60,224 bases of DNA, from IMG/VR virus record IMGVR_UViG_3300045988_031686. One strand, written 5' to 3'. The DNA comes from a virus. The position numbers were made by a program, and so were the translations under genes. Positions 1 to 60,224 of the stretch are shown here, piece by piece (the first letter of the stretch is position 1; each line of letters starts with the position of its first letter). The notes below the pieces were generated by a model. It saw nothing but the letters and a program-made list of their open reading frames with translations, was not told the origin of the DNA and ran no database searches.

Positions 1-119
1 ATACGAGGGCGAGGAATTAGAGCTTATCGACAGCTACATTGAGGATAACCCACCTAAAGACAGCAAAGAAGCTGTATGGTATTTAGGTGAAAGCCTTAAG
101 AAGCTGGCACAGGCTGATG
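1..119. repeat. Terminal direct repeat of the window, identical to 60106-60224. Indicates assembly overlap of a circular or circularly permuted genome of unit length 60,105 bp
   Basis: Read directly: atacgagggcgaggaattagagcttatcgac...ggcacaggctgatg occurs at both window ends. Confidence 0.95.
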
Positions 120-295
120 CATTTATGGGAATATGTGAGAACTACGAATGGAACGGATGTAGCATTGAAAGAGAAACAGCGGAAAAATATGGCATTAAAA
201 CATATATGATTCCAGCACGGTATGTAATTGATGATTATAATGCACTTTTGAATAGATTGCATACGAATTGTTGGAATGCAATGCCAACAGCCTAA
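1..295 (+). CDS. 3' part of a wrapped 128-aa gene (5' part at 60014-60224); DUF4406 / nucleoside 2-deoxyribosyltransferase-like protein
   Basis: The frame continues from ATG 60014 through the repeat to TAA 293-295. The pattern VPMKGRT...WYLGESLKKLAQADAF...WNGCSIERETAEKYGI recalls this family (from memory, not verified). Confidence 0.55.
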   Translation, partial: YEGEELELIDSYIEDNPPKDSKEAVWYLGESLKKLAQADAFMGICENYEWNGCSIERETAEKYGIKTYMIPARYVIDDYNALLNRLHTNCWNAMPTA

Positions 296-397
296 TAAAA
301 TATTTCCCGGCTAACAAACGGAGTTAGTCGCTAACCTAGAAAAATTATAGGCAGAGGTCTATAAGCGCCTTTGCTGTGAAAGCGAGGTGCTTTTCTT

Positions 398-2113
398 TTG
401 GCATCTGAATATCTGAAGCAAACAATCCAAGGATACGAAAACTACATAAAGCAAAGCGGAATAGATGATAAGGTAATCGGAGCATACATAGACGCGTCAA
501 AAACGGCGTATCTGAACGAAAAGGATACAGAGTATGGGTTAAAGATTTCTAAGCGCTCTAAAGAGCTTATAGAACAGTATGTGCTAAGTTTGGCTAAGAT
601 GTCTATATGGGATTTGGATTCACTGGCTAACCAAACAAAGAAAAATTACCAAATCCTTGACAAGTACTATGACTTGTTGAAATTAGAGGCACCATATCTT
701 TTCCACAGTTATCTACTGTATCTCGAAAAAAATAGGCAAGAAGAAGAAAAATTTTATGCCCCGAAAATGGAACAGTTAAACAGGCATGGTCTGATTCAAG
801 CTTTACAAGACCTCGAAGATGATAAGCTTGACCTTTTATCTATCTCAATGCCACCCGGCACACAGAAAACCACGTTAGAGAAGTTTTTTTGTTCATGGAT
901 AATAGGTAGACACCCGAAAGATTATAGCTTGTTTTTCTCACACTCTGACGACATTACAAGAATGTTTTATGATGGAGTTCTTGATATAACTACCAATAGC
1001 GAAGAATACACATGGAGCGAAATTTTTCCTGACGTAAAACTGCAAAATACAGATGCAAAAAGACAGCGTATCAATTTTGACAAGCCAAAAGCGTTCTCAA
1101 ATATACAATGTACATCTGTCGGCAGTAAGAATGCCGGTAAGGTTAGATGTAACAGATATTTGTATTGTGATGACCTTGTTAGTGGCATTGAGGAAGCACT
1201 TAATAAGAAAGCACTTGATAAGCTGTGGCGTATATATGGAACTGATGCAAGGCAAAGAAAGCTGAATGAGCAAGTTAAGGAAATCCATATTGCTACACGT
1301 TGGAGTGTACACGATGTTATAGGGAGATTACAAAGAATTTACGCCAAAAGCGACAGGGTCCGTTTTATCGCGGTTCCTGATATTGACCCGGTTACAGGAA
1401 GAAGTAATTTTGACTACAAATATAATGGAATGTCGGTTGAGTTTTTCCACGACCAAGAGCTTACTATGGACGATATTTCATATCGTTGTTTGTACAAAAA
1501 TGAGCCAGTTGAGCGTGAAGGACTACTTTACCATGATGACGACCTTAGACGTTTTATGTCAATGCCACTTAGGGAGCCGGATGCAATCCTCGGAATCTGC
1601 GATGTTAAGAACAAAGGAACCGACTTTATGTTCTTGCCTTGTATGTACCAGTTCGACAACGATTTTTACTTGGTTGATTGCATCTGCGATGATACGACAG
1701 ATTACGGCATACAGTATAGCCGCTTATCTAACATCATTGTAGACCACAAAATGCAACAGTGCGAGTTCGAGAGTAATTCAGGAGGAGACAGAGTATCCTA
1801 TGAAGTTGCTCAAAGAGTTGAAAAAATGGGTGGAAGATGCAATATCACAGATAAGCCGACCGAGACAAACAAGGAAACAAGAATTATTGTTAATGCCGAT
1901 TGGGTCAAGAAACACGTCCTTTTCAGGGACAAAGAAAAATATAAGCCTAAAGAAGATTACGGAGTTATGATGTCATGGCTTTTGACTTATTCAGTAGTCG
2001 GCAAAAATGACCATGACGATGTGCCGGACGGCTTGGCTAACTTTTGCCTTTTCGTTACAAGAGGTAGCTTAGTAGCTAAATGTGAAGCAGCAGTTAATCC
2101 ATTCAGGAGGTGA
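398..2113 (+). CDS. terL: Terminase large subunit
   Basis: 571 aa with TTG start 8 nt after GAGGTG. P-loop-like PPGTQKTT, Walker-B-like YLYCDDL, C-terminal acidic nuclease-type DDVPDG. Lies upstream of the portal gene. Confidence 0.9.
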   Translation: MASEYLKQTIQGYENYIKQSGIDDKVIGAYIDASKTAYLNEKDTEYGLKISKRSKELIEQYVLSLAKMSIWDLDSLANQTKKNYQILDKYYDLLKLEAPYLFHSYLLYLEKNRQEEEKFYAPKMEQLNRHGLIQALQDLEDDKLDLLSISMPPGTQKTTLEKFFCSWIIGRHPKDYSLFFSHSDDITRMFYDGVLDITTNSEEYTWSEIFPDVKLQNTDAKRQRINFDKPKAFSNIQCTSVGSKNAGKVRCNRYLYCDDLVSGIEEALNKKALDKLWRIYGTDARQRKLNEQVKEIHIATRWSVHDVIGRLQRIYAKSDRVRFIAVPDIDPVTGRSNFDYKYNGMSVEFFHDQELTMDDISYRCLYKNEPVEREGLLYHDDDLRRFMSMPLREPDAILGICDVKNKGTDFMFLPCMYQFDNDFYLVDCICDDTTDYGIQYSRLSNIIVDHKMQQCEFESNSGGDRVSYEVAQRVEKMGGRCNITDKPTETNKETRIIVNADWVKKHVLFRDKEKYKPKEDYGVMMSWLLTYSVVGKNDHDDVPDGLANFCLFVTRGSLVAKCEAAVNPFRR

Positions 2114-2117
2114 CACT

Positions 2118-2555
2118 ATGACGACAAAAAGTATCTTATCGCAATATATCGACATTAAAGATGAAATCAGGGAAGTAAGAGCCAAAATTGACCGATTGGA
2201 AGCAGATATTCAGAGGATAGAGGACGGAGAGAAAGTTGTTGACAGTGTCACTGGCGGTCTTGGCGGCACGCAGCATTTCCGGATTGAGGGCATTCCATAT
2301 CCTGAATATAGTCGCAAAAAGACTTTGCTTTATTCAAGGAAAACCACTTTACAGTTGCTTGAAGATGATTTGCTTACAAAGACAAACGAAGTCGAACAGT
2401 TTATAGCGAACATACCTGATAGCCGCATGAGAAGGATAATAAATCTCAGGTACCTCGAAAATATGTCATGGAATAAGGTCGCAGACCATATAGGCGGTGG
2501 CAATACAGAGGACAGCGTAAGGAAAGCATGTGAGAGGTTTCTGAAAAGCAACTAA
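2118..2555 (+). CDS. Sigma-70 region-4-like HTH regulator (RinA/ArpU/DUF1492-style putative late activator)
   Basis: ATG 2118 follows AGGAGG. N-terminal coiled coil. C-terminal RRIINLRYLENMSWNKVADHIG...SVRKACERFL resembles a sigma region-4 HTH. Confidence 0.55.
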   Translation: MTTKSILSQYIDIKDEIREVRAKIDRLEADIQRIEDGEKVVDSVTGGLGGTQHFRIEGIPYPEYSRKKTLLYSRKTTLQLLEDDLLTKTNEVEQFIANIPDSRMRRIINLRYLENMSWNKVADHIGGGNTEDSVRKACERFLKSN

Positions 2556-2642
2556 AGTTGTCCGATATGTCCGCTTGACGATATGTTATAGTTATACTTG
2601 GAAAGTTCGTTCAAGAGCTTAATATTCACTCCTCTTAGGGAA

Positions 2643-2670
2643 AGCATCGTCTTAATGGCGGTGCTTTTTT
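2643..2670 (+). terminator. Intrinsic terminator or attenuator 16 nt upstream of the zinc-ribbon gene
   Basis: Stem agcatcg/cggtgct (7 bp, one G-U pair) followed by tttttt. Confidence 0.55.
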
Positions 2671-2685
2671 GCGTGAAAGGAAATT

Positions 2686-2883
2686 ATGGGAAACGATAAA
2701 AAGAAAATATACTGTCCACAATGCCACCGCCGGGTTGCGGAGTGGGACGGAAAATATTCGGGAAATATAATAGTTGGTTGCCGTAAGTGCCACAAAAAGG
2801 TTGTGTATTACACAAATACAGGCATTACGGACATAAAGCCATGGGAGCCAAGAAAAACGGCAAGTGGCATGACATATTTTTAA
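2686..2883 (+). CDS. Small zinc-ribbon protein (Mu Com-like / cysteine-rich KTR-like)
   Basis: 65 aa with CPQC...(17)...CRKC; RBS GAAAGGA upstream. Confidence 0.55.
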   Translation: MGNDKKKIYCPQCHRRVAEWDGKYSGNIIVGCRKCHKKVVYYTNTGITDIKPWEPRKTASGMTYF

Positions 2884-2897
2884 GGAGCAGATAACTA

Positions 2898-4334
2898 ATG
2901 AACCGTGGAACACTTCAAGACCTTGTTAGAGGTTGCTATGGGCGAAAAATTGCATACACCGATGTAGATACAATAACTGCTAACAATGTTTTTAAGGTTA
3001 TTGGAAGTACTATTGGTATATTTAATTGGAATAAACCAATAATTAAGTATCTGTGGGACTATTACAAAGGCGACCAACCAATATTATACAGGCACAAGCT
3101 AAATAACGAAGATATTACAAACAAGATTGTAGAGAACCACGCATATGAAATTGTCCAATTCAAGGTAGGACAGACATATGGTGAACCAATCCAGTTTATA
3201 AGCCGCAAAGATGATGAGACTATCAATAAAGCTGTTGATATGCTTAATGATTTTATGGCAGATGCCAATAAACAAGAAAAAGACATTAAAGCTGGAGAAT
3301 GGCAATCAGCAACAGGAACATCCTTTAAGGCTGTCCAACCTAAAAATGGCGATGTGCCATTTAGAATTGTAGCACCCACACCAATGAATACTTATACTGT
3401 CTACAATGAAAGCACAGAAGAACCTATGCTTGTTGTGCAGGAACTTAAAGACGAGGACGGAAATTGGTATAAAATGGCATTCTCCGACACCACATCATTC
3501 AGAATTGTTGACAGCAAAGTAGTTGAAGCAAAACTACATACATATGGTGAAATTCCTATCGTTGAGTTTCCTAATAATCACGAAAGAATATCCGATATTG
3601 AGCTTGTTGTAGGTATGCTTGATGCTATCAATAATATGCAGTCTAACAGAATGGATAGCATACAGCAGTTTGTCGAGTATTGGGTTAAGTTTGTGAACTG
3701 TGAAGTTGATACAGAAACTTTCAATAAAATGAAAGAGAGCCATGCTCTTGTTGTTAAGTCTATCAATAAGGACAACAAGTCCGATGTAGAGATTATGACA
3801 CAAGAGCTTAATCAGACACAATGCCAAGTTGCTAAGGAAGATTTGTGGGATAACACATTATCTATATTGGCTATACCAAACAAGCAGGGCAACACAGGTG
3901 GAGATACTCAAGGAGCGGTCGAGTTAAGAAATGGATGGGATTTCTCTAAGACGAGAGCAAAGCTAAAAGACCCCATTGTTAAATCATGTGAAAAGCGATT
4001 GGCTGTAGTGGTTCTTAATATATTAAGACTTGCAGGAAATGATTTAAAATTGTCAGTTAGAGATTTTGACATACAAATAAATCACAGTCCGCAGGACAAT
4101 ATGTACACTAAGGCACAAACCCTTACAGTACTGCTTCAAAGTGGAATACATCCGCTTATAGCGATTAAGACAGTAGGATTATGGGGGGATGCAGAAAAAA
4201 CATTCTTGCTATCAAAACCATATCTGGACAATATATACAAGACTATTGAAAATGCAAAAGAGCAAGAAAAGAAAGCACAGGAGATAGTTAATCAACTCAA
4301 TAATAATCAGCAAAATAAGGCAGTTATCGAATAA
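2898..4334 (+). CDS. Portal protein (SPP1 gp6-type)
   Basis: 478 aa, positioned between terminase and scaffold; size and context are typical of portals. Confidence 0.85.
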   Translation: MNRGTLQDLVRGCYGRKIAYTDVDTITANNVFKVIGSTIGIFNWNKPIIKYLWDYYKGDQPILYRHKLNNEDITNKIVENHAYEIVQFKVGQTYGEPIQFISRKDDETINKAVDMLNDFMADANKQEKDIKAGEWQSATGTSFKAVQPKNGDVPFRIVAPTPMNTYTVYNESTEEPMLVVQELKDEDGNWYKMAFSDTTSFRIVDSKVVEAKLHTYGEIPIVEFPNNHERISDIELVVGMLDAINNMQSNRMDSIQQFVEYWVKFVNCEVDTETFNKMKESHALVVKSINKDNKSDVEIMTQELNQTQCQVAKEDLWDNTLSILAIPNKQGNTGGDTQGAVELRNGWDFSKTRAKLKDPIVKSCEKRLAVVVLNILRLAGNDLKLSVRDFDIQINHSPQDNMYTKAQTLTVLLQSGIHPLIAIKTVGLWGDAEKTFLLSKPYLDNIYKTIENAKEQEKKAQEIVNQLNNNQQNKAVIE

Positions 4335-4442
4335 CCGGTAGCTGCTTTTATTTTATACATTTTGCACCTATGCGGTAAATAGGAGAGAAACTCAGCAGGA
4401 GCGACCTGCGGTAACAAAAGCGTGAGTTTAACGGAGGTAATT

Positions 4443-4997
4443 ATGACAAGAGAAGATGTATTGAAACTGTTTCCGGAAGCAACAGACGAACAGGTTACAA
4501 ATCTGCTTAATCAGAACAATTCAGAAGTTGCCAAGGAAAAGAACAAGGCGAGCCAGTACAAGGTCAAGGCTGACACAGCAGACGACCTGCAGAAACAGCT
4601 TGATGAGCTACAGGCTGGCAACATGACAGAACTTGAAAAGGCAAATAAAGCCTTAGAAACAGCTAATCAGCAGATAGCAGAATTACAGAAGTCTAATGCT
4701 ATCAGAGACCAGAGAGAAGCAGCTATGACTAATTTTAAGATTACTGCTGAACAGGCAAAAATAGTTGTTAAAGATGATGGAAACCTTGATTACACAGAAC
4801 TTGGCAAGATTATGTCCGAAAAAGAAACGGCTGCAGCGCAGGCTAAGGAACAGGAGATTGCAAAACATCAGGATATTCCGGGCGGTGGCAGTAATAAAGG
4901 CGGTGCAGATAATAAGACAAATGCTGAAAAGATAGCAGAAAGCCTTATATCTAATGCACCTAAGAACAATGACGTTTTATCACATTACATTCAGTAA
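4443..4997 (+). CDS. Scaffolding protein
   Basis: ATG 4443 after GGAGGT. Charged, Ala/Gln/Glu-rich helical protein lying between portal and capsid genes. Confidence 0.7.
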   Translation: MTREDVLKLFPEATDEQVTNLLNQNNSEVAKEKNKASQYKVKADTADDLQKQLDELQAGNMTELEKANKALETANQQIAELQKSNAIRDQREAAMTNFKITAEQAKIVVKDDGNLDYTELGKIMSEKETAAAQAKEQEIAKHQDIPGGGSNKGGADNKTNAEKIAESLISNAPKNNDVLSHYIQ

Positions 4998-5013
4998 TAA
5001 CAGGAGGTAAAAA

Positions 5014-5367
5014 ATGGCAAAGGAAATGAATATGCAGTATGAAAAAACTTCATATGCAGGCGATGTTCAGATTATAAAGAGAGAGCCTAATGAAGCAATC
5101 CCACTGACACTTGATTTTGATGGTGTAACAACTAAAAACGCACAGGGCAAGAGAATTGTCAAGGCAGGTACACCAATCGGAGCAAATGGCAAGGCTGATA
5201 ACACAGCCACGGTAGTAGGTATTTTAAGATTTGATGTAACGGAAGACAGACCACAGGGCGTACTGCTTAAGAAAGCATATCTTAACACAAAGGTAGCAGA
5301 AGCACATTCTGGCGTTACATATGACGTAGCAGTTAAGACAGCTCTTCCAATGATTGTATTTGAATAA
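5014..5367 (+). CDS. Head decoration-like protein (in the lambda gpD position)
   Basis: 117 aa immediately upstream of an E-type major capsid gene; RBS AGGAGG. Confidence 0.4.
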   Translation: MAKEMNMQYEKTSYAGDVQIIKREPNEAIPLTLDFDGVTTKNAQGKRIVKAGTPIGANGKADNTATVVGILRFDVTEDRPQGVLLKKAYLNTKVAEAHSGVTYDVAVKTALPMIVFE

Positions 5368-5384
5368 TAGCAGGAGGTAAACAG

Positions 5385-6458
5385 ATGTTAATTAATGAAG
5401 TATTAGACAGTAAGTCTATTGCATTATCGGCAACAGAAAACGCTAGTAACCAGATACCTTATCTTGGCTTACAGTGGTTTCCAGAAAGAAAGAAGCAGGG
5501 GCTTGATTTAAGCTGGATTAAGACACACAAAGGACTTCCAGTATCACTTGCGCCATCTAATTTTGATACAATCCCAACTCTTAGAGCTAGAGAGGGATTA
5601 AGCAAGGAAAAAACACAGATGGCATTTTTCCGTGAGGGAATGACAGTCGGTGAAGAAGGAATGCTTGAAATCGAGCGTGTTAAGTCTGCGGATGACCCAT
5701 ATCTTGCTAGTGCTTTATCAAGCGTGTATGACGACACAAATAATCTTGTAAGCGGTGCAGAGGTTGTACCAGAGCGAATGAGAATGTCACTTCTTGCGAC
5801 AAACGCAGGACACCCGGTAATTGCTATCGTGAGTGATGGCGTTCAGTATGCCTATGATTATGACAAAGATGGTTCATACGCAAAAGACCATTACGCAAAG
5901 TTATCTGGCACAAGTATGTGGAGCGATACAACCAATTCAAAGCCACTTACAGACCTTAATAATGCGAGAAAGAAGTTACAGAAACAGGGCAAGATTGCTA
6001 AATATGCACTTATGAACAGCAATACATTCCAGTATTTGCTTGATAATGCACAGATAAGAAACTCAATCCTCGCACAGAATCTTACAGCAACTATTGAGGT
6101 TGATGACGATACTGTTATTTCAGTAGTACAAAAGAGAGCAAAGCTCACCATCGTACTTTACGATAAGATGTACATTGACGATGATGACAAGGAACAGTAC
6201 TTCTACCCAGATAACAAGGTCACACTTCTTCCAGAGGGAAATCTTGGTAATACCTGGTTCGGTACTACACCAGAGGAAAGAACAGCAAGACAGGTGGCTG
6301 ATGTAGATGTAACAGTATACGGCACAGGTATCACAGTCGCTACAAAGACAGAGTACGGACCACCTATGAAGATGTCAACATTTGCTTCCGAAGTTGTACT
6401 TCCATCATACGAGAATATGGATAGCACATTCGTATATGAGGTTCATAGCGAAGAGTAG
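5385..6458 (+). CDS. Major capsid protein (lambda gpE-like family)
   Basis: 357 aa with strong RBS, positioned after scaffold and decoration genes. The N-terminal region resembles capsid-E family members as I recall them. Confidence 0.8.
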   Translation: MLINEVLDSKSIALSATENASNQIPYLGLQWFPERKKQGLDLSWIKTHKGLPVSLAPSNFDTIPTLRAREGLSKEKTQMAFFREGMTVGEEGMLEIERVKSADDPYLASALSSVYDDTNNLVSGAEVVPERMRMSLLATNAGHPVIAIVSDGVQYAYDYDKDGSYAKDHYAKLSGTSMWSDTTNSKPLTDLNNARKKLQKQGKIAKYALMNSNTFQYLLDNAQIRNSILAQNLTATIEVDDDTVISVVQKRAKLTIVLYDKMYIDDDDKEQYFYPDNKVTLLPEGNLGNTWFGTTPEERTARQVADVDVTVYGTGITVATKTEYGPPMKMSTFASEVVLPSYENMDSTFVYEVHSEE

Positions 6459-6469
6459 GAGGTACGACT

Positions 6470-6697
6470 ATGAAATACCCATATATAGTAGTTCACAATG
6501 GTAAATGGTATAACGCAGGTGAAGAAGTTCCAGAAAACAATAATTCTGGAGCTTCTTTTGATTATAGTAAAACAACCATAAATCGTATGTCTACATCTGA
6601 TTTACAGGAACTTGCCACAAAACAGGGCATAGAGAACGCAGGCGAAATCAGCGGTGCAGAACTTAAAAAGATGTTAATTGAGAAGTTCGGATTGTAG
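6470..6697 (+). CDS. Small head-module protein with a C-terminal HeH/Rho-N-like motif
   Basis: 75 aa; SDLQELATKQGIENAGEISGAELKKMLIEKFG resembles a helix-extension-helix motif. Confidence 0.45.
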   Translation: MKYPYIVVHNGKWYNAGEEVPENNNSGASFDYSKTTINRMSTSDLQELATKQGIENAGEISGAELKKMLIEKFGL

Positions 6698-6705
6698 GAG
6701 GGCTT

Positions 6706-7068
6706 ATGCTATACACAACATTAGAACAAGTCAAGATAAGGCTTAAACAATATCACATGGAAACAAAAGAAAATGTTAGTGTTGTGGTATGGGATGAATT
6801 AGAGGACAATCCGCACATCGAACAGCTTATTGAGCAGGCAAGGCAAGAGATTGTCAACGTAAGGAATTATCCGAGCAGTTATACACAAGAGCAAATTGAT
6901 GATGACTTAGCTAAGTATGAGAGCGTTATCGTCAATCTCACCGTGTATGACCACTCGCAAGCTGGTGAGAGTTTTATGGCAAGTTACTCCGAGAACGGCA
7001 TTAGCCGTAATTGGGTTGACCGCAATAATCTACTCGCCGGGGTATTTCCTTTTGCTAAGGTATTATAA
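6706..7068 (+). CDS. Head-tail connector (gp6-like)
   Basis: 120 aa, positioned after the capsid gene. Confidence 0.6.
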   Translation: MLYTTLEQVKIRLKQYHMETKENVSVVVWDELEDNPHIEQLIEQARQEIVNVRNYPSSYTQEQIDDDLAKYESVIVNLTVYDHSQAGESFMASYSENGISRNWVDRNNLLAGVFPFAKVL

Positions 7069-7157
7069 GAAGATTGTGCGTTACCAATATGGTAGCAGGC
7101 GGCACACTTTAAGGGTGGTGGGCGGTGTGCCAATTTTACGATTACAGGAGAAATGGC

Positions 7158-7466
7158 ATGAAAGGTTTATTATTGCAGACATATACAATCGCATTACCTG
7201 TAATACTCGGATATATAGTATGGCTTTTGCAACAGCAGAAGAAAGGTAAGGACGCAAACAGCAAAGGTACAATGCTGCTCTTGCGTGTGCAGCTCATTGA
7301 ATACCACGACAAGTATATGAAGTTGGGTGAAATACCTTCTTATGCGTATGACAACTTCGTTGAGATGTACAACGCATACCACGCATTAGGTGGTAACGGC
7401 ATGGTTACGAAGATGTATAACGAGATACAGGCATTACATTTAGGCAAAGCAGGAGGTAAGGATTGA
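7158..7466 (+). CDS. N-terminally membrane-anchored protein (holin-associated?)
   Basis: ATG 7158 lies 7 nt after CAGGAG. One TM segment, TIALPVILGYIVWLL, followed by a basic stretch. Confidence 0.5.
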   Translation: MKGLLLQTYTIALPVILGYIVWLLQQQKKGKDANSKGTMLLLRVQLIEYHDKYMKLGEIPSYAYDNFVEMYNAYHALGGNGMVTKMYNEIQALHLGKAGGKD

Positions 7467-7735
7467 TGGACATTACACAGGTATCAACAGTAGTTGCAAT
7501 CGTTGTTATCACTTACTTAATCGGGTTAGCTGTTAAGGCAATCCCACAGATTAAGGACAACTACATTCCCATAATCGTAGGTATTGCAGGCGGTATCTTA
7601 GGTATTATCGGTATGTATGTGATTCCTGATTTCCCGGCAAATGACATTCTCAATGCTATTGCGGTCGGCATAGTGTCGGGACTGTCAAGCACTGGTGTAA
7701 ATCAGATTTACAAGCAGGTGAAGAAAGATGCTTGA
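7466..7735 (+). CDS. Holin
   Basis: About 89 aa with 2-3 TM segments, ending GIVSGLSSTGVNQIYKQVKKD, typical of Gram-positive phage holins. Confidence 0.6.
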   Translation: MDITQVSTVVAIVVITYLIGLAVKAIPQIKDNYIPIIVGIAGGILGIIGMYVIPDFPANDILNAIAVGIVSGLSSTGVNQIYKQVKKDA

Positions 7736-8186
7736 CATCAATAAGCAGAACATGAAGTACTCTCGGCAAGGGCAGACAGTCACAATCTATGAAAGAGACG
7801 AAGAAGGTAATCTTGTTTACATAGGGCATACTGATTCTGATGGCAATTTTTATCCTTATTTTGACGATGATGGCAACCCAATCCCTAAAGAGTTAGGAAC
7901 TAAAATAGGATTCTCTGAACCTGTTAGCTTTAAGGCTAATATATCTTTTAGTGGTGGCGAGGCACAGGCTGAAGAATACGGCTTTAACGTAGCTGATTTT
8001 GACGCGGTTTTGCTGACGGAACGAAATAAATTTCCATTTAGTAAAGGAGACATTATTTGGCTTGATAGTATTCCGACATTCGATAGCGATGGATTAGTTG
8101 ACAGCACATCGGCAGATTTTACTATTGTCGGAGTAAAGCCGTCTTTAACCTCCACAAAATACATGCTGAAAGCTCAGGTGAAGTAA
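7728..8186 (+). CDS. Putative head-closure / head-tail adaptor protein
   Basis: 152 aa; called from position in the connector module only. Confidence 0.4.
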   Translation: MLDINKQNMKYSRQGQTVTIYERDEEGNLVYIGHTDSDGNFYPYFDDDGNPIPKELGTKIGFSEPVSFKANISFSGGEAQAEEYGFNVADFDAVLLTERNKFPFSKGDIIWLDSIPTFDSDGLVDSTSADFTIVGVKPSLTSTKYMLKAQVK

Positions 8187-8725
8187 TGGCAAAGCGCAAG
8201 ATTACAGTTAATGTATTTTCGCAGAGGTCCATTAAGGACGCAATAAAAGGCTTACAGAGCTATCAAGATTATCTGACGTATAAATGCCAGCTGTTAGTGA
8301 CAAAATTGGCAGAAACCGGTGAGAAAGCGGCAATCGAAAAAATCACGGAAAGCCCACTCGGGAAAACTGTGAATCTAAGAATTGAGCGAGAGCCGATTAA
8401 CATGGGATGCAAAGCAATACTTATTGCAACCGGCAAGGCATTTAAGGCAGAAGGACGTGAGCCGTTTTATACATTGCTTGCAATAGAGTTTGGCGCTGGA
8501 ATTTATTTTAACAAAGGTAACGAAAACCCAAAAGCTGATAGTCTAGGGTTAGGTGTTGGAACTTACCCAGGGCAGATACATGCGTTTGAAGATGGGTGGT
8601 ATTACCTTGGAAACGATAATAAGTGGCATTATACTCATGGTGTTAAAGCCACAATGCCTATGTACAGCGCAAGCATGGAGATTATTCAGAGGTATAAAGC
8701 TATTGCAAAGGAGGTATTTGACTAA
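8186..8725 (+). CDS. Putative tail-completion protein (HK97 gp10-like position)
   Basis: 179 aa, translationally coupled to its neighbours. Confidence 0.4.
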   Translation: MAKRKITVNVFSQRSIKDAIKGLQSYQDYLTYKCQLLVTKLAETGEKAAIEKITESPLGKTVNLRIEREPINMGCKAILIATGKAFKAEGREPFYTLLAIEFGAGIYFNKGNENPKADSLGLGVGTYPGQIHAFEDGWYYLGNDNKWHYTHGVKATMPMYSASMEIIQRYKAIAKEVFD

Positions 8726-9141
8726 TGGCAAGCGAAAATTCATGGGCTTATGACATTGAGAGCACAATATATTCAATCGTCAAGGCTAAGACATATTCAG
8801 CAATTAAGAAGAAATACCCCAACTTGCTGTTTACCGACAAAGGGCAGAGCGACAGTTCACCGACATTCCCAACAGTCTACATCCACATGTTGGCACCGAC
8901 AGAGCAAGGACGAACGATTGACGGACAATCCATTAACGGCTTACTTGTCACAGTTCAAGTTGACATTAGCACGAACACGAGCAGTTCAGATGTGCGTTGG
9001 GTTATGAGCGAGATTGCCGAGGTATTCAAGGATATGCGGTTCGAGGCTAAACCGATGCCAGAAACTTCATACGCAGACAAAATTTACAGAAGCACCGCGC
9101 GTTTCGGGCGCGTTATCGGTGCAAATGACAGATTGTTATAA
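8725..9141 (+). CDS. Putative tail terminator / neck protein
   Basis: 138 aa, immediately upstream of the major tail protein gene. Confidence 0.35.
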   Translation: MASENSWAYDIESTIYSIVKAKTYSAIKKKYPNLLFTDKGQSDSSPTFPTVYIHMLAPTEQGRTIDGQSINGLLVTVQVDISTNTSSSDVRWVMSEIAEVFKDMRFEAKPMPETSYADKIYRSTARFGRVIGANDRLL

Positions 9142-9143
9142 CT

Positions 9144-9168
9144 AAGAGCTTTTTAAGGCTCTTTTTTT
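9144..9168 (+). terminator. Intrinsic terminator
   Basis: Stem aagagc/gctctt followed by a T-run. Confidence 0.5.
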
Positions 9169-9196
9169 ATTTTCATTTTTATAGGAGGACAAAAAA

Positions 9197-9673
9197 ATGG
9201 CAGTAGCAGGTATATCTACATTAGGTGTTACGTTTGGTTACGGCACTGAAACAACAGCCGGAACTAAACCGACAACATTCACACAGCTTACCAGAATTAA
9301 TTCCATTGCCGGAATTAGTATCGACCAAGAGAACATTGACGCATCTGCTCTTGAAGATGCAATTACAAGAAACATAAAAGGCAGAGCTGATACGGGCGGA
9401 ACATGGACTATTACAGTTAACCTTACCGATGCGACAGAGGCAGAATGGGAGACACTCATGTCTGCATATAAGGCATTAACAGGCGGCAAGCGTATGTGGT
9501 TCGAGACTGTAATTCCGGGTATTACCAAGGGATTTTTCGTTGTTGCTCAACCGCCAGAGGATGTTCCGCATCCTCCAATCGACCAGAATAGTCTGTTAAC
9601 AGTCGAGTTCAACCTCATAATCGAGGAATACAAAGGACTTGACACAAAGGTGGAGCTTACACCGGGGGAATAG
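9197..9673 (+). CDS. Major tail protein
   Basis: 158 aa with strong RBS. MAVAGISTLGVTFGYGTETTAGTKPTTFTQL is typical of phi13/TP901-type tail tube proteins. Lies upstream of the chaperone pair. Confidence 0.8.
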   Translation: MAVAGISTLGVTFGYGTETTAGTKPTTFTQLTRINSIAGISIDQENIDASALEDAITRNIKGRADTGGTWTITVNLTDATEAEWETLMSAYKALTGGKRMWFETVIPGITKGFFVVAQPPEDVPHPPIDQNSLLTVEFNLIIEEYKGLDTKVELTPGE

Positions 9674-9766
9674 TAAGTCATTCAGCTAATATGGCTGTAC
9701 TGAATGACGATACAGCCGATGATTACTTGTCGATGTATGGCAAGTAAGTGATTATTTGACAGAAAA

Positions 9767-9791
9767 GGGCGGTCTACGGACTGCCCCTTTT
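9767..9791 (+). terminator. Intrinsic terminator after the major tail gene
   Basis: 8-bp stem gggcggtc/gactgccc, loop tacg, then cttttcc. Confidence 0.55.
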
Positions 9792-9825
9792 CCTATGGAA
9801 AACATAGGAGGAAAAGGAGAGCATA

Positions 9826-10278
9826 ATGATAACATTCGATATCGATAACAAGGAATATAAGTTAGAGTTTGGCTTTGATGCGGCAGAGAACAAAGACATT
9901 GTCCAGAAGATGTTCGATTACATGACTGGCGCATATATCTACAAGGAAACTGGAAACACAATTACTGCAACATCTAACGGTGCGGCTAAGATGGTGGCTG
10001 ATTACAGCGAAGTATGTCAGATGGCTTTTTATGCCGGATGCTTACAGCACAATGCAGTGTCAAGAGCAGAGGCTAAGACTTTAACAAGAGCATATATTAC
10101 ACAGAAGAGAAAGACAGATAGCAAGTACGGTTATTATCAGTTATTCGAGGATATTAAGATTGCTATGGCGGACGATGGTTTTTTCGAACTGAGCGGCTTG
10201 GCTCAGACAGTAGAGGAGATGAACAAGTCGGCGGCGGAGCAATTGGAGAAGATGCAGAAAGAGAAGTCAAAGAAGTAA
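9826..10278 (+). CDS. Tail assembly chaperone (gpG analogue)
   Basis: 150 aa, acidic, between the major tail protein and tape measure genes. Confidence 0.65.
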   Translation: MITFDIDNKEYKLEFGFDAAENKDIVQKMFDYMTGAYIYKETGNTITATSNGAAKMVADYSEVCQMAFYAGCLQHNAVSRAEAKTLTRAYITQKRKTDSKYGYYQLFEDIKIAMADDGFFELSGLAQTVEEMNKSAAEQLEKMQKEKSKK

Positions 10279-10655
10279 ACTTTCATAAGTTGATATGGGA
10301 AGAATACTTCCCGCTTGCTTTTTCAATCGGAATCAGTCTTGAACAGTTCAAAAAGCTTACTCCTAAGACACTTGGGTATTGCCTTAAAGGCGAAGAATTA
10401 CGGCGCAAAGAGCGTGACCGGGAAATGTGGATGTGGACACGCCAATACGGCATACCGGCAATCATCATCGGAACAAGAGGCGGTGCATGGGGCAAGGATA
10501 AGGTTGAATATCCTGAACAGGCTATATATGTTGCACAAGACCCAGTGGAGCAAGAACGGCTTGCAGAACGAAAAAGACAGGAGTTACTTGCACAGCTTAT
10601 GAGTATGCAAGAGAGCTTTGAACGCAATAAGAGAGAAAGAGGCGGTACAGAGTAA
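9826..10655 (+). CDS. Tail assembly chaperone G-T fusion made by a -1 programmed frameshift at 10179-10185
   Basis: The -1 frame is open from 10158 to 10655 and overlaps the end of the G ORF. The heptamer T_TTT_TTC is in the correct phase. Confidence 0.5.
10179..10185 (+). promoter_or_regulatory. Slippery heptamer T TTT TTC (-1 programmed ribosomal frameshift site)
   Basis: Zero-frame codons are ggt ttt ttc. After the slip the ribosome reads ttt ttt cga in the open -1 frame. Confidence 0.5.
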
Positions 10656-10694
10656 TCTGTGTCGCTTTTATTTTTATGACGAGGAGGTGAGAGG

Positions 10695-11972
10695 ATGGCA
10701 GAAGTTGACAGCTTGGAGATTGGGTTGCAGGCGAACGCTAAAAAAGCGAATGACAGCATTGAAACCCTTATCACTAAGCTTGGTAGACTTGCATCGGCAT
10801 TAGGGAGTGTCAACGGCTCACAGCTTAGTACACTGACTATGAATGTCAATAATTTAGGTGCGTCCATGAAGTCGATAAATGATGTCGGCACAGCAAGCTT
10901 CACTAGACTTGCAAAAAACATCGGACAGATAGCAAGCGTCGACAGTTCAGCACTTAATACGGTTGCAAGCTCACTTAATTCCACGGCGAGCGCATTTAAC
11001 CAGTTTACGGCGGTATCTGAAAATGCAACTAAGATAGGTGAGGTTGCAAAGAACATATCTAAACTTGGCAATAAGAGCGTGCAGACCGCAGTAACCAACA
11101 TTCCGCAGTTGGCGACAGCACTTCAAGGGTTATTCACAACGCTTTCAAGTACACCGACAGTAAGCAATAACGTCATCCAGATGACTAACGCATTGGCGAA
11201 TTTAGCGAGTCAAGGTTCAAGGGTAGGTTCTGCTTCACGGACAATTCAAAGAAGCCTAAATGGGGTTCAGAGAAGCGTACAGATGGCAACCAAAAGCACA
11301 TGGTCACTGGCTAAGGCGTTCGGAAAGTTTTACGCATCATACTTTATGGTTGTGCGAGGAGCTAAGGGCTTGTGGAAGTCCATTGAAAGCACCACGGACT
11401 ATATCGAGGCATTTAACTACTATGCGGTTGCATTTGGCAAAATCGGCTCCGAATGGGGCAAAGACTTTGAAAAGTACGGCTATGACAATGCTACCGATTA
11501 TGCGAACAGCTTTTCGGATAGAGTAAGCGCATTGCTTGGTAAACTTTCAGGACTGCAGGTTGATGTTGAGGGTGGCTTGCTTACGGCAGACAGTGCAAAG
11601 AACTTAGGCTTGAATATCCAAGAGGTTACGGAGTTTGCGTCACAGCTTGCTTCGGTGACTAATTCGCTTGGACAGACAGGAGAGACAACCACGGCAGTAG
11701 CAAAGTCAATGACAATGCTTGCAGGCGATATAAGCTCTCTTTTCAACATAGACTATACATCCGTAGCCACCAACATACAAAGTGGCTTAATCGGTCAATC
11801 AAGGGCATTGTACAAGTATGGTATTGATATTACCAATGCCACATTGCAGACATACGCTTACAACTTAGGCGTTGAAAAATCCATAAGTGAAATGACACAG
11901 ATGGAAAAGCAGCAGTTAAGAGTACTTGCTATACTTGACCAGTCTAAGGTTTCATGGGGTGATTTAGCTAAT
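10695..11972 (+). CDS. Tape measure protein, exon 1 (the ORF runs on to a stop at 12020 inside the intervening sequence)
   Basis: Ala/Ser/Leu-rich helical protein following the chaperones. Ends ...QSKVSWGDLAN at the proposed 5' splice site. Confidence 0.75.
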
Positions 11973-13246
11973 AAACGGAAGAAAGTTTATAAATTAACTT
12001 ATCTTCCAAGTGTTGCATAAGAATAGAAATATCTTATGACAATCGGGCAATATCGGTGAAGGCTAAGGCTTTTAAAAACAAGATTTATATGGTATAATAT
12101 AAGCATGAATAAAACTTATATTATATACAAAGTAACCAATAAAATCAATAACAAAATTTATATCGGAAAAACTTATAATTTAGAAAAAAAGAAAAGCCCA
12201 ACATTTATATGATATAGATGATGAGCTACCTTTTCATGCGGCTCTGAAAAAATACGGCATTAATAATTTTGAATGGGAGATTATTGATTATTCAGAGAGT
12301 GATAAGGAAATAAGGGAGAAAGAAATTTACTGGATTAAAAAATACAACTCATGTATATTTTTTGAGAACTCACAAGGCTACAATCTTACACTTGGCGGTG
12401 AAGGTGGAGTGTCTTGGAACTCTAAACCTGTATTACAGTATGGTTTAGACGGAAAATTTCTTAATGAATATATTAGCGCTGCTCATGCAAGTACATCAAC
12501 AGGAGTTCAGCGTAGAGATATTGCGAAATGTGCAAACGGTGTCATCAAAAGAGCGGGTAAATATATTTGGCGTTTTAAAATCAGCAATTATCCAAAGCAA
12601 ATTGTTCCTTATAGCGGTAAAACAAGTGCAAGAAAACACAAGGTAATGCAACTTGACAAAGATGGGTTTGTTTTAAATATTTTTGATTCACTTACTCAAG
12701 CAAGTAAAGAAACATCAACGCCAAGAACAAGCATATCTTTTTGTTTAAATAAGACTTATGGTACTGCAAATAATTTTGTTTGGATATACGCTGATGAATA
12801 CAATCCATGTAAAGATTATAAGTATAAAGGCATAAAAGAAGGAAAAGGCATTTACCAGTTAGATGAAAATAAAAATATTGTTAATCATTTTAATAACTGC
12901 ACAGAAGCAGCAAGATTTTTAAATGAACCTGAAAAGGTACATAAACAAATATTTAAAGCAATTAAAACTGGAAATAAATGTAGAGGATTTTATTGGACTA
13001 AAGTTGAAAGCTATGCTAATACCGAGATAACTCAATAGATTGCGAGCAGGCTATTGAGTATCGTAACGAGTAGGAAGTGAATAAATATAATCTTCCCAAG
13101 AGTGTCCGACACTACTGCATGTAGGGCAGTATGAGGTGGAAGTGGCTACCACCAAACCAAACGTAAAACGTGGGTGATAATGTACTCTGAACTTATAGGA
13201 AACTATAAGAAGTATAGGATAAAGAACCTATACGATAACATAATTG
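11973..13246 (+). mobile_element. Group-I-intron-like intervening sequence carrying a GIY-YIG homing endonuclease gene
   Basis: Preceded by U (11972) and ends in G (13246). Joining the flanks restores one TMP frame. Dense hairpins at 11977-12007, 13031-13058, 13073-13096, 13135-13153, 13192-13209 (GAAA loop) and 13212-13233. Confidence 0.6.
12105..13038 (+). pseudogene. Intron-encoded GIY-YIG homing endonuclease, frameshifted at the A7 run 12184-12190
   Basis: Frame 0 reads MNKTYIIYKVTNKINNKIYIGKTYNLEKK and then stops. The +1 frame continues KRKAQHLYD...EKEIYWIKKYN...GYNLTLGGEG plus a C-terminal repeat region. An A6 run would give one ORF. Confidence 0.75.
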
Positions 13247-16200
13247 ACAATCAATTCCCCAAGTAACATGATTAGGCAATTCAACACAAATATTAAAGAG
13301 ACAGGCATGGTATTAGGACAGATTTTTATACCTGTCCTTCAAAAGGTTATGCCTGTTGTTAATGGTGTAACAATCGCCATTAAGCGTATGCTTGTGGGCG
13401 TTGCAAGCCTTATGGGTGTCAAGATTGATTTTGACGCTTTCGGTCAGAATGGCTATAAGGACACCACAGACGGCTTAGAGGATATAGCAGACGGCTATGA
13501 CAACGTGGCAGATGCGGCTAAGAACGCACAAAAGGGTGTTCGTGGATTTGACGAACTTAATAATATCAGTACTGACACGAATAAAAGCGGCGCTTCCGCT
13601 GGCACAGGTGATACGATTGACCTCACGGACGAGATTGTTAAGGCTACGGAAGAATACGAAAAAGTTTGGAACGATGCTTTTGATAAGATGGAGAATAAAG
13701 CCGAGGCATGGGCTGATAAAGTGCAAGGCTTTTTTGAGCGCATGTTCAAACCGCTTAAAACATGGGGCAGTAAAATTGACTGGAAAAAGCTTAAAAACGG
13801 CTTTAATAGCGTTTTAGACTTTGCTAAGAAGTTTACAGTTGGCACAGGTTCAGGCTTTTTGGATTTCATCGAGGGCTTATCCGACATTGGCGCACCTGCT
13901 ATCAATTTGTTAGGTGGTGCTGTAGAAATATTATTCAAGGCGCTTAATTTAGTCCCAGCTCCAGTGTGGCATACATTGGGCGGTGCTTTAGGTGGTGTGT
14001 TAACAGCTCTTCTTGCGTTTAAAGCTTATTCCACTATTGCAAGTGGTATAAATACTGGCTTAGGCAAATTTGCCGATGCAATTCTGAAAATATCTAACGC
14101 AAAACCAGTTAGTGTCGGTGATGGTGTTGGTAAACTTGGTACAGCAATAGCTTCATTAAGCACAGGCGGATATGTTGTGCTTGCTGTTGGCGCATTAGCA
14201 GCGGTGGCAGGAGCTATTATATCTATTGAGCAAGCCTATAAGAACAGCATTGACACATTCACGCAAACAAGTGTATTTGATGGTCAAGGTACACCAATAG
14301 GCGATATAGCACAACAAGTAATCGACCTTATCAATGCAACCGGAACGTCAAGTGAAGATATGGCTAATTTTGCAACGGAGCTTGACAGAGTAAATACAAA
14401 CTTACAAAGTGCAAGTGAAGAAGTTGAAAATCTTAAATTCAAGTTTGACAACTTAGATTTAAAGAACATATCTGATACGGATATAGAAGATATGCGTACA
14501 GCAGTCGGCGACCTTGCTTCCGCATTGCGCGATGATTTGCATGTTAGTTCCGATATGGCATGGGACGCTTTGGCTAAGATGTCCGCAGATACAGCAACGA
14601 AGTTAGGGGTTAGTGTGGGTGAAATGACAACCATATTGTCGAATTTTAATGCTAGATTTAACGGCATTTACAGCGATATGGAATCGCAAGCTAATACGAT
14701 TTTTGACAAAATGCTTAGCGGCGAAGCTACGCAAGCAGACGTTGACGCACTTAATGGCTTGCTTGATGACATGAATTATCTAAGCGGTGAAGCCATAAAA
14801 CGACAGGTTGACTTGCAAAACAGCTTTAAGGACATAACAAATATCAATTTTGGAAGTGTTGAAGAAACCACACAGGCAATCGCACAAATAACGGAAGCAG
14901 GGCAAGCTAAACTTGCGGAAGTTGACGAATATTACCAAAACCTTATAGGGCAAGCTGATGAATGGAAAATATATACTCAACGTGCTTTGGAGCGCGGAAA
15001 AATTACTCCGGAAGAAGCAGGGCAATACCTTGACTGGATTGGTAATCTCACGGAAATATATGATGCTAACTGGACTGAGGAAAGAGGCAACATTACCAAA
15101 CAGATAAACACAACATTTGACTACATACAGTCACAAGTTGAAAAAGCAGGAGTTGAAGCTTTCCAAGAGGCACAGACAAAAGACTGGGGATTTGCTGATT
15201 TATTCAAGAATCCAATACAGGATGTTGTTAAGAGCGTTAATAAGAATATGGTACAACCAACTATTACCGCAATCAATCAAGGAAAAGAACAGATTGGCAT
15301 TGAAATATCCAAAGACAATCATTTGTATGAAAGATGGCTTGACAATGCTGCCATATCCGAAAATGATGTAAGCGGTTGGGCTATGAAAAATGCTAATGCT
15401 ATCGGAAATGCAGTATTAGCTAATGCCGATATAACTACCAAGGCTTTTGCTGAAATGGCAGGATATGACGTAAGTGGCTATACAGATACAATCGAAAAAT
15501 ATCAACCTATTGTAAAAACGTCTCTGATAAACATGAATAACAATGCAATAATGGGTTTGCTGGATGAAGCAAATACTAAAATGCAAAATGTAGGTAAATC
15601 AGCTGTTACAAGTTATATCGGCGGTGTAAATAGCAATTCTCAACAGCTTATTAAGCCAGTAGCCGGACTTGCCAACTTATCCCTTAGTACTTTTATGGAG
15701 GCTCAAGGTTCGCAAGGTGATAAACCGTCATCGGGTTTTAATAGTATTGGTCAAAATTCTATATTAGGGTATATGGAAGGCATTAAAGCGCTTACTTTAG
15801 CAGTGACAGATAAAATGAAAAAACTTGGAGGAATGGCAAGTACTGCTTTTGCTGATAAAGTAACTGTTGGTATGCCAAGTGTAGGTGTCCAAGTAATGAA
15901 CGGATTTATGAACGGCTTATCGTCTATGGAAACCACACTGTACTCTAAGGTTGACAAGATAGCGGCTAACGTGGCTACAACAATGCAGAAAGCACTTGAC
16001 ATCCATTCACCATCAAGGGTGATGTTTGAGCTTGGTGCCTACACCACAGAGGGCTTCAAAGATGGCATGGAGAGCCTTTATGAGGCAACGCAGTTGTCGG
16101 CAAAGGATTTTGGCTTTGGTGTTGTTGAAGCTGTACACCCACAGCAGTTGTACAGTGACTATGTGAGCAGTACGCCGACTGTTAGCCCTATTCCAAGCAC

Positions 16201-16399
16201 TACAACGCAGAATTATTACAATTCCAACACAAGCGTTGACAATGCAGAAACTAATGCACTGTTGAGAGAGCAGAACCAGTTGTTGCAGCGTATTCTTGCA
16301 AAGGAATACGGCATAAGCAAAGACGATATAGGAAAAGCGTCAAGAGATTATGCAAGAGACTATTTCAGGCGCACAGGGCGAGACGCTTATACATTTTAA
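13247..16399 (+). CDS. Tape measure protein, exon 2
   Basis: Reads TINSPSNMIRQF... for 1050 aa. The frame is closed by TAA 13241-13243. Only a TTG without Shine-Dalgarno is available at 13244. Confidence 0.75.
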   Translation, partial: TINSPSNMIRQFNTNIKETGMVLGQIFIPVLQKVMPVVNGVTIAIKRMLVGVASLMGVKIDFDAFGQNGYKDTTDGLEDIADGYDNVADAAKNAQKGVRGFDELNNISTDTNKSGASAGTGDTIDLTDEIVKATEEYEKVWNDAFDKMENKAEAWADKVQGFFERMFKPLKTWGSKIDWKKLKNGFNSVLDFAKKFTVGTGSGFLDFIEGLSDIGAPAINLLGGAVEILFKALNLVPAPVWHTLGGALGGVLTALLAFKAYSTIASGINTGLGKFADAILKISNAKPVSVGDGVGKLGTAIASLSTGGYVVLAVGALAAVAGAIISIEQAYKNSIDTFTQTSVFDGQGTPIGDIAQQVIDLINATGTSSEDMANFATELDRVNTNLQSASEEVENLKFKFDNLDLKNISDTDIEDMRTAVGDLASALRDDLHVSSDMAWDALAKMSADTATKLGVSVGEMTTILSNFNARFNGIYSDMESQANTIFDKMLSGEATQADVDALNGLLDDMNYLSGEAIKRQVDLQNSFKDITNINFGSVEETTQAIAQITEAGQAKLAEVDEYYQNLIGQADEWKIYTQRALERGKITPEEAGQYLDWIGNLTEIYDANWTEERGNITKQINTTFDYIQSQVEKAGVEAFQEAQTKDWGFADLFKNPIQDVVKSVNKNMVQPTITAINQGKEQIGIEISKDNHLYERWLDNAAISENDVSGWAMKNANAIGNAVLANADITTKAFAEMAGYDVSGYTDTIEKYQPIVKTSLINMNNNAIMGLLDEANTKMQNVGKSAVTSYIGGVNSNSQQLIKPVAGLANLSLSTFMEAQGSQGDKPSSGFNSIGQNSILGYMEGIKALTLAVTDKMKKLGGMASTAFADKVTVGMPSVGVQVMNGFMNGLSSMETTLYSKVDKIAANVATTMQKALDIHSPSRVMFELGAYTTEGFKDGMESLYEATQLSAKDFGFGVVEAVHPQQLYSDYVSSTPTVSPIPSTTTQNYYNSNTSVDNAETNALLREQNQLLQRILAKEYGISKDDIGKASRDYARDYFRRTGRDAYTF

Positions 16400-16419
16400 A
16401 TTTAACTAAAACAATAGTT

Positions 16420-16448
16420 CCCCAGCAGATTATGTTTGCTGGGGTTTT
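16420..16448 (+). terminator. Intrinsic terminator after the tape measure gene
   Basis: Stem ccccagca/tgctgggg followed by tttt. Confidence 0.7.
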
Positions 16449-16484
16449 CTATTTAAAAAATCATCAACAGAAAGGAATGATACT

Positions 16485-17141
16485 ATGTTAGTAGAAACAA
16501 GAAAAATCGGTAAAAGCAAAGAGGTAACTGTTGTTAGCAGTCTTGATGTAGCAAAAACTTTTGAAAAGGAACACTACCATGTCATAGAGGAAATAAGAGC
16601 TATACAGAGTAAAATTAGTAGCACCGAATTTTCGGGGCTATTCTATGAAAGTGATTATGTTGCATCAAACGGCAAGAAAAATCCAATGTACCTTATGAAC
16701 CGAGACGGCTTTACACTTTTGGTAATGGGCTATACAGGTGAAAAGGCTATGAAGTTTAAGCTGGCTTATATCAATCAGTTTAATGCGATGGAACAGCTTC
16801 TTACAGGAAAACTAATTGAGCGTGAAAAGGGCATTGCAGTAAGACAGTCACTCACTAAGGCTATCCAGCAGTCAAATGAGAATGAGCGTATGCACGGACA
16901 CGCTTATTCCACATATACCGACATTATTTATAAGGTGATATTCGGCAAAACAGCAAAGCAGTTAAGGGAAGAATACGGCATTGACAAAAAGGCTAATTTA
17001 AGAGACTGTTTTACGGCTGAGGAGCTTGCAAAAGTTCAGTCCATAGAAATGATTGTCAGCGGTCTTGTAAATTGCGGCTGGGGATATGATGATATAAAGA
17101 ACTTCATCACCAATCCGACCAAAAAATTACTTGTAGCATGA
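16485..17141 (+). CDS. Rha-family phage regulatory protein (copy 1)
   Basis: VVSSLDVAKTFEKEHYHVIEEI...NPMYLMNRDGFTLLVMGYTGEKAMKFKLAYINQFNAME. Confidence 0.8.
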   Translation: MLVETRKIGKSKEVTVVSSLDVAKTFEKEHYHVIEEIRAIQSKISSTEFSGLFYESDYVASNGKKNPMYLMNRDGFTLLVMGYTGEKAMKFKLAYINQFNAMEQLLTGKLIEREKGIAVRQSLTKAIQQSNENERMHGHAYSTYTDIIYKVIFGKTAKQLREEYGIDKKANLRDCFTAEELAKVQSIEMIVSGLVNCGWGYDDIKNFITNPTKKLLVA

Positions 17142-17205
17142 ATTGACATGCCTCCCATAAAGTAGTAGTATTAAGTCACTACACAAATATGGGAGGTATT
17201 GTTAT

Positions 17206-17454
17206 ATGGAAGAAAAAACTACTAAAACCGACAATCAAAGCAAAGACAGTGAGGATATTAAAATAAATGTAATATCCATACTGCTTGGTTTAGCTTTTTT
17301 GTTAGGTGTATTTTTGGCTTTAACTGGCAGATTTATGATTTTATTGTGGATAATAGGCATTTTTTTAAGCCTGTTTTGCTTATTTTTGGGTATAAGACTT
17401 TGCTTTGATGTCCACGCAATCAGAAAGCACTTTGAAAGCAAGGAGGGCAGATAA
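17206..17454 (+). CDS. Small two-TM membrane protein
   Basis: 82 aa with RBS GGGAGG; two hydrophobic segments. Confidence 0.55.
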   Translation: MEEKTTKTDNQSKDSEDIKINVISILLGLAFLLGVFLALTGRFMILLWIIGIFLSLFCLFLGIRLCFDVHAIRKHFESKEGR

Positions 17455-17456
17455 TT

Positions 17457-18638
17457 ATGAAAGCACTTAAAGTTGGAGTGGTTGTTTTATCTGTCACTTT
17501 AATGGTTTGCGGTTGCAATAGTCCTCAGGACAATGCAGAGACAACTATACCAACAGAAACCACAACCGAGAAAATTCCAGAAACAACTACTGTTGCAGAA
17601 ACGACAATCGAAGTTGAGTCGTCTGATGATTACGAGGGTGAAGAAGAATATTACAGTTTTGAGAAAGACATTACAAATGGCAATGTTGATATTACAATGA
17701 TAGTAGATAATAAGATAAAGTTTCTTATTAATGCCAAGGCTGATAGTACGGATAAAGCAACTATCATGTATCTTGCAATCATTAATGTTATTAAAGGAAT
17801 GGAAAACACCGATGCGTTGGTAATTGTGGACACCGATAGCGGTTCTGTTTCATACACTCAGGCTGACGGAGAACTTACATCAATAAGCAGTACAGACAAG
17901 AATGGAAACACGATTTTGGCTTTACCTGATTGGCTTAATCAAAACATAGACATGACATTGGAAGATAATGTAAATTGCTATAATGACGTATTAAATGTTT
18001 TTTCGGAATTTGCTTTAAGCAATAAAGGCGTAGAAACATCTGACATGGAAAACGTACAGGAAACCACAACAAATATTGTAACTACAACGCAACAAAACGA
18101 GGATATTGAAATACTTGCCGAATATACACTTGCTGATGGCATCGGTTGGTACACATATCATTTTTTAGTCATTAAGAATAATACAAACAAAACTCTTAAT
18201 GTTAAAACAAGTTCAAAAGCTTATGCGGAAGATGGCTCAATACTTAGCGTTGCTAATTCTGAATTTGATGCACTTGGTTCCGAATGTACTTCGGTGATTA
18301 CAGAAGCTTTTGAAACTAGCTCGGAAATATCTTCTTACGATACCAAGATAACAACCAAAACGGATGGTTGGTATGACTCGGTTATAGAGGACTTATCCTA
18401 TACAGAGTCAATTATAAAGGATGGTGTGATATATGAAGTAACTAATAATGGTGATAAAGCGGCAGAATTTGTCGAAGGCTATGTTTTGTTTTTTAACGGA
18501 AACAACCTTGCTGATTGGGATTACAGCTATTTTACAGATGATGATTACGAGATAAAACCAGGCGACACGATTTCAAAACAGTTGAGTTGTTATAAAGCTT
18601 TTGACCGAGTAGAGTTTTATTTAGACGGAAGAAGATAA
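17457..18638 (+). CDS. Lipoprotein (possible superinfection-exclusion factor)
   Basis: Signal peptide MKALKVGVVVLSVTLMVCGC with a lipobox-like VCGC, followed by a Thr/Glu-rich linker. Confidence 0.65.
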   Translation: MKALKVGVVVLSVTLMVCGCNSPQDNAETTIPTETTTEKIPETTTVAETTIEVESSDDYEGEEEYYSFEKDITNGNVDITMIVDNKIKFLINAKADSTDKATIMYLAIINVIKGMENTDALVIVDTDSGSVSYTQADGELTSISSTDKNGNTILALPDWLNQNIDMTLEDNVNCYNDVLNVFSEFALSNKGVETSDMENVQETTTNIVTTTQQNEDIEILAEYTLADGIGWYTYHFLVIKNNTNKTLNVKTSSKAYAEDGSILSVANSEFDALGSECTSVITEAFETSSEISSYDTKITTKTDGWYDSVIEDLSYTESIIKDGVIYEVTNNGDKAAEFVEGYVLFFNGNNLADWDYSYFTDDDYEIKPGDTISKQLSCYKAFDRVEFYLDGRR

Positions 18639-18640
18639 AC

Positions 18641-18666
18641 AAAAAGGAGCTGAAAAGCTCCTTTTT
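18641..18666 (+). terminator. Intrinsic terminator
   Basis: Stem aaaaggagc/gctcctttt followed by T residues. Confidence 0.7.
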
Positions 18667-18747
18667 GTTTGAAAAATTTTAAAATAATGCTTGACAATTA
18701 TTGCAATGGCAGTTATTATTATAACATAAATATTGCAAGGGCAATAA

Positions 18748-18948
18748 TTGAAAGGAGATGATTTTATCAGTCCAGCAGGCAGACCGCCAAAGGAAAACCC
18801 AAGAAATGTAAACCTTAATATCCGAATTACTAAGGATGAAGCACAAAGAATACAAAGTTGTGCAGATGAGTTGAGGGTTACAAGAACAGATGCAATTATG
18901 AAAGGTATCGGTTTGGTGGAAAAAGAATTAGAGAAACAAAAAGAGTAG
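18748..18948 (+). CDS. Ribbon-helix-helix DNA-binding protein
   Basis: GRPPKENPRNVNLNIRITKDEAQRIQSCADELRVTRTDAIMKGI follows the RHH pattern. The start codon is uncertain (TTG). Confidence 0.5.
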   Translation: MKGDDFISPAGRPPKENPRNVNLNIRITKDEAQRIQSCADELRVTRTDAIMKGIGLVEKELEKQKE

Positions 18949-19073
18949 TCACTATAAGTTTTGACCGACTTGTGACTACTCAAGACACAACTCCGTAAAG
19001 GAATTGATAAGCATATTCTATCATTCCTTTGCGGAGAAATCAAGAGGTTTTTAACAGAAAGGAATGGTATGAT

Positions 19074-19313
19074 ATGGCAAGAATTAACTGGAGAGAAGAA
19101 TTTGACAAGGCAGACGAGGAAAACATGAGACTGCTTTGCGAGTGCAGGAAGGAGCAGTTGAGAAAAATCATTATGCAGGTTATCTTGGATTGCGATAACG
19201 AGAAGTACTTAGACAATATCGCAATTTTCGCCGCCGCTACGAATGACAAGAGCGTAGAGCGTGTCATGGGTGGCTATGAACTTACCTCAAAAGAAAAGGC
19301 AGGTGTTGCATAA
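19074..19313 (+). CDS. Hypothetical protein
   Basis: ORF with ATG 19074 after AAAGGA. Confidence 0.45.
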   Translation: MARINWREEFDKADEENMRLLCECRKEQLRKIIMQVILDCDNEKYLDNIAIFAAATNDKSVERVMGGYELTSKEKAGVA

Positions 19314-19426
19314 TGGAAGATAATAGAGCATTACTCCACAAGATGATTGACAGCATAACAAGCTGCGGAACGCTTGAATACCTCGCAACTTTTGTGAGAT
19401 TATTCTTAGAAAAGTGGGGTGACTGA
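19313..19426 (+). CDS. Small hypothetical protein (37 aa)
   Basis: ATG overlaps the upstream stop codon (TAATG). Similar in style to the 26210 ORF. Confidence 0.3.
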   Translation: MEDNRALLHKMIDSITSCGTLEYLATFVRLFLEKWGD

Positions 19427-19427
19427 T

Positions 19428-20126
19428 ATGGCAGAGCTTGTAAAGATTGAGGGAACAGAGCTGGCAATCCGTGAGTACAACGGACAGAGAGTTGTCACAT
19501 TCAAGGATATTGACACAGTGCATCAGAGACCAAGCGGAACGGCGAGAAAGACTTTCAACAGAAACAGGAGCAGATTTGAGGTAGATAAGCATTATTTTAT
19601 GCTTCAATTAGGAACAGAAAATGCTAATGTCCGTTTAACGGACATTAGAAATATCGTTGTACCAAGCAGAGGTATAACAGTATTGACAGAGCGTGGCTAT
19701 CTGATGTTGGTAAAAGCCTTTACGGATGATTTGTCTTGGAAAGTGCAGGACGAGTTGATAAGCGGTTACTTCAAGGCTAAGACACAGCCGCAGACGGCGG
19801 TTGCACCGGTGCAGGTTGAGGACACCAAGTACAACACAAGCAATACGCTGGTGCCTAAGGTCAAGAGTTGGTATATCCGCAACAGAAGCAACCTTGAATG
19901 GGTTGCATATAAGACGAATTGTAAGCTTTCATACGTTTGCCATAGGCTCTTGAAGCGCATAGGCGAAGAGTATGACCTAGATGCGGCAAAGAAGATATAC
20001 GAAGCGGAGACTGGACACGCACCGCAGTACCCACTTGATATTGTGGACTATTTCCCTCAATTATCAGCAATGGCTACATGGTGGTTGAATGACCTGATTA
20101 AAGTAATTGAGGAAGAAAATAAATGA
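19428..20126 (+). CDS. ORF6N/KilA-N-type antirepressor-like protein
   Basis: VKIEGTELAIREYNGQRVVTFKDIDTVHQRPSGTARKTFNRNRSRFEVDKHYF follows the ORF6N domain pattern. Confidence 0.65.
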   Translation: MAELVKIEGTELAIREYNGQRVVTFKDIDTVHQRPSGTARKTFNRNRSRFEVDKHYFMLQLGTENANVRLTDIRNIVVPSRGITVLTERGYLMLVKAFTDDLSWKVQDELISGYFKAKTQPQTAVAPVQVEDTKYNTSNTLVPKVKSWYIRNRSNLEWVAYKTNCKLSYVCHRLLKRIGEEYDLDAAKKIYEAETGHAPQYPLDIVDYFPQLSAMATWWLNDLIKVIEEENK

Positions 20127-20133
20127 AAAGATG

Positions 20134-20161
20134 GCACCCCGGAAATGGGGTGCTGTTTTTT
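20134..20161 (+). terminator. Intrinsic terminator
   Basis: Stem gcacccc/ggggtgc followed by tgttttttt. Confidence 0.7.
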
Positions 20162-20265
20162 GTAAGCAATTTTTAATGGGACAATTTGTCCCTTTTAAGC
20201 ATTGCAAAGGTATGTACGTTAAACGTACTTTTAAAATGTATTGTTTGATGAAAGGAGCATAAGCG

Positions 20266-20487
20266 ATGGAAAATTCAAGAATTGAAATCAAAACAGACGG
20301 AGCTTTTTCGCAGATATTGATTGACGGCAAGAAACTCAATGGTGTAAGGAACTATAAGTTAGAACATGCGGCAGGCGAAGCGCCAACATTAACACTAGAC
20401 CTCAACGCATTTGATTTAACCGTTGATGGGCAAATGCTATTGATGCAGAAGGGTGTCGGTGAGATTGATGTGAGTATAAAGGGGTAG
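20266..20487 (+). CDS. Hypothetical protein
   Basis: 73-aa ORF with RBS AAAGGAG. Confidence 0.45.
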   Translation: MENSRIEIKTDGAFSQILIDGKKLNGVRNYKLEHAAGEAPTLTLDLNAFDLTVDGQMLLMQKGVGEIDVSIKG

Positions 20488-20507
20488 CTGATAACTACCC
20501 CACAGTT

Positions 20508-20708
20508 TTAGCCCGAAATGCTTTCAGGAGCATTTGAAGCAATAGGACATTGAGGTAAGTCACAATCATTGCCACAGCTAGTATAATCGCAACTTGCAAT
20601 ACCTTTGGCATACTCAAAGCGTTCAGTTGTTGAAGCGTTGATGTAATTAACTCTAATCGAATAGTCCTTGTTTTGGGTCGGGCAAAAACCATATACTCTT
20701 TTGTACAT
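20508..20708 (-). CDS. Cys-rich small protein
   Basis: 66 aa with AGGAGG 7 nt upstream of the ATG; six Cys residues (FCP...C...C...C...CP). Confidence 0.55.
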   Translation of the reverse strand: MYKRVYGFCPTQNKDYSIRVNYINASTTERFEYAKGIASCDYTSCGNDCDLPQCPIASNAPESISG

Positions 20709-20779
20709 AATACACCTCCTCTCAACGGAGATTGTAACACGAAAAATAATTAAAATCCACTTTTACGATTTACTATACT

Positions 20780-20848
20780 AAAATCTGTATACATTCTGTA
20801 AACAAAGCGTAACCTAGATTAGATAAGAATAGTATAGATAAGATTAAT
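20780..20848. repeat. Copy A of a dispersed ~70-85-bp non-coding element (partner at 53990-54075)
   Basis: gtatacattcTgtAaAcaaagCgtaAcctaga..ttagataaga aligns with gtatacattcCgtTaCcaaagTgtaGcctaga..ttagataaga; 37 of 42 positions match, plus one gap. Confidence 0.55.
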
Positions 20849-20975
20849 ATGTATATATATTATATATAAATATATATATTAATAAATACAGTAAATTATA
20901 TAGATAATATTAAGGGCAGTCCGTGTGGGCTGTCTTTTTTATTAGATAAAATTAGACACATGGAGGAATAAGACT

Positions 20976-21728
20976 ATGAATATCGGTAACAGAGTATTTG
21001 CAGTTCAAGGCTATGCTGTGACACAAAACTACGCACGGCACGTTGAAGCGGTCAAGAATGGCGGTTATGCACAGGGAATTGACCTTGTACCGCAAAAGGA
21101 TAACAGATACATTCAGAGCGACATAGTGGCTCATTCGGACGGCACAGTACTTTATGCCGGCAACGGAGACGGCTATGGTAATGCGGTGTGGATATTACAC
21201 AATGACAACTATGTGACTGGCTACGGACACATGAGAGAGCTTAGGGTTAAGACAGGCGATGCAGTTAAGCGTGGCGATGTGATTGGTGTTGTCGGCAACA
21301 CAGGTCATTCAACAGGTATTCATCTTCACTTTGAGGTTCGCAAGTACAAGAAGCCTTACACTGTCAACGCTGGTGATTTCTGGGGTGCCAATTCCTTTAT
21401 GAACACTTCCAAGTTCGATTGGGTAGACCCGACACCATACATCAACGCTGATTTACCTAATCAGACACCTAAGGTTGAATCAAGCACTGATAAGTACTAT
21501 CGTGTGCAGGTCGGAGCTTTCAAGGATAAAGCTTATGCAGTGAACATGGCAAGAGGTGTGCGCTCCAAGGGATTTGATACAATAATCAAGTATTACGAGG
21601 GCAACTACCATGTACAGGTTGGAGCATACGAAGCGTACTGGCGTGCCGTGGCTATGAAAGCAAGGCTGATTGCGGCAGGCTACAAGACATTCATCACAAA
21701 CAAGACAGGGCAGGACATAGCATTTTAG
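20976..21728 (+). CDS. M23 peptidase + SPOR domain peptidoglycan hydrolase (probable endolysin)
   Basis: GYGHM...GNTGHSTGIHLHFE matches the M23 family. The C-terminal YYRVQVGAFKDKAYA...YHVQVGAY resembles SPOR repeats. Confidence 0.8.
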   Translation: MNIGNRVFAVQGYAVTQNYARHVEAVKNGGYAQGIDLVPQKDNRYIQSDIVAHSDGTVLYAGNGDGYGNAVWILHNDNYVTGYGHMRELRVKTGDAVKRGDVIGVVGNTGHSTGIHLHFEVRKYKKPYTVNAGDFWGANSFMNTSKFDWVDPTPYINADLPNQTPKVESSTDKYYRVQVGAFKDKAYAVNMARGVRSKGFDTIIKYYEGNYHVQVGAYEAYWRAVAMKARLIAAGYKTFITNKTGQDIAF

Positions 21729-21756
21729 CACCTATTAACGATAGGTGCTTTTATTA
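21728..21756 (+). terminator. Intrinsic terminator
   Basis: Stem agcaccta/taggtgct followed by tttatt. Confidence 0.7.
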
Positions 21757-21777
21757 TGCCTCAGAAAGGCGGTAACA

Positions 21778-22194
21778 GTGGCATACGGCGGTTTTTTAGT
21801 TAAGGTGGGAGAATATATCATCCCGCAAAAATTCATCAAAGCTGACACATATAGGTCTTATGTGAATATGCAGGACATAGACGATTACCCGGACGCTAAC
21901 GGTTATTTACACCGCAATGCGGTTGAACTTAAAACGGTGAAGATTGAGTTTGACGTGCGTGCCATGCTGACAGGTAGTGAACTGGAAGAGCTTATGTCTA
22001 ATATCCGCAATAATTACACAAGTGCAAGAGGCAGGGAGTGTATCATTACCGCCTTTATTCCTGAGTACAACGACTATGTGACGCAAAAGGGCTATCTTGC
22101 CGACTTCCAGCCACAGATATACGGCACATACGGCGGCGAGATACATTACAGCTCATTCAGAATGTCATTTATTGGGGGTGTATACGATGGTTGA
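21778..22194 (+). CDS. Distal tail protein (Dit)-like
   Basis: GTG 21778 after GAAAGG, downstream of the terminator and overlapping the start of the tail-fibre gene. Confidence 0.45.
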   Translation: MAYGGFLVKVGEYIIPQKFIKADTYRSYVNMQDIDDYPDANGYLHRNAVELKTVKIEFDVRAMLTGSELEELMSNIRNNYTSARGRECIITAFIPEYNDYVTQKGYLADFQPQIYGTYGGEIHYSSFRMSFIGGVYDG

Positions 22195-25180
22195 TTACAG
22201 TTTACAGAATTTGTTTTACGCCCCTAACGTAGATAAACAGCTCATTATTGCAACAGATGACGGCTCCGTGACAATCACCAACACGGAGCTGCATCAAGAG
22301 AGTTTTGAGTTGACAGAGAGCTTATGCTCCGAGAGTGAGTTGACATTCGGAGCGTGTGAAGCGGCGGCGGTCAAGTTTACAATATCAAATGTGTTTACAT
22401 CGCTAAAGGATAAGTGGATAACCGTTAAGATGGTGCTTGATGGCAATGAATCTAATCCGTTCGTATTCGGGCGTTACAAGGTGGTATCGGATAAACCGAC
22501 AGCCGATAGAACGAAACGCGAAATTGAAGCCTACGATGCGTTATATGATGTGATTAACGCTGATGTCGTCGGTTGGTATAACGAAATATTGCCAAACACA
22601 GAGACTTATGTAACATTAAAACAATTCCGGGATAGTTTTTTCAGTCATTTTGGCATTACACAAAAAGACATAACGCTTGCTAACGATGATATGACAACAA
22701 GCAGAACTGTTGATGCAGATGAATTGAGTGGTAGCCAAGTGCTTAATGCAATATGCGAGATTAATGGTTGCTTAGGGCGAGTAGGGCGTACAGGGCAGTT
22801 TGAGTTCACATATCTCGAAAGCGCATCACCAATAACTATCAGCAAGAATCATTATATCAGTGCTGATTATCAAGACTATATGGTGTCGCAGATTGACAAG
22901 CTGCAGATAAGACAGGATGAGGATGATATAGGTTCGATTGTTGGCACAGGCAGTAATACCTATGTGATTGAGAATAACTTCCTTGTGTATGGCAAGGATG
23001 CGGCACAACTAAAGGCTATTGCAACTAATGTCTTCAATCGCATTAAGGGTATTACATATCGCCCAGCGGAAATATCAAGCGCAGGAAACCCATGTATTGA
23101 AGTCGGCGATGCAATTAAACTGTCAACTAAGTATGCAGAGCTAACCACTTATGTCTTAGAACGCTCCTTAAAAGGCGTACAAGCCCTTACAGACAGTTTT
23201 ATAGCGCAGGGCGAACAATTACGTACCACACAAATAAACAGCTCTAATAAGTCAATTACGCAACTCAAAGGCAGAGTGAACCGGTTGACCCGCAATGTAG
23301 ACCAGAACAAAGCGGAAATATCGAATGTTGAAGCCGGATTAAAGAATGAGATAACACAGACCGCATCGGAACTGGATGTAAAGATACAGAGTTTGCAATC
23401 TCAGATAGATGGCGAGATAACCGTCATCAACGGTCACGGAGTACCAACACTCTATAATTACCCGGCATACAACTGGGTAGCCGGTCCCAAGGTTGGCGAT
23501 ATACTTGTTGAGGGCACAAAGTTCACTTATTCGGATGAGGTGTATCGTAAACACCAGAGGACATTGTTTTTCGATGAGGATATGGCGACTACATACCGTT
23601 TTATAAAAAAGGATGATATGTGGATATGGGAGCCGATAGCCGACACTGAATATTCGGTGATTCAGAAGCAGATAGCAGACCTTAATGTAACTGCACAAGG
23701 AATTACTCAGAGCGTTGAGCAGCTGTCAACCAAGGTGACGAATGAGTATATCACACAGATTGATGCCAAGACACTTGTAGCGACCACAGCAGACGGACTT
23801 ACTGCGCAGATAAGTGAGGTTAATGAAGCTCTTGATGGTGCCAATGAGGTCTACACCATACAAGGAACCCCAACCTTACAAAATTATCCGGCGTACAACT
23901 GGACATCGGGACCAGTGGTGGGTGATAAGCTTACGCAGGGATTGAGGTTTACTTATTCAGACACAAGCTATAAGAAACACAACAGAGCACTTGTTTATGA
24001 TGAGGTTGCCGGCAAGACGTACAGGTTCATCAAGAGCGGTGACACATGGGGGTTTTCCGATGTTGGCGATACCGAATTTTCGTGGGTCAATAAGAAGTTA
24101 GCTGAGTATAAAGCTACGGCAGACGGACTATCTGCTGATTTATCAAAGTTCGAGACTAAGGTTAACTCAGATTACATAACCAAGATTGATGCTCAGGCGA
24201 GCATTAAACTCTCAGCGGATGAACTGAAAGAGGACTTTAGCAAGACGATAAGCAATTATTCAACCACTACGCAGATGAACTTAGCGATAAGCGAAAGCGC
24301 AGAGGGCATTATGACGAATGTAAGCAAGACTTACGCAACAAAAGGGGTTGTCAGCAGACTGGAAACGTCTATCAAAGCTACGGCAGAAGGGCTAGAAACC
24401 AAAGTGTCGAAAGACAAGCTTGTAACCGAAATCAACGCCAGTGCCGAAAAAGTATTGATTTCATCGAGCAAGCTTGATTTAAAAGGGCTTGTCACAATAT
24501 CGGCATTACAAGAAAGCGGACAGACTGTAATCAATGCTGATAATATAACAACCGGAACAATTAAAGGGCGGCGACTTGAAGCGTGTGCAATGGACGGCGG
24601 AGCCATTGCAATAGGGGCAAACAACATTGTAATGAATGAAGCGGGACTGTGGGTAATAGGTGAATGTTCAGCAGACAAGCCGGCTTACCAAGTTAATAGC
24701 AGAGGTGAGATAATGCAATACTGGACAGATGGTATACGCCGATTCTACTCTAACGGTTTAGGCGTAAGCGGAACATGGGTAACACATTTTGATGAATACA
24801 CTGCATCATCGGATTGGTACAAGATATGCATTGCCGCTAATAATACATCAGATGCACGATACAAGAACACAATCAAAAGTCTGGACGATGAAGAACACAT
24901 GGAAGAACTTTTTAATAGTCTAAAGCCATCAGCATTTTATTATAACAAAGGCACAGAATACGTGGAAACCCAAAGACACCTGGGCTTCATCGCACAAGAC
25001 ATTGAGAAAGCGATTACAGAAGCAGGAATCGAGGCAGACATGGCATTATTTGACCATATCAACGAGGATAAACTTGGAGTTAATAAGCAAGAGTTAATAG
25101 CCCTGTGTGTATGGCAAATCCAAAAATTGAAAGCTCGTATAAACGAACTTGAAAAAGATAGGAGGAAAAAATATGAGTAG
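22187..25180 (+). CDS. Tail-tip / tail fibre protein with a C-terminal intramolecular chaperone (peptidase S74-type) domain
   Basis: 997 aa. The C-terminus SDARYKNTIKSL...HLGFIAQDIEKA...LIALCVWQIQKLKARINELE is typical of the autoproteolytic chaperone domain. Confidence 0.8.
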   Translation: MVDYSLQNLFYAPNVDKQLIIATDDGSVTITNTELHQESFELTESLCSESELTFGACEAAAVKFTISNVFTSLKDKWITVKMVLDGNESNPFVFGRYKVVSDKPTADRTKREIEAYDALYDVINADVVGWYNEILPNTETYVTLKQFRDSFFSHFGITQKDITLANDDMTTSRTVDADELSGSQVLNAICEINGCLGRVGRTGQFEFTYLESASPITISKNHYISADYQDYMVSQIDKLQIRQDEDDIGSIVGTGSNTYVIENNFLVYGKDAAQLKAIATNVFNRIKGITYRPAEISSAGNPCIEVGDAIKLSTKYAELTTYVLERSLKGVQALTDSFIAQGEQLRTTQINSSNKSITQLKGRVNRLTRNVDQNKAEISNVEAGLKNEITQTASELDVKIQSLQSQIDGEITVINGHGVPTLYNYPAYNWVAGPKVGDILVEGTKFTYSDEVYRKHQRTLFFDEDMATTYRFIKKDDMWIWEPIADTEYSVIQKQIADLNVTAQGITQSVEQLSTKVTNEYITQIDAKTLVATTADGLTAQISEVNEALDGANEVYTIQGTPTLQNYPAYNWTSGPVVGDKLTQGLRFTYSDTSYKKHNRALVYDEVAGKTYRFIKSGDTWGFSDVGDTEFSWVNKKLAEYKATADGLSADLSKFETKVNSDYITKIDAQASIKLSADELKEDFSKTISNYSTTTQMNLAISESAEGIMTNVSKTYATKGVVSRLETSIKATAEGLETKVSKDKLVTEINASAEKVLISSSKLDLKGLVTISALQESGQTVINADNITTGTIKGRRLEACAMDGGAIAIGANNIVMNEAGLWVIGECSADKPAYQVNSRGEIMQYWTDGIRRFYSNGLGVSGTWVTHFDEYTASSDWYKICIAANNTSDARYKNTIKSLDDEEHMEELFNSLKPSAFYYNKGTEYVETQRHLGFIAQDIEKAITEAGIEADMALFDHINEDKLGVNKQELIALCVWQIQKLKARINELEKDRRKKYE
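23411..24240 (+). repeat. Tandem ~145-aa domain duplication inside the tail fibre
   Basis: Repeat 1 reads VPTLYNYPAYNWVAGPKVGD...TYRFIKKDDMW...YITQIDAK. Repeat 2 reads TPTLQNYPAYNWTSGPVVGD...TYRFIKSGDTW...YITKIDAQ. Confidence 0.7.
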
Positions 25181-25403
25181 TAATTACAACATTAGGATGT
25201 TCCGCAATTCGCTAACGTCCTACATTAAGCAGTCACCTATAGAACCAGAGGTTAAGCTTCTGATTCTGAGGGATTTAACAGCACAGATAGAGGAGGACGC
25301 GGATGCAATGGTTGTCCGCGAAGCAGCAGAACTGGAAAAAGCAGAACAACTTAAGAAAAATGCCGTTGATAAGGCAGCAGAGCAGAGAGAAAGCGAGGTA
25401 TAA
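25173..25403 (+). CDS. Hypothetical tail-module protein
   Basis: ATG 25173 after AGGAGG. Confidence 0.45.
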   Translation: MSSNYNIRMFRNSLTSYIKQSPIEPEVKLLILRDLTAQIEEDADAMVVREAAELEKAEQLKKNAVDKAAEQRESEV

Positions 25404-25406
25404 ACT

Positions 25407-25784
25407 ATGGCAGTAGAATATAATCAGCATACATGGGGGTACGGCGAGGAGCTTACGCCAGATAAATTTAATAATATTGAGGGCGGTGTTAAGGCAAATG
25501 CGGATGCAATTAATGAGGTAAATAATAATTTAAACATTTCAAGCCTTGAAATGGGAACAGCGACAACTTCAAGCGAAGGTCAAGTAACTATTTATTATTC
25601 TAAAACTCATGATAGACCAGCAGATATTATCATCGCCACAGCTCTAAGTGCACACAATACTGTAAGAATCGTGCAAATTACAGGCTCATATAATAATAGA
25701 TTCTTGGCAGAATGCTGGAATGATAGTTTCAAGGACTTTGTCAGTTGTACCTTTAGTTACCTTGCAATTTGGAACAAGGCATAA
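25407..25784 (+). CDS. Small tail-fibre-associated / receptor-binding-like protein
   Basis: N-terminal YNQHTWGYGEELTPDKFNNIEGGV resembles fibre N-terminal motifs (from memory). Confidence 0.4.
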   Translation: MAVEYNQHTWGYGEELTPDKFNNIEGGVKANADAINEVNNNLNISSLEMGTATTSSEGQVTIYYSKTHDRPADIIIATALSAHNTVRIVQITGSYNNRFLAECWNDSFKDFVSCTFSYLAIWNKA

Positions 25785-26130
25785 CATTATCCTAATTGTA
25801 ATGCGTAGAATGTTGGAGTATATATTGACATATTGCCATCAGTAACGCACCAGAAATATATTGGTAATTCTTCACTTGTCTCAATACATTGGACAAGACT
25901 CCTCGCCTATGTAACTGTAATGTTTGTCAGTGTAAGCACTTGGCTTATCCATGACAAAACCTCCGCATTTTGCATTTTTTTGTCAAATTTTGGTTACTAA
26001 TTGTTCAAATTTTAGTACAATAAAGTGCTATTATGGATTTGTCCGATAAGGACAAGTTCAAGCTTTGGCAAGCAAGGGGCAGTGTTGATTGGCGTTGGCA
26101 TTGTTCCTTGCAAGTGGGGGTTATTAGTTG

Positions 26131-26159
26131 TTGACAGTGACGAACAAATGTTCTATAAT
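26131..26159 (+). promoter_or_regulatory. Consensus sigma-A-type promoter
   Basis: TTGACA, 17-nt spacer, TATAAT. Confidence 0.6.
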
Positions 26160-26209
26160 TGGGACATCGCTACTGGAAAACGTGTGGTTGTAAAGGGGAA
26201 ATGCAAAAC

Positions 26210-26332
26210 ATGAAAAAAAATGCGGATTACTACCGAAGAAGAATAATTGACTTAATTAACAAAACGGATGATTTGTGGATATTGGACCATATACTAAAAT
26301 TTGTTCAAGGAATGACAAAGGAGAGGGAATAA
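26210..26332 (+). CDS. Small hypothetical protein (40 aa)
   Basis: Lies downstream of the consensus promoter and is followed by a terminator. Confidence 0.35.
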   Translation: MKKNADYYRRRIIDLINKTDDLWILDHILKFVQGMTKERE

Positions 26333-26346
26333 CCCTCTCCTCTTTT
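26320..26346. terminator. Bidirectional terminator between convergent genes
   Basis: Stem ggagaggg/ccctctcc followed by tctttt. Confidence 0.55.
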
Positions 26347-26707
26347 ACTCATCTAACAGTTTCTTTGCTATTTCAGCAAGATTTTCCCAGTCTTTGACGG
26401 TTAGCCTTGTTAAGGCTGATACAAATTTTTTCTGGAAATTGTCATCTTTTAAAGCCATCGTCTCAGTGACAAAAGCTCCGATTTCCTGCTCCTTGGTTCT
26501 TGATTTGAACATTTCCCCGATGCCATTCCGAAGCCATTCTTCATTGACGTTAAATTCTTTACATATCAATGCTATAGCTGAATCACTTGGAATACTTCTA
26601 CCCATTTCGTATGTTGCAACAGTGTTTCTTTTCACTTTTATTTTGTCAGCAAATTCTTGTTGCGTCAAATTCAGAGCATTTCTTATCTTCCTAATACGCT
26701 CATTCAT
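26345..26707 (-). CDS. XRE-family HTH repressor (CI-like)
   Basis: IRKIRNALNLTQQEFADKIKVKRNTVATYEMGRSIPS; divergent from a consensus promoter. Confidence 0.8.
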   Translation of the reverse strand: MNERIRKIRNALNLTQQEFADKIKVKRNTVATYEMGRSIPSDSAIALICKEFNVNEEWLRNGIGEMFKSRTKEQEIGAFVTETMALKDDNFQKKFVSALTRLTVKDWENLAEIAKKLLDE

Positions 26708-26749
26708 TTATTTTCACACCTCCTTCCTGCAAATTTATATTATCACGCC

Positions 26750-26804
26750 TTGTTGAAAAAATCAACAAAAATATGTTGACAAATGTTTTTTAATGACATA
26801 TAAT
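26750..26804. promoter_or_regulatory. Switch region: perfect palindrome TTGTTGAaaaaaTCAACAA plus a rightward consensus promoter
   Basis: Palindrome at 26750-26768. TTGACA at 26776-26781, 17-nt spacer, TATAAT at 26799-26804. A leftward promoter, TTGATT-17 nt-TAATAT, overlaps the palindrome. Confidence 0.6.
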
Positions 26805-26836
26805 TGTTTTACAATCAACAGAAAAGAGGTGAGAAC

Positions 26837-27511
26837 ATGAACGAACTTGTACATTTAGAACATGATGAAGCTGTATGCAGCAGTTTGGAGGTTGCTGAAA
26901 AGTTCGGCAAAAGACATGACAAGCTGATTTCAGAAATAGAAAGAATGTACTCTGATTTAATCGGAAAAGGGTGTGCCCAAAATGGTGGAGACCCCCTATT
27001 TGTAAAAAGTAGTTACATTCATCCGCAAAATAAACAGGAATATCCAATGTACCTTATGAACCGAGACGGCTTTTCATTATTGGTAATGGGATTTACTGGA
27101 AAGAAAGCGTTAGATTGGAAACTTAAATACATAAACGCTTTTAATCAGATGGAGAATTACATCAGAGAGAAACAGTCGCAGTCTTGGATTGAAACAAGAA
27201 CAGTCGGTAAGCTGTCAAGAAAAGCTGAAACAGATGTATTGAAGCAGTTAGTTGAATATGCCAAACAGCAGGGAAGCGAACACGCTGATATGCTGTATAT
27301 GACATATTCAAAACTGGCAAATAAAACTGTCGGTGTGGCTGATAGAGATACCGCAACCGCTAAACAACTGATGAACTTATCCGTCACAGAAAATATCATA
27401 TTGAAAGTAGTTGAAGAAGGTATCAGCCAACAGCTCCATTATAAAGAGATTTACAAGAATTGTAAAGACCGATTGGCGATAGTCAATCGGTTAGCGTATT
27501 TGACAGTATGA
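26837..27511 (+). CDS. Rha-family phage regulatory protein (copy 2)
   Basis: VCSSLEVAEKFGKRHDKLISEI...YPMYLMNRDGFSLLVMGFTGKKALDWKLKYINAFNQME. Confidence 0.8.
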   Translation: MNELVHLEHDEAVCSSLEVAEKFGKRHDKLISEIERMYSDLIGKGCAQNGGDPLFVKSSYIHPQNKQEYPMYLMNRDGFSLLVMGFTGKKALDWKLKYINAFNQMENYIREKQSQSWIETRTVGKLSRKAETDVLKQLVEYAKQQGSEHADMLYMTYSKLANKTVGVADRDTATAKQLMNLSVTENIILKVVEEGISQQLHYKEIYKNCKDRLAIVNRLAYLTV

Positions 27512-27558
27512 AAGGAAGTGAGCTTTTGAAAAAAATGACATACCGACAGAAACGAGAT

Positions 27559-27951
27559 TTACTCAATAAGTTCGAGCCGTTCATAATCGGTGCAGTTCAA
27601 CTCATAAGTGCTTTGGCTGGTGCTGCTACTGGAATAGCTATCTGCTACTTTTTCTAAATGATATGTAGCCGTGGCGGTTACAAGAGCCACAATAAAAGGG
27701 ATTAGGATATTTCTTAAAAATTCGAGAAAAACATATTCTTTATAGTGTTTTCCTTTAACAGATAAAACATAAGAAAACACCGTTCTATCATTGGAAACAT
27801 CTACGTTTCTGAAAAAGCCTAATTCTTTTAAATCTAAAAAAGCTTGGTAAATATCTTCACCGGAATATTTACCGAATTTTGAAAGTTCAATGGAGCCAAC
27901 CATATTTGAAGATACTTTTTTCAAAATAGTTCTTTCAATTTTTAAAAGCAT
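27559..27951 (-). CDS. Membrane-anchored hypothetical protein (expected to be lysogen-expressed; exclusion or Abi candidate)
   Basis: 130 aa on the reverse strand with one TM segment, ILIPFIVALVTATATY. Confidence 0.45.
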   Translation of the reverse strand: MLLKIERTILKKVSSNMVGSIELSKFGKYSGEDIYQAFLDLKELGFFRNVDVSNDRTVFSYVLSVKGKHYKEYVFLEFLRNILIPFIVALVTATATYHLEKVADSYSSSSTSQSTYELNCTDYERLELIE

Positions 27952-28003
27952 AATAATACCTCCGGTTTTTAAAACATTATATCACAGAAGGGAAGTGAAT
28001 TGA

Positions 28004-28153
28004 ATGAGTGAGCAGGAAAAAGAGATTATTCGTAAGCTGTCCGACACAATCCCTAAGCTTGACGATAACAAGAAGAACTACATTCTTGGTGTAGCCGAGG
28101 GAATGGCAATAGCTAGAGAAGCAGAGAAAAGCGAAAACAGCAGAAAGGAGTAA
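28004..28153 (+). CDS. Small hypothetical protein (49 aa)
   Basis: ATG after GGGAAG; helical and charged. Confidence 0.35.
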   Translation: MSEQEKEIIRKLSDTIPKLDDNKKNYILGVAEGMAIAREAEKSENSRKE

Positions 28154-28156
28154 ACG

Positions 28157-28402
28157 GTGAGGAAAGCATTAAGACGTTTTTTTAACCGCCATTTTGTGAA
28201 AGTAAAGTTCTTACAGAGTATTTTTGTTATTCCGTACCAGTTTGAGGGCAAGAAGTATTTACATATTTCGCAAATTGGCAAAGAAGGGCGGGTAATAAGA
28301 AGAACATTCCTCATAGAGCATTTGGTTGATGATAACTTGGCGGTTACAGACCAAACGCTCGCAGAGGAAAAGAATGTGTTTAAAAACCCTAGCTTATTTT
28401 AA
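28157..28402 (+). CDS. Hypothetical protein (GTG start)
   Basis: ORF only; weak support. Confidence 0.25.
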   Translation: MRKALRRFFNRHFVKVKFLQSIFVIPYQFEGKKYLHISQIGKEGRVIRRTFLIEHLVDDNLAVTDQTLAEEKNVFKNPSLF

Positions 28403-28562
28403 GCCAAGTAGTATAACCACATTCTTTACATTCAGGCATTTGCTCACCTTGCTTTACGGTAATTATTCCTTTTTCGGTATCATTACCGCATTGCATACAC
28501 ACATATATGCCTTTTTCGGCAATATCGTATGTGTTGAGTGCCTGTGATGTATCATCGGACAT
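28389..28562 (-). CDS. Rubredoxin-like zinc-ribbon protein (57 aa)
   Basis: AAGGAGG RBS; CMQC...(19)...CKEC. Confidence 0.5.
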   Translation of the reverse strand: MSDDTSQALNTYDIAEKGIYVCMQCGNDTEKGIITVKQGEQMPECKECGYTTWLKIS

Positions 28563-28586
28563 AGCTTCACCTCCTTATTGAATAAT

Positions 28587-29408
28587 ATGGAGATTATAAC
28601 ACAAGAAAGGAGAAAAGAGAACTTGAACGAAGTCGAGAAAACAGAGACAAGAACACCGATTGAGATTGCTCTTGACATTGACAATGAGGGTATGACAACG
28701 GCGAGAAAACTTTATGAGTTTTTAGAACTTGCACCACAGCATTATGCAAGGTGGTGTAAGTCAAATATTATTGAGAACGAGTTTGCAGAGGAAAATGTTG
28801 ATTATTGGGCATTCACCATCAATGGGGAATGGGGTGGACAGGCTACAACAGATTACAAGCTCACAGCTCACTTCGCTAAGAAGTTATCCGTCAAGGGCAA
28901 CGGAGAAAAGGCAGAACAGGCAAGGGAGTATTTCACGGTGGTTGAGGAGCGTGTCAAGCAGACGGCTATTGACCGCACCCAGTTGTCGCCACAGTTACAG
29001 CTTATGAATATGCTTGTTGAGAACATGAGCAGACAGGAACTTGAAAGCAAACGACAGGCACAGCAGATAACTAAGGTTGAAAGCACTGTCAATAACATTA
29101 AGGAGATTTTCACACAGCCGATTGGTGACTGGAAAGCGGAGATAAACGCAAGAATCCGTGAAATCTCAATTAAGAGCGGCATTGACTATCAGACGCTTTA
29201 CAACGAGATGTACGGACGGCTTGAAACCATAGCCCATTGTAGCCTAAAGAGATTACAGGACAACAAGACAGCGAGAATGGAAAAAGCCGGAAACACCAAA
29301 ACAGCAATCAGAGAGGGTACTACCAAGATTGCAATTATATACGAAAAGCCACAGCTTAAGGCGATATTTGAGGATATTGTTAAGCGGTATGCAATGGCTT
29401 ATGCGTAA
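28587..29408 (+). CDS. AntA/AntB-type antirepressor
   Basis: TARKLYEFLELAPQHYARWCKSNIIENEFAEENVDYWAF is typical of the AntA/AntB N-terminal domain. The start codon is uncertain. Confidence 0.65.
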   Translation: MEIITQERRKENLNEVEKTETRTPIEIALDIDNEGMTTARKLYEFLELAPQHYARWCKSNIIENEFAEENVDYWAFTINGEWGGQATTDYKLTAHFAKKLSVKGNGEKAEQAREYFTVVEERVKQTAIDRTQLSPQLQLMNMLVENMSRQELESKRQAQQITKVESTVNNIKEIFTQPIGDWKAEINARIREISIKSGIDYQTLYNEMYGRLETIAHCSLKRLQDNKTARMEKAGNTKTAIREGTTKIAIIYEKPQLKAIFEDIVKRYAMAYA

Positions 29409-29423
29409 AGAGAGGAGAATGAA

Positions 29424-30119
29424 ATGGCAATCAAAGCATACAAAGGGTTTAACAAAGACATGACATGCAAAGGCTTTCAGTATGAAGAGGGCAAAGAGTA
29501 CGAAACCGACAAGGCAGAAGTGTGTGAAACAGGATTCCATGCGTGCGAGTATCCGTTAGACTGCTTTCGTTATTATACTCCGAGTGAGAGCGTATTCCAC
29601 GAAGTTGAACAGGACGGAGTAATCAGTCGCAAGGGTGATGACACAAAGCTTGCATCGACCAAAATTAAAATAGGCGTGAGCTTAAACATTGCTGGCATGG
29701 TTAAAGCAGCCATTGAATACACCAAGAGCAGAACTAAGAAAGAAGCCGACAGCAATTCAGATTACGGGGCTTCCTCAGCGACGGGCTATAAAGGGGCTTC
29801 CTCAGCGACGGGCGATTACGGGGCTTCCTCAGCGACGGGAAATTGTGGGGCTTCCTCAGCGACGGGCTATAAAGGAGCATCCTCAGCAGAAGATAAAGAC
29901 AGTATTGCCGTTGCGTGGGGCTATCACGGTAAGGCTAAAGGAGTTGTCGGTTCTTATCTTGTATTAGCTGACTGGGAAGGCAATGAAGATAATTACTGGG
30001 CACAGGAATTGTGGACGCTTAAAGGAGCAAAGATGGTAAGAGTTGATGGAGATAACATCAAGGAAGATACATTTTACACAATGCGTAATGGCAAGATTGT
30101 TGAATGTAAGGAGGAGTAA
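29424..30119 (+). CDS. Hypothetical protein with a 9-aa (Y/C)xGASSATG repeat block
   Basis: The N-terminal region KGFNKDMTCKGFQYEEGKEYE...CETGFHACEYPLDC is followed by 4.8 nonapeptide repeats. Confidence 0.55.
   Translation: MAIKAYKGFNKDMTCKGFQYEEGKEYETDKAEVCETGFHACEYPLDCFRYYTPSESVFHEVEQDGVISRKGDDTKLASTKIKIGVSLNIAGMVKAAIEYTKSRTKKEADSNSDYGASSATGYKGASSATGDYGASSATGNCGASSATGYKGASSAEDKDSIAVAWGYHGKAKGVVGSYLVLADWEGNEDNYWAQELWTLKGAKMVRVDGDNIKEDTFYTMRNGKIVECKEE
29760..29890 (+). repeat. 27-bp tandem repeat, ~4.8 copies, in-frame
   Basis: The unit gattacggggcttcctcagcgacgggc is repeated with minor variants. Confidence 0.9.
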
Positions 30120-30517
30120 TGTCAATTCTAGGCAGTATCTTGTGTGCAATTTGCATATATGTTTCACCGAAAACACTCAACTACATAGAGAAGCCGATAT
30201 ATGGTCCTATTCAGGAAACATCTGACGAATGGCAGACGTTCACGCTTACAGCATATTGCGGTTGCAAGAAGTGTTGCGGAAAGAATGACCGAATAACTGC
30301 AACAGGAACTTATGCTATTGAGGGCGTTACCATAGCGGTAGACCCTACGGTTATTCCTTATGGTTCTATGGTAGATATTGAGGGAATCGGAACATTTATA
30401 GCCGAGGACTGCGGCGGTGCAATCAAGGGCAACAGGATTGACATATATTTTGAGAATCACGCTGATGCATTGACGTTCGGTGTGTGGGAAGAATGGAGAG
30501 TGAGGGTAAGAGAGTGA
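30119..30517 (+). CDS. 3D-domain (MltA/RlpA-like fold) cell-wall-binding or lytic protein with an N-terminal signal-anchor
   Basis: TLTAYCGC...ATGT...GVTIAVDPTVIPYGSMVDIEGIG...AEDCGGAIKGNRIDIY. Confidence 0.7.
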   Translation: MSILGSILCAICIYVSPKTLNYIEKPIYGPIQETSDEWQTFTLTAYCGCKKCCGKNDRITATGTYAIEGVTIAVDPTVIPYGSMVDIEGIGTFIAEDCGGAIKGNRIDIYFENHADALTFGVWEEWRVRVRE

Positions 30518-30678
30518 AACAGCCAAAAAAATTGACGTATAAGCAGAAAGTTATTGTATCGTCGCACAGGCTTAATGCTGATGACTGGATGTTGGAGAAA
30601 GAGACGGATTTTTACTTGTACCTTATGAGTAAAGACGGAGCCAAGAAGAAAATTATAGACAAATTTAAAAGGAGGTAA
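30514..30678 (+). CDS. Small basic hypothetical protein
   Basis: GTG 30514 lies 7 nt after GAGGG. Confidence 0.45.
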   Translation: MKQPKKLTYKQKVIVSSHRLNADDWMLEKETDFYLYLMSKDGAKKKIIDKFKRR

Positions 30679-30684
30679 AATGTG

Positions 30685-30807
30685 ATGGTTATTACAGACT
30701 TAAACGCATTAGCGGTAAAAGAGTTGGCTATTGTATGCGAAGCAGAGAAAATGGGAGTGATTATTGAGGACGGCAAGATTACAGGAGCCGTTCAGAAGGA
30801 GGACTAA
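30685..30807 (+). CDS. Small hypothetical protein (40 aa)
   Basis: ATG follows GGAGG. Confidence 0.3.
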   Translation: MVITDLNALAVKELAIVCEAEKMGVIIEDGKITGAVQKED

Positions 30808-30812
30808 GAGGA

Positions 30813-32738
30813 ATGAATATTAAGCTTTTGAACATGAGGCTTGAAAACTTCATGTGTTACGCAAGCAAGGATTTTGATTTTTACGCCATCACTAAGCTTA
30901 TGGCTAAGAACGGTGTCGGCAAGTCAACAATAGCAACCGCGTATTTGTGGTGCTTATTCAACTGCGATTATGAGTTAAAGGACAATCCGGTTGTCAGAAG
31001 AGAAGTTGGCGGAGTATCAGTTGATGATATGGATGTATCAGTTGAACTTACACTTGATGTTAATGGAAAAGAAATCGCCATGAAGAAAGTACAGAAACGT
31101 ACTTACAGTAAGGATGGCAGCAGTTACAAGGATGATAACGCATACTTTGTCAATGACGTTCGTAAGAATTTAAAGGACTTCAACGCATATCTTGATGTAG
31201 ATATGAATGTATTTAAGATGTGTAGCAATATCAACGCATTTCTAAATCAGAAGCCTGCTGAAATGAGAGAATACTTATTTAGCCTTGTTGAGAATGTGAC
31301 AGACCTTGATATAGCACACTCTAAGACAGAATTAGCGGAGTTAGTGCCACTGTTAGAGAAATACACAACAGAAGAACTAACTGCTATGAATAAGGCTACT
31401 AAGGCTAAAATCACAAAGGATTTACCTATCCTCAACGGACAGATTATGGAAAAGGAAAGAGATATTCAGATTAAGCAGGACACAGATACATCTGACTTTG
31501 AATTGCTTAGAAACAGCCTTAAAGAACAGATTGACAGTTGCATTGCAAAGGAGACCGATAATGACAAGCTGTTAGCTGAATATGACAAGGCTAGTTCAGA
31601 TATTCTTAACTTGAAGTTTGAGCTTAGTGATATGAGCCGTAAAGCCAACGAGGACAATATTAAGGCTAGAAGAGATATCGAGAACAAGATTTCTGATAAG
31701 CAGTTTCTTATTAGGCAGACAGAAAAGACTATTACTGATACAGAAAAGAGCATTGAGTATCAGCAGAATATCATTGAGAGCATAAATAAGAATTTGCAGG
31801 ATATAAGGGATAAGTGGAAAGCAGAGAATGAACGCAAATTTGACGAAAACAGCCTTATTTGTAGTTACTGCGGACAGGAATATCCAGAGGATAAGAAAGA
31901 ACAGTTAAGAGCCGATTTTTACAGCCACAAGGCAGAAGAATTAAAGACTATCACAAACAATGGCAACCTTATTAAAGGCAAACTTGATGAAAATAAGAAG
32001 ATTCTTGAAGATTTACAGAAAGAGTTGCCACAGCATAAAGAAAGCCTTGAAATGCTGAATACAGCTATTACAGAACTTAAAAAGCAGTTAGCAGAGTTAC
32101 CGCAGGAGATTGATGTTACAAGTTCAGAGGAATACAAAGAACTTGAACAGAAGATAACTGAAAAGGAACAGGCTATGCACAAGGCTAATGATATTTCAAC
32201 AGTTAAGGCAGAATTAAAGGTACAGGAAACAGCTTTAAGGCAGCAGTTAGCAGAATGTGAAAGCCAGATTGCAAAGTCTGATACGGCAGCAGACGAACAG
32301 CGACTTGAAGAATTAAAGCAGACAAGGATTGATTCTGAACAGAATAAGGCTAATGCCGAGAAAATCCTTGATTTACTTGATGAATTAGACAAAGCAAAGA
32401 ATGAAGCCTTGACAGAAGCCGTAAACAGTCATTTCGGGTTAGTTAAGTGGCAGTTATTTGAATATGCTAAGAACGGCAATTATAAGAGTTGTTGCATACC
32501 TACTGTTGACGGAAAGAGCATTTTAACAACTATGAGTAACAAGGGCAACAGGATTTTAGGTAGAGTAGATATTTGCAACTCTATTCAGAAAATTAGTGGC
32601 ATATCAGTGCCTATTATTTTAGATGATTCTGAAAGCCTTAGCACGGACAATCAGAAGAAAGTTGCCGAAATGATAGATAGCCAGTTGATTATGCTGATTG
32701 TTAATGATAGCGAGAAATTAGAGATTGTGGAGGGATAA
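30813..32738 (+). CDS. SMC/SbcC/RecN-like AAA ATPase with a long coiled coil
   Basis: N-terminal Walker A AKNGVGKSTIA, central coiled coil of ~350 aa, C-terminal PIILDDSESL (Walker B / D-loop). Confidence 0.75.
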   Translation: MNIKLLNMRLENFMCYASKDFDFYAITKLMAKNGVGKSTIATAYLWCLFNCDYELKDNPVVRREVGGVSVDDMDVSVELTLDVNGKEIAMKKVQKRTYSKDGSSYKDDNAYFVNDVRKNLKDFNAYLDVDMNVFKMCSNINAFLNQKPAEMREYLFSLVENVTDLDIAHSKTELAELVPLLEKYTTEELTAMNKATKAKITKDLPILNGQIMEKERDIQIKQDTDTSDFELLRNSLKEQIDSCIAKETDNDKLLAEYDKASSDILNLKFELSDMSRKANEDNIKARRDIENKISDKQFLIRQTEKTITDTEKSIEYQQNIIESINKNLQDIRDKWKAENERKFDENSLICSYCGQEYPEDKKEQLRADFYSHKAEELKTITNNGNLIKGKLDENKKILEDLQKELPQHKESLEMLNTAITELKKQLAELPQEIDVTSSEEYKELEQKITEKEQAMHKANDISTVKAELKVQETALRQQLAECESQIAKSDTAADEQRLEELKQTRIDSEQNKANAEKILDLLDELDKAKNEALTEAVNSHFGLVKWQLFEYAKNGNYKSCCIPTVDGKSILTTMSNKGNRILGRVDICNSIQKISGISVPIILDDSESLSTDNQKKVAEMIDSQLIMLIVNDSEKLEIVEG

Positions 32739-32741
32739 GCT

Positions 32742-33134
32742 ATGGATATTGTAATTGTAAATACAAGCAAACTAAGAGTTGCATTATCTAAACTTGCAAA
32801 AGAGCAAAATACTACAAGCGTAACAGCTATGCTTAATGCTAATAATATGAATTCAAGTCTTATCGCAAAGGCGGAAAATAGATTTAATTCATATTCTGAT
32901 AAAATCCGGTTTGAGATTGATGAATATACAACATACGGTGCATTTTATGAAGATATATGGAAACAGATTATAGCTTTATCATCACACATTCGTAAGGAAG
33001 ATTTTGAACTAGAAAGATTTGAAAAAGTGTCCAAAAGCACATCTGAGTACAGGAAATTAGATAGTAGGATTACCAAGTTGGAAGATACTGTTTTAAATCT
33101 GATGAAGTTAGTTGAAGAATTAAGAAGAAAGTAG
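32742..33134 (+). CDS. Hypothetical protein
   Basis: 130-aa ORF, coupled to its neighbours. Confidence 0.45.
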   Translation: MDIVIVNTSKLRVALSKLAKEQNTTSVTAMLNANNMNSSLIAKAENRFNSYSDKIRFEIDEYTTYGAFYEDIWKQIIALSSHIRKEDFELERFEKVSKSTSEYRKLDSRITKLEDTVLNLMKLVEELRRK

Positions 33135-33150
33135 AAAGCGAGGAATAATT

Positions 33151-34254
33151 ATGACAGAGAATACAGCAGTTGCGGAAAAGAAAGCATTTACCACATCATT
33201 AAGTGAGTGGAGTAATGCTATGACAGGTCTTATTATTGACGATTATAAGGCTTGTGGAATGGATATGGATGATTATGCTAAAGAGTGTGCTATGGAAGCA
33301 ATGACAAGCATTTTTAACCTTGTTAAGAGCAATCCTAAGGTTAATATGGGTAGCCTTGATACAAGCAATTTGAGAGGCATTGTTAAGCGTTGCGCAAGCC
33401 TTAAACTTAATGCAAGCGCATATCCGAGAGAATGCTATTTTCAGTTGATAAATGTGAACATCGGAAAAGATGCCGACGGAAAAGAAATTTGGCAGCAGCA
33501 GGTCAAAATGGGAATTGAAGGCAGTGGTTATGATTCCCTACTTACTAATTACGGAAAAGATGTCAAACAGGTTTATCCATATTGGATAGTAAAAGAGGGA
33601 GATAAATACATACCACCTAAGCACAAGGGGCTTACCGTGACGGAACCTGAGTGGGAGGAGAACAGCGTTTCCGATAAGGCGGTAATGGTTGTGTACCCTG
33701 TTAAGCTGATGGACGGAACGGTAACTTATCTCTCTGCGGACAGAGACAGTGTTAAGGTCAATCTTTTGGCTCACGTTAAACAGAATATGATGAATGAAAC
33801 ATTTGGGGTAATTACCGGAACTAAAAAGCAGTATAACAAGGAAGTTGCAAGAACACGTTACGATGCTACACCGGAAGAGAAAGCAAAAATAAAGGAAAAG
33901 AAGGAGGAAGTCCTCAATGCTTTAAGAGCGTGCAAGACAGTTGATGAAATGCTTGAATGTGAGATTGCAAGACCTTTTATAAGTGGTGCTTGGCTTGATA
34001 CTCCGGAGAGCATGATACAGAGAAAAATGTGCAACAATGCAACGAGGAAATACCCTAAGAATTATGACCCTATGGCAAGGCAGGCACAGATAGAAATGGA
34101 CGAGGTATATCAGGTTGCACAGGCGGAAAATGCCGAAAATGCTAATACTGTTGAGTTTATAGAAGATAAGGCAGATGTAGTTGACACCACAGTCGCAGAA
34201 GCAACCGAAGAACAGGCAGAAGATAGCACATTGCCGCCATTTATGCAGGGGTAA
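33151..34254 (+). CDS. RecT-like single-strand annealing protein
   Basis: LRGIVKRCASLKLNASAYPRECYFQL resembles the RecT core. Context: between the ATPase and the nuclease. Confidence 0.55.
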   Translation: MTENTAVAEKKAFTTSLSEWSNAMTGLIIDDYKACGMDMDDYAKECAMEAMTSIFNLVKSNPKVNMGSLDTSNLRGIVKRCASLKLNASAYPRECYFQLINVNIGKDADGKEIWQQQVKMGIEGSGYDSLLTNYGKDVKQVYPYWIVKEGDKYIPPKHKGLTVTEPEWEENSVSDKAVMVVYPVKLMDGTVTYLSADRDSVKVNLLAHVKQNMMNETFGVITGTKKQYNKEVARTRYDATPEEKAKIKEKKEEVLNALRACKTVDEMLECEIARPFISGAWLDTPESMIQRKMCNNATRKYPKNYDPMARQAQIEMDEVYQVAQAENAENANTVEFIEDKADVVDTTVAEATEEQAEDSTLPPFMQG

Positions 34255-34258
34255 ATCT

Positions 34259-34648
34259 ATGAAAACAGCAAGTTTAGAGCAGATGATAACAGACATGAAC
34301 AACGGTGTGTATGACTTGACTTGCAACGGAGAATGTACTCAGTGTGGTAATTGTTGCAGTAACTTACTTCCTATGACGGAAGATGAAATTACAACAATTC
34401 ATAAGTACATTAAAAAATATCATATTAAGGAACACAGGCATAATTATCCAACGGCTACACCAACAATGGATATGACTTGTCCGTTTCTTAATGATGATAA
34501 GTCAAAAGAAAAATGCGAGATTTATTCGGTCAGACCGAGGATTTGTAGAGAATTTATCTGCTGTCCGAGTAAAAGATTACCGATTGATGATTTGGGCTAC
34601 AAATTAAAGTGTAAGGTAGTTGACGTCAGAAAGGAGTTTTTTGGATGA
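34259..34648 (+). CDS. YkgJ-type cysteine-cluster protein
   Basis: CTQCGNCC...CPFL...CEIYSVRPRICREF. Confidence 0.6.
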   Translation: MKTASLEQMITDMNNGVYDLTCNGECTQCGNCCSNLLPMTEDEITTIHKYIKKYHIKEHRHNYPTATPTMDMTCPFLNDDKSKEKCEIYSVRPRICREFICCPSKRLPIDDLGYKLKCKVVDVRKEFFG

Positions 34649-34974
34649 GAGTAATTTCACAGGACGGAACATTAGATTTTCCTTATGAATTATCTACGAT
34701 TCGTGTATATAATGAAATAATTTCGATGGGAATGTGCAAAGATGATTCTTGCAGAAGCATAATTGCAAGATATTCCACCGAAGAAAAAGCACTGAAAGCA
34801 GTGGAATTGTTGAGAAAAAAATATAGGAAATTAAAAGTAATGAAAGTTATTGCAAACGGCACTGCTGAATATATGGAAAAGTCACTTTCTACCGATGAAA
34901 TGATAGAACAGTATAACGCCTATTGCGATATGAATACCTTTCAGTTTCCACAGGATGACGAAATCGAGGTGTGA
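34645..34974 (+). CDS. Hypothetical protein
   Basis: 109-aa ORF, translationally coupled. Confidence 0.45.
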   Translation: MRVISQDGTLDFPYELSTIRVYNEIISMGMCKDDSCRSIIARYSTEEKALKAVELLRKKYRKLKVMKVIANGTAEYMEKSLSTDEMIEQYNAYCDMNTFQFPQDDEIEV

Positions 34975-34976
34975 GT

Positions 34977-36180
<1,204 letters not shown>

Positions 36181-36192
36181 GGAAGTAATTTT

Positions 36193-36915
36193 ATGAAATT
36201 AAAATGTTTAGGCTCATCATCAGCTGGAAATTGCTATCTGCTAACTTCCGACAATGGAGAAACGCTTATCCTTGATTGCGGAATACCAATCAAGGAAATC
36301 AAGAAAGGCTTGAATTGGAACATTAAAGATGTTGTGGGTGTGTTATGCACCCATAAACATCTTGACCACAGCAAGTCATTAGACAATTTTAAAAAAATGT
36401 CAATACCGGTATTTGCACCCTACCAGAGAAACTATAACAAGAAGAATTATGGTGGATTCACAATTTATCCGTTTCCACTACAGACATTGGATGGAAACTG
36501 GACACATACAGACGCAAATGGCGAACCTTGCCCGATATTCGGCTTTTTGATTGCGCACAAGGAAATGGGAAGAATGCTTTACATAACCGATTGTGAACTA
36601 ATCAAGTGGAAGTTTAATGACATAAACCACGTTCTCTTAGGCGTGAACTATGACAAAGATTTAGTTGATACCGACAATCCGAAAGCTAATCACGTTTTCA
36701 GAGGGCATTTAAGCATTGATACAGCTTGCGATTTTGTTAAGGCAAATTATTCAGATAGCTTGCAGAACGTCATAATGTGCCATCTATCAAGTGAAAATTC
36801 TGATAGAGATAGTTTTATCGAGAAGATGAAAAAAGTTGCTTATGGGGCGAATGTAGATGTTGCAGAGCCGGGCAAGGAATGGGCTTTAAGGAAAGGAGAT
36901 GAATGTCCGTTTTGA
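36193..36915 (+). CDS. Metallo-beta-lactamase-fold hydrolase / nuclease
   Basis: CTHKHLDHSK matches the HxHxDH motif. Confidence 0.75.
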   Translation: MKLKCLGSSSAGNCYLLTSDNGETLILDCGIPIKEIKKGLNWNIKDVVGVLCTHKHLDHSKSLDNFKKMSIPVFAPYQRNYNKKNYGGFTIYPFPLQTLDGNWTHTDANGEPCPIFGFLIAHKEMGRMLYITDCELIKWKFNDINHVLLGVNYDKDLVDTDNPKANHVFRGHLSIDTACDFVKANYSDSLQNVIMCHLSSENSDRDSFIEKMKKVAYGANVDVAEPGKEWALRKGDECPF

Positions 36916-37232
36916 GGATATTGAGAACAAAGAAACCTATAGATATAGACAAGCGATTTGGGAATGTGAGAATTTCAACATTCAAATATTCAAAACCTAT
37001 TGAAAATTCCAATAAGTGGGAACACTACACAGAAGTTAGCTGCTGGTATGACAATGATTGCGAGAATTGCCCTTGTGCTTGGGAAAGTAGAAGCTATGAG
37101 GGAGAATGTGATGATTGTGGGTGCTTATTTGATAAAAATGGACATTTTAATGTTCCGGATTGGAAATGTATGTTGCCTAAGTGGATAAAGAGATTATTTG
37201 TTAAACACAAAGAAAAAGAGTGTCTGTTTTAG
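36903..37232 (+). CDS. Cys-rich hypothetical protein
   Basis: 109-aa ORF with multiple CxxC-like pairs. Confidence 0.4.
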   Translation: MSVLRILRTKKPIDIDKRFGNVRISTFKYSKPIENSNKWEHYTEVSCWYDNDCENCPCAWESRSYEGECDDCGCLFDKNGHFNVPDWKCMLPKWIKRLFVKHKEKECLF

Positions 37233-37246
37233 AGAGGAGAATTGAT

Positions 37247-37582
37247 ATGAAGAAATCTGAACCAAAAATGATTTTAAATATATCTCTCAATAGCGAGGAA
37301 ATTGAAGAAAAGGTCAAGATTGCTATGGACGAATATGCAGAGAAAGCTATTTATAAAAATCTTGATGAAGAAATTACAAAAATTGTTGACAAGAGAATCG
37401 AAAAACTTACATCTGCTTCAAGCTGGGGTAGTGACAGGAAAATACAGGGTGTTTCTTTTGAGCAGTTCGTGAAAGATAGGACTGAAAAAACTATCGGCGA
37501 TTTTGTAGAAAAGAATATCAAAGAAATTCTCGCCAAGAGATTTGCTGAAATTATGACAGATAGGAGTTTTGACAATGATTAA
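37247..37582 (+). CDS. Hypothetical protein
   Basis: ATG 37247 after GAGAGGAG. Confidence 0.45.
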   Translation: MKKSEPKMILNISLNSEEIEEKVKIAMDEYAEKAIYKNLDEEITKIVDKRIEKLTSASSWGSDRKIQGVSFEQFVKDRTEKTIGDFVEKNIKEILAKRFAEIMTDRSFDND

Positions 37583-37600
37583 AGGCAGAAAGGAGCAGAA

Positions 37601-38284
37601 ATGAATATTGATGAATTTATAGAACATGCGAAAGAAAAAGCAAGAGAGCATAGATACCATGCGGATTTCTTTGAGAGTGATAATCCCATGAATACAACTT
37701 GCATTAAAAGCGCAGAAGATTGCGAGCAGTTAGCTGGGTGGCTTGAAAAATCCAAAGAGTATCAGCAGTTAGAGGAACGGCTTAACAAGGTATATGGAGA
37801 TTGCGATGGCTTGTTACTAAGAGTGGTATCAATGCTTGAGAAGCACCCAGGCATTGATATGGCAAACACATTGAAGTCACGGCTTATTACAGATGAAGAT
37901 GTCGACAAATGGGAGGAATACAAGCAGTTAGAGGAACAGGACAGGCTTGTAAAATTGCCTTGCAAAGTGGGAGATACATATTACAGCATTGAAGTTAATA
38001 CAGACTTTTGCGAAGAGTGTACTTTCTTTCAAAAAGAGTGTTATTGTGATGATTGGTGTAATAACAAAGCTGTACGAGATGAAAATGGTGATACATTAAT
38101 TAATCCGCAATATTCAGATGAAGTATTCTGTAAAAATCATTTTTATGAAATTAATAGATGCTGTTTTAGCAATATTGATGAAATCTTTAATTTACGAGAA
38201 GAGTTTGGCAAAACCGTATTCCTCACAAAATCCGAAGCTGAAGCAAAACTGGAAGAATTGAGAGGTAATCAGAATGAAGTGTGA
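37601..38284 (+). CDS. Hypothetical protein
   Basis: 227-aa ORF with RBS AAAGGAG. Confidence 0.5.
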   Translation: MNIDEFIEHAKEKAREHRYHADFFESDNPMNTTCIKSAEDCEQLAGWLEKSKEYQQLEERLNKVYGDCDGLLLRVVSMLEKHPGIDMANTLKSRLITDEDVDKWEEYKQLEEQDRLVKLPCKVGDTYYSIEVNTDFCEECTFFQKECYCDDWCNNKAVRDENGDTLINPQYSDEVFCKNHFYEINRCCFSNIDEIFNLREEFGKTVFLTKSEAEAKLEELRGNQNEV

Positions 38285-38567
38285 TGAGTGCAACAATGCA
38301 AATATCTGCTTGGACCATATCGAATTTCCTAGCTTGGGTGGGTGTACGAGTGGAATACCAGACCGCAAAGTAATCACCAATGCCGACAGGATAAGGAATA
38401 TGTCGGATGAAGAGTTAGCAGAGCTTATACATAAAATGGAAATCACTTGTTTTGTAGATATTATAGGATATGCAAATAAAGACTGCGGGCAAGGTAAAAT
38501 TTCTTGTAGAGATTGCCGAGCAAAAGCACCAACAATACTTAATTGGATTCAATCAGAAGCGGAATAG
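38274..38567 (+). CDS. Cys-rich hypothetical protein
   Basis: 97-aa ORF. Confidence 0.45.
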   Translation: MKCDECNNANICLDHIEFPSLGGCTSGIPDRKVITNADRIRNMSDEELAELIHKMEITCFVDIIGYANKDCGQGKISCRDCRAKAPTILNWIQSEAE

Positions 38568-38575
38568 GGGAGAAT

Positions 38576-38749
38576 ATGGTCGAAAAGCCATTATACAGAA
38601 GCGTACCAACAATGAGAAATTATGAAGATTATATCAGTGAATGCGATTACACAAAAGGGTGGAATGACGCTATGGATTTTATTTTCCCAGAAGTAAAAGA
38701 GAAGCGTGAAAAGGAAAGAATAAAGAAAAATATGTCCATAGTCAAATAA
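38576..38749 (+). CDS. Hypothetical protein
   Basis: ATG 38576 after GGGGAG. Confidence 0.4.
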   Translation: MVEKPLYRSVPTMRNYEDYISECDYTKGWNDAMDFIFPEVKEKREKERIKKNMSIVK

Positions 38750-38768
38750 ATACCGAAAGGGAGAGAAT

Positions 38769-38855
38769 ATGGAAGATAGATACTTATCCAAGGCAAAGAG
38801 GATTGATGATGGAGAATGGGTTGTAGGACATTATGTAAAAGGTTTAAAGAATTAG
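38769..38855 (+). pseudogene. Truncated YopX N-terminal fragment (28 aa)
   Basis: MEDRYLSKAKRIDDGEWVVGHYV parallels MNDRYLFKAKRVDNGEWVQGNLI of the full YopX gene at 40649. Confidence 0.5.
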
Positions 38856-38876
38856 TAGAAAGTGAGGAAAAAGCAG

Positions 38877-39314
38877 ATGAACAAGGTTATTCTAATGGGA
38901 AGATTGACGAGAGACCCGGAAATCAGGGTAAGCGTTGCTACGAATGTTACAACTGCGAAATTCACACTTGCGGTTGACAGAAAATATAAGAAGGAGGGCG
39001 AGCAGCAGACAGCGGATTTCATAAGTTGTACGGCATTTGGCAAAACCGCAGAAAGCATTGAACGGTATCTTCATCAAGGAATCAAGATTGTGGTTGCCGG
39101 ACGTATTCAGACCGGCAGTTACACTAACAAGGACGGCAATAAAGTGTACACCACAGATGTCGTTGTTGAGGAATACGAGTTTGCGGAGAGTAAGAACGCT
39201 AACGGCAGCAGTCCAAGCCAGCCGGCTTCAAATATGTCTGCCCCTGCAATGGCAAGTGACGGCTTCATGAATTTGCCATTGGGTGTAGAAGATACAGGTT
39301 TACCCTTTAACTAA
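38877..39314 (+). CDS. ssb: Single-stranded DNA-binding protein
   Basis: MNKVILMGRLTRDPEIR..., OB-fold pattern, acidic tail ending DTGLPFN. Confidence 0.85.
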   Translation: MNKVILMGRLTRDPEIRVSVATNVTTAKFTLAVDRKYKKEGEQQTADFISCTAFGKTAESIERYLHQGIKIVVAGRIQTGSYTNKDGNKVYTTDVVVEEYEFAESKNANGSSPSQPASNMSAPAMASDGFMNLPLGVEDTGLPFN

Positions 39315-39328
39315 GGAGATGGGGCAGC

Positions 39329-39508
39329 ATGACAAAGCAAAAGAAATGTAGCACATGTAAATACAGTTGCCGTATAAGCTTTGAGGGTGGCGACAGATTC
39401 TGCCAGTACATATTGATAACCGGGCACAGAAGACCGTGTCCGGGAGGTAATGAATGTACGGTGTACGAGAAAAGCAAGCGGCTAAAGGAATATAATTTTG
39501 GCGATTGA
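39329..39508 (+). CDS. Cys-rich small protein (59 aa)
   Basis: CSTCKYSC...C...CPGGNEC. Confidence 0.4.
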   Translation: MTKQKKCSTCKYSCRISFEGGDRFCQYILITGHRRPCPGGNECTVYEKSKRLKEYNFGD

Positions 39509-39524
39509 ACTAGGAGGGGATAAT

Positions 39525-39719
39525 TTGTGTGTTCAGGAAGCAATTGAAATTCTTCGTGATGAACAAAAACTACTAATAAATGCAATAGCAGTATACAGTA
39601 GCGATTACTTGGGATTGAGCGAAACGAAGATAAGAGAACTTACAATGATAAACAAAAAAAGAATTGAAGCTATTAACATGGCAATTGAAGCACTGGGAGG
39701 TAGAGAAGATGAAGTCTAA
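39525..39719 (+). CDS. Hypothetical protein
   Basis: In-frame TTG 5 nt after AGGAGGGG. Confidence 0.35.
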   Translation: MCVQEAIEILRDEQKLLINAIAVYSSDYLGLSETKIRELTMINKKRIEAINMAIEALGGREDEV

Positions 39720-39837
39720 GAATGGAAACATGAGTGCATTTATTTATGGCAAGCCAACAGGTGGCAGCAGATATGTGGGGAGCAAGAAGAAACGTAAGAC
39801 TACAAGAATTAACAAGAGTAAGAAGGTGGTTTCATGA
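39709..39837 (+). CDS. Small, highly basic protein (42 aa)
   Basis: ATG 9 nt after GGGAGG; its stop codon overlaps the next ATG. Confidence 0.3.
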   Translation: MKSKNGNMSAFIYGKPTGGSRYVGSKKKRKTTRINKSKKVVS

Positions 39838-40400
39838 ACGAACAAGAAGCGATGGAAACATTGGAAAGATTATTTTCGGATTCAACTAATGAGGATTATT
39901 CTTTTACGGAATGTTTTGCAGAGGCTTTAACTATTGCAATACAGGCGCTTGAAGAAGTACAACAGTACCGCGCAATCGGCACACCGGAAGAATTACAGGA
40001 TATGAAAAGCAATTATTTTGGAGCATTAAGTAATTGGCGTCAATATCGCAAGATTGGGACTTTGGAAGAATGCCGGACGGCGAGAGAAAAGCAGATACCG
40101 AAGAAACCTAAACATACATATATTAAGCATGGCAAACACACATGGAAGAAAAATGAAAACGGAGAAATAGACGATTGCGCATGGGATTATGGTTACCACA
40201 ATGGTGTTGTTTGCGAAGTCTGTGGTGAGACAGTATGTGTGCATTGCAATCCTGACTACATGGAACTTGACGATTGCGAAGAAGAGCATTGGAGTTGTTC
40301 ATCTTGTGGGAAAGAGGTATATCGTAACACTAAATATTGTGATTGTGGTCAAAAATTAGATTGGTCAGAAGAAAGTGAGAAAAACAATGAGACTGATTGA
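39834..40400 (+). CDS. Hypothetical protein with C-terminal zinc ribbons
   Basis: CEVCGETVCVHC...CSSCGKE...CDCG. Confidence 0.5.
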   Translation: MNEQEAMETLERLFSDSTNEDYSFTECFAEALTIAIQALEEVQQYRAIGTPEELQDMKSNYFGALSNWRQYRKIGTLEECRTAREKQIPKKPKHTYIKHGKHTWKKNENGEIDDCAWDYGYHNGVVCEVCGETVCVHCNPDYMELDDCEEEHWSCSSCGKEVYRNTKYCDCGQKLDWSEESEKNNETD

Positions 40401-40659
40401 TGCAGATAAATTGCGAACTATATTAACTGATGAAGAATATCCTTGTGCGTTGCAGACGGCATTAATTGGAATTATTAACGAACAGCCGACCGCCTACAAT
40501 GTGGATAAGGTTGTTGAAGAGTTAAACAAAATTAAAAAGTATAACCTTAATTTGGCGGATATGATGCTTGATATTCAAGCAAATGGCACTAACCGACATT
40601 TTATATGTTTAGAGGACGCAATCGAGATAGTAAAGGCAGGTGGAAGAGATGAACGATAG
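40387..40659 (+). CDS. Hypothetical protein
   Basis: ORF beginning MRLIDADKL... Confidence 0.45.
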   Translation: MRLIDADKLRTILTDEEYPCALQTALIGIINEQPTAYNVDKVVEELNKIKKYNLNLADMMLDIQANGTNRHFICLEDAIEIVKAGGRDER

Positions 40660-41128
40660 ATATTTATTCAAAGCAAAGAGAGTTGATAATGGAGAATGGG
40701 TACAAGGCAATCTTATATTGTCAAATGATGCCGAAGATGGTTATAGAGCAATTATCATTCCGACAAATAATAGTAATATGTTTACAAAAGGCGGTACTAA
40801 GGGAGATTTAGGATTTGAAAATTGGTATAAGGTAAATAAAGACACAATCTGCCAATGCACAGGCTTAAAGGACAAGAACGGCAAGCTGATTTGGGAGAAT
40901 GATATTGTAAAAGACTTATTTAGCGATGTTTACGCACAAATCAAATATGGCAGGTATCAGAGTTGCTTTGATAGCACCAAAACTGAACATGTTGGATTTT
41001 ATGTAGACTGGTCAGGCAAGTATACTAAAAGATACAGAAAAGATTTAGGTTATTGGATAAATATGGTTAATGCAGAGGTTATCGGCAACACATTTGACAA
41101 TCCACAATTATTAGAAAGTGAGGAATAA
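40649..41128 (+). CDS. YopX-family protein
   Basis: YLFKAKRVDNGEWVQG...CQCTGLKDKNGKLIWENDIV...IGNTFDNPQLLE. Confidence 0.75.
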   Translation: MNDRYLFKAKRVDNGEWVQGNLILSNDAEDGYRAIIIPTNNSNMFTKGGTKGDLGFENWYKVNKDTICQCTGLKDKNGKLIWENDIVKDLFSDVYAQIKYGRYQSCFDSTKTEHVGFYVDWSGKYTKRYRKDLGYWINMVNAEVIGNTFDNPQLLESEE

Positions 41129-41191
41129 TATGGCAAGAATATTAAGAATAAGTGGATATTTAAAAGCAAAACGAATAGGAGATGAAAGAGA

Positions 41192-41362
41192 ATGGATAAT
41201 TTAGTCAAGACATTAATTAAAATGCTTAAGGAGAGCAATGCAGGATTTATCTCGGCTAAGGTAGGCGAGTACACGATTATTGTTACGGATGACGATGATG
41301 GAGCCAAGGCGCTTAATGAAGCTTGGGACAAGTATGCGGAGGCAGGAGAAGATGACAATTGA
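41192..41362 (+). CDS. Small acidic hypothetical protein (56 aa)
   Basis: ORF with AGGAG upstream. Confidence 0.3.
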   Translation: MDNLVKTLIKMLKESNAGFISAKVGEYTIIVTDDDDGAKALNEAWDKYAEAGEDDN

Positions 41363-41621
41363 TGAGCAGATAGCATTTTGCGAAGAGAAAAGCAAGAACA
41401 TCAAGCTCAAAGCGGAGCCGCAGACTTTTGTTGATATTGCAAAGAGTTTAAAACGGCTTAGAGAATACGAGCAAAATGATGGAGTAGTTTTGCTTAAAGA
41501 CATTTACAATAAGGCTGTCGATGATACAGTTGAAGCCGTGAAAGAAGCCTATGAGTTTGTCATTATTGAGGAAGAAATTAACGAAATAGGGGAGAAATTA
41601 AAGGTAGGTGGCAATCCTTGA
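41352..41621 (+). CDS. Hypothetical protein
   Basis: ORF with ATG 41352. Confidence 0.4.
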   Translation: MTIDEQIAFCEEKSKNIKLKAEPQTFVDIAKSLKRLREYEQNDGVVLLKDIYNKAVDDTVEAVKEAYEFVIIEEEINEIGEKLKVGGNP

Positions 41622-42208
41622 ATAATCAGAACATAGCAAGAGCTAAGGTAATTGAGCAGGAGAATAAGAAAAGGCTGTTAAAGGTCAATCCTAAGCTTGA
41701 CGAGAAGAGCGGCATCTATTTCTTGACAAGAGTTGACGAGAACTGCTTCAAGTACGCATACATCGGACAGGCAGTACATATCTTGACCAGACTGGCGCAA
41801 CACCTTGTAGGATATCAGCACATAGACCTCTCGCTCAAGAAGCATGGGCTATATGACTTCAAGAGTAATCCTTACGGCTGGAAGATAGGATTCTTGCATT
41901 ATCCGACCGCCGAGCTTGACAAGTGGGAACAGCATTACATCAAGGCATACGCTGATAACGGCTACCAGCTCAGGAACAAGACGAGCGGTAGCCAAGGCGA
42001 GGGCAAAGCACAGATTGACGATTACCGCCCAGCTAAGGGTTACAGAGAGGGCATACAACAAGGTAGAAAGAACCTTGCAAGGGAATTATCCAATATAGCG
42101 GAAAAACACCTTAAAATCGAACTGAGAGAAGATAAGGCTAACAATAAGGTGTCGCAGAAGCAGTATGAGAAGTTTAAGGAATTATTGAAAGTGGGCGAGA
42201 GTGAATGA
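41618..42208 (+). CDS. Free-standing GIY-YIG nuclease
   Basis: SGIYFLTRVDENCFKYAYIGQAVHILTRLAQH...EQHYIKAYADNGYQLRN. Confidence 0.65.
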   Translation: MNNQNIARAKVIEQENKKRLLKVNPKLDEKSGIYFLTRVDENCFKYAYIGQAVHILTRLAQHLVGYQHIDLSLKKHGLYDFKSNPYGWKIGFLHYPTAELDKWEQHYIKAYADNGYQLRNKTSGSQGEGKAQIDDYRPAKGYREGIQQGRKNLARELSNIAEKHLKIELREDKANNKVSQKQYEKFKELLKVGESE

Positions 42209-42525
42209 CGAGTGTAGAAGAATATTTATCTAAAGCGAATGATGAGTATAAAAAGGGCGAAGAATATAAAGAACTTGCCAATAAACACTTTAATAATTAT
42301 GCAGAACTCATAGCAATATACAGAATAGAAAGTGTGAGCAGAGTTCTTGACTTTATAAGAGATGAATATAGGGCAGGAAGAATTTGTGACCTTGAAACAT
42401 TGTTATGTCATTGTCAAAACAAGCTGAACGGAAATATTGACGGAACAGAATTAGACCTTGACAGACATTTAAGAGGTGTTCCTTTTAAGAAAGTGGGTGA
42501 GAGTAATGCTGATACCAACAGTTAA
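42205..42525 (+). CDS. Hypothetical protein
   Basis: 106-aa ORF. Confidence 0.45.
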   Translation: MTSVEEYLSKANDEYKKGEEYKELANKHFNNYAELIAIYRIESVSRVLDFIRDEYRAGRICDLETLLCHCQNKLNGNIDGTELDLDRHLRGVPFKKVGESNADTNS

Positions 42526-42823
42526 AGCTAAAGAGTTTGAGAAGTTCGGATTTAAGAAATGCAAGGGCGAATATGGTAAGCAGGGATGTTATTACTTGTG
42601 CGTATCAAGAGGCGTAAAAATGCTTTTTGTTAGCGATGTGTATTTTGGTGTTAATGATTGGAGTGATAACGACCCAAGAATACATAAACACGCTAATTGC
42701 AGATACAGAGACAACAGAACCTACCTTGATATTATCTACGAGTTAATCAAGGCAGATATGCTTAGAAGCGATTGTGTGAAAGTAGGTGGCAATGATGAAG
42801 ATTGGAGAAACGAGGAAACTTAG
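42506..42823 (+). CDS. Hypothetical protein
   Basis: ATG 42506 after GGGTGAG. Confidence 0.45.
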   Translation: MLIPTVKAKEFEKFGFKKCKGEYGKQGCYYLCVSRGVKMLFVSDVYFGVNDWSDNDPRIHKHANCRYRDNRTYLDIIYELIKADMLRSDCVKVGGNDEDWRNEET

Positions 42824-43111
42824 TATGACACAGGACGGACAATTTGAATTAACAGACTTTTTAGGTAAGATGATTGAGAGTAAATCTGTTATGGACTTGA
42901 CAGCTTGAATAAACAGCCAAGGCAAAGCACAGTATTCACAGATTGGTGAGATTGTAGAAGATGTTTACAACCGTGAAAAAGATGGTGGAGAACTTATTGA
43001 AAGGCTCACAAATGCTGTATCGGTGTATGTTCTTAATCAGTCTATGGGGTATATGGATTATTTGTGCGCTGTATCAAAGGAATAAAATCAAACGAAAAAG
43101 GAGATTAAGCG

Positions 43112-43609
43112 ATGGCAGACAAGAGAATGTTCTCAAAAAAGTTAATAGATTCGGATGCGTTCCTTGATATGCCAATATCGGCGCAGGGTTTGTTCTTCCA
43201 CTTGTGCATGAGAGCGGATGATGACGGCTTTGTGGATGCGCCTAAGAGGATTGCAAGGGAATGTCAAGCGTCAAGCGAGGACTTGCAGATGTTGATTGAC
43301 AAGCGGTATATTTTGACGTTCCCCAACTCTAACGTCATTGTAATTAAGCATTGGCGGCTACATAACACCATACCTAAGGACAGATATAAGCCAACGCTGT
43401 ACACGGAGGAAAAATCGCAGATAGGTGTTAAGCCTAACGGAGCCTACACAGATGACCCGGCTAAGATGGTGAGCATGAGCACAACCCAAAGCTCAACACC
43501 AAGGACAAAGAACACGTTTAACAAGTTTTCACAGAGAGGATATACGGACGAACAATTCAAAGAGATGGAGCGAAAAATAATACAGAAAGGAGATAAAGAT
43601 GGTGGCTAA
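43112..43609 (+). CDS. Replisome organizer (N-terminal domain type)
   Basis: MFSKKLIDSDAFLDMPISAQGLFFHLCMRADDDGFV is characteristic of this family. Confidence 0.7.
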   Translation: MADKRMFSKKLIDSDAFLDMPISAQGLFFHLCMRADDDGFVDAPKRIARECQASSEDLQMLIDKRYILTFPNSNVIVIKHWRLHNTIPKDRYKPTLYTEEKSQIGVKPNGAYTDDPAKMVSMSTTQSSTPRTKNTFNKFSQRGYTDEQFKEMERKIIQKGDKDGG

Positions 43610-43967
43610 CGAAATATATTATAAACGCAAGGCGAACCATGAATGTACATATTGTGGAGCTAAACTGCCAGACAATTACAAGTTTTCAAAGTGCGAGAAT
43701 TGCTTGAAAACTGATAGCGAAATGACTAAATACGCAAGGAAAATAGCACTGAAAGCAGGATTATGCACAATATGCAAGACAAGGAAAGCACGCCCGGGCA
43801 GAGTAACTTGCGAAATATGCGGACGAAAGAAATCAGACGAGGTTATGGCACGACGAAAGCGGCTTAAGGCACAAGGGTTGTGTACTATGTGCGGGAAAGT
43901 GCCGCGCACAGAAAGCTCCTGCCTATGCGAGGAGTGCAAAATCAAATGGAGGGGGTATAACTATTGA
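43599..43967 (+). CDS. Multi-zinc-ribbon protein
   Basis: Four to five CxxC pairs within 122 aa. Confidence 0.5.
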   Translation: MVANEIYYKRKANHECTYCGAKLPDNYKFSKCENCLKTDSEMTKYARKIALKAGLCTICKTRKARPGRVTCEICGRKKSDEVMARRKRLKAQGLCTMCGKVPRTESSCLCEECKIKWRGYNY

Positions 43968-44134
43968 TGGCAACAACAATAGCTTTTTTGACCGGAACGA
44001 TATTATCGGCTATGGCAACATTCCTGATAGTAGGAGCAAGCAAAAACAATACGATTATTGAAGCATACGAAGAGGGCTACAGAGATGGATTAAATGCAGT
44101 CGGAAACGGAGCAAAATATGACGAGGTTCGCTGA
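43967..44134 (+). CDS. Small TM protein (55 aa)
   Basis: ORF with the hydrophobic segment IAFLTGTILSAMATFLIVGA. Confidence 0.3.
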   Translation: MATTIAFLTGTILSAMATFLIVGASKNNTIIEAYEEGYRDGLNAVGNGAKYDEVR

Positions 44135-44321
44135 CAATCTTCGGGTGCTTATGGCACGGCAAAAGGTGTCACAATTTAAGCTTGCCAGTGATTTAGGCTT
44201 GTCTCAGGCACAGGTGAGCAAGTATTTATGTCACAAGGCATACCCTAGACCGCATACGTTAGATAAGATAGCAACATACTTTAGTGTGAGTGTTGATGAG
44301 CTGGAATGTGAAAGAATGTGA
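44118..44321 (+). CDS. XRE-family HTH protein (Cro/excisionase-control-like)
   Basis: FADNLRVLMARQKVSQFKLASDLGLSQAQVSKYL. Confidence 0.7.
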   Translation: MTRFADNLRVLMARQKVSQFKLASDLGLSQAQVSKYLCHKAYPRPHTLDKIATYFSVSVDELECERM

Positions 44322-44354
44322 AGAAAAGAGGGAAAATAGGAGGAATAATGGCTT

Positions 44355-44558
44355 ATGAAGCTGTCGAAGCTGACTAAGCCGGAGCTTGATGAAATTATTA
44401 ACAACGCCAACTTCACAGAAGAAGAGATTGAAGTTTTTAAACTTCTTGCAAGAGGCAAAACGATAACGGAGATTGCACAGCAAGTATCGGTATGCAATCG
44501 GACGGTGAACAGGCGGATTAAAAAAATTAAGTCAAAAATCAGCAGATTGGAGGGGTAA
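44355..44558 (+). CDS. Sigma-70 region-4 / LuxR-type HTH protein
   Basis: FTEEEIEVFKLLARGKTITEIAQQVSVCNRTVNRRIKKI. Confidence 0.65.
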   Translation: MKLSKLTKPELDEIINNANFTEEEIEVFKLLARGKTITEIAQQVSVCNRTVNRRIKKIKSKISRLEG

Positions 44559-44560
44559 TC

Positions 44561-44662
44561 ATGGTGATTGTGACACAGAATGGCAGGGAGATTAAGACAG
44601 GCGAAATCAAATTGCCGGACAAGACCAAAGAACTGATTGCATCAATAATTGACAATCAGTAA
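44561..44662 (+). CDS. Small hypothetical protein (33 aa)
   Basis: ATG follows GGAGGGG. Confidence 0.3.
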   Translation: MVIVTQNGREIKTGEIKLPDKTKELIASIIDNQ

Positions 44663-44728
44663 ATATGAGCGTAAAATGTGCCGTAACGCGATAAGTACGG
44701 CACATTCTTTTTAAGAGGAGGTTAAACG

Positions 44729-46090
44729 ATGGAATGTGTTGCGTACATGAGAGTATCAACGGAGAAGCAAGCCGAAGAAGGTAACGGATTGGAAAGTCAA
44801 AAGAGGGATATTCTCGACTACTGCTCCAAGAATGAGCTGATTGTGACAGATTGGTATGTTGACGATGGTTACACCGGGGCAAATATGAACCGCCCTGAGC
44901 TTCAAAGGCTTGTTGCTGACTGTAAGCATAAGAGAATATACTGCGTGGTGGCTTTTAAGCTCGACAGATTATCAAGGAATATGATTGACGGTCTATATAT
45001 GATTGAGAAGATATTCCAACCGAACGGCGTACAGTTTAAGTGCGTACACGATAGTGTAAGCTATGATAGCCCGATGGAACAGGCTTATACTCAGATGATG
45101 GCAGTTTTTGCACAGCTTGACAAAAATACAATGATGTTGCGTATGCGTGGCGGTATGCTTGAACGTGTCAAGCAAGGTTACTGGTCTGGCGGCGGCAACT
45201 TGCCTTATTGCTATTCTTACGACAAAGAACAAGGCATATTAATACCCATTCCAGAACGAGCAGAACAAGCAAACAAGGCACTTGAACTTTACATAAGAGG
45301 ATATTCGGACGTAAAAATCTGTAAAATATGTGGGTATAAAGGTGAGAAAGTTGTCAGGCAGATACTCACAACACCAGTAAATGTCGGTATGATACCATAC
45401 AAGGGCAAGATATATCAAGGTTTGCATGAGCCTATATTCAACAAGGAGCAGTTTGAACTTGCGCAACAGTTGAGAAAATCTCGAAGCTGCAATAAAGCAA
45501 GTTGCATAACTGAACCTAACCTATTGACCGGGCTGTGTTATTGCGGTGTGTGTGGATGTGCCATGCGATATCAGAAGTGGACGCACGGAAAGCACAAGAT
45601 ATATTGCATGTCAAGAAATAAGGCTATGTCTTATCTGCCAAACCACAACCCGGACTGCAATAATTCACTCGAATGGGCGGACGATATAGAGGAGCAAGTC
45701 GAGAAAGAAATGCTCAAAATATCGCTTGACTTATCATCGTACAAGCCTAAGGAAAAGGAAACAAAGCTTGATATTATGCAGTCACAGCTTGACAAGGAAC
45801 AGGCGAAATTGAAAAGGCTTTACGGCTTGTATGCGGATGGCAACGACACAGTGTTGAGCATGATTAAAGAGCTTGAAGCAAATATATCTGCGATTAAGGA
45901 GAATATATCGGAAGAACGGAAAAACTTTTCCGTCAAGCAGAAGAACACTATTGTATATGATGAAATAAAAAAACTTGCCGATGTTTGGGACAGCATCGAC
46001 AAGAAGCAAAAAAATATGATACTTAAAACTATAATTGACAAGATAATCATTGTCAATGGCAATATTGAGATACAGTTAAAGAATTTTTAG
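44729..46090 (+). CDS. int: Large serine recombinase (integrase)
   Basis: YMRVSTEKQ (catalytic Ser motif), FKLDRLSRN, recombinase domain, Cys cluster CYCGVCGC...C, C-terminal coiled coil. Confidence 0.9.
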   Translation: MECVAYMRVSTEKQAEEGNGLESQKRDILDYCSKNELIVTDWYVDDGYTGANMNRPELQRLVADCKHKRIYCVVAFKLDRLSRNMIDGLYMIEKIFQPNGVQFKCVHDSVSYDSPMEQAYTQMMAVFAQLDKNTMMLRMRGGMLERVKQGYWSGGGNLPYCYSYDKEQGILIPIPERAEQANKALELYIRGYSDVKICKICGYKGEKVVRQILTTPVNVGMIPYKGKIYQGLHEPIFNKEQFELAQQLRKSRSCNKASCITEPNLLTGLCYCGVCGCAMRYQKWTHGKHKIYCMSRNKAMSYLPNHNPDCNNSLEWADDIEEQVEKEMLKISLDLSSYKPKEKETKLDIMQSQLDKEQAKLKRLYGLYADGNDTVLSMIKELEANISAIKENISEERKNFSVKQKNTIVYDEIKKLADVWDSIDKKQKNMILKTIIDKIIIVNGNIEIQLKNF

Positions 46091-46131
46091 CACTTACTGT
46101 ATGCGGTTCCTATGGCGGTATGCTAGTGCTA
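46088..46131. other. Candidate attP core (imperfect 44-bp dyad abutting the int stop codon)
   Basis: Outer arms TAGCACT...AGTGCTA around the internal repeats tatgcgg/tatggcgg. Position next to int is typical of attP sites. Confidence 0.2.
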
Positions 46132-46253
46132 ATGCCGTATTTATCGCGTTTTTTCAAAGAAGGAAATTGGATATTTGTCGCTTTTATGTCGCCAAGCTGT
46201 CGCTTTAGGCGGCTTTTTTTATGCCAAAATATAAGCAAAAGGAGGGATAACCG

Positions 46254-46415
46254 ATGTTGTCAGATAAGGTAATTGAGAAGATTTTCGCGAAAGAGGAAAT
46301 TCAAAAAGCAGACCTGATGACGGTATCTCTTATTATCCACGCAGTTGGCGAAGCTATCGAGGAGGTAGAAGAAGAAAATGCAAATGAACAGTCCTCAATA
46401 CAACAATCCTTATAA
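46254..46415 (+). CDS. Small acidic hypothetical protein (53 aa)
   Basis: ATG follows AAAGGAGGG. Confidence 0.35.
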   Translation: MLSDKVIEKIFAKEEIQKADLMTVSLIIHAVGEAIEEVEEENANEQSSIQQSL

Positions 46416-46914
46416 CATTCCGAGCTATTATCCACAGCAGTACACAGGTTATCCACAATACTTACAGCAAATGCAGGCGGCAAGGTATCAGCCTCAGGAA
46501 CAGCCGCCGGTGCAGATGCCCGGAGCATATCAGCAACAGCCAGTAGGCATCAATGGGCGAATGGTACAGTCTGTCGAAAACATCAACGCTAATGAAGTGC
46601 CTATGGACGGCTCAATGGCATTCTTCCCTAAGCAGGATATGTCGGAGATATACGTCAAGGCTTGGGACGCTAACGGACTAATCAAGACGATTGTGTATAA
46701 GCCCCAAATAGACAATAAATCTGTGCAAGCGGTAAATACTTCACTTGATACGGAAAAACTCAAAATTGACCTATCAGAACAAGCCACAGCAGGCATTATG
46801 CAACGCTTTGATGACTTATCGGCGAAGATTGAGCAGTTGGAAAACAAGGTAGCTTTAGGGACGCAGAGAAAAACTTCGCAATCGCAAAGCAAAAAGGAGA
46901 GTGACGAGGCATGA
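46378..46914 (+). CDS. Protein with a Q/Y/P-rich low-complexity N-terminus
   Basis: MQMNSPQYNNPYNIPSYYPQQYTGYPQYLQQMQAARYQPQEQPP..., followed by an ordered C-terminal half. Confidence 0.5.
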   Translation: MQMNSPQYNNPYNIPSYYPQQYTGYPQYLQQMQAARYQPQEQPPVQMPGAYQQQPVGINGRMVQSVENINANEVPMDGSMAFFPKQDMSEIYVKAWDANGLIKTIVYKPQIDNKSVQAVNTSLDTEKLKIDLSEQATAGIMQRFDDLSAKIEQLENKVALGTQRKTSQSQSKKESDEA

Positions 46915-47147
46915 TGAACCCAATGCAATTAATTCAAATGATACGTGGCGGCAATCCACAACAGTTCATACAGCAAATAATGGGGAATAATCAGATTATG
47001 TCAAACCCTATGGCTAAAAACGCTATCGGCATGGCACAACAGGGAAACACTAAGGGTATTGAACAGCTTGCAAGGAACTTGTGCAAGGAAAAAGGTTTAA
47101 ATGCCGATGATGTATTTAATCAGATAAAAACCAGATTTAATAATTAG
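46911..47147 (+). CDS. Q/N/M-rich small protein
   Basis: 78-aa ORF coupled to the upstream gene (ATGA overlap). Confidence 0.45.
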   Translation: MMNPMQLIQMIRGGNPQQFIQQIMGNNQIMSNPMAKNAIGMAQQGNTKGIEQLARNLCKEKGLNADDVFNQIKTRFNN

Positions 47148-47217
47148 TAGCATATTAGATGTCTTTGCAAATTACCTGGGTGACATCTTTATGAATAAAT
47201 TAATGGAGGTAACTAAT

Positions 47218-47997
47218 ATGTTTAATTCAAATTGTGCCAGTGTACCACTTGTAGCAAGCATTGACGGCAACAGTAATAACAATGGCTGGGGAGATGGCGG
47301 ATGGCTTTGGTTCATTGTCGTAATCTTTGCAATATTTGGTGGCTGGGGCGGTGGCTTTGGCGGATTTGGCGGTAATGGTGGAGCATTACAGGGATATGCG
47401 ACACAGGCTGATATTCAGAGAGGCTTCGACAATTCGGCAGTTATCAGCAAGTTAGACGGCATTTCCAACGGACTTTGCGATGGATTTTACGCTATGAATA
47501 ACAGTATGCTCACAGGCTTTAATGGCATAAATACAAACATTATGCAGACAGGCTACGGCATCCAGCAGGCTATTAACGCTGATACAGTCGCTAATATGCA
47601 GAATACAAATGCTTTACAGTCACAGCTTGCCAACTGTTGCTGTGAGACAAGAGAAGCCATTCAGGGTGTAAACTACAATATGGCAACTAACACCTGCGCT
47701 TTACAGAATACAATGAATAACAACACCAGAGACATCATTGACAGCCAGAACGCAGGAACGAGAGCTATCCTTGATTTCCTGACAAATGACAAGATTGCAA
47801 CATTACAGGCAGAGAACAATGATTTACGCAGAGCTGCTTCACAGGATAGACAGAACGCACTTCTGACTTCTGCCATGAGTGCACAGACAAATCAGATTAT
47901 TGATGCAGTAAGACCTACACCGGTCCCTTCATTCCCAGCTTCTAACCTTTATGGTTATGCATATGGATGTGGTTGTAATACCGGCTGTAATTGCTAA
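47218..47997 (+). CDS. Gly/Trp-rich TM protein with a Q/N-rich helical region and a Cys-rich tail
   Basis: GWGDGGWLWFIVVIFAIFGGWGGGFGGFGGNGG...ends YGYAYGCGCNTGCNC. RBS GGAGGT. Confidence 0.55.
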   Translation: MFNSNCASVPLVASIDGNSNNNGWGDGGWLWFIVVIFAIFGGWGGGFGGFGGNGGALQGYATQADIQRGFDNSAVISKLDGISNGLCDGFYAMNNSMLTGFNGINTNIMQTGYGIQQAINADTVANMQNTNALQSQLANCCCETREAIQGVNYNMATNTCALQNTMNNNTRDIIDSQNAGTRAILDFLTNDKIATLQAENNDLRRAASQDRQNALLTSAMSAQTNQIIDAVRPTPVPSFPASNLYGYAYGCGCNTGCNC

Positions 47998-48118
47998 AAC
48001 TGAATAATTGAGTATCTTAATTGAGTTTAACTCGATTATGTCTGCTAAGCAGTATTACTTATAACCCAAGGGCAGACTATAATGTTTGCCCTTATTTTTA
48101 TGAAAGAGAGGAAATAAA

Positions 48119-48547
48119 ATGGCTGAATTTTCAAGCGTTGCAACACAGACAGTTGCAGTAAACGGAAATGTATTATTTACAGATACACCAACATCAATTT
48201 GCAATAAAGGATATATCACGCATAGAACTGGAAGTGGTTTAATCAATGTCAAGGGGGCAACGAACGCTTGCAGGGCAAAGTACAGAGTGGAATTTAACGG
48301 AAATATTGCAGTTCCTACAGGTGGAACGGCAGGAGCTATATCACTTGCGATTGCGATTGAGGGCGAGCCAGACTTGTCAACACTTGCCATTTCTACCCCG
48401 ACAGCCGCAGAAGCATTTAACAATGTATCTATGGCTACTGATGTATGGCTTCCTTGCGGTTGTTGTCAAGCAGTTTCCGTTAAGAACACATCTACGCAGG
48501 CTATAGACGTTGCTAATGCTAACATTACTATAAATCGCATTGGCTAG
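48119..48547 (+). CDS. BclA-C-terminal / C1q-TNF-like jelly-roll protein (tentative)
   Basis: 142 aa. The pattern of alternating beta-strand-like segments (VAVNGNVLF...YRVEFNGNIAV...ISLAIAIEGEP...ITINRIG) recalls BclA-CTD proteins. Confidence 0.45.
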   Translation: MAEFSSVATQTVAVNGNVLFTDTPTSICNKGYITHRTGSGLINVKGATNACRAKYRVEFNGNIAVPTGGTAGAISLAIAIEGEPDLSTLAISTPTAAEAFNNVSMATDVWLPCGCCQAVSVKNTSTQAIDVANANITINRIG

Positions 48548-48680
48548 TTTTATTCTTTAAGTAGTTGACTATAAGTTCTTCAAGAATTTCAGAAACCGAA
48601 CGATGTTCTTTAATGGCTTGTATTTTGATTTTTTCAAGAAGCTCATTGCTTATTGTTGTTGTAAATTTTATTTTTGACAT
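48528..48680 (-). CDS. CopG/Arc-type ribbon-helix-helix repressor (50 aa)
   Basis: AAGGAG RBS. MSKIKFTTTISNELLEKIKIQAIKEHRSVSEILEELI. The 204-aa ORF in the supplied track is an upstream over-extension of this gene. Confidence 0.6.
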   Translation of the reverse strand: MSKIKFTTTISNELLEKIKIQAIKEHRSVSEILEELIVNYLKNKTSQCDL

Positions 48681-48715
48681 ATTATATTCTCCTTTTTGAT
48701 TTTTACTATACCATA

Positions 48716-48777
48716 AATACGTATTGACGTAAACCCTCAAAATTGATACAATATACGTAAATAAGTATATACGTATT
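48716..48777. promoter_or_regulatory. Divergent promoter region with three TACGTA-core palindromes
   Basis: AATACGTATT at 48716-48725; TTGACG-17 nt-TACAAT at 48724-48752; TACGTA at 48754-48759; ATACGTAT at 48769-48776. Confidence 0.5.
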
Positions 48778-48792
48778 AAAGGAGAATTGGAC

Positions 48793-49599
48793 ATGGCTTT
48801 TAAAAAAGGAATGACGGCATATAATTTTGATGATTTAACAGGCAAGACATTTAACAGGCTAACAGTTATTAAAAGAGTATATAGGAATAATAGTAAAAAA
48901 GTATATTGGAAATGCAGATGTGTTTGCGGAAAAGAAACAATTGTTGAAAGTTCAAAACTCAAAGGGGGATATACCAAAAGCTGTGGGTGTCTTAACGATG
49001 AAAATCGAAAACGCCATATAAATGAACTGACTACGCATAATATGAGTAACAGCAAATTGTTCGAGGTTTGGTGTGCCATGAGAAGAAGATGTGAAAACAG
49101 AAAAGATAAAGCGTATAAGTGGTATGGTGCTAAAGGCGTCAAAGTCTGTGGTGAATGGCAAGGAGAAGGCGGTTTTCAAAATTTTTATAATTGGTCTATA
49201 AAAAATGGGTACAAAGAAAATTTATCTATAGATAGAATAGATTTTAACGGAAATTATGAACCGTCAAATTGTCGCTGGATTACACAAAAAGAGCAATGTA
49301 ATAATACAAGCAGAAATATTTATGTCGATTACTGTAGAGAGAGAAAGACGTTAAGTGAATTATGTGAGATGTATAATCTTAAATACGGAATTATGTACCA
49401 TAGAATTTTTGATTTAGAGCTTCCATTTGGAATTGCTATGAATTTAAGTGGATGCCAAAAAGCAAATTACAACGGCAAAGAAACTGATTTGAGATATATA
49501 TCAAAAGTAGAAGGCATCGAGTATAAAATTTTGTTAAGAGAAGTATTGGTAAATAAAAAAGATATAGAACAAATTATATCAGAATATGGAGGAAAATAA
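48793..49599 (+). CDS. AP2/HNH-associated DNA-binding protein (homing-endonuclease-like family)
   Basis: GKTFNRLTVIKR...WKCRCVCG...SCGC and WCAMRRRCEN...YGAKGVKVCGEW...LSIDRIDFNGNYEPSNCRW. Confidence 0.55.
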   Translation: MAFKKGMTAYNFDDLTGKTFNRLTVIKRVYRNNSKKVYWKCRCVCGKETIVESSKLKGGYTKSCGCLNDENRKRHINELTTHNMSNSKLFEVWCAMRRRCENRKDKAYKWYGAKGVKVCGEWQGEGGFQNFYNWSIKNGYKENLSIDRIDFNGNYEPSNCRWITQKEQCNNTSRNIYVDYCRERKTLSELCEMYNLKYGIMYHRIFDLELPFGIAMNLSGCQKANYNGKETDLRYISKVEGIEYKILLREVLVNKKDIEQIISEYGGK

Positions 49600-50332
49600 A
49601 TTGCATATCGAAAGAATACACAGAATGATTGAATGTCTCACGGAAAAGACGCTGTCCGAACTTGATAAAGGCATCGAAAACGTAAATGTTGAGGAAATGT
49701 CTGAAGCTGTGGATATGATTAAGGATTTATGCGAAGCTGAATATCGTGCTGTTATTGTCAAGTCGATGAAGAAGGCTGATGAAGAGGAAGAAGAGTACAA
49801 CAAAGAACTTCTCAGAATGCTCAAAACCGAATATGGCGAAGAGGGTGGCAGACGCTACTACGATGAATACCGCTATATGCGTACTGGCAGGTACGCACCA
49901 AAAGGCAAGGGCAGTTATGTAGGCAGACGTGGTTATGAGGAACCGCCATATTGGCACAGATACCCGGGCGATATGACGGATATGGATTATGACAGCATAG
50001 AGCGCATGAGAGACATGGATAGATTGAGCCGGGGCAAAATGTATTACACCGACATGTCAGACCGCATGGGAATGATTGACCAGCCGAGAAGCGGCAGCTC
50101 TACGGAACGTGATATGCGTGAGGGCAGAAGCGGCATAAGCCGCAAGCATTACATGGAAGCTAAGGAACAGCACAAGGCTAACACCCAGCAGGACAAGGAT
50201 GCGAAAATGCAGTCGCTTGACGAGTACATGAGGGAGTTGAGCGCTGATATGACGGAGCTTTTAACCGACATGACACCTGAGGAACGCACAATGTTAAAAA
50301 GCAAGATGTCAGTGCTTATGACCAAGATTTGA
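49586..50332 (+). CDS. R/Y/D/M-rich low-complexity protein
   Basis: 248 aa with the central stretch GRRYYDEYRYMRTGRYAPKGKGSYVGRRGYEEPPYWHRYPGDMTDMDYD. Confidence 0.45.
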   Translation: MEENKLHIERIHRMIECLTEKTLSELDKGIENVNVEEMSEAVDMIKDLCEAEYRAVIVKSMKKADEEEEEYNKELLRMLKTEYGEEGGRRYYDEYRYMRTGRYAPKGKGSYVGRRGYEEPPYWHRYPGDMTDMDYDSIERMRDMDRLSRGKMYYTDMSDRMGMIDQPRSGSSTERDMREGRSGISRKHYMEAKEQHKANTQQDKDAKMQSLDEYMRELSADMTELLTDMTPEERTMLKSKMSVLMTKI

Positions 50333-50379
50333 TTTTTAGAGGTAGGGGCAGAAATGCTCCTACCATTGTGAGGTATAAC

Positions 50380-50700
50380 ATGCTTACAATCAACGGCATT
50401 AACTGGAACTTAATATTCGTCAACAATTCAAGCCCCGACTTATTGCGTTCAGACGGCACTACAAGCCTTGCTGTGACCGATTGGAACCGCAAGAGTATAT
50501 TTGTATCACTAGCACCTAGAGGGGATTATTTAAGACGCGTAATCGCTCACGAACTATGCCATGCGTTTTGTTTTAGCTATGGCGTATCAATGCCGATTGA
50601 GCAGGAGGAATACCTTGCAAACTGGATAAGCTTGTACGGAACTGATTTGATTTACTTGCTTGATAATATTATGTCAAGCTTATCTCGGAGGGCAGTATGA
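50380..50700 (+). CDS. Small HExxH metallopeptidase-like protein (ImmA/SprT-like)
   Basis: RRVIAHELCHAF; ATG 50380 after GTGAGGT. Confidence 0.5.
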   Translation: MLTINGINWNLIFVNNSSPDLLRSDGTTSLAVTDWNRKSIFVSLAPRGDYLRRVIAHELCHAFCFSYGVSMPIEQEEYLANWISLYGTDLIYLLDNIMSSLSRRAV

Positions 50701-50837
50701 CAGCAGAACAGTTATTAGAGTACATCCGGAGAACTAACCCGGAAATGACCATGGAACGTATGCTATACGAACTTAGCCAAAGCATATATACGGCTAAGGC
50801 TGTGGTTTTTACTGCACAGAATCAAGTCAAAAAATAA
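50697..50837 (+). CDS. Small hypothetical protein (46 aa)
   Basis: ATG overlaps the upstream stop codon (ATGA). Confidence 0.3.
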   Translation: MTAEQLLEYIRRTNPEMTMERMLYELSQSIYTAKAVVFTAQNQVKK

Positions 50838-51275
50838 TGCAAAAATTTTTAATCGCCCCCACCAATGGAAATGAAAAATAAAAAATCGAAGTCAAATTCT
50901 TGCGAAATTTGGCTCCGATTTAGTGTCATTTTGTCTAATATTCTCAATATTTTTCAAAAAATTTCCCTAAAATTTTCGGGTCAACATTTTTGGTACGCCC
51001 CTATACCCGAAACGCAAAATATAAAAACCGATTTACGATTTTGTCAAAATTTGGTTCTGATTTGGTGTTGTTTTTGAGCCAAAAACAACTCTGTATGACA
51101 GCGGGACCAGTAGAATGTCACACCCAAAGTCGCCCGGCTCTGCCTATGACAACGAAGTTAGGCACAACAAACAGACCACCAAACAGCATCACGTTACAAG
51201 CTGCCGCTCATTAAGGGTGCAGTTGTCCGCTTGATGATAAAATAGCACTTCGATTTTAATTTGTCAAGGAACGAC

Positions 51276-51305
51276 AAAAAGAGAACTTCTGAAAGTTCTC
51301 TTTTC
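51276..51305. terminator. Bidirectional intrinsic terminator; ends the reverse-strand operon
   Basis: 10-bp stem aagagaactt/aagttctctt with T-runs on both strands. Confidence 0.7.
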
Positions 51306-51312
51306 AAACAAA

Positions 51313-51639
51313 TTATAGACCATAAAACTCTAGAATACGTTTTTTTCGCTCTTCTGAAACCTCATCATTAATTTTATAACGAGCTAGCCTGTTGTCGTCC
51401 TCCTGTATTTTTTCAATGAAAATCCAGTCGCATCCGGCAACAACTGAAACGTGCTGGCTGCATTCCCATGAACGTCCGATAACTGCATACATCAACGTCT
51501 CAACTTCTTTTTCAGGCATGTTGCAGACGTAAACAGCGCGCCCGTAAGCGTTACTTGACACGATTGTGCCAAGTAATTCAGTGGTCGGAGCTGCACACCC
51601 TCCTAAGTTGATAATATCAAGCCTTTTTTCAAAACTCAT
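51313..51639 (-). CDS. Hypothetical protein (reverse-strand operon, gene 3)
   Basis: ATG 51639 lies 8 nt after GGAGG. Confidence 0.55.
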   Translation of the reverse strand: MSFEKRLDIINLGGCAAPTTELLGTIVSSNAYGRAVYVCNMPEKEVETLMYAVIGRSWECSQHVSVVAGCDWIFIEKIQEDDNRLARYKINDEVSEERKKRILEFYGL

Positions 51640-51689
51640 TTCTAATACCTCCATATATTTAATTATCTAGCCGACTTTATCGGCTGAAA

Positions 51690-51735
51690 AGTGACGGACG
51701 GAATCGAACCGCCCACGTTGGCACCTGCCGTCACT
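51690..51735 (-). ncRNA. tRNA-like minihelix A (acceptor stem plus canonical T-arm; no D arm or anticodon arm)
   Basis: Reverse-strand sequence: AGTGACG-GCAGGTGCCAACGTG-GGCGG-TTCGATT-CCGTC-CGTCACT. 7-bp acceptor-like stem and a T-loop GTTCGATTC. Confidence 0.5.
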
Positions 51736-51738
51736 TGA

Positions 51739-52014
51739 CTATTCCGCCAAAATAGTTCTAGCCATATTAAACACCCAACGCCTGTTACGACTATGGTGTT
51801 TAAAATCGCCGTCTTTGGCGATTATTCGTCCGGTGTTCTCGTATTTTAACTGTATGACAGTTAAATATCTGTCAAGCAGCTCATCCGGGCATTTTAAACA
51901 CTCGATAGCGTTTTCTATCGTGAATTTGTCGCTACTGCGGTATACACCCTCGATACGAACACCCTTCTCAGCTTCTAGCCTTTCCAATTCTTGTATAAGC
52001 TCTCCTTTTGTCAT
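51739..52014 (-). CDS. Hypothetical protein (reverse-strand operon, gene 2)
   Basis: 91 aa with RBS GAGGAGG. Confidence 0.55.
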   Translation of the reverse strand: MTKGELIQELERLEAEKGVRIEGVYRSSDKFTIENAIECLKCPDELLDRYLTVIQLKYENTGRIIAKDGDFKHHSRNRRWVFNMARTILAE

Positions 52015-52063
52015 AAAAAATCCTCCTCATAATGTTAAATTTTTTAAATCCCCTAAGGGAGAA

Positions 52064-52115
52064 AAGCAACCCGGGGAATCGAACCCCGGCAGTGCGCCGC
52101 CTCCGGCGGTTGCTT
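52064..52115 (-). ncRNA. tRNA-like minihelix B (acceptor stem, mini-hairpin, canonical T-arm)
   Basis: Reverse-strand sequence: AAGCAACC-GCCGGAGGCGGC-GCACTGC-CGGGG-TTCGATT-CCCCG-GGTTGCTT. Confidence 0.5.
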
Positions 52116-52120
52116 TTTAA

Positions 52121-52348
52121 TCAGTCTGCCCACTCGACACGTTTTAATTCACCGGTTCTCGTGCTGTGGTACCAGCTCTTACCGCCTACACTGAACGTCA
52201 GCTCGAACCATGTACATCTGTCTTCGTGTTCGTGGTCGTAACTGCCCTCGAGTACTGAGATTAGGTTTGCAGACGGAGTAAAACCGAACTGTTTTTTAAA
52301 GGCTGCCCTTATTGTATTTTTAACGTCTACAAGCTGTAAATCTGTCAT
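52121..52348 (-). CDS. Hypothetical protein (reverse-strand operon, gene 1)
   Basis: 75 aa with RBS AGGAGG. Confidence 0.55.
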   Translation of the reverse strand: MTDLQLVDVKNTIRAAFKKQFGFTPSANLISVLEGSYDHEHEDRCTWFELTFSVGGKSWYHSTRTGELKRVEWAD

Positions 52349-52438
52349 AATTGACTACCTCCTTGTTTTTGGGTACAACAAACACATGTTCTGTATCTGC
52401 TCTATTTCCCTTTCGTTGATATTATAATAGCATATATA

Positions 52439-52543
52439 ATGCACTTATACAATATGCAACATTCACAAATAATGCACTTATATGTTGTGCAAAGTGTATA
52501 ATGCACTTATAAACTTGACAACCTCATGCACTTATATTATAAT
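52439..52543. promoter_or_regulatory. Divergent control region: four ATGCACTTAT boxes plus a consensus promoter
   Basis: Boxes at 52439, 52472, 52501 and 52526. TTGACA at 52515-52520, 17-nt spacer, TATAAT at 52538-52543. Confidence 0.65.
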
Positions 52544-52574
52544 GTGAGCATTAAAAGACAGGAGGTATTATTAT

Positions 52575-52781
52575 ATGAATAAAATAGACGAGCCTAAAAC
52601 ACCACAGTCACAGCGTGACGCTGTACGGCGATACGAGAAGAACAACGACCGTATTAATGTCATATTTCCAGCAGGGACCCGCGCCAAGATGGCGGAGCTT
52701 GGAATTGACAAGCCGGGCGCATTCATTAAGGAGGTAGTTGCTGCCGAGCTTGGGCGAATTGAAAAGTATAAAAATAATTAA
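52575..52781 (+). CDS. Arc/CopG-like small DNA-binding protein (candidate binder of the ATGCACTTAT boxes)
   Basis: 68 aa. SQRDAVRRYEKNNDRINVIFPAGTRAKMAELG fits an RHH-like strand-helix-helix pattern. Confidence 0.5.
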   Translation: MNKIDEPKTPQSQRDAVRRYEKNNDRINVIFPAGTRAKMAELGIDKPGAFIKEVVAAELGRIEKYKNN

Positions 52782-52786
52782 AAATA

Positions 52787-52832
52787 ATGCACTTATATAC
52801 TTGACGTTCTAATGCACTTATGATATTATAAT
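52787..52832 (+). promoter_or_regulatory. Second promoter with the same two-box architecture
   Basis: ATGCACTTAT at 52787 and 52812 flanking TTGACG at 52801-52806; TATTAT/TATAAT at 52824-52832. Confidence 0.6.
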
Positions 52833-52909
52833 GATGTCGGAAGGGAGAAGATAAGAATTTCCGAACGTGTGTTTGTTGCACGGAAAATTAAAATTTAGGA
52901 GGATTCAAC

Positions 52910-53101
52910 ATGGCAGATGAAGATTTAAGATACCGCGTATTCGCGGATGGCAACGAGGTTGCCGAGTTTGCGGAGTTAAAGGACGCCAAGAGCTGGGCTG
53001 TTTCTTTGACAGTCAATTATCACAAGGCAGAAGTGTATGACCTTGTGAGAGAAGCCGTTGTGTACACTATGTATGACGATGGCGAGGAATACGAGGAATA
53101 A
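52910..53101 (+). CDS. Small acidic hypothetical protein
   Basis: 63 aa with RBS AGGAGG. Confidence 0.5.
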   Translation: MADEDLRYRVFADGNEVAEFAELKDAKSWAVSLTVNYHKAEVYDLVREAVVYTMYDDGEEYEE

Positions 53102-53135
53102 GAGGAATATTAAAATAAATAAAGGAGAACAAATT

Positions 53136-53453
53136 ATGGACATGAAAATGACAGAGCTGGCAAAGTACATCATCGCAGTAGAGGTGCTAGAGAAAGAGCA
53201 GGCTCCACTTAAACAGCGAGTAGGGGACTTGATACACAAGAAGTTCACAGTTGGGTTGACGAGAGAGGAGCAGGAACTCCTCACATTGTCCGACAAGGCA
53301 AATCAGCAGTATCAATTGATACTTGCCGACCTGAGACATGTGGCAGGACTGGACAGCATATGCCTATCGCGTGAAGAGCTTGAAGAAGATCACCGAGCCG
53401 TAGAAGAAGCTCATGCCTCAGTGAGTGAGTGGCTGGCAGGATATGGCGAATGA
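53136..53453 (+). CDS. Hypothetical protein
   Basis: ATG 53136 after AAAGGAG. Confidence 0.5.
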   Translation: MDMKMTELAKYIIAVEVLEKEQAPLKQRVGDLIHKKFTVGLTREEQELLTLSDKANQQYQLILADLRHVAGLDSICLSREELEEDHRAVEEAHASVSEWLAGYGE

Positions 53454-53461
53454 TAAAAACA

Positions 53462-53495
53462 AGCCCCGGCGAGGTAATCGTTCCGGGGCTATTTT
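53462..53495 (+). terminator. Intrinsic terminator
   Basis: 8-bp stem agccccgg/ccggggct followed by atttt. Confidence 0.7.
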
Positions 53496-53663
53496 CATGC
53501 TGTAAAGCGCCTATTAAATTAAATAATAATGGCTCCTGCCAAGTCACGACCGATTTAACAACGATACCAAGCGATTAACGGTCGGCACTTCCAGCTCTCA
53601 CAGCATACATGATTTACGGCTGGTTGTCAACGTATCGGATAGTATATTGATGTATTTTAAGCA

Positions 53664-53807
53664 TTGACAAGTCCACGGCTAACTGGTATTATCATAGACG
53701 GGCGAGGGCGACTAACTCATGGCAGTATCGTAGATAGCACATTGACAACCGCATATCTCACACACCTAAAAATTTAGACCAATAACAATCCGTTATGTGG
53801 TCTTTTT
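53664..53807 (+). ncRNA. Candidate ~108-nt small RNA transcription unit (promoter to terminator)
   Basis: TTGACA 53664-53669, 17-nt spacer, TATTAT 53687-53692. Terminator stem gaccaataac/gttatgtggtc at 53777-53802, then ttttt. No credible ORF inside. Confidence 0.35.
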
Positions 53808-53989
53808 GTCGTTCTGTTAATATCTTGACAATGTATCTTATTTAATCCCATGTCTTTAAGTTATTTATGTATCGTATATTATTATAAAATTTACTGTCAT
53901 AGATTAAGAGCCTGAGCCCTTATATGTATTTATTAATATATAGGGCTGCCGGGCACATGGACACAATCCACATCATTACATTAACGTGA

Positions 53990-54075
53990 TAAAATCCGTA
54001 TACAAACCGTATACATTCCGTTACCAAAGTGTAGCCTAGAGAAGATTAGATAAGATTAGACAAGGAAAGATTAAT
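53990..54075. repeat. Copy B of the dispersed non-coding element (partner at 20780-20848)
   Basis: aaaatccgtatacaaaccgtatacattccgttaccaaagtgtagcctagagaagattagataagatta. Confidence 0.55.
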
Positions 54076-54277
54076 GAGAATGTATAAATAAATAATCGGT
54101 TTTTAAAAGACGTATATAATTATATACTGTATATGCGATTAGTACCAAAGTACTACGCATAAATACCCCAAAGTTATATTTTATATACTTTATGTATATA
54201 GTCATGTCACCAATCATGTGATATGATAATCTCATGTGTGAGAGAGATTAAGATTATGATTTGGAGGTGATTATATT

Positions 54278-54907
54278 ATGTGTGACGATAATAACGGTTA
54301 TGATATTCAGACAATCAGGACTGTTGATGATATGAGAATTGTAGCTAGTGATATAGTCACTAATTACTGTGATAGACATAACATTGATGAGAACGATATA
54401 TTTCCGTCTATATGGGCTGACATAATTACAGAGTTAAACATATTATTATTTGCTCCATGCAATAAAGTACTTAAAAAAGTAGACGGTATTCATAATGAGT
54501 ATGACATAGACAAAGTTGAATATGTTTATAATTATATATATAAGCGTCTGTGTAATAGTCATTGTCAAGAGGTGACTATTAAGGGCTTTCTTGATATGTC
54601 TGGTATAAATAGACAGACGTTGTATGATTGGTCGAACGGTGTACTTGGTTCTCAGCGTTCCGATTTGGCTAAAAAAATAGCCGAAGATAACGAAGAGAGC
54701 CTATTTAACCTGATGAAAGATAGAAGGCTTAATCCTATGAAAGTGTTACCTAAGTTAAACAGATACCACGGTTGGAATATGCCGGGAGCTAGAGCGGAGA
54801 GAACGGAGAGAGAAGCCCTTGGAGCTGATGCCCTGATACAGCTCGGACAGCAGCCGAGACCGCTTGAGTTGTCCGATAATAGTTCCGCGATTGACAGTAA
54901 TAATTGA
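54278..54907 (+). CDS. Possible terminase small subunit / HTH DNA-binding protein
   Basis: 209 aa with the HTH-like segment TIKGFLDMSGINRQTLYDW. The first gene after the long non-coding region. Not adjacent to terL. Confidence 0.4.
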   Translation: MCDDNNGYDIQTIRTVDDMRIVASDIVTNYCDRHNIDENDIFPSIWADIITELNILLFAPCNKVLKKVDGIHNEYDIDKVEYVYNYIYKRLCNSHCQEVTIKGFLDMSGINRQTLYDWSNGVLGSQRSDLAKKIAEDNEESLFNLMKDRRLNPMKVLPKLNRYHGWNMPGARAERTEREALGADALIQLGQQPRPLELSDNSSAIDSNN

Positions 54908-55278
54908 TGTTTTATCACATGGAGTTGTCACACAATTCTATACAATTCACAAATGCCCTATTTACAAGGGTTTGCGGATTTGTGGCTTAATGTCAACTAT
55001 TCGCAAAAGTTAGGTTTAACGAATAGTTAAGCAAAACAGAATGGAATAATAACGCTATTGCATGAATTGTTTGAGAATTGTGTATAAACAGACTGATGGC
55101 ACGGGACCAGACCGGGTGGGGGTTATATGGTTGCTAGATACGCCCCCTCTAAGTGCCAAAAACTCCGACAAAAATAAAAAGCCATGGCATAGATAGGGTA
55201 GCTCCCAACAAGCTATAAGCCTTAATAGCTTCTATGCCATTCACAATAAGGCAAATATCAGAAAGGCAGGTATAAGCG

Positions 55279-55965
55279 ATGAATGAGTTGAAGATTTTTG
55301 GGAAAAAGGATTTTTGTAAGATAAAGGATTTTCAAAAAGAAAAGCCAAACTCGGTTGTAGGGATTATATATGTGATAGGATATAACAACAGTTTTTGCAA
55401 AATTGGTATGTCTTCGTTGCCGGCAGATAGAACATTGGCTTTACGTCATTATATTTCTGACTATATGCAGATGTCAGTTGACAAGATAGCTATAAGCAGC
55501 TGGCACACAAATTACAAGCAAAACGAAAAACTATTACATGAAAATTTTTCAAGTTGTCGTATACCGAATACTGAATTGTTTTCATGTGATATCCAAGAAG
55601 TTACTGAATTTATACAAAATGATGGCATCAAGTTTGAAGATAATTCTGAAGAGATTTTGAAGAATATACAAAGAGGTAGCGATGCAGTTGTTGAATTTGG
55701 AAAAGCTATCATGCGGGGCGATTTTGAGCAGAAAAGCGAAAATACTTTTGATGAAAAATACAATAAAATGTTAAAAGAGTCAAATAAATTAACTGACGAA
55801 ATCCTTTTTTCGGCGAGGTTTTTAGTTGATAGCTATAAAGAAGCATTAGAAACTCGCATGGAAAAAGAACTGAATGCACTTAAAGGGTATTTTGTTGATA
55901 AATGGATACAACACGGACTAATAGATAAAGAAAGTGTTTTTGATTCACAGCAAAAAAATGACTGA
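55279..55965 (+). CDS. T5orf172 / GIY-YIG-superfamily nuclease-domain protein
   Basis: GIIYVIGYNNSFCKIGMSS...R...EKLLHENF...R...ELF. Confidence 0.6.
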   Translation: MNELKIFGKKDFCKIKDFQKEKPNSVVGIIYVIGYNNSFCKIGMSSLPADRTLALRHYISDYMQMSVDKIAISSWHTNYKQNEKLLHENFSSCRIPNTELFSCDIQEVTEFIQNDGIKFEDNSEEILKNIQRGSDAVVEFGKAIMRGDFEQKSENTFDEKYNKMLKESNKLTDEILFSARFLVDSYKEALETRMEKELNALKGYFVDKWIQHGLIDKESVFDSQQKND

Positions 55966-55992
55966 AAAGCTTTTAATCGGAGGAGTAACAAA

Positions 55993-56367
55993 ATGACAGA
56001 CAAAGAATATCAGCAGTTGGCAATGAGAACCAACGATGGGCTAAACACAACAAGGCTCACGAATGCAATATTCGATTGCCACACCATAACCATAGCACAG
56101 TTAATAAATGGCGCATTAGGGCTTACTGGTGAAGCAGGTGAGGTATCAGACCTCGTGAAGAAAGGCATATTTCATGAAAAAGGCATAGACTTAGAGCATC
56201 TCAAAAAGGAGCTGGGCGATTGCACTTGGTACTTGGCAATGATATGTGACGCTTGCGGATTTACGCTTGATGATGTCATGCAGACAAACATTGATAAGCT
56301 CAAGGCACGTTATCCTAAGGGTTTTGACACATACAGGGCTAACAACAGGGCGGAGGGTGATATATGA
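55993..56367 (+). CDS. mazG: MazG-like nucleotide pyrophosphohydrolase
   Basis: LTGEAGEVSDLVKK...ELGDCTWYL...NIDKLKARYPKGF. Confidence 0.8.
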   Translation: MTDKEYQQLAMRTNDGLNTTRLTNAIFDCHTITIAQLINGALGLTGEAGEVSDLVKKGIFHEKGIDLEHLKKELGDCTWYLAMICDACGFTLDDVMQTNIDKLKARYPKGFDTYRANNRAEGDI

Positions 56368-56561
56368 TAACGGATTTGGTAGTATTTGGAATTTTATGTG
56401 CGCTTGAAGCTCCTGCATGGTGCTTCGTGGCAATCGGTATATCGGTTTTAATCAAGGTAATCAGCTTCGGCATGAACTTAGGCGCTAAGCAATCAGAAAA
56501 AGCCTTAAATGAGGCAATAAAGAGGTCGTTAGATGAAATATCAAGGCAGAGAGATAAATGA
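56364..56561 (+). CDS. Small membrane protein
   Basis: 65 aa with two hydrophobic segments. Confidence 0.4.
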   Translation: MITDLVVFGILCALEAPAWCFVAIGISVLIKVISFGMNLGAKQSEKALNEAIKRSLDEISRQRDK

Positions 56562-56709
56562 TGAGTGCTCACGTTGCGGCAACATATTTGAGTGTGTGCT
56601 ATTCCTTAAAGGCCACGGCATAGGCACAGAGCGTGAGCGTGTGGCAGATATGATTAAATGCCAATTTGAGCACAAGGAAAGGCATGATAAAAGCAATGGG
56701 GATAATTAG
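56533..56709 (+). CDS. Small Cys-containing hypothetical protein (58 aa)
   Basis: ORF below the track cutoff; CSRCGNIFEC. Confidence 0.25.
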   Translation: MKYQGREINDECSRCGNIFECVLFLKGHGIGTERERVADMIKCQFEHKERHDKSNGDN

Positions 56710-56821
56710 ATTTCTCAGTCTGACAGCTTTAGGTATATTTATAATCGGCATAATAATAGTGCTCATAATGATTTTTGCCATAGGCATAAGGACACTCATA
56801 CAGATGTTCCAAGACATGTAA
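56684..56821 (+). CDS. Small TM peptide (45 aa)
   Basis: Hydrophobic core LTALGIFIIGIIIVLIMIFAIGI. Confidence 0.25.
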   Translation: MIKAMGIIRFLSLTALGIFIIGIIIVLIMIFAIGIRTLIQMFQDM

Positions 56822-56824
56822 TTT

Positions 56825-56896
56825 TGGGCTATCGTCAAGTGGTAAGGCACAGCACTTTGACTGCTGTATTCGTGGGTTCGAATCCCACTAGCCCAG
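56825..56896 (+). tRNA. tRNA-Gln (anticodon UUG)
   Basis: Acceptor stem tgggcta/tagccca, anticodon stem cagca/tgctg, anticodon loop cttTGac with anticodon TTG, T-arm gtggg-ttcgaat-cccac. No encoded CCA. Confidence 0.85.
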
Positions 56897-57124
56897 TTTG
56901 GTCATGCAAATGACCATCGGACTTTTAAGTCATGTTGTTTCATAAACTCCACCTATTAGCGGAATGCTGTTAAGAGCCGTCACAAGGCTCGATAGGTTTT
57001 CGGGTTTTGTTGCTGTAGTTACCCGGCGCTCCATAACACGCTAAAAGAATAGCAACAGTGCGGACAACATAAGCCGGGAAGCTTGCGACGCTGCTGGTTC
57101 TCGCTGTCGCCCAGTCTGCACTTA

Positions 57125-57198
57125 CGGGATATAGTTCAGCTTGGCAGAACGCTCCACTTGGGATGGAGAGGTCGTAGGTTCAAATCCTGCTATTCCGA
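57125..57198 (+). tRNA. tRNA-Pro (anticodon UGG)
   Basis: Acceptor stem cgggata/tattccg, D-arm gttc/gaac, anticodon stem ctcca/tggag, anticodon loop ctTGGga, T-arm gtagg-ttcaaat-cctgc. Confidence 0.85.
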
Positions 57199-57300
57199 CT
57201 GCCTCGAATGAGGCGCAAAGCAATACCCCTTTTGATTCAATTTTCGTGCAGCCTTGCTACCGCTCGGCAAGTAAAACAAAGAGCGGACATGACGCATTAG

Positions 57301-57372
57301 TCAAGTGGTTAAGACACAGCCTTTTCACGGTGGAGACGTGAGTTCGATTCTCTCATGCGTCACTTAGACGTA
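57301..57372 (+). tRNA. tRNA-Glu (anticodon UUC), with mismatches
   Basis: Acceptor stem gacgcat/atgcgtc, anticodon loop ttTTCac, T-loop ttcgatt. One A-G mismatch in the anticodon stem and one U-U mismatch in the T stem. Confidence 0.65.
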
Positions 57373-57561
57373 AATTGTCTGTTGGTGTGTAGCAAAATAG
57401 GTAAACGCAAGCAAAGAAGCTGATTGATAGCATGTTTGCCAAGTAATAAGCGGGGATTGTCCGTAATTAGCAACAAGCAGCTTTCAGAAATCAATCATGT
57501 GTGGTGCAAATCCACACCGCATCAATCTTTTAGTATTGACACTGAATTACGGAGGACTGCA

Positions 57562-57780
57562 ATGGACTATTTTAGCATGTATAGAGATATATGGACATTC
57601 CACAAGAAGTACATCGACAAGATAAAGTTTGCCGATGATAAGATGTGGGCTGAAATAGTAGCAGAAAGTAGCGAACTCTGTAAAAGATATGATAACTGTG
57701 GGTTTATTTTGTCATTGGCAGTGAACGAGGTGAATGAGTTTGAGGAGATTAGCAAATCTGTACATCCGATACAAGACTAA
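57562..57780 (+). CDS. Hypothetical protein
   Basis: ATG 57562 after ACGGAGG. The upstream part of the track ORF is probably non-coding. Confidence 0.5.
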   Translation: MDYFSMYRDIWTFHKKYIDKIKFADDKMWAEIVAESSELCKRYDNCGFILSLAVNEVNEFEEISKSVHPIQD

Positions 57781-57973
57781 AAATTTAAAAAGAATACCAT
57801 TGTTTACGATGACATTCAATTATCCAAAGTATAAAGCTGAGGGTAAAAAATATAGCTGCATGCTTTACGCACACCCTTATATTGCACAAGACGAATTTGT
57901 AAAGAGCAAATTACAGGAAGTTGTTGACCATATCAGAGATAACTATGATTTAGACATTTTTACGAGGATTTGA
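57734..57973 (+). CDS. Hypothetical protein (start uncertain)
   Basis: 79-aa ORF. Confidence 0.35.
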   Translation: MSLRRLANLYIRYKTKNLKRIPLFTMTFNYPKYKAEGKKYSCMLYAHPYIAQDEFVKSKLQEVVDHIRDNYDLDIFTRI

Positions 57974-57982
57974 GGTGTGCGT

Positions 57983-58195
57983 ATGTGCGAATTTTGCAAA
58001 GACATAGGAATTGGATTGCCGGACTGGGATTTTTTACCAAAAGAGGACGAAGATATAGTGCCGTCTGGTGATGCAATAGAAATCAGAAAAATTATGAATA
58101 AGAACGCCCTTGTTTTTACAAATAGTGCAAACGAGTACGGAGTAGGAGCATTAAATATCAATTATTGCCCTATCTGTGGCAGAAAGCTGGTGTAA
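57983..58195 (+). CDS. Split zinc-ribbon protein, paralogue 1
   Basis: Begins MCEFC and ends YCPICGRKLV. Confidence 0.55.
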   Translation: MCEFCKDIGIGLPDWDFLPKEDEDIVPSGDAIEIRKIMNKNALVFTNSANEYGVGALNINYCPICGRKLV

Positions 58196-58196
58196 T

Positions 58197-58418
58197 ATGT
58201 GCAAATTTTGCAGCAATAAGCCGGAGGCTATAATCTTAAGTACGGAACAAAGCGGTGTAATGGGTGAAAAAATAAAAATCTGTGAGGCTAAAATACAGGA
58301 CAATGGATTGGTGCTGGAAATGGTTTTTGACAATTTGCCTTCAAACCTTAGGTTTTCGGTTTTAAAAAAGAAAATATTTTATTGCCCTATGTGTGGTAGA
58401 GAGTTGGTGAAAGAATGA
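58197..58418 (+). CDS. Split zinc-ribbon protein, paralogue 2
   Basis: Begins MCKFC and ends YCPMCGRELV. Confidence 0.55.
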   Translation: MCKFCSNKPEAIILSTEQSGVMGEKIKICEAKIQDNGLVLEMVFDNLPSNLRFSVLKKKIFYCPMCGRELVKE

Positions 58419-58669
58419 ACGAATTTTTAAAATTTTTTGACGATAAAGCAAAAGACTTCCCTATGCACCTTCAAATCACTTATAGTAAAATATGCGATTG
58501 GAATATTTTGATTTATAAAAAAGGCTGTGCTGATGATTATCCTGAGGCTAAGCATGACGGCGAAGATGTAATAATTGTCAATGAAAGTGATTGCGACATG
58601 GAGCTTTGCTTTGCTAAGGCACATGTAGAGCTAAAAGAATGGCTTTCGGAATTTAATGGCGGATATTAA
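58415..58669 (+). CDS. Hypothetical protein
   Basis: 84-aa coupled ORF. Confidence 0.45.
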   Translation: MNEFLKFFDDKAKDFPMHLQITYSKICDWNILIYKKGCADDYPEAKHDGEDVIIVNESDCDMELCFAKAHVELKEWLSEFNGGY

Positions 58670-58681
58670 GGCGGTGTAAGA

Positions 58682-59044
58682 ATGAAAGAAACTATTTTAT
58701 ATATTTCTGATACTGAAAAAGATATCGTTAAGTACTTAGAAAGCTTTCAAAGATATTTAGAAGGGCATGAAATTTTATGTTCATTAGATAAAAAAAATAG
58801 AATTTTAAAAACGCAAAATTACGATATTGTCGGCAAAAACATTTTCGGTAATTTGCTTGGGGCTGGCTACGGATATTGCGTATATTACTGTTTTTCAGAT
58901 AAGATTAGTAAATTTCAATATTTTGCAACGCAAAGAAAAAGAATGGAAGAAATTTTGATGCATGTAAGAAAAGGGGCAAAAGAAATATCGGAATATGGCA
59001 TTTTGTGTATGGTTGTGTACGGGTTGGAGGATTGGGAAATATGA
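58682..59044 (+). CDS. Hypothetical protein
   Basis: 120-aa ORF. Confidence 0.45.
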   Translation: MKETILYISDTEKDIVKYLESFQRYLEGHEILCSLDKKNRILKTQNYDIVGKNIFGNLLGAGYGYCVYYCFSDKISKFQYFATQRKRMEEILMHVRKGAKEISEYGILCMVVYGLEDWEI

Positions 59045-59238
59045 AACATCAAAAAGAATGGCACACTTGCGATAGGTGCGGTGCAGAAATAAACGAAAAT
59101 GAAAGAAGTATGTTTCTGAAAAAGGTTTATAGAATAAGCGGACTTTTAGTCAGAAAATATGCTTATGAAAAGGTAAATGCCTTTGACTTATGCCCTAAGT
59201 GCAGGAAAGATTTTGAGAGGTTTATGAGGAATGAATGA
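59041..59238 (+). CDS. Zinc-ribbon protein
   Basis: CDRCGAE...CPKC. Confidence 0.5.
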   Translation: MKHQKEWHTCDRCGAEINENERSMFLKKVYRISGLLVRKYAYEKVNAFDLCPKCRKDFERFMRNE

Positions 59239-59527
59239 TTGTTCAAAATGTAAATTCAGCGAAGAAGATTATATTTTCGATGAAGAAACAGGAGACGAAT
59301 ACCCCTTTTACATTTGTAGCAAAGGAAACGACACAAGCTTAGATTATGAGTGTAAAGATTTTAAGGAATATAAGCCAAAGAAATATAAAGAAAAAGATAC
59401 AAAGTGCGATAAATGTGAGCATCTTGAGATTTGCCTTGATAAGGGCAATGTTATTGATTGCAAGACAGTTTGCGATACAAGAAGTCATTATATAGGTGGC
59501 AGAATGGGGTGTGTTAAAAATGAATGA
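59231..59527 (+). CDS. Cys-rich protein
   Basis: Begins MNDCSKC; nine or more Cys residues. Confidence 0.45.
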   Translation: MNDCSKCKFSEEDYIFDEETGDEYPFYICSKGNDTSLDYECKDFKEYKPKKYKEKDTKCDKCEHLEICLDKGNVIDCKTVCDTRSHYIGGRMGCVKNE

Positions 59528-59807
59528 TTGCAACTTAACTACATGCCGCTACAACAAAGACAATAAATGCACAAATAATGAAAAGAGAAATATAAAGCAT
59601 ATCGGCGATGAGGATGACAAGCCGATAGAAACATCTGAATTACACGATATGACTATTGGTGTTGATGTTTCTGTTGATGCAGTTAATGAGTACGCAAAAT
59701 CAATCTTAGGAAGATACCCTAAAGACAATATAGAGTTTTCAAGAGCTTTAGCAGTGAAAGTCCTAGAGGAAACAAAATCATTAGCGAATAGTGAAGAAAA
59801 GGGGTGA
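59520..59807 (+). CDS. Hypothetical protein
   Basis: Begins MNDCNLTTC; its ATG overlaps the end of the upstream gene. Confidence 0.45.
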   Translation: MNDCNLTTCRYNKDNKCTNNEKRNIKHIGDEDDKPIETSELHDMTIGVDVSVDAVNEYAKSILGRYPKDNIEFSRALAVKVLEETKSLANSEEKG

Positions 59808-59811
59808 GATT

Positions 59812-60009
59812 ATGAAAATATCAGAAATGAATAACTGTATTGAAGAAATGCGTAAATGCTACAACTTTGATGACGATAAGACAGAAATAATGGTTGGAGA
59901 TGCGATAAGCAACTCTACAAGATGTGTAAATGTATATACAAAGGATGAAAACGGAACACAAATTGAAATGAAAAGGTATGCAGATGAATTAGTGGAGAAA
60001 AGGAGTTGA
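59812..60009 (+). CDS. Hypothetical protein
   Basis: ATG 59812 after GGGGTGAG. Confidence 0.45.
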   Translation: MKISEMNNCIEEMRKCYNFDDDKTEIMVGDAISNSTRCVNVYTKDENGTQIEMKRYADELVEKRS

Positions 60010-60013
60010 AATT

Positions 60014-60224
60014 ATGAAAAAGTTATTTGTAAGCGTGCCAATGAAAGGCAGAACAGAGAAAGAAATCAAAGCTAGCATTCAGAAAATGAAAAAGATTGCT
60101 GAAATATACGAGGGCGAGGAATTAGAGCTTATCGACAGCTACATTGAGGATAACCCACCTAAAGACAGCAAAGAAGCTGTATGGTATTTAGGTGAAAGCC
60201 TTAAGAAGCTGGCACAGGCTGATG
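60014..60224 (+). CDS. 5' part of the wrapped DUF4406 / deoxyribosyltransferase-like gene (continues at 1-295)
   Basis: ATG 60014 after AGGAG; the frame runs off the window end into the terminal repeat. Confidence 0.55.
   Translation, partial: MKKLFVSVPMKGRTEKEIKASIQKMKKIAEIYEGEELELIDSYIEDNPPKDSKEAVWYLGESLKKLAQAD

What the first reader, a model, noticed from the sequence alone, without database searches (positions are those of the whole stretch)
10695..16399. Tape-measure gene split by a 1.27-kb intervening sequence with group I intron hallmarks
Two ORFs (10695-12020 and 13244-16399) both look like tape-measure protein. The first reads ...QSKVSWGDLAN and then runs 48 nt into AT-rich sequence to a stop. 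The second frame is closed by TAA at 13241-13243 and has only a TTG with no Shine-Dalgarno, but from 13247 it reads TINSPSNMIRQF.... Joining 11972 to 13247 is in frame and gives one 1,476-aa protein. The upstream exon ends in U and the insert ends in G, as group I splicing requires. The insert carries a GIY-YIG endonuclease ORF. Its non-ORF parts are packed with hairpins: 11977-12007, 13031-13058, 13073-13096, 13135-13153, a GAAA-tetraloop hairpin at 13192-13209, and 13212-13233. I could not assign P1/IGS or P7 by eye.
Basis: partly seen in the sequence, partly recalled or inferred. Interest (0 to 1): 0.7.

Follow-up and report, generated by a model that had tools for sequence, protein, structure and literature searches.

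The report
Group I intron splitting tape-measure gene
The phage's tail tape-measure gene is interrupted by a 1,274-base self-splicing (group I) intron carrying a broken homing-endonuclease gene, which is a real but already well-known kind of mobile element in phage tail genes.

Summary
ORFs 10695-12020 and 13244-16399 are two halves of one tape-measure gene. Joining 11972 to 13247 gives a 1,476-aa protein. It reads ...WGDLAN|TINSPSN..., as in 11 uninterrupted protein homologues and 24 intron-less prophage alleles.

The 1,274-nt insert (11973-13246) has a complete group I core: P1 with a U·G wobble at the 5' splice site, P2, the P3/P7 pseudoknot, P4, P5, P6, P7.1, an enlarged P8, P9, P9.1 and a terminal G.

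Rfam's Intron_gpI model misses it, and also misses 20 of 20 relatives, so this is a false negative. A covariance model built from 36 unrelated members of the same phage intron family hits the window once (13063-13240, 120 bits, E 4e-26). It also hits the proven phage JCL1032 tape-measure intron. Covariation supports every core helix except P5, which was left out of the tested alignment.

One correction: the GIY-YIG/NUMOD1 endonuclease gene in the P5 loop is frameshifted (A7 instead of A6 at 12184-12190). Near-identical phages mostly carry the same intron without the ORF.

Tape-measure group I introns are already documented, so this is a new member of a known kind. Splicing itself is inferred, not shown.

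The parts
10695..11972 (+). Tape-measure gene exon 1 (426 codons, ends ...WGDLAN; last base U11972)
   Evidence: ORF. PHROG tail / tape-measure hits, with phrog_28918 profile 2-192. Homologue alignment A1.
11973..13246 (+). Group I intron, 1,274 nt
   Evidence: The insert is absent from 24 prophage alleles and 11 protein homologues. Core helices covary. Model R1 hits it.
11969..12015 (+). P1. Exon UAAU (11969-11972) plus A11973 pairs with the internal guide UGUUG (12011-12015), with a U11972·G12012 wobble at the splice site. The distal extension is GGAAGA 11977-11982 / UCUUCC 12002-12007. Possible 2-bp P10: U12011-A13247 and G12010-C13248.
   Evidence: Read from the sequence. The extension hairpin is recovered in the MFE fold of the ORF-less twin. 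There is no covariation test because all same-site relatives share the guide sequence.
12016..12038 (+). P2 hairpin, CAUAAGA / UCUUAUG. The exon-1 reading frame stops at UAA 12018-12020 inside it.
   Evidence: L006 has CAUAGGG / CCCUAUG, which is two compensatory changes.
12043..12048 (+). P3 5' strand, UCGGGC. It pairs with 13104-13109, about 1,060 nt away.
   Evidence: 70 of 92 family loci have a perfectly complementary hexamer pair. Variants include UCGAGC/GCUCGA, CCCAGC/GCUGGG, UCCCGU/GCGGGA and UUGACC/GGUCGA.
12053..12058 (+). P4 5' strand, UCGGUG. It is preceded by J3/4 AAUA (12049-12052) and followed by J4/5 AA.
   Evidence: P4/P4' covariation: UCGGGG/UCCCGA, ACGGUG/CACCGU, UCGGCA/UGCCGA.
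12061..12065 (+). P5 5' strand, GGCUA. The endonuclease gene sits in the P5 loop (L5).
   Evidence: Comparison with ORF-less copies L005 and L017, and with L010-L012, where P5 is AGC/GCU or CCU/AGG.
12105..13038 (+). GIY-YIG + NUMOD1 homing-endonuclease gene, frameshifted. It starts at ATG 12105. The A7 run at 12184-12190 is A6 in intact relatives. A premature TGA lies at 12210-12212. The remainder is in the +1 frame up to TAG 13036-13038. Its last 9 codons overlap P5', P4' and the P6 5' strand.
13012..13025 (+). P5 3' strand (UAUGCU, 13012-13017), J5/4 AA, and P4 3' strand (UACCGA, 13020-13025)
13026..13062 (+). P6 hairpin, 12 bp with a bulged A. The loop AUUGCGAGCAGG corresponds to the family-conserved GAUUGCGAAAGGC.
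   Evidence: 9 of 12 pairs show changes on both sides. Also recovered in the MFE fold.
13063..13072 (+). J6/7 (GUA) and P7 5' strand: A13066, bulged C13067, then GAGUA 13068-13072. G13068-C13187 is the presumed guanosine-binding pair.
   Evidence: P7 is 100% paired across the family. Variants are GCGUA/UACGC, GCAUA/UAUGC, GAGUA/UACUC and, in JCL1032, GACUA/UAGUC. The pair outside the bulge covaries as G-C / A-U / C-G.
13073..13096 (+). P7.1 hairpin, GGAAG / CUUCC, with the near-invariant 14-nt loop UGAAUAAAUAUAAU
   Evidence: All 5 pairs covary.
13104..13109 (+). P3 3' strand, GUCCGA. It is preceded by the invariant linker CAAGAGU (13097-13103).
13110..13176 (+). Enlarged P8. A CAC / GUG closing stem (13110-13112 / 13174-13176) encloses three hairpins: 13113-13131, 13135-13153 and 13157-13173. 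This is a 59-nt expansion specific to this lineage.
   Evidence: R1 aligns the closing stem with a 59-nt insertion. Within the lineage, the first hairpin shows compensatory changes (UACUGC/GCAGUA, UUCCGU/ACGGAA, UACUGU/ACAGUA) and so does the third (ACGU/ACGU, ACAU/AUGU). The topology of the junction is not settled.
13177..13188 (+). J8/7 (AUAAUG) and P7 3' strand (UACUC + U, 13183-13188)
13192..13209 (+). P9 hairpin, 7 bp with a GAAA tetraloop
   Evidence: 5 of 7 pairs covary.
13212..13246 (+). P9.1 hairpin (13212-13233) and the 3' tail GAUAACAUAAUUG, ending in the terminal guanosine G13246
   Evidence: All 6 tested P9.1 pairs covary. The tail is conserved across the family as GAUAACA...G.
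13247..16399 (+). Tape-measure gene exon 2 (1,050 codons plus stop, begins TINSPSNMIRQF)
   Evidence: PHROG tape-measure families, with phrog_28918 profile 193-403.

Best explanation
The insert 11973-13246 is a mobile group I intron of the phage subgroup-IA type. It sits in the tail tape-measure gene of an uncultured phage, or prophage, of gut Clostridia / Lachnospiraceae.

Proposed mechanism (inferred):
1. The gene is transcribed as one pre-mRNA.
2. The intron folds into the P3-P9 ribozyme core. The guide sequence UGUUG (12011-12015) pairs with the exon end UAAU, placing U11972 opposite G12012.
3. A free guanosine bound at the P7 pocket (the G13068-C13187 pair, next to the bulged C13067) attacks after U11972.
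4. The terminal G13246 then replaces it in the pocket, and the exons are ligated as AAU|ACA.
5. The spliced mRNA encodes a single 1,476-aa tape-measure protein. Unspliced RNA would give only a 441-aa fragment that stops at UAA 12018.

The intron once spread by homing, through the GIY-YIG/NUMOD1 endonuclease gene lodged in the P5 loop. In this copy that gene is inactivated by a +1 A frameshift, so this copy is now probably inherited passively.

What is shown: the exact colinear junction, the core secondary structure with covariation, family membership, and the endonuclease frameshift.

What is inferred: splicing in vivo and in vitro, the exact P1 and P10 pairings, and past homing.
For: 1. Junction.
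- 11 uninterrupted homologues (40-75% identity) read ...LAILDQSKVSWGDLAN|TINSPSN... across the join.
- 24 genome-borne relatives, up to 93% identical, are uninterrupted. They are colinear with the joined window DNA without gaps.
- phrog_28918 matches exon 1 at profile positions 2-192 and exon 2 at 193-403.

2. Ribozyme.
- Model R1 was built from 36 IMG/VR family members outside the window's lineage.
- It gives one hit in 60 kb: 13063-13240, 120.3 bits, E 4e-26, over the full model length.
- The same model hits the JCL1032 tape-measure intron (73.8 bits). Rfam RF00028 recognises that intron at 59.4 bits against a threshold of 50, and it is annotated as a joined CDS.

3. Covariation.
- On A2, 97% of cells pair and 23 of 29 pairs change on both sides. 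In the slid controls, 31-42% of cells pair.
- On A3, which includes the window and the P3 pseudoknot, 96.7% of cells pair and 40 of 52 pairs covary.
- The window itself carries a unique compensatory A-U in P7.
- The P3 strands lie about 1 kb apart and are perfectly complementary in 70 of 92 loci, with many sequence variants.

4. An ORF-less copy of the same intron, 338-340 nt, sits at the same site in phages whose exon-1 protein is 97-99% identical. It folds with z = -4.9.

5. Exon 2 has no start codon with a ribosome-binding site.

6. Precedent: group I introns in tape-measure genes are documented in B. cereus-group prophages and in JCL1032 (PMC2504315; PMC6669764 citing Riipinen & Alatossava 2004).
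Against: - Rfam RF00028 gives no hit on the window, even at E <= 10.
- P1 is short and weak: 5 pairs, two of them G·U. P10 has only 2 possible pairs. Neither could be tested by covariation, because all same-site relatives share the guide sequence.
- No P7.2 hairpin was found, so the subclass is unclear.
- P8 carries an unusual 59-nt, three-hairpin expansion.
- The P3 pairing in alignment A3 is 100% by construction, because loci were selected for it. The unbiased figure is 70 of 92.
- There are no transcript or splicing data.
Confidence: 0.93

Rival explanations
1. The insert is a decayed, no longer splicing intron remnant. The phage or prophage would then be defective, or would make only the 441-aa N-terminal fragment.
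For: The homing endonuclease gene is frameshifted. P1 and P10 are weak. P8 carries a 59-nt expansion not seen in other family members. Rfam gives no hit.
Against: Every core helix is intact in the window. It scores 120 bits against a model built from other members, as high as typical members do. Differences between the window lineage and the rest of the family are compensatory: in P7, in two P8 side hairpins, and in P2 of L006. The same intron occurs in very many independent assemblies; the cluster around P0026 has 1,019 member sequences. That argues for purifying selection on a working ribozyme. Loss of the endonuclease gene does not affect splicing in known introns (established knowledge).
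Confidence: 0.04
2. The tape-measure gene is truly split into two genes by a free-standing endonuclease cassette. The two polypeptides would be made separately and work together.
For: Gene callers annotate two or three separate genes in all relatives. Split genes around free-standing homing endonucleases exist in T4-like phages (from my own knowledge, not checked here).
Against: Exon 2 has no ATG with a Shine-Dalgarno sequence, and its frame is closed 3 nt upstream. ORF-less relatives still keep about 340 nt of structured, covarying RNA between the halves. The 15-residue tail of exon 1 is conserved only where the RNA forms the P1 extension stems.
Confidence: 0.02
3. The insert is another kind of intervening element: an intein, a group II intron, or an assembly chimera.
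For: None beyond the interruption itself.
Against: The insert has stop codons in all three frames, so it is not an intein. It has no reverse transcriptase and no group II hit in Rfam. The same insert at the same site occurs in dozens of independent assemblies, so it is not a chimera.
Confidence: 0.01

Closest known systems
Group I intron in the tape-measure gene (ORF17) of Lactobacillus delbrueckii phage JCL1032 (Riipinen & Alatossava 2004, cited in PMC6669764)
   Same: It interrupts a tape-measure gene, and its exon-1 reading frame also reads ...GELAN just before the intron. It shares J6/7-P7, J8/7-P7', P9, P9.1 and the 3' tail with the window. It is hit by the same model R1, at 73.8 bits.
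   Different: It has no ORF. Between P7 and P3' it carries a longer, different insert instead of the conserved P7.1. Its P3 is different and its P8 is a simple hairpin. RF00028 recognises it but not the window. The tape-measure proteins are too diverged to align at E < 1e-3.
TMP-IVS1/2/3 group I introns (IA1/IA2) of Bacillus cereus-group prophages (Tourasse & Kolsto 2008, PMC2504315)
   Same: They are group I introns at conserved sites of prophage tape-measure genes. Some have degenerate or absent endonuclease genes. They show sequence homology to Staphylococcus phage and JCL1032 introns.
   Different: The hosts and the tape-measure lineages differ. Their sequences were not compared directly here.
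An unnamed family of phage introns seen here in Staphylococcus phages (ROSA, BE20, 6ec, SA2), Clostridium/Clostridioides phages, Bacillus phage PJN02, crAss-like phages and at least 120 IMG/VR contigs
   Same: The core is the same: P3, P4, P6, P7, P7.1 with the loop UGAAUAAAUAUAAU, the linker CAAGAGU, P8, P9, P9.1 and the tail GAUAACA..G.
   Different: Host genes differ (terminase, helicase, DNA polymerase, head-tail genes, other tape-measure genes). Endonuclease types differ (HNH, LAGLIDADG, GIY-YIG) and so does the ORF position (P5 loop or upstream of P2). Only the window lineage has GAGUA/UACUC in P7 and the three-hairpin P8.
T4 td and Staphylococcus phage Twort orf142 introns (subgroup IA2)
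   Same: From my own memory of these sequences, not tested here. The order is P7, then peripheral hairpin(s), then P3', P8, P7'. P7 contains a bulged nucleotide. The 3' end resembles that of Twort (...GAACAUAUAUGGAAACAUAUAG...GUAACAUAAUUG). T4 td also carries a GIY-YIG endonuclease (I-TevI).
   Different: No P7.2 hairpin was found here. In td the ORF sits in P6a, whereas here it sits in the P5 loop. No direct alignment was run.

Membership tests
Group I intron (self-splicing ribozyme) | Conserved core with P4-P6 and P3-P7-P8 helices, including the P3/P7 pseudoknot | tested here: met
   Alignment A3 includes the window. 52 pairs were tested, 96.7% of cells pair, and 40 pairs change on both sides. 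P3 long-range complementarity holds in 70 of 92 loci.
Group I intron (self-splicing ribozyme) | Guanosine-binding P7 with a bulged nucleotide next to a G-C pair | tested here: met
   P7 is A13066, bulged C13067, then G13068-A13072, paired with U13183-U13188. It is 100% paired across the family, and the pair outside the bulge covaries. Function of the pocket is inferred.
Group I intron (self-splicing ribozyme) | 5' splice site after a U that forms a U·G wobble with an internal guide sequence (P1), and an intron ending in G | tested here: met
   U11972·G12012 lies within UAAU|A / UGUUG, and the terminal G is 13246. This rests on sequence only. There is no covariation for P1, and P10 has only 2 possible pairs.
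Group I intron (self-splicing ribozyme) | Removing the insert restores an ORF colinear with uninterrupted homologues | tested here: met
Group I intron (self-splicing ribozyme) | Match to Rfam RF00028 (Intron_gpI) at the gathering score | tested here: not met
   No hit on the window, even at E <= 10. No hit on the ORF-less copy. No hit on 20 family loci. The related JCL1032 intron does hit, at 59.4 bits, and is linked to the window through model R1. I judge this a sensitivity gap in the Rfam model.
Group I intron (self-splicing ribozyme) | GTP-dependent self-splicing, or ligated exons in vivo | not testable with these tools
   No transcript data are available here.
Subgroup IA2 (td / Twort type) | Two peripheral hairpins, P7.1 and P7.2, between P7 and P3' | tested here: not met
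   P7.1 is present (13073-13096). Only the invariant single-stranded linker CAAGAGU lies between it and P3'. I therefore file it only as subgroup-IA-like.
GIY-YIG homing endonuclease (I-TevI-like, with NUMOD DNA-binding modules) | GIY-YIG catalytic domain plus a NUMOD-type DNA-binding domain | tested here: met
PHROG homing-endonuclease families, best 1.2e-31.
GIY-YIG homing endonuclease (I-TevI-like, with NUMOD DNA-binding modules) | Intact reading frame | tested here: not met
   A7 at 12184-12190, against A6 in five intact relatives. The result is a stop after 35 codons. A homopolymer sequencing error cannot be excluded.
Phage tail tape-measure protein | Homology to tape-measure families, and position after the tail genes | tested here: met
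   phrog_1535, 1686, 1272, 5493, 58 and 4372, all named 'tail length tape measure protein'. Homologues carry PF10145 / PF20155. The joined protein is 1,476 aa.

The most novel reading that the evidence does not exclude
The window belongs to a large intron family of phages, mostly of Firmicutes, that Rfam does not detect. The family has a single P7.1 hairpin with a near-invariant 14-nt loop and no P7.2.

The window's own lineage has added a 59-nt, three-hairpin domain to P8. It persists at high prevalence in gut Clostridia / Lachnospiraceae-associated phages, mostly without its endonuclease gene.

The most novel reading is that this is a distinct structural subclass of group I introns. Its retention without a homing gene would then reflect a selected role, such as timing or dosing tape-measure synthesis, rather than pure selfishness.
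Probability: 0.1. Interest if true: 0.5.

Novelty: new member of a known kind. Interest (0 to 1): 0.3.

Why it matters
The practical value is for annotation. Gene callers split this tape-measure gene into two or three 'hypothetical' genes in every relative seen here. The standard Rfam model does not flag the intron either, so tail-length and host-range inferences from such genomes would be wrong.

The family-specific model and the conserved motifs found here could be used to re-annotate hundreds of gut-phage contigs. Useful motifs are the P7.1 loop UGAAUAAAUAUAAU and the linker CAAGAGU followed by P3'.

Biologically it adds one more case of a known pattern: group I introns and their endonucleases target the most conserved stretch of a phage structural gene. 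The relatives show every stage of the homing cycle side by side, from empty site to intact ORF, broken ORF and ORF-less intron.

It does not change what is known about how group I introns work.

Tried and rejected
- **Rfam on the window** at gathering score and at E <= 10 found only tRNAs and noise. Rfam on the ORF-less relatives L005 and L006, and on 20 family loci, found nothing. I rejected this as a refutation because RF00028 does hit the related JCL1032 intron.
- **An alternative P7.** My first guess was AGAGU 13099-13103 with ACUCU 13184-13188. I rejected it because CAAGAGU is invariant across the family while P7' varies.
- **An alternative P3'.** I considered GUGGCUACC at 13141-13149, by analogy with 6ec and JCL1032. 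I rejected it because no complementary 5' strand exists, whereas UCGGGC / GUCCGA fits and covaries.
- **Megablast of the whole region against phages.** No close phage relative was found, only short intron-core matches.
- **blastn of the intron's 5' part.** It found only Bacillus phage PJN02.
- **L007 (P0001) and L164 (P0002).** These are uninterrupted homologues whose genes end early, in odd gene contexts. They may be assembly chimeras and were not used beyond the protein alignment.
- **tblastn of the window tape-measure protein against JCL1032 and 6ec.** No hit at E < 1e-3, so homology of the insertion site in those phages rests only on the ...ELAN motif.
- **Promoter scan of the insert.** The number of promoter-like sites is no higher than in shuffled sequence.
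Full report
**1. The observation**

- ORFs 10695-12020 (441 aa) and 13244-16399 (1,051 aa) are present as described.
- Exon 1 reads ...QSKVSWGDLAN, then continues 48 nt to TAA 12018-12020.
- The downstream frame is closed by TAA 13241-13243. It opens only with TTG 13244, and there is no Shine-Dalgarno sequence.
- Joining 11972 to 13247 is in frame and yields 1,476 aa.
- T11972 precedes the insert and G13246 ends it.
- A shift of both borders by +1 would give the same mRNA. The U(-1) / terminal-G rule picks 11972|13247.

One detail is wrong. The GIY-YIG gene starts at ATG 12105, stops at TGA 12210-12212 after 35 codons, and resumes in the +1 frame up to TAG 13036-13038. Deleting one A from the A7 run at 12184-12190 restores a 310-aa protein with Pfam GIY-YIG (2.7e-9) and NUMOD1 (2.4e-14) domains.

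**2. The two ORFs are one tape-measure gene, and the junction is exact**

- Both halves hit PHROG tape-measure families. For phrog_28918, exon 1 covers profile positions 2-192 and exon 2 covers 193-403, so the two matches abut.
- A search with a 370-aa junction-spanning query found two kinds of relative. Eleven cover the whole query and read ...LAILDQSKVSWGDLAN|TINSPSN(M/Q).R... straight through (40-75% identity). Many others, of 439-441 aa, stop exactly where exon 1 stops.
- A scan of bacterial genomes gave 25 relatives, up to 93% identical. They lie mostly in Lachnospiraceae and other gut Clostridia: Firmicutes bacterium CAG:882, Clostridium sp. CAG:510, Blautia producta, Roseburia and Butyribacter. 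Two MAGs are labelled Bacteroidales.
- All 24 that extend past the site are uninterrupted.
- The joined window DNA aligns with them base for base.

**3. The insert is a group I intron**

Rfam finds nothing in the insert, either at gathering score or at E <= 10.

The 3' non-coding part has blastn matches in 138-153 phage records. One is the tape-measure gene of Lactobacillus phage JCL1032. That gene is annotated as a joined CDS, RF00028 hits it at 59.4 bits against a threshold of 50, and the literature reports it as self-splicing (PMC6669764, citing Riipinen & Alatossava 2004).

A relative whose exon-1 protein is 83% identical (L005) carries a 341-nt ORF-less version of the same insert at the same site. 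Relatives at 97-99% (L014, L017) also carry ORF-less versions of 338-340 nt.

Comparison with these and with 13 annotated phage loci gave the structure below.

| Element | 5' strand | 3' strand / notes |
|---|---|---|
| P1 | UAAU\|A, 11969-11973 | UGUUG 12011-12015; U11972·G12012 wobble |
| P1 extension | 11977-11982 | 12002-12007 |
| P2 | 12016-12022 | 12032-12038 |
| P3 | 12043-12048 | 13104-13109 |
| J3/4 | AAUA | |
| P4 | 12053-12058 | 13020-13025 |
| P5 | 12061-12065 | 13012-13017; endonuclease gene in its loop |
| P6 | 13026-13038 | 13051-13062 |
| J6/7 | GUA | |
| P7 | A13066, bulged C13067, 13068-13072 | 13183-13188 |
| P7.1 | 13073-13077 | 13092-13096 |
| Linker | CAAGAGU 13097-13103 | |
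| P8 | 13110-13112 | 13174-13176; encloses three hairpins |
| P9 | 13192-13209 | GAAA loop |
| P9.1 | 13212-13233 | |
| 3' tail | GAUAACAUAAUUG | ends in G13246 |

**4. Statistical support**

- I aligned 36 non-redundant members that do not belong to the window's lineage (A2). On this alignment, 97% of cells pair, against 31-42% when partners are slid, and 23 of 29 pairs change on both sides.
- Model R1, built from A2, hits the window exactly once: 13063-13240, 120.3 bits, E 4e-26, over the full model length. It places a 59-nt insertion inside P8.
- R1 also hits JCL1032 (73.8 bits), Staphylococcus phage 6ec's tape-measure gene (81.3 bits), and the other reference loci.
- It finds nothing in the 25 intron-less prophage loci.
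- For the long-range P3, I took the hexamer just upstream of the J3/4-P4 motif. It is perfectly complementary to the hexamer after CAAGAGN in 70 of 92 distinct loci, with many compensatory variants.
- P4/P4' also covary.
- Alignment A3 includes the window, with P3 written as a pseudoknot. It gives 96.7% paired cells and 40 of 52 covarying pairs. P3 in A3 is 100% paired by selection; one search gives the unbiased figure.
- The window contributes a unique compensatory A-U in P7 (GAGUA / UACUC, against GCGUA / UACGC elsewhere).
- MFE folding recovers the helices, with z = -4.5 for the window's 3' part and z = -4.9 for the ORF-less twin.

**5. Why Rfam fails**

RF00028 also misses the ORF-less copy and 20 of 20 other family loci at gathering score.

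**6. The endonuclease gene and the homing cycle**

- Five same-site relatives (L075, L101, L103, L114, L126) have intact GIY-YIG ORFs of 311-312 aa, with GAAAAAAG where the window has GAAAAAAAG. L054 has a different premature stop.
- L006 carries an intact ORF of 306 aa.
- Most same-site relatives are ORF-less.
- So the population shows empty sites, intron with an intact ORF, intron with a broken ORF, and ORF-less intron side by side.
- The ORF's last 9 codons overlap P5', P4' and the P6 5' strand. ORF-less copies retain that tail.
- A sequencing error in the A run cannot be excluded.

**7. Peculiarities**

- P8 is expanded to three hairpins in this lineage only. The first and third show compensatory changes within the lineage. 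The junction topology is unsettled.
- No P7.2 hairpin exists, so I do not assign subclass IA2.
- P1 (5 pairs) and P10 (2 pairs) are weak and could not be tested by covariation.

**8. What is known already**

Group I introns in tape-measure genes are described for B. cereus-group prophages. Those occupy three sites, belong to classes IA1 and IA2, and some have degenerate endonuclease genes. They show homology to Staphylococcus phage and JCL1032 introns (PMC2504315).

The finding is therefore a correct identification of a new member of a known kind. Splicing itself remains inferred.

Noticed in passing
window 12184-12190: The A7 homopolymer frameshifts the intron's GIY-YIG endonuclease gene. Five relatives have A6 and intact ORFs of 311-312 aa. 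This could be real decay or a homopolymer sequencing error.
   Followed up: yes
window 12071-12098 (ATG at 12105): A promoter-like site, TTTAAA-16-TATAAT with an upstream TG (extended -10), ends 6 nt before the endonuclease ATG, which has no Shine-Dalgarno sequence. The TGGTATAATATAAG(C/T)ATG stretch is conserved in most ORF-bearing relatives. This hints at an internal promoter giving a leaderless endonuclease mRNA. The scan count is not above chance in this AT-rich region.
   Followed up: partly
L023 ~7085-8329, L047, L089, L119, L127; L019/L099: Other members of the same intron family interrupt more distant tape-measure genes within the same conserved motif, but about 3 codons further downstream (...ANTIN|MPANQ...) or at ...GDFAKT|...ANSVR. 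The JCL1032 exon-1 frame also reads ...GELAN at the intron border. The WGDLANTINSPSN region looks like a recurrent homing hot spot with several offsets.
   Followed up: partly
20 family loci listed, plus L005/L006: Rfam RF00028 detects none of these introns at its gathering score. They are members of a family with at least 120 IMG/VR hits.
   Followed up: yes
P0002, P0004, P0020 in alignment A1; L164 4001-5557; L007 4001-5425: Several uninterrupted tape-measure homologues end abruptly about 170 aa after the junction (...IIEDLN/H), or sit in unexpected gene contexts. This may be a second interruption site in those relatives or an assembly chimera. It remains unresolved.
   Followed up: partly
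window 56825-56896, 57125-57198, 57291-57362: Three tRNA genes cluster on the + strand near the right end of the window.
   Followed up: no
window 9826-10278 and 10290-10655: Two short ORFs lie directly upstream of the tape-measure gene. The second has only a TTG start. Their position matches that of the usual tail-assembly-chaperone pair. This was not examined.
   Followed up: no
L002 (crAss-like phage cr118_1) 2529-2665; L012 (Bacillus phage PJN02) 1594-1746: The same intron core splits a DNA helicase gene in a crAss-like phage. In Bacillus phage PJN02 it splits a gene whose halves are annotated as exonuclease V and Dda-like helicase. Both are annotated as separate genes in the public records.
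   Followed up: partly

Follow-up and report, generated by a model that had tools for sequence, protein, structure and literature searches.

We analysed a 60,224-nt stretch of viral DNA (IMG/VR record IMGVR_UViG_3300045988_031686), hereafter the window, in which three small genes form an operon on the minus strand:

52348-52121, minus strand: gene 1, 75 aa (from the ORF list; the same product is independently called in public assemblies)
52014-51739, minus strand: gene 2, 91 aa, 'c0', a conserved operon marker in the phage clade
51654-51313, minus strand: gene 3, 113 aa from the first ATG (from the ORF list)
51307-51275, minus strand: intrinsic terminator closing the operon, AAAAGAGAACUU-UCAG-AAGUUCUCUUUU followed by a U run (from the sequence)

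Searches of Pfam, PHROG and PADLOC gave no known family for the 75-aa gene, and none of the three operon proteins was matched in Pfam, PHROG, PADLOC or PDB sequences. Homologues of the 91-aa protein fall into 143 protein clusters, all at least 62% identical; four helices are predicted, and the AlphaFold model (pLDDT 74) had no PDB fold match at E < 0.001, with no family found. For gene 3, the 108-aa start (ATG 51639) is more likely since the first ATG overlaps the RBS, and independent gene calls also give 108 aa. The terminator at 51307-51275 is an example of a real terminator in this phage. In the 430-nt gap downstream of the operon, no Rfam match was obtained and the fold was unremarkable. 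The earlier note had described this as the only reverse-strand operon, a description that needs qualification: another minus-strand gene exists, a CI-like HTH repressor at 26345-26707. The window also encodes a serine recombinase (44729-46090) and the phage is temperate. It belongs to a clade of ~55-60 kb temperate gut phages, the host of which is probably Lachnospiraceae, judging from MAG bins alone.

Each of the two gaps between the operon genes contains a tRNA-like minihelix followed by a short hairpin; three genuine tRNA genes lie on the opposite strand of the window:

52114-52064, minus strand: element B, tRNA-like minihelix, 51 nt
52114-52108 with 52071-52065, minus strand: acceptor-like stem of B, 7 bp, AGCAACC paired with GGTTGCT
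52107-52089, minus strand: linker of B, 19 nt, with mini hairpin CCGCC-GGAG-GCGG
52088-52072, minus strand: T arm of B, with a T stem of 5 bp (CGGGG 52088-52084, CCCCG 52076-52072)
52083-52077, minus strand: T loop of B, TTCGATT (RNA UUCGAUU)
52064, minus strand: position 73 of B, T (RNA U)
52060-52049, minus strand: trailer hairpin of B, UCCC-UUAG-GGGA, starting 4 nt past position 73 (from the fold)
51735-51689, minus strand: element A, tRNA-like minihelix, 47 nt
51735-51729 with 51696-51690, minus strand: acceptor-like stem of A, 7 bp, AGTGACG paired with CGTCACT
51728-51714, minus strand: linker of A, 15 nt, with mini hairpin GGC-AGGU-GCC
51713-51697, minus strand: T arm of A, with one G-U pair
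51713-51709 with 51701-51697, minus strand: T stem of A, 5 bp, GGCGG and CCGTC
51708-51702, minus strand: T loop of A, TTCGATT (RNA UUCGAUU)
51689, minus strand: position 73 of A, T (RNA U)
51685-51669, minus strand: trailer hairpin of A, AGCCGAU-AAA-GUCGGCU, starting 4 nt past position 73
56825-57362, plus strand: three genuine tRNA genes, Gln-UUG, Pro-UGG and Glu-UUC (ARAGORN; Rfam 55-64 bits)

Element A begins 3 nt past the TAG stop of the 91-aa gene, and element B 6 nt past the TGA stop of the 75-aa gene. Both have the make-up of a tRNA half, with a 7-bp acceptor on a 5-bp T stem, U54 U55 C56 R57 A58 and the pair G53-C61, and neither encodes CCA. The predicted folds are the minimum-free-energy structures, with z-scores of -2.2 (A) and -2.8 (B) for the elements alone and -3.7 (A) and -3.0 (B) with the trailer hairpin included. 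The sequence GGTTCGATTCC, with at most one mismatch, occurs three times in the window, with copies in both elements, against 0.38 expected, and none of 100 shuffles reached three. Scanning both strands of the window for this structure returned exactly five acceptor-plus-T-arm units, namely the three real tRNAs, A and B; the part between acceptor and T arm measured 40-42 nt in the real tRNAs versus 15 and 19 nt in A and B. When a covariance model was run without filters over the 60 kb, A (64.1 bits, E 3.7e-14) and B (56.1 bits, E 4.7e-12) were the sole matches. The reading of two minihelices between the minus-strand genes, each with an acceptor-like stem closing a T arm, was thus borne out by fold, scan and covariance model. 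The accompanying statement that D and anticodon arms are lacking holds insofar as a 15- or 19-nt linker stands in their place, but that linker is itself folded, forming a mini hairpin of 3-5 bp, possibly a D-loop remnant, whose tetraloop includes GG (AGGU in A, GGAG in B). In both elements the base at -1 (A) is able to pair with U73, and the stem of B can be extended to 10-11 bp by pairing AAAA with UUUU. Element B is flanked by an A tract on its 5' side and a U tract on its 3' side.

Downstream of the minihelices, the arrangement claimed in the earlier note was found after both elements: TTC, hairpin, AU-rich spacer and the RBS GGAGG follow A, and TTC, hairpin, A/T-rich spacer and the RBS GAGGAGG follow B. 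The parallel that it drew with the window's own tRNAs also holds, each of the three being CCA-less and followed by 3 nt and then a short hairpin, as in the minihelices. Among 189 minihelix variants from related phages none encodes CCA, and positions 74-75 are mostly UU or CU, like those of the phage's own CCA-less tRNAs. Across this family the hairpin starts within nucleotides 1-5 in 81% of 146 distinct trailers, compared with 14% in shuffles, and 88 different hairpin sequences are represented. The A-type trailer hairpin is kept in relatives, where loop and stem show G/A and A/G changes.

Several known identities were considered for A and B and rejected. ARAGORN reported a 94-nt 'tRNA-Ala(ggc)' at 51689-51782; this is an artefact: its 5' part coincides with the end of the 91-aa ORF, and where the upstream gene of a relative is unrelated, the minihelix alone is retained. 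At the Rfam gathering level the window yielded the three real tRNAs alone. Neither element is a canonical tRNA (RF00005; cloverleaf, at least 29 bits): at E ≤ 10, A aligned to tRNA-Sec with 18 bits and 35 positions deleted. Apparent parent tRNAs, with acceptor matches at zero distance, turned out to be the minihelices themselves, put out of register by pairing with a 5' strand from far upstream. The match of B to mascRNA-menRNA (RF01684) reached 20.7 bits (E 0.3), far below the gathering threshold of 42.5. A tmRNA tRNA-like domain is not indicated either, since ARAGORN called none and tmRNA models matched only 17-nt T-arm fragments. Neither A nor B had an Rfam match to the ribozyme families Hammerhead_II (RF02276), Twister-P5 (RF02684) or Pistol (RF02679); the window contains no ribozyme match at the gathering level, and none was seen at E ≤ 10 in 51200-52600.

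We compared the minihelices across related phages. The operon itself had no blastn or tblastn match among 50,697 phage records. By terminase the closest annotated relatives are Dulem virus 39 and Clostridium phage Maintenon, which carry real tRNAs and no minihelix. The 189 sequence variants, found in one phage clade, differ in their stems, and every family member has the exact 7-bp plus 5-bp stack. In an alignment fitted to the model, 96.7% of 508 cells are paired, 10 of 12 base pairs show changes on both sides, and the covariation score is 0.629, compared with 0.224 in shuffles (0/500 reach 0.629) and at most 0.18 with the partners slid. The compensatory changes in relatives for which the earlier note had called were therefore present, although they lie mostly between and not within sub-families, so that the covariation shows maintained geometry more than stepwise compensation. 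About 31 G-U cells are tolerated, a pattern that is sensible for the sense strand alone. The T loop is UUCGAUU in 39 of 44 distinct rows from loci retrieved by protein homology. GG occurs in 115 of 131 distinct linkers, as against 81.6 ± 3.9 in shuffles, and the mini hairpin of element B shows a compensatory change from GCCG/CGGC to GCUG/CAGC in relatives. Linker length forms a series from type D2 to type D, 28 nt to 15 nt. There is no G3-U70, and neither the pairs 1:72, 2:71 and 3:70 nor the discriminator is conserved across families.

In 94 loci, the interval from -1.5 to +2 kb around the 91-aa gene holds 132 minihelices on the operon strand and five on the opposite one, with up to three copies per operon. 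They start between -10 and +37 nt from the upstream stop codon, with a one-base overlap in 40 of 101 cases. The gene that immediately follows an A-type element is always a homologue of the 113-aa gene, irrespective of the gene before the element. Relatives L087, L122 and L025, without a trailer hairpin, have 5-8 U, while E-type elements have no U tract after the stem, position 73 being followed by CUAC. Class II elements are preceded by a terminator-like hairpin and U5; A and B belong to class I.

The same slots are also taken by self-cleaving ribozymes. An Rfam scan of 60 related loci at the gathering level identified 36 Hammerhead_II, one Pistol and one Twister-P5, all on the operon strand. 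In the slot immediately following the 91-aa gene a minihelix is present in 64 loci, a hammerhead in L090 (2260-2328, its start lying within the stop codon) and a twister in L091 (4274-4333), and directly before this gene a hammerhead is present in 41 loci and a B-type minihelix in 12, counts which leave ~40 upstream and 27 downstream slots unassigned to a class. At least one module, minihelix or ribozyme, exists in 90 of 94 loci, and most loci are mixed. According to its consensus structure, Hammerhead II cleavage leaves the stem I hairpin at the start of the downstream RNA. Minihelices and ribozymes occupy equivalent positions, which by analogy suggests an equivalent role.

Comparison of mosaic variants of the operon revealed that homology spans the stop codon, minihelix, hairpin, spacer and RBS, and is lost at either the start codon that follows or the stop codon that precedes. 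The same module of minihelix, hairpin, spacer and RBS, ~100 nt in total, flanks many unrelated genes. No promoter was found between the minihelix and the next start codon, nor is there room for one; the downstream genes therefore need read-through, and the minihelices are unlikely to be efficient terminators. As the joint at which unrelated small genes are swapped, the module would act as a context-independent expression insulator for a shuffling operon.

Based on these data, we consider it reasonably probable, though well short of certain, that A and B are RNA punctuation signals cleaved in trans, which split the mRNA into single-gene pieces. The two elements would be transcribed within the three-gene minus-strand mRNA, and each would fold like a tRNA reduced to its acceptor and T arm, forming a coaxial stack of 12 bp with a canonical T loop, on which the GG of the linker probably docks like G18/G19 of the D loop. 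Host RNase P is predicted to cut at +1, 3-6 nt after the upstream stop (5' of 51735 and 5' of 52114), and RNase Z, in the absence of an encoded CCA, would cut after position 73 (3' of 51689 and 3' of 52064). In precursors without CCA, the RNase Z of B. subtilis cleaves on the 3' side of the discriminator; such precursors are also substrates of RNase P, which is the first to act if the 5' leader is long (PMC1874595). The polycistronic RNA would thereby be divided into single-gene mRNAs, new RNA starts being expected at AGTGACGG and AGCAACCG. Each downstream mRNA would begin 3 nt ahead of a stable hairpin that should protect the resulting 5'-monophosphate end against 5'-dependent decay (RNase J/Y in Bacillota). 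A minihelix RNA of ~47-51 nt would be released and could receive CCA, in which case the 3' ends would read CCGTCCGTCACTT+CCA for A and CCCCGGGTTGCTT+CCA for B. Host enzymes would do at the minihelices what hammerhead, twister and pistol do alone in the same slots. A processing or punctuation role had been among the suggestions of the earlier note, and it gains strong comparative support from a structure that covaries on the transcribed strand and adjoins stop codons, and from ribozymes in the same slots. Against it, after the RNase P cut, the mRNA upstream of a class I element such as A or B would be left without a protective 3' hairpin, and pairing of A(-1) with U73 and extension of the B stem would disfavour cleavage because RNase P and RNase Z prefer single-stranded flanks.

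Other functions were weighed at the RNA level, among them the decoy role that the earlier note had suggested. The released minihelix could be the functional product, a stable and possibly CCA-tailed non-decoding tRNA mimic that titrates or decoys acceptor-end-modifying toxins and defence effectors, the CCA-adding enzyme, RNase P or T-loop modification enzymes, with processing as its biogenesis route only. Consistent with such a product, the T loop is UUCGAUU in 168 of 189 minihelices and in only 50 of 158 real tRNAs of these phages, a comparison partly biased by pattern-based retrieval; the linker GG is conserved, operons carry several copies, and the operon is a mosaic of small ORFan genes, the kind that often holds counter-defence functions. 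We nevertheless consider it unlikely, as acceptor stems and the discriminator vary freely between families and so leave no conserved aminoacylation identity, anticodon nucleases could not be decoyed by an RNA without an anticodon arm, and the ribozymes in the same slots release no tRNA-like RNA, so that cleavage, not the product, would be the shared function. A slim chance attaches to the idea that the excised minihelices mature, by U54/Psi55 modification and CCA addition, into abundant anticodon-less tRNA mimics that decoy or sponge host factors reading the acceptor and T arm, such as toxins or defence effectors which cleave or modify the 3' ends of tRNAs; if true, the element would be of dual use, an mRNA punctuation mark and an RNA-based counter-defence. 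Just as improbable as a mere decoy is an uncleaved structural RNA that serves as a leaky terminator, a pause site, or a 3'-end or intercistronic stabiliser blocking exonucleases. A consensus scan did flag the T arm of B plus GUUGCUUUUC as terminator-like (A was not flagged), U73 is followed by 2-3 more U in many elements, 5-8 U are present in the three relatives named above, and an A and a U tract flank B. The U tract is only 3-4 nt in most members, however, and absent in the E type, the true terminator of the operon is a plain hairpin with a U run, genes without a promoter of their own follow the elements, and class II elements are already preceded by a terminator-like hairpin and U5. Nor would a terminator or a barrier account for the retention of the T-loop sequence, G53-C61 and the strict 7+5 geometry.

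Explanations in which the RNA fold is a historical accident fare no better. The elements might be recombination linkers acting at the DNA level, kept because they favour homologous exchange of gene cassettes in the manner of the PeSL motifs of T4-type phages, given that homology breaks exactly at the flanking start and stop codons and that the module adjoins unrelated genes, or neutral tRNA relics, for which the D2-to-D linker series would suggest progressive shrinkage from something larger. DNA homology, however, cannot select for an identical geometry and T loop on differing stems; G-U pairing ties the structure to one strand, the minihelices are distributed 132:5 between the strands, and the trailer hairpins are kept as structures across their 88 sequences. 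A decayed tRNA, which the earlier note had offered as one possibility, does not suffice as an explanation: both acceptor strands are present and several independent stem families keep the 7+5 geometry, the acceptor stem of a minihelix recurs in none of the full-size tRNAs of the fetched loci, and up to three copies occur per operon. Such an accidental origin is accordingly unlikely; a recombination role is compatible with an RNA function and probably exists in addition to it. Even less can be said for att-site scars, in which integration would have left behind the 3' half of a host tRNA gene. The 3' ends of tRNA genes are integration sites of many temperate phages, this phage is temperate, as its serine recombinase indicates, and relatives lie on contigs of 230-295 kb; the integrase is, however, a serine recombinase, both acceptor strands exist and the stems vary by compensation, and the 2-3 copies per operon are co-oriented with the genes, 5-7 kb from the integrase. 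We regard this origin as next to impossible, and the same evidence removes it as a sufficient explanation where the earlier note had allowed for it.

Trans-cleaved punctuation signals, our preferred reading, would give the locus a wider meaning. The slots present a natural swap, in which hammerhead, twister, pistol or a minihelix dependent on host enzymes is accepted, and from this interchange we argue that cleavage between cistrons is the selected function. Whether the ends are a cyclic phosphate and 5'-OH or a 3'-OH and 5'-phosphate seems irrelevant, which speaks against ligation or circularisation models. If the model holds, these phages recruit the tRNA-maturation machinery for mRNA punctuation, a practice documented in organelles and vertebrate lncRNAs, with no case from a phage operon in the literature searched. 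The ~100-nt module of cut site, 5' hairpin and RBS resembles an insulator that would permit gene shuffling without an altered expression context, and synthetic biology arrived at the same design with ribozyme and tRNA spacers. Since Rfam misses the minihelices and ARAGORN miscalled one as a tRNA with a long insert, such elements may confuse phage annotation.

Among known systems, the t-elements of plant mitochondria are close in design; they carry a GGTTCRANYCC T-arm motif, and cleavage by RNase P on the 5' side and RNase Z on the 3' side is followed by addition of C, CC or CCA to the released element (PMC1920247). Like A and B, they are non-decoding, with an acceptor-like stem and a T-arm motif, and lie at mRNA borders (Forner et al. 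2007, PMC1920247); our analysis places A and B with them in T-arm motif and fold and in their position at sense-strand cistron borders, and cleavage would be a further shared trait. The t-elements are organellar and usually cloverleaf-like with ~70 nt, whereas A and B are phage-borne, 47-51 nt long and anticodon-less. Unlike the phage modules, t-elements are neither repeated and shuffled as a module nor interchanged with ribozymes, and a trailer hairpin is not a fixed part of them; we interpret the resemblance as analogy without sequence ancestry.

Clustered hammerheads are known to flank prophage genes, one such prophage being from Clostridium scindens, and a role in processing long phage transcripts has been proposed for them (Perreault et al. 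2011, PMC3088659), while the function of ribozymes clustered near small prophage genes has been described as largely elusive (PMC6765202). These prophage ribozymes share with the minihelices the slots, the sense strand and the neighbourhood of small variable genes; both begin at the upstream stop, and in both cases the downstream RNA would start with a hairpin. Ribozymes cut themselves and leave a 2',3'-cyclic phosphate and a 5'-OH, whereas the minihelices, lacking a catalytic core, would need RNase P and RNase Z and would leave a 3'-OH, a 5'-phosphate and a free tRNA-like RNA.

A similar division of labour is found in the MALAT1 (mascRNA) and MEN-beta transcripts, where the RNase P cut makes the upstream 3' end and the RNase Z cut and CCA tail follow. 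As with the minihelices, mascRNA (RF01684), the best though weak Rfam match of B, is a tRNA-like element embedded in a long transcript; it belongs to a vertebrate nuclear lncRNA and keeps a short anticodon stem, whereas the minihelices have no anticodon arm. In animal mitochondrial tRNA punctuation and in synthetic tRNA-gRNA arrays, too, a tRNA between cistrons marks the sites of RNase P and RNase Z cleavage, but these are decoding tRNAs, and the minihelices have no anticodon arm and no other evident role. The PeSL cassettes of T4-type phages resemble the modules in combining a conserved intergenic motif, ORFan neighbours and mosaic junctions (PMC2839356, PMC4122927), and differ in being promoter and terminator stem-loops, where the modules described here would consist of a processing signal, hairpin and RBS with no promoter. 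Phage substrates of RNase P include the precursor of the C4 antisense RNA of P1/P7 and the M3 RNA of phi80 (PMC11143913). C4, M3 and E. coli operon mRNAs are non-tRNA RNAs that RNase P processes through acceptor/T-like mimicry, as it would the minihelices; being either individual regulatory RNAs or poorly defined sites of enterobacteria, they contrast with the repeated family of canonical T-arm minihelices between cistrons seen in this phage clade.

The operon is composed of three small genes on the minus strand, and the same three genes were found by independent gene calls in public assemblies. Each of its two intergenic gaps starts with a tRNA-like minihelix, A or B:

52348-52121, minus strand: 75-aa ORF, operon gene
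52114-52064, minus strand: element B, beginning 6 nt past the TGA stop
52014-51739, minus strand: 91-aa ORF (c0), operon gene
51735-51689, minus strand: element A, beginning 3 nt past the TAG stop
51654/51639-51313, minus strand: 113-aa ORF, more likely 108 aa, operon gene
51307-51275, minus strand: canonical hairpin-plus-U terminator closing the three-ORF unit

The acceptor-like stem has 7 bp, AGUGACG/CGUCACU in A and AGCAACC/GGUUGCU in B. In tRNA numbering, both elements contain a 5-bp T stem with G53-C61, the T loop UUCGAUU and U73, and CCA is not encoded. The linker that replaces tRNA positions 8-48 (15 nt in A, 19 nt in B) holds a mini hairpin of 3-5 bp with a GG-containing tetraloop. A second hairpin starts 4 nt past position 73 (51685-51669 for A, 52060-52049 for B), followed by an A/U-rich spacer and a GGAGG ribosome-binding site. 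On the plus strand, the complement of the B mini hairpin (52096-52110) reads GCCGCCUCCGGCGG then UUGCUUUUUAA, an arrangement found only in the B type that resembles a terminator for antisense transcripts entering the operon. Family and defence-system comparisons gave no assignment for any of the three operon proteins, nor did a structure comparison for the 91-aa protein.

The window is the genome of a siphovirus-like temperate phage, encoding terminase, portal, capsid and tape measure proteins as well as a RecT/SbcC-type recombination module and a serine recombinase. The earlier note regarded the operon as the only one on the reverse strand, but a CI-like repressor is also encoded there, and with its neighbors it likely forms the lysogeny switch:

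26345-26707, minus strand: CI-like HTH repressor, adjoining the Rha and AntA-type regulators
26804-27511 and 28578-29408, plus strand: Rha and AntA-type regulators

The terminase shares 53% identity with its Dulem virus 39 counterpart and 41% with the one from Clostridium phage Maintenon. Based on homologs of the 91-aa protein in MAGs assigned to Jutongia, Faecalimonas, Eubacteriales and Bacillota, and on contigs of 230-295 kb, the hosts are probably Lachnospiraceae or related Clostridia, which belong to Bacillota. The operon neighborhood encodes an HNH endonuclease (48787-49599), a T5orf172 (GIY-YIG-like) protein (55279-55965), a MazG pyrophosphohydrolase (55993-56367) and a weak M78/ImmA-like peptidase (50329-50700). 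Between the operon terminator and convergent plus-strand genes lies a gap of ~430 nt (50840-51270) with no convincing ORF; relatives have this gap too, in conserved form, and there it shows up as a cluster of spurious 'ORFs'. Its minus strand carries sigma-70-like sites (TTGACA-17-TATTTT, 51267-51239; TTGACA-18-TATATT, 51047-51018); there was no Rfam match in it, and the fold z-score was -1.4. Another stretch of ~820 nt (53454-54277), between the 131-aa and 209-aa genes, contains only very short ORFs.

Folding returned the proposed structures of A and B as the minimum-free-energy folds (z -2.2 to -3.7). The T-arm 11-mer occurs 3 times in the window against 0.38 expected, and a structural scan of both strands found five acceptor-plus-T-arm units in 60 kb, namely the three real tRNAs, A and B. 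A covariance model built from relatives, run unfiltered on the window, scored A at 64.1 bits and B at 56.1 bits, with no other match. In the Rfam scan, A and B matched no family at threshold; the best sub-threshold matches were mascRNA for B (20.7 bits) and tRNA-Sec for A (18 bits). ARAGORN called a 94-nt tRNA-Ala(ggc) at 51689-51782 on the minus strand, with its 5' half borrowed from the end of the 91-aa ORF; since relatives with unrelated upstream genes retain the minihelix alone, this call is an artefact. A and B are neither tRNAs nor members of any Rfam family.

To place these elements among related phages, the 91-aa gene was used as a query, retrieving over 110 IMG/VR contigs, each about 50-62 kb long, and the 113-aa gene retrieved six. 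Almost all retrieved contigs carry minihelices on the operon strand, so that the elements reported in the earlier note are extended to a large family of 189 distinct sequences in several sub-families, with different stems (GUGACG, GCAACC, GGCAAGC, GCUAAUA, GCUUGCU, CGCGUG and others) and linkers of 5 to 28 nt. In an alignment fitted to the model (81 hits, 44 distinct rows), 96.7% of the cells were paired and 10 of 12 pairs had changes on both sides. The covariation score was 0.629 compared with 0.224 in shuffles (reached in 0 of 500) and at most 0.18 when partners were slid by 1-3 columns; the covariation was mostly between sub-families, and it demonstrates that different sequences keep to one exact 7+5 geometry and an invariant T loop. 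G-U pairs are common, and the structure therefore belongs to the sense strand. The T loop UUCGAUU is present in 39 of the 44 distinct rows from protein-retrieved loci. GG is present in 115 of 131 distinct linkers (82 ± 4 in shuffles), which fits a minimal mimic of the D-loop G18G19 that closes the tRNA 'elbow'. None of the 189 variants encodes CCA, and positions 74-75 are chiefly UU or CU, like the CCA-less tRNAs of the same phages. Among 146 distinct trailers (the stretch 3' of position 73), 81% have a hairpin starting within 5 nt, compared with 14% in shuffles, and these hairpins have 88 different sequences. Elements of context class I (A, B, C and D types) abut the stop codon; those of class II have a terminator-like hairpin plus U5 immediately on their 5' side. 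The family is confined to a sub-clade, since a minihelix is present in neither Dulem virus 39 nor Maintenon. The tRNA arrays of relatives at six loci (L097, at 9902-10010, L130, L131, L135, L147 and L204) contain conserved tRNA-like units that ARAGORN does not call; in these, the acceptor stem (AGCGGUA/UACCGCU) is perfect and ~72 nt separate it from the T arm. Another operon slot (L219:10568-10625) is occupied by a Y-shaped element with a 5-bp outer stem, a 6-bp inner stem and a 7-nt loop, AUCACUA, unlike a T loop. UUUUA and a hairpin come next, the same order as in a minihelix module, and the element may be either a degenerate minihelix or an additional type of module.

In distant c0 loci without a minihelix, a conserved motif containing CUGAUGA was spotted. 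Rfam scans of 60 related loci at gathering thresholds revealed 36 matches to Hammerhead_II (45-69 bits, gathering score 37), one to Pistol (49.8, gathering score 34.5) and one to Twister-P5 (38.0, gathering score 37.6), all on the operon strand and in intergenic gaps of the same small-gene operon (L090:2260-2328, L091:4274-4333, L091:3180-3244, L013:2756-2824, L001:2560-2628 and about 30 more loci). None of these three ribozymes was found by Rfam in the window itself.

Occupancy of the slots flanking c0 in 94 loci
Directly after c0: minihelix 64, hammerhead 1 (L090), twister 1 (L091), unclassified 27, cut off 1
Directly before c0: minihelix 12 (including the window), hammerhead 41, twister 0, unclassified 40, cut off 1

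The L090 hammerhead starts within the c0 stop codon, as the C-type minihelix does. In the region from -1.5 to +2 kb around c0, minihelices number 132 on the operon strand and 5 on the opposite strand; for hammerhead-pattern matches the counts are 103 and 0. At least one module is present in 90 of the 94 loci, mostly of mixed types; eight loci, including the window, have two minihelices and no ribozyme. A second hammerhead II variant lies directly upstream of c0 in L009 (2915-2978), with the same motif in L087 and L088; its core is intact, and loop I (GCCCC) likely forms a pseudoknot with the 3' tail (GGGC). At 33 bits it falls just short of the Rfam gathering score (37) and would thus go unnoticed in annotation pipelines.

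Hammerhead, twister and pistol ribozymes each cut RNA at a fixed site. Since cutting is their one action, the most plausible reading is that an element taking their place in slot after slot marks a cut site too. In a tRNA, the part recognized by the CCA-adding enzyme and by RNases P and Z is the acceptor/T-arm half with its canonical T loop. For B. subtilis it is documented that RNase P accepts precursors lacking CCA and precedes RNase Z if their 5' leader is long, whereas cleavage by RNase Z 3' of the discriminator requires the absence of CCA (PMC1874595). Based on this recognition and the CCA-less pathway, RNase P would cut at +1 (5' of 52114 and of 51735) and RNase Z past position 73 (3' of 52064 and of 51689), setting free a minihelix of 47-51 nt. 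The downstream mRNA would start 3 nt ahead of a stable hairpin, which may shield the new 5' end against 5'-end-dependent decay. The 3' product of Hammerhead II similarly starts with the stem I hairpin, as read from the consensus structure line of the Rfam match. The ends left by ribozyme and minihelix would be chemically different, yet the two alternate in the same slots, which suggests that what counts is the break itself, rather than any joining of the products by ligation or circularisation. The nearest annotated relative, Dulem virus 39, encodes an RtcB RNA ligase (L212:10460-11665; record 58459-59664), an enzyme for joining 2',3'-cyclic-phosphate to 5'-OH ends; no RtcB was found among the window ORFs scanned. 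The suggestion in the earlier note that A and B may be punctuation signals for mRNA processing is supported by strong comparative evidence, namely family conservation and ribozymes in the same slots.

Some features do not favor cleavage: an A residue at position -1 is able to pair with U73, and the stem of B in the window is extendable via AAAA and UUUU, both of which are expected to make cleavage by RNase P and RNase Z slower; class I cleavage would also leave the upstream mRNA without a 3' hairpin. The minihelices may instead be terminators, as the T arm of B plus its U tract was flagged terminator-like; however, the operon ends in a real terminator that is a simple hairpin, the elements have short U tracts, and the downstream genes have no promoter. 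It is also possible that the released RNA itself functions as a decoy or sponge, for which the near-invariant T loop is suitable, although the ribozyme interchange argues against this as the primary function.

In addition to processing, the modules may act at the DNA level. Phage pairs with a common c0 and a different next gene are near-identical across the end of c0, minihelix, hairpin, spacer and ribosome-binding site, and diverge at the start codon of the next gene; whatever gene precedes the A-type module, its conservation sets in at the upstream stop codon. Since homology spans the module and breaks at the flanking start and stop codons, this ~100-nt unit is the joint for the exchange of small ORFan genes. 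Such a role leaves the RNA-level constraints unexplained, yet it is compatible with them.

Clustered hammerheads around variable genes are known in prophages, including one of the Lachnospiraceae member Clostridium scindens, and it has been proposed that they divide long phage transcripts into mRNAs the length of a gene (PMC3088659). The roles of bacterial ribozymes are still termed largely elusive (PMC6765202). No description of tRNA-like elements alternating with clustered prophage ribozymes was found in the literature searched. The interchange provides independent evidence on the long-standing question of the purpose of clustered phage ribozymes, and makes it directly testable. In its mode of working, the minihelix can be likened to the plant mitochondrial t-element (PMC1920247) and to the prophage ribozyme clusters. 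As a joint between ORFan genes, the module is similar to the PeSL cassettes of T4-type phages (PMC2839356, PMC4122927); these cassettes carry a promoter and a terminator, whereas the minihelix module would have a processing signal in their place.
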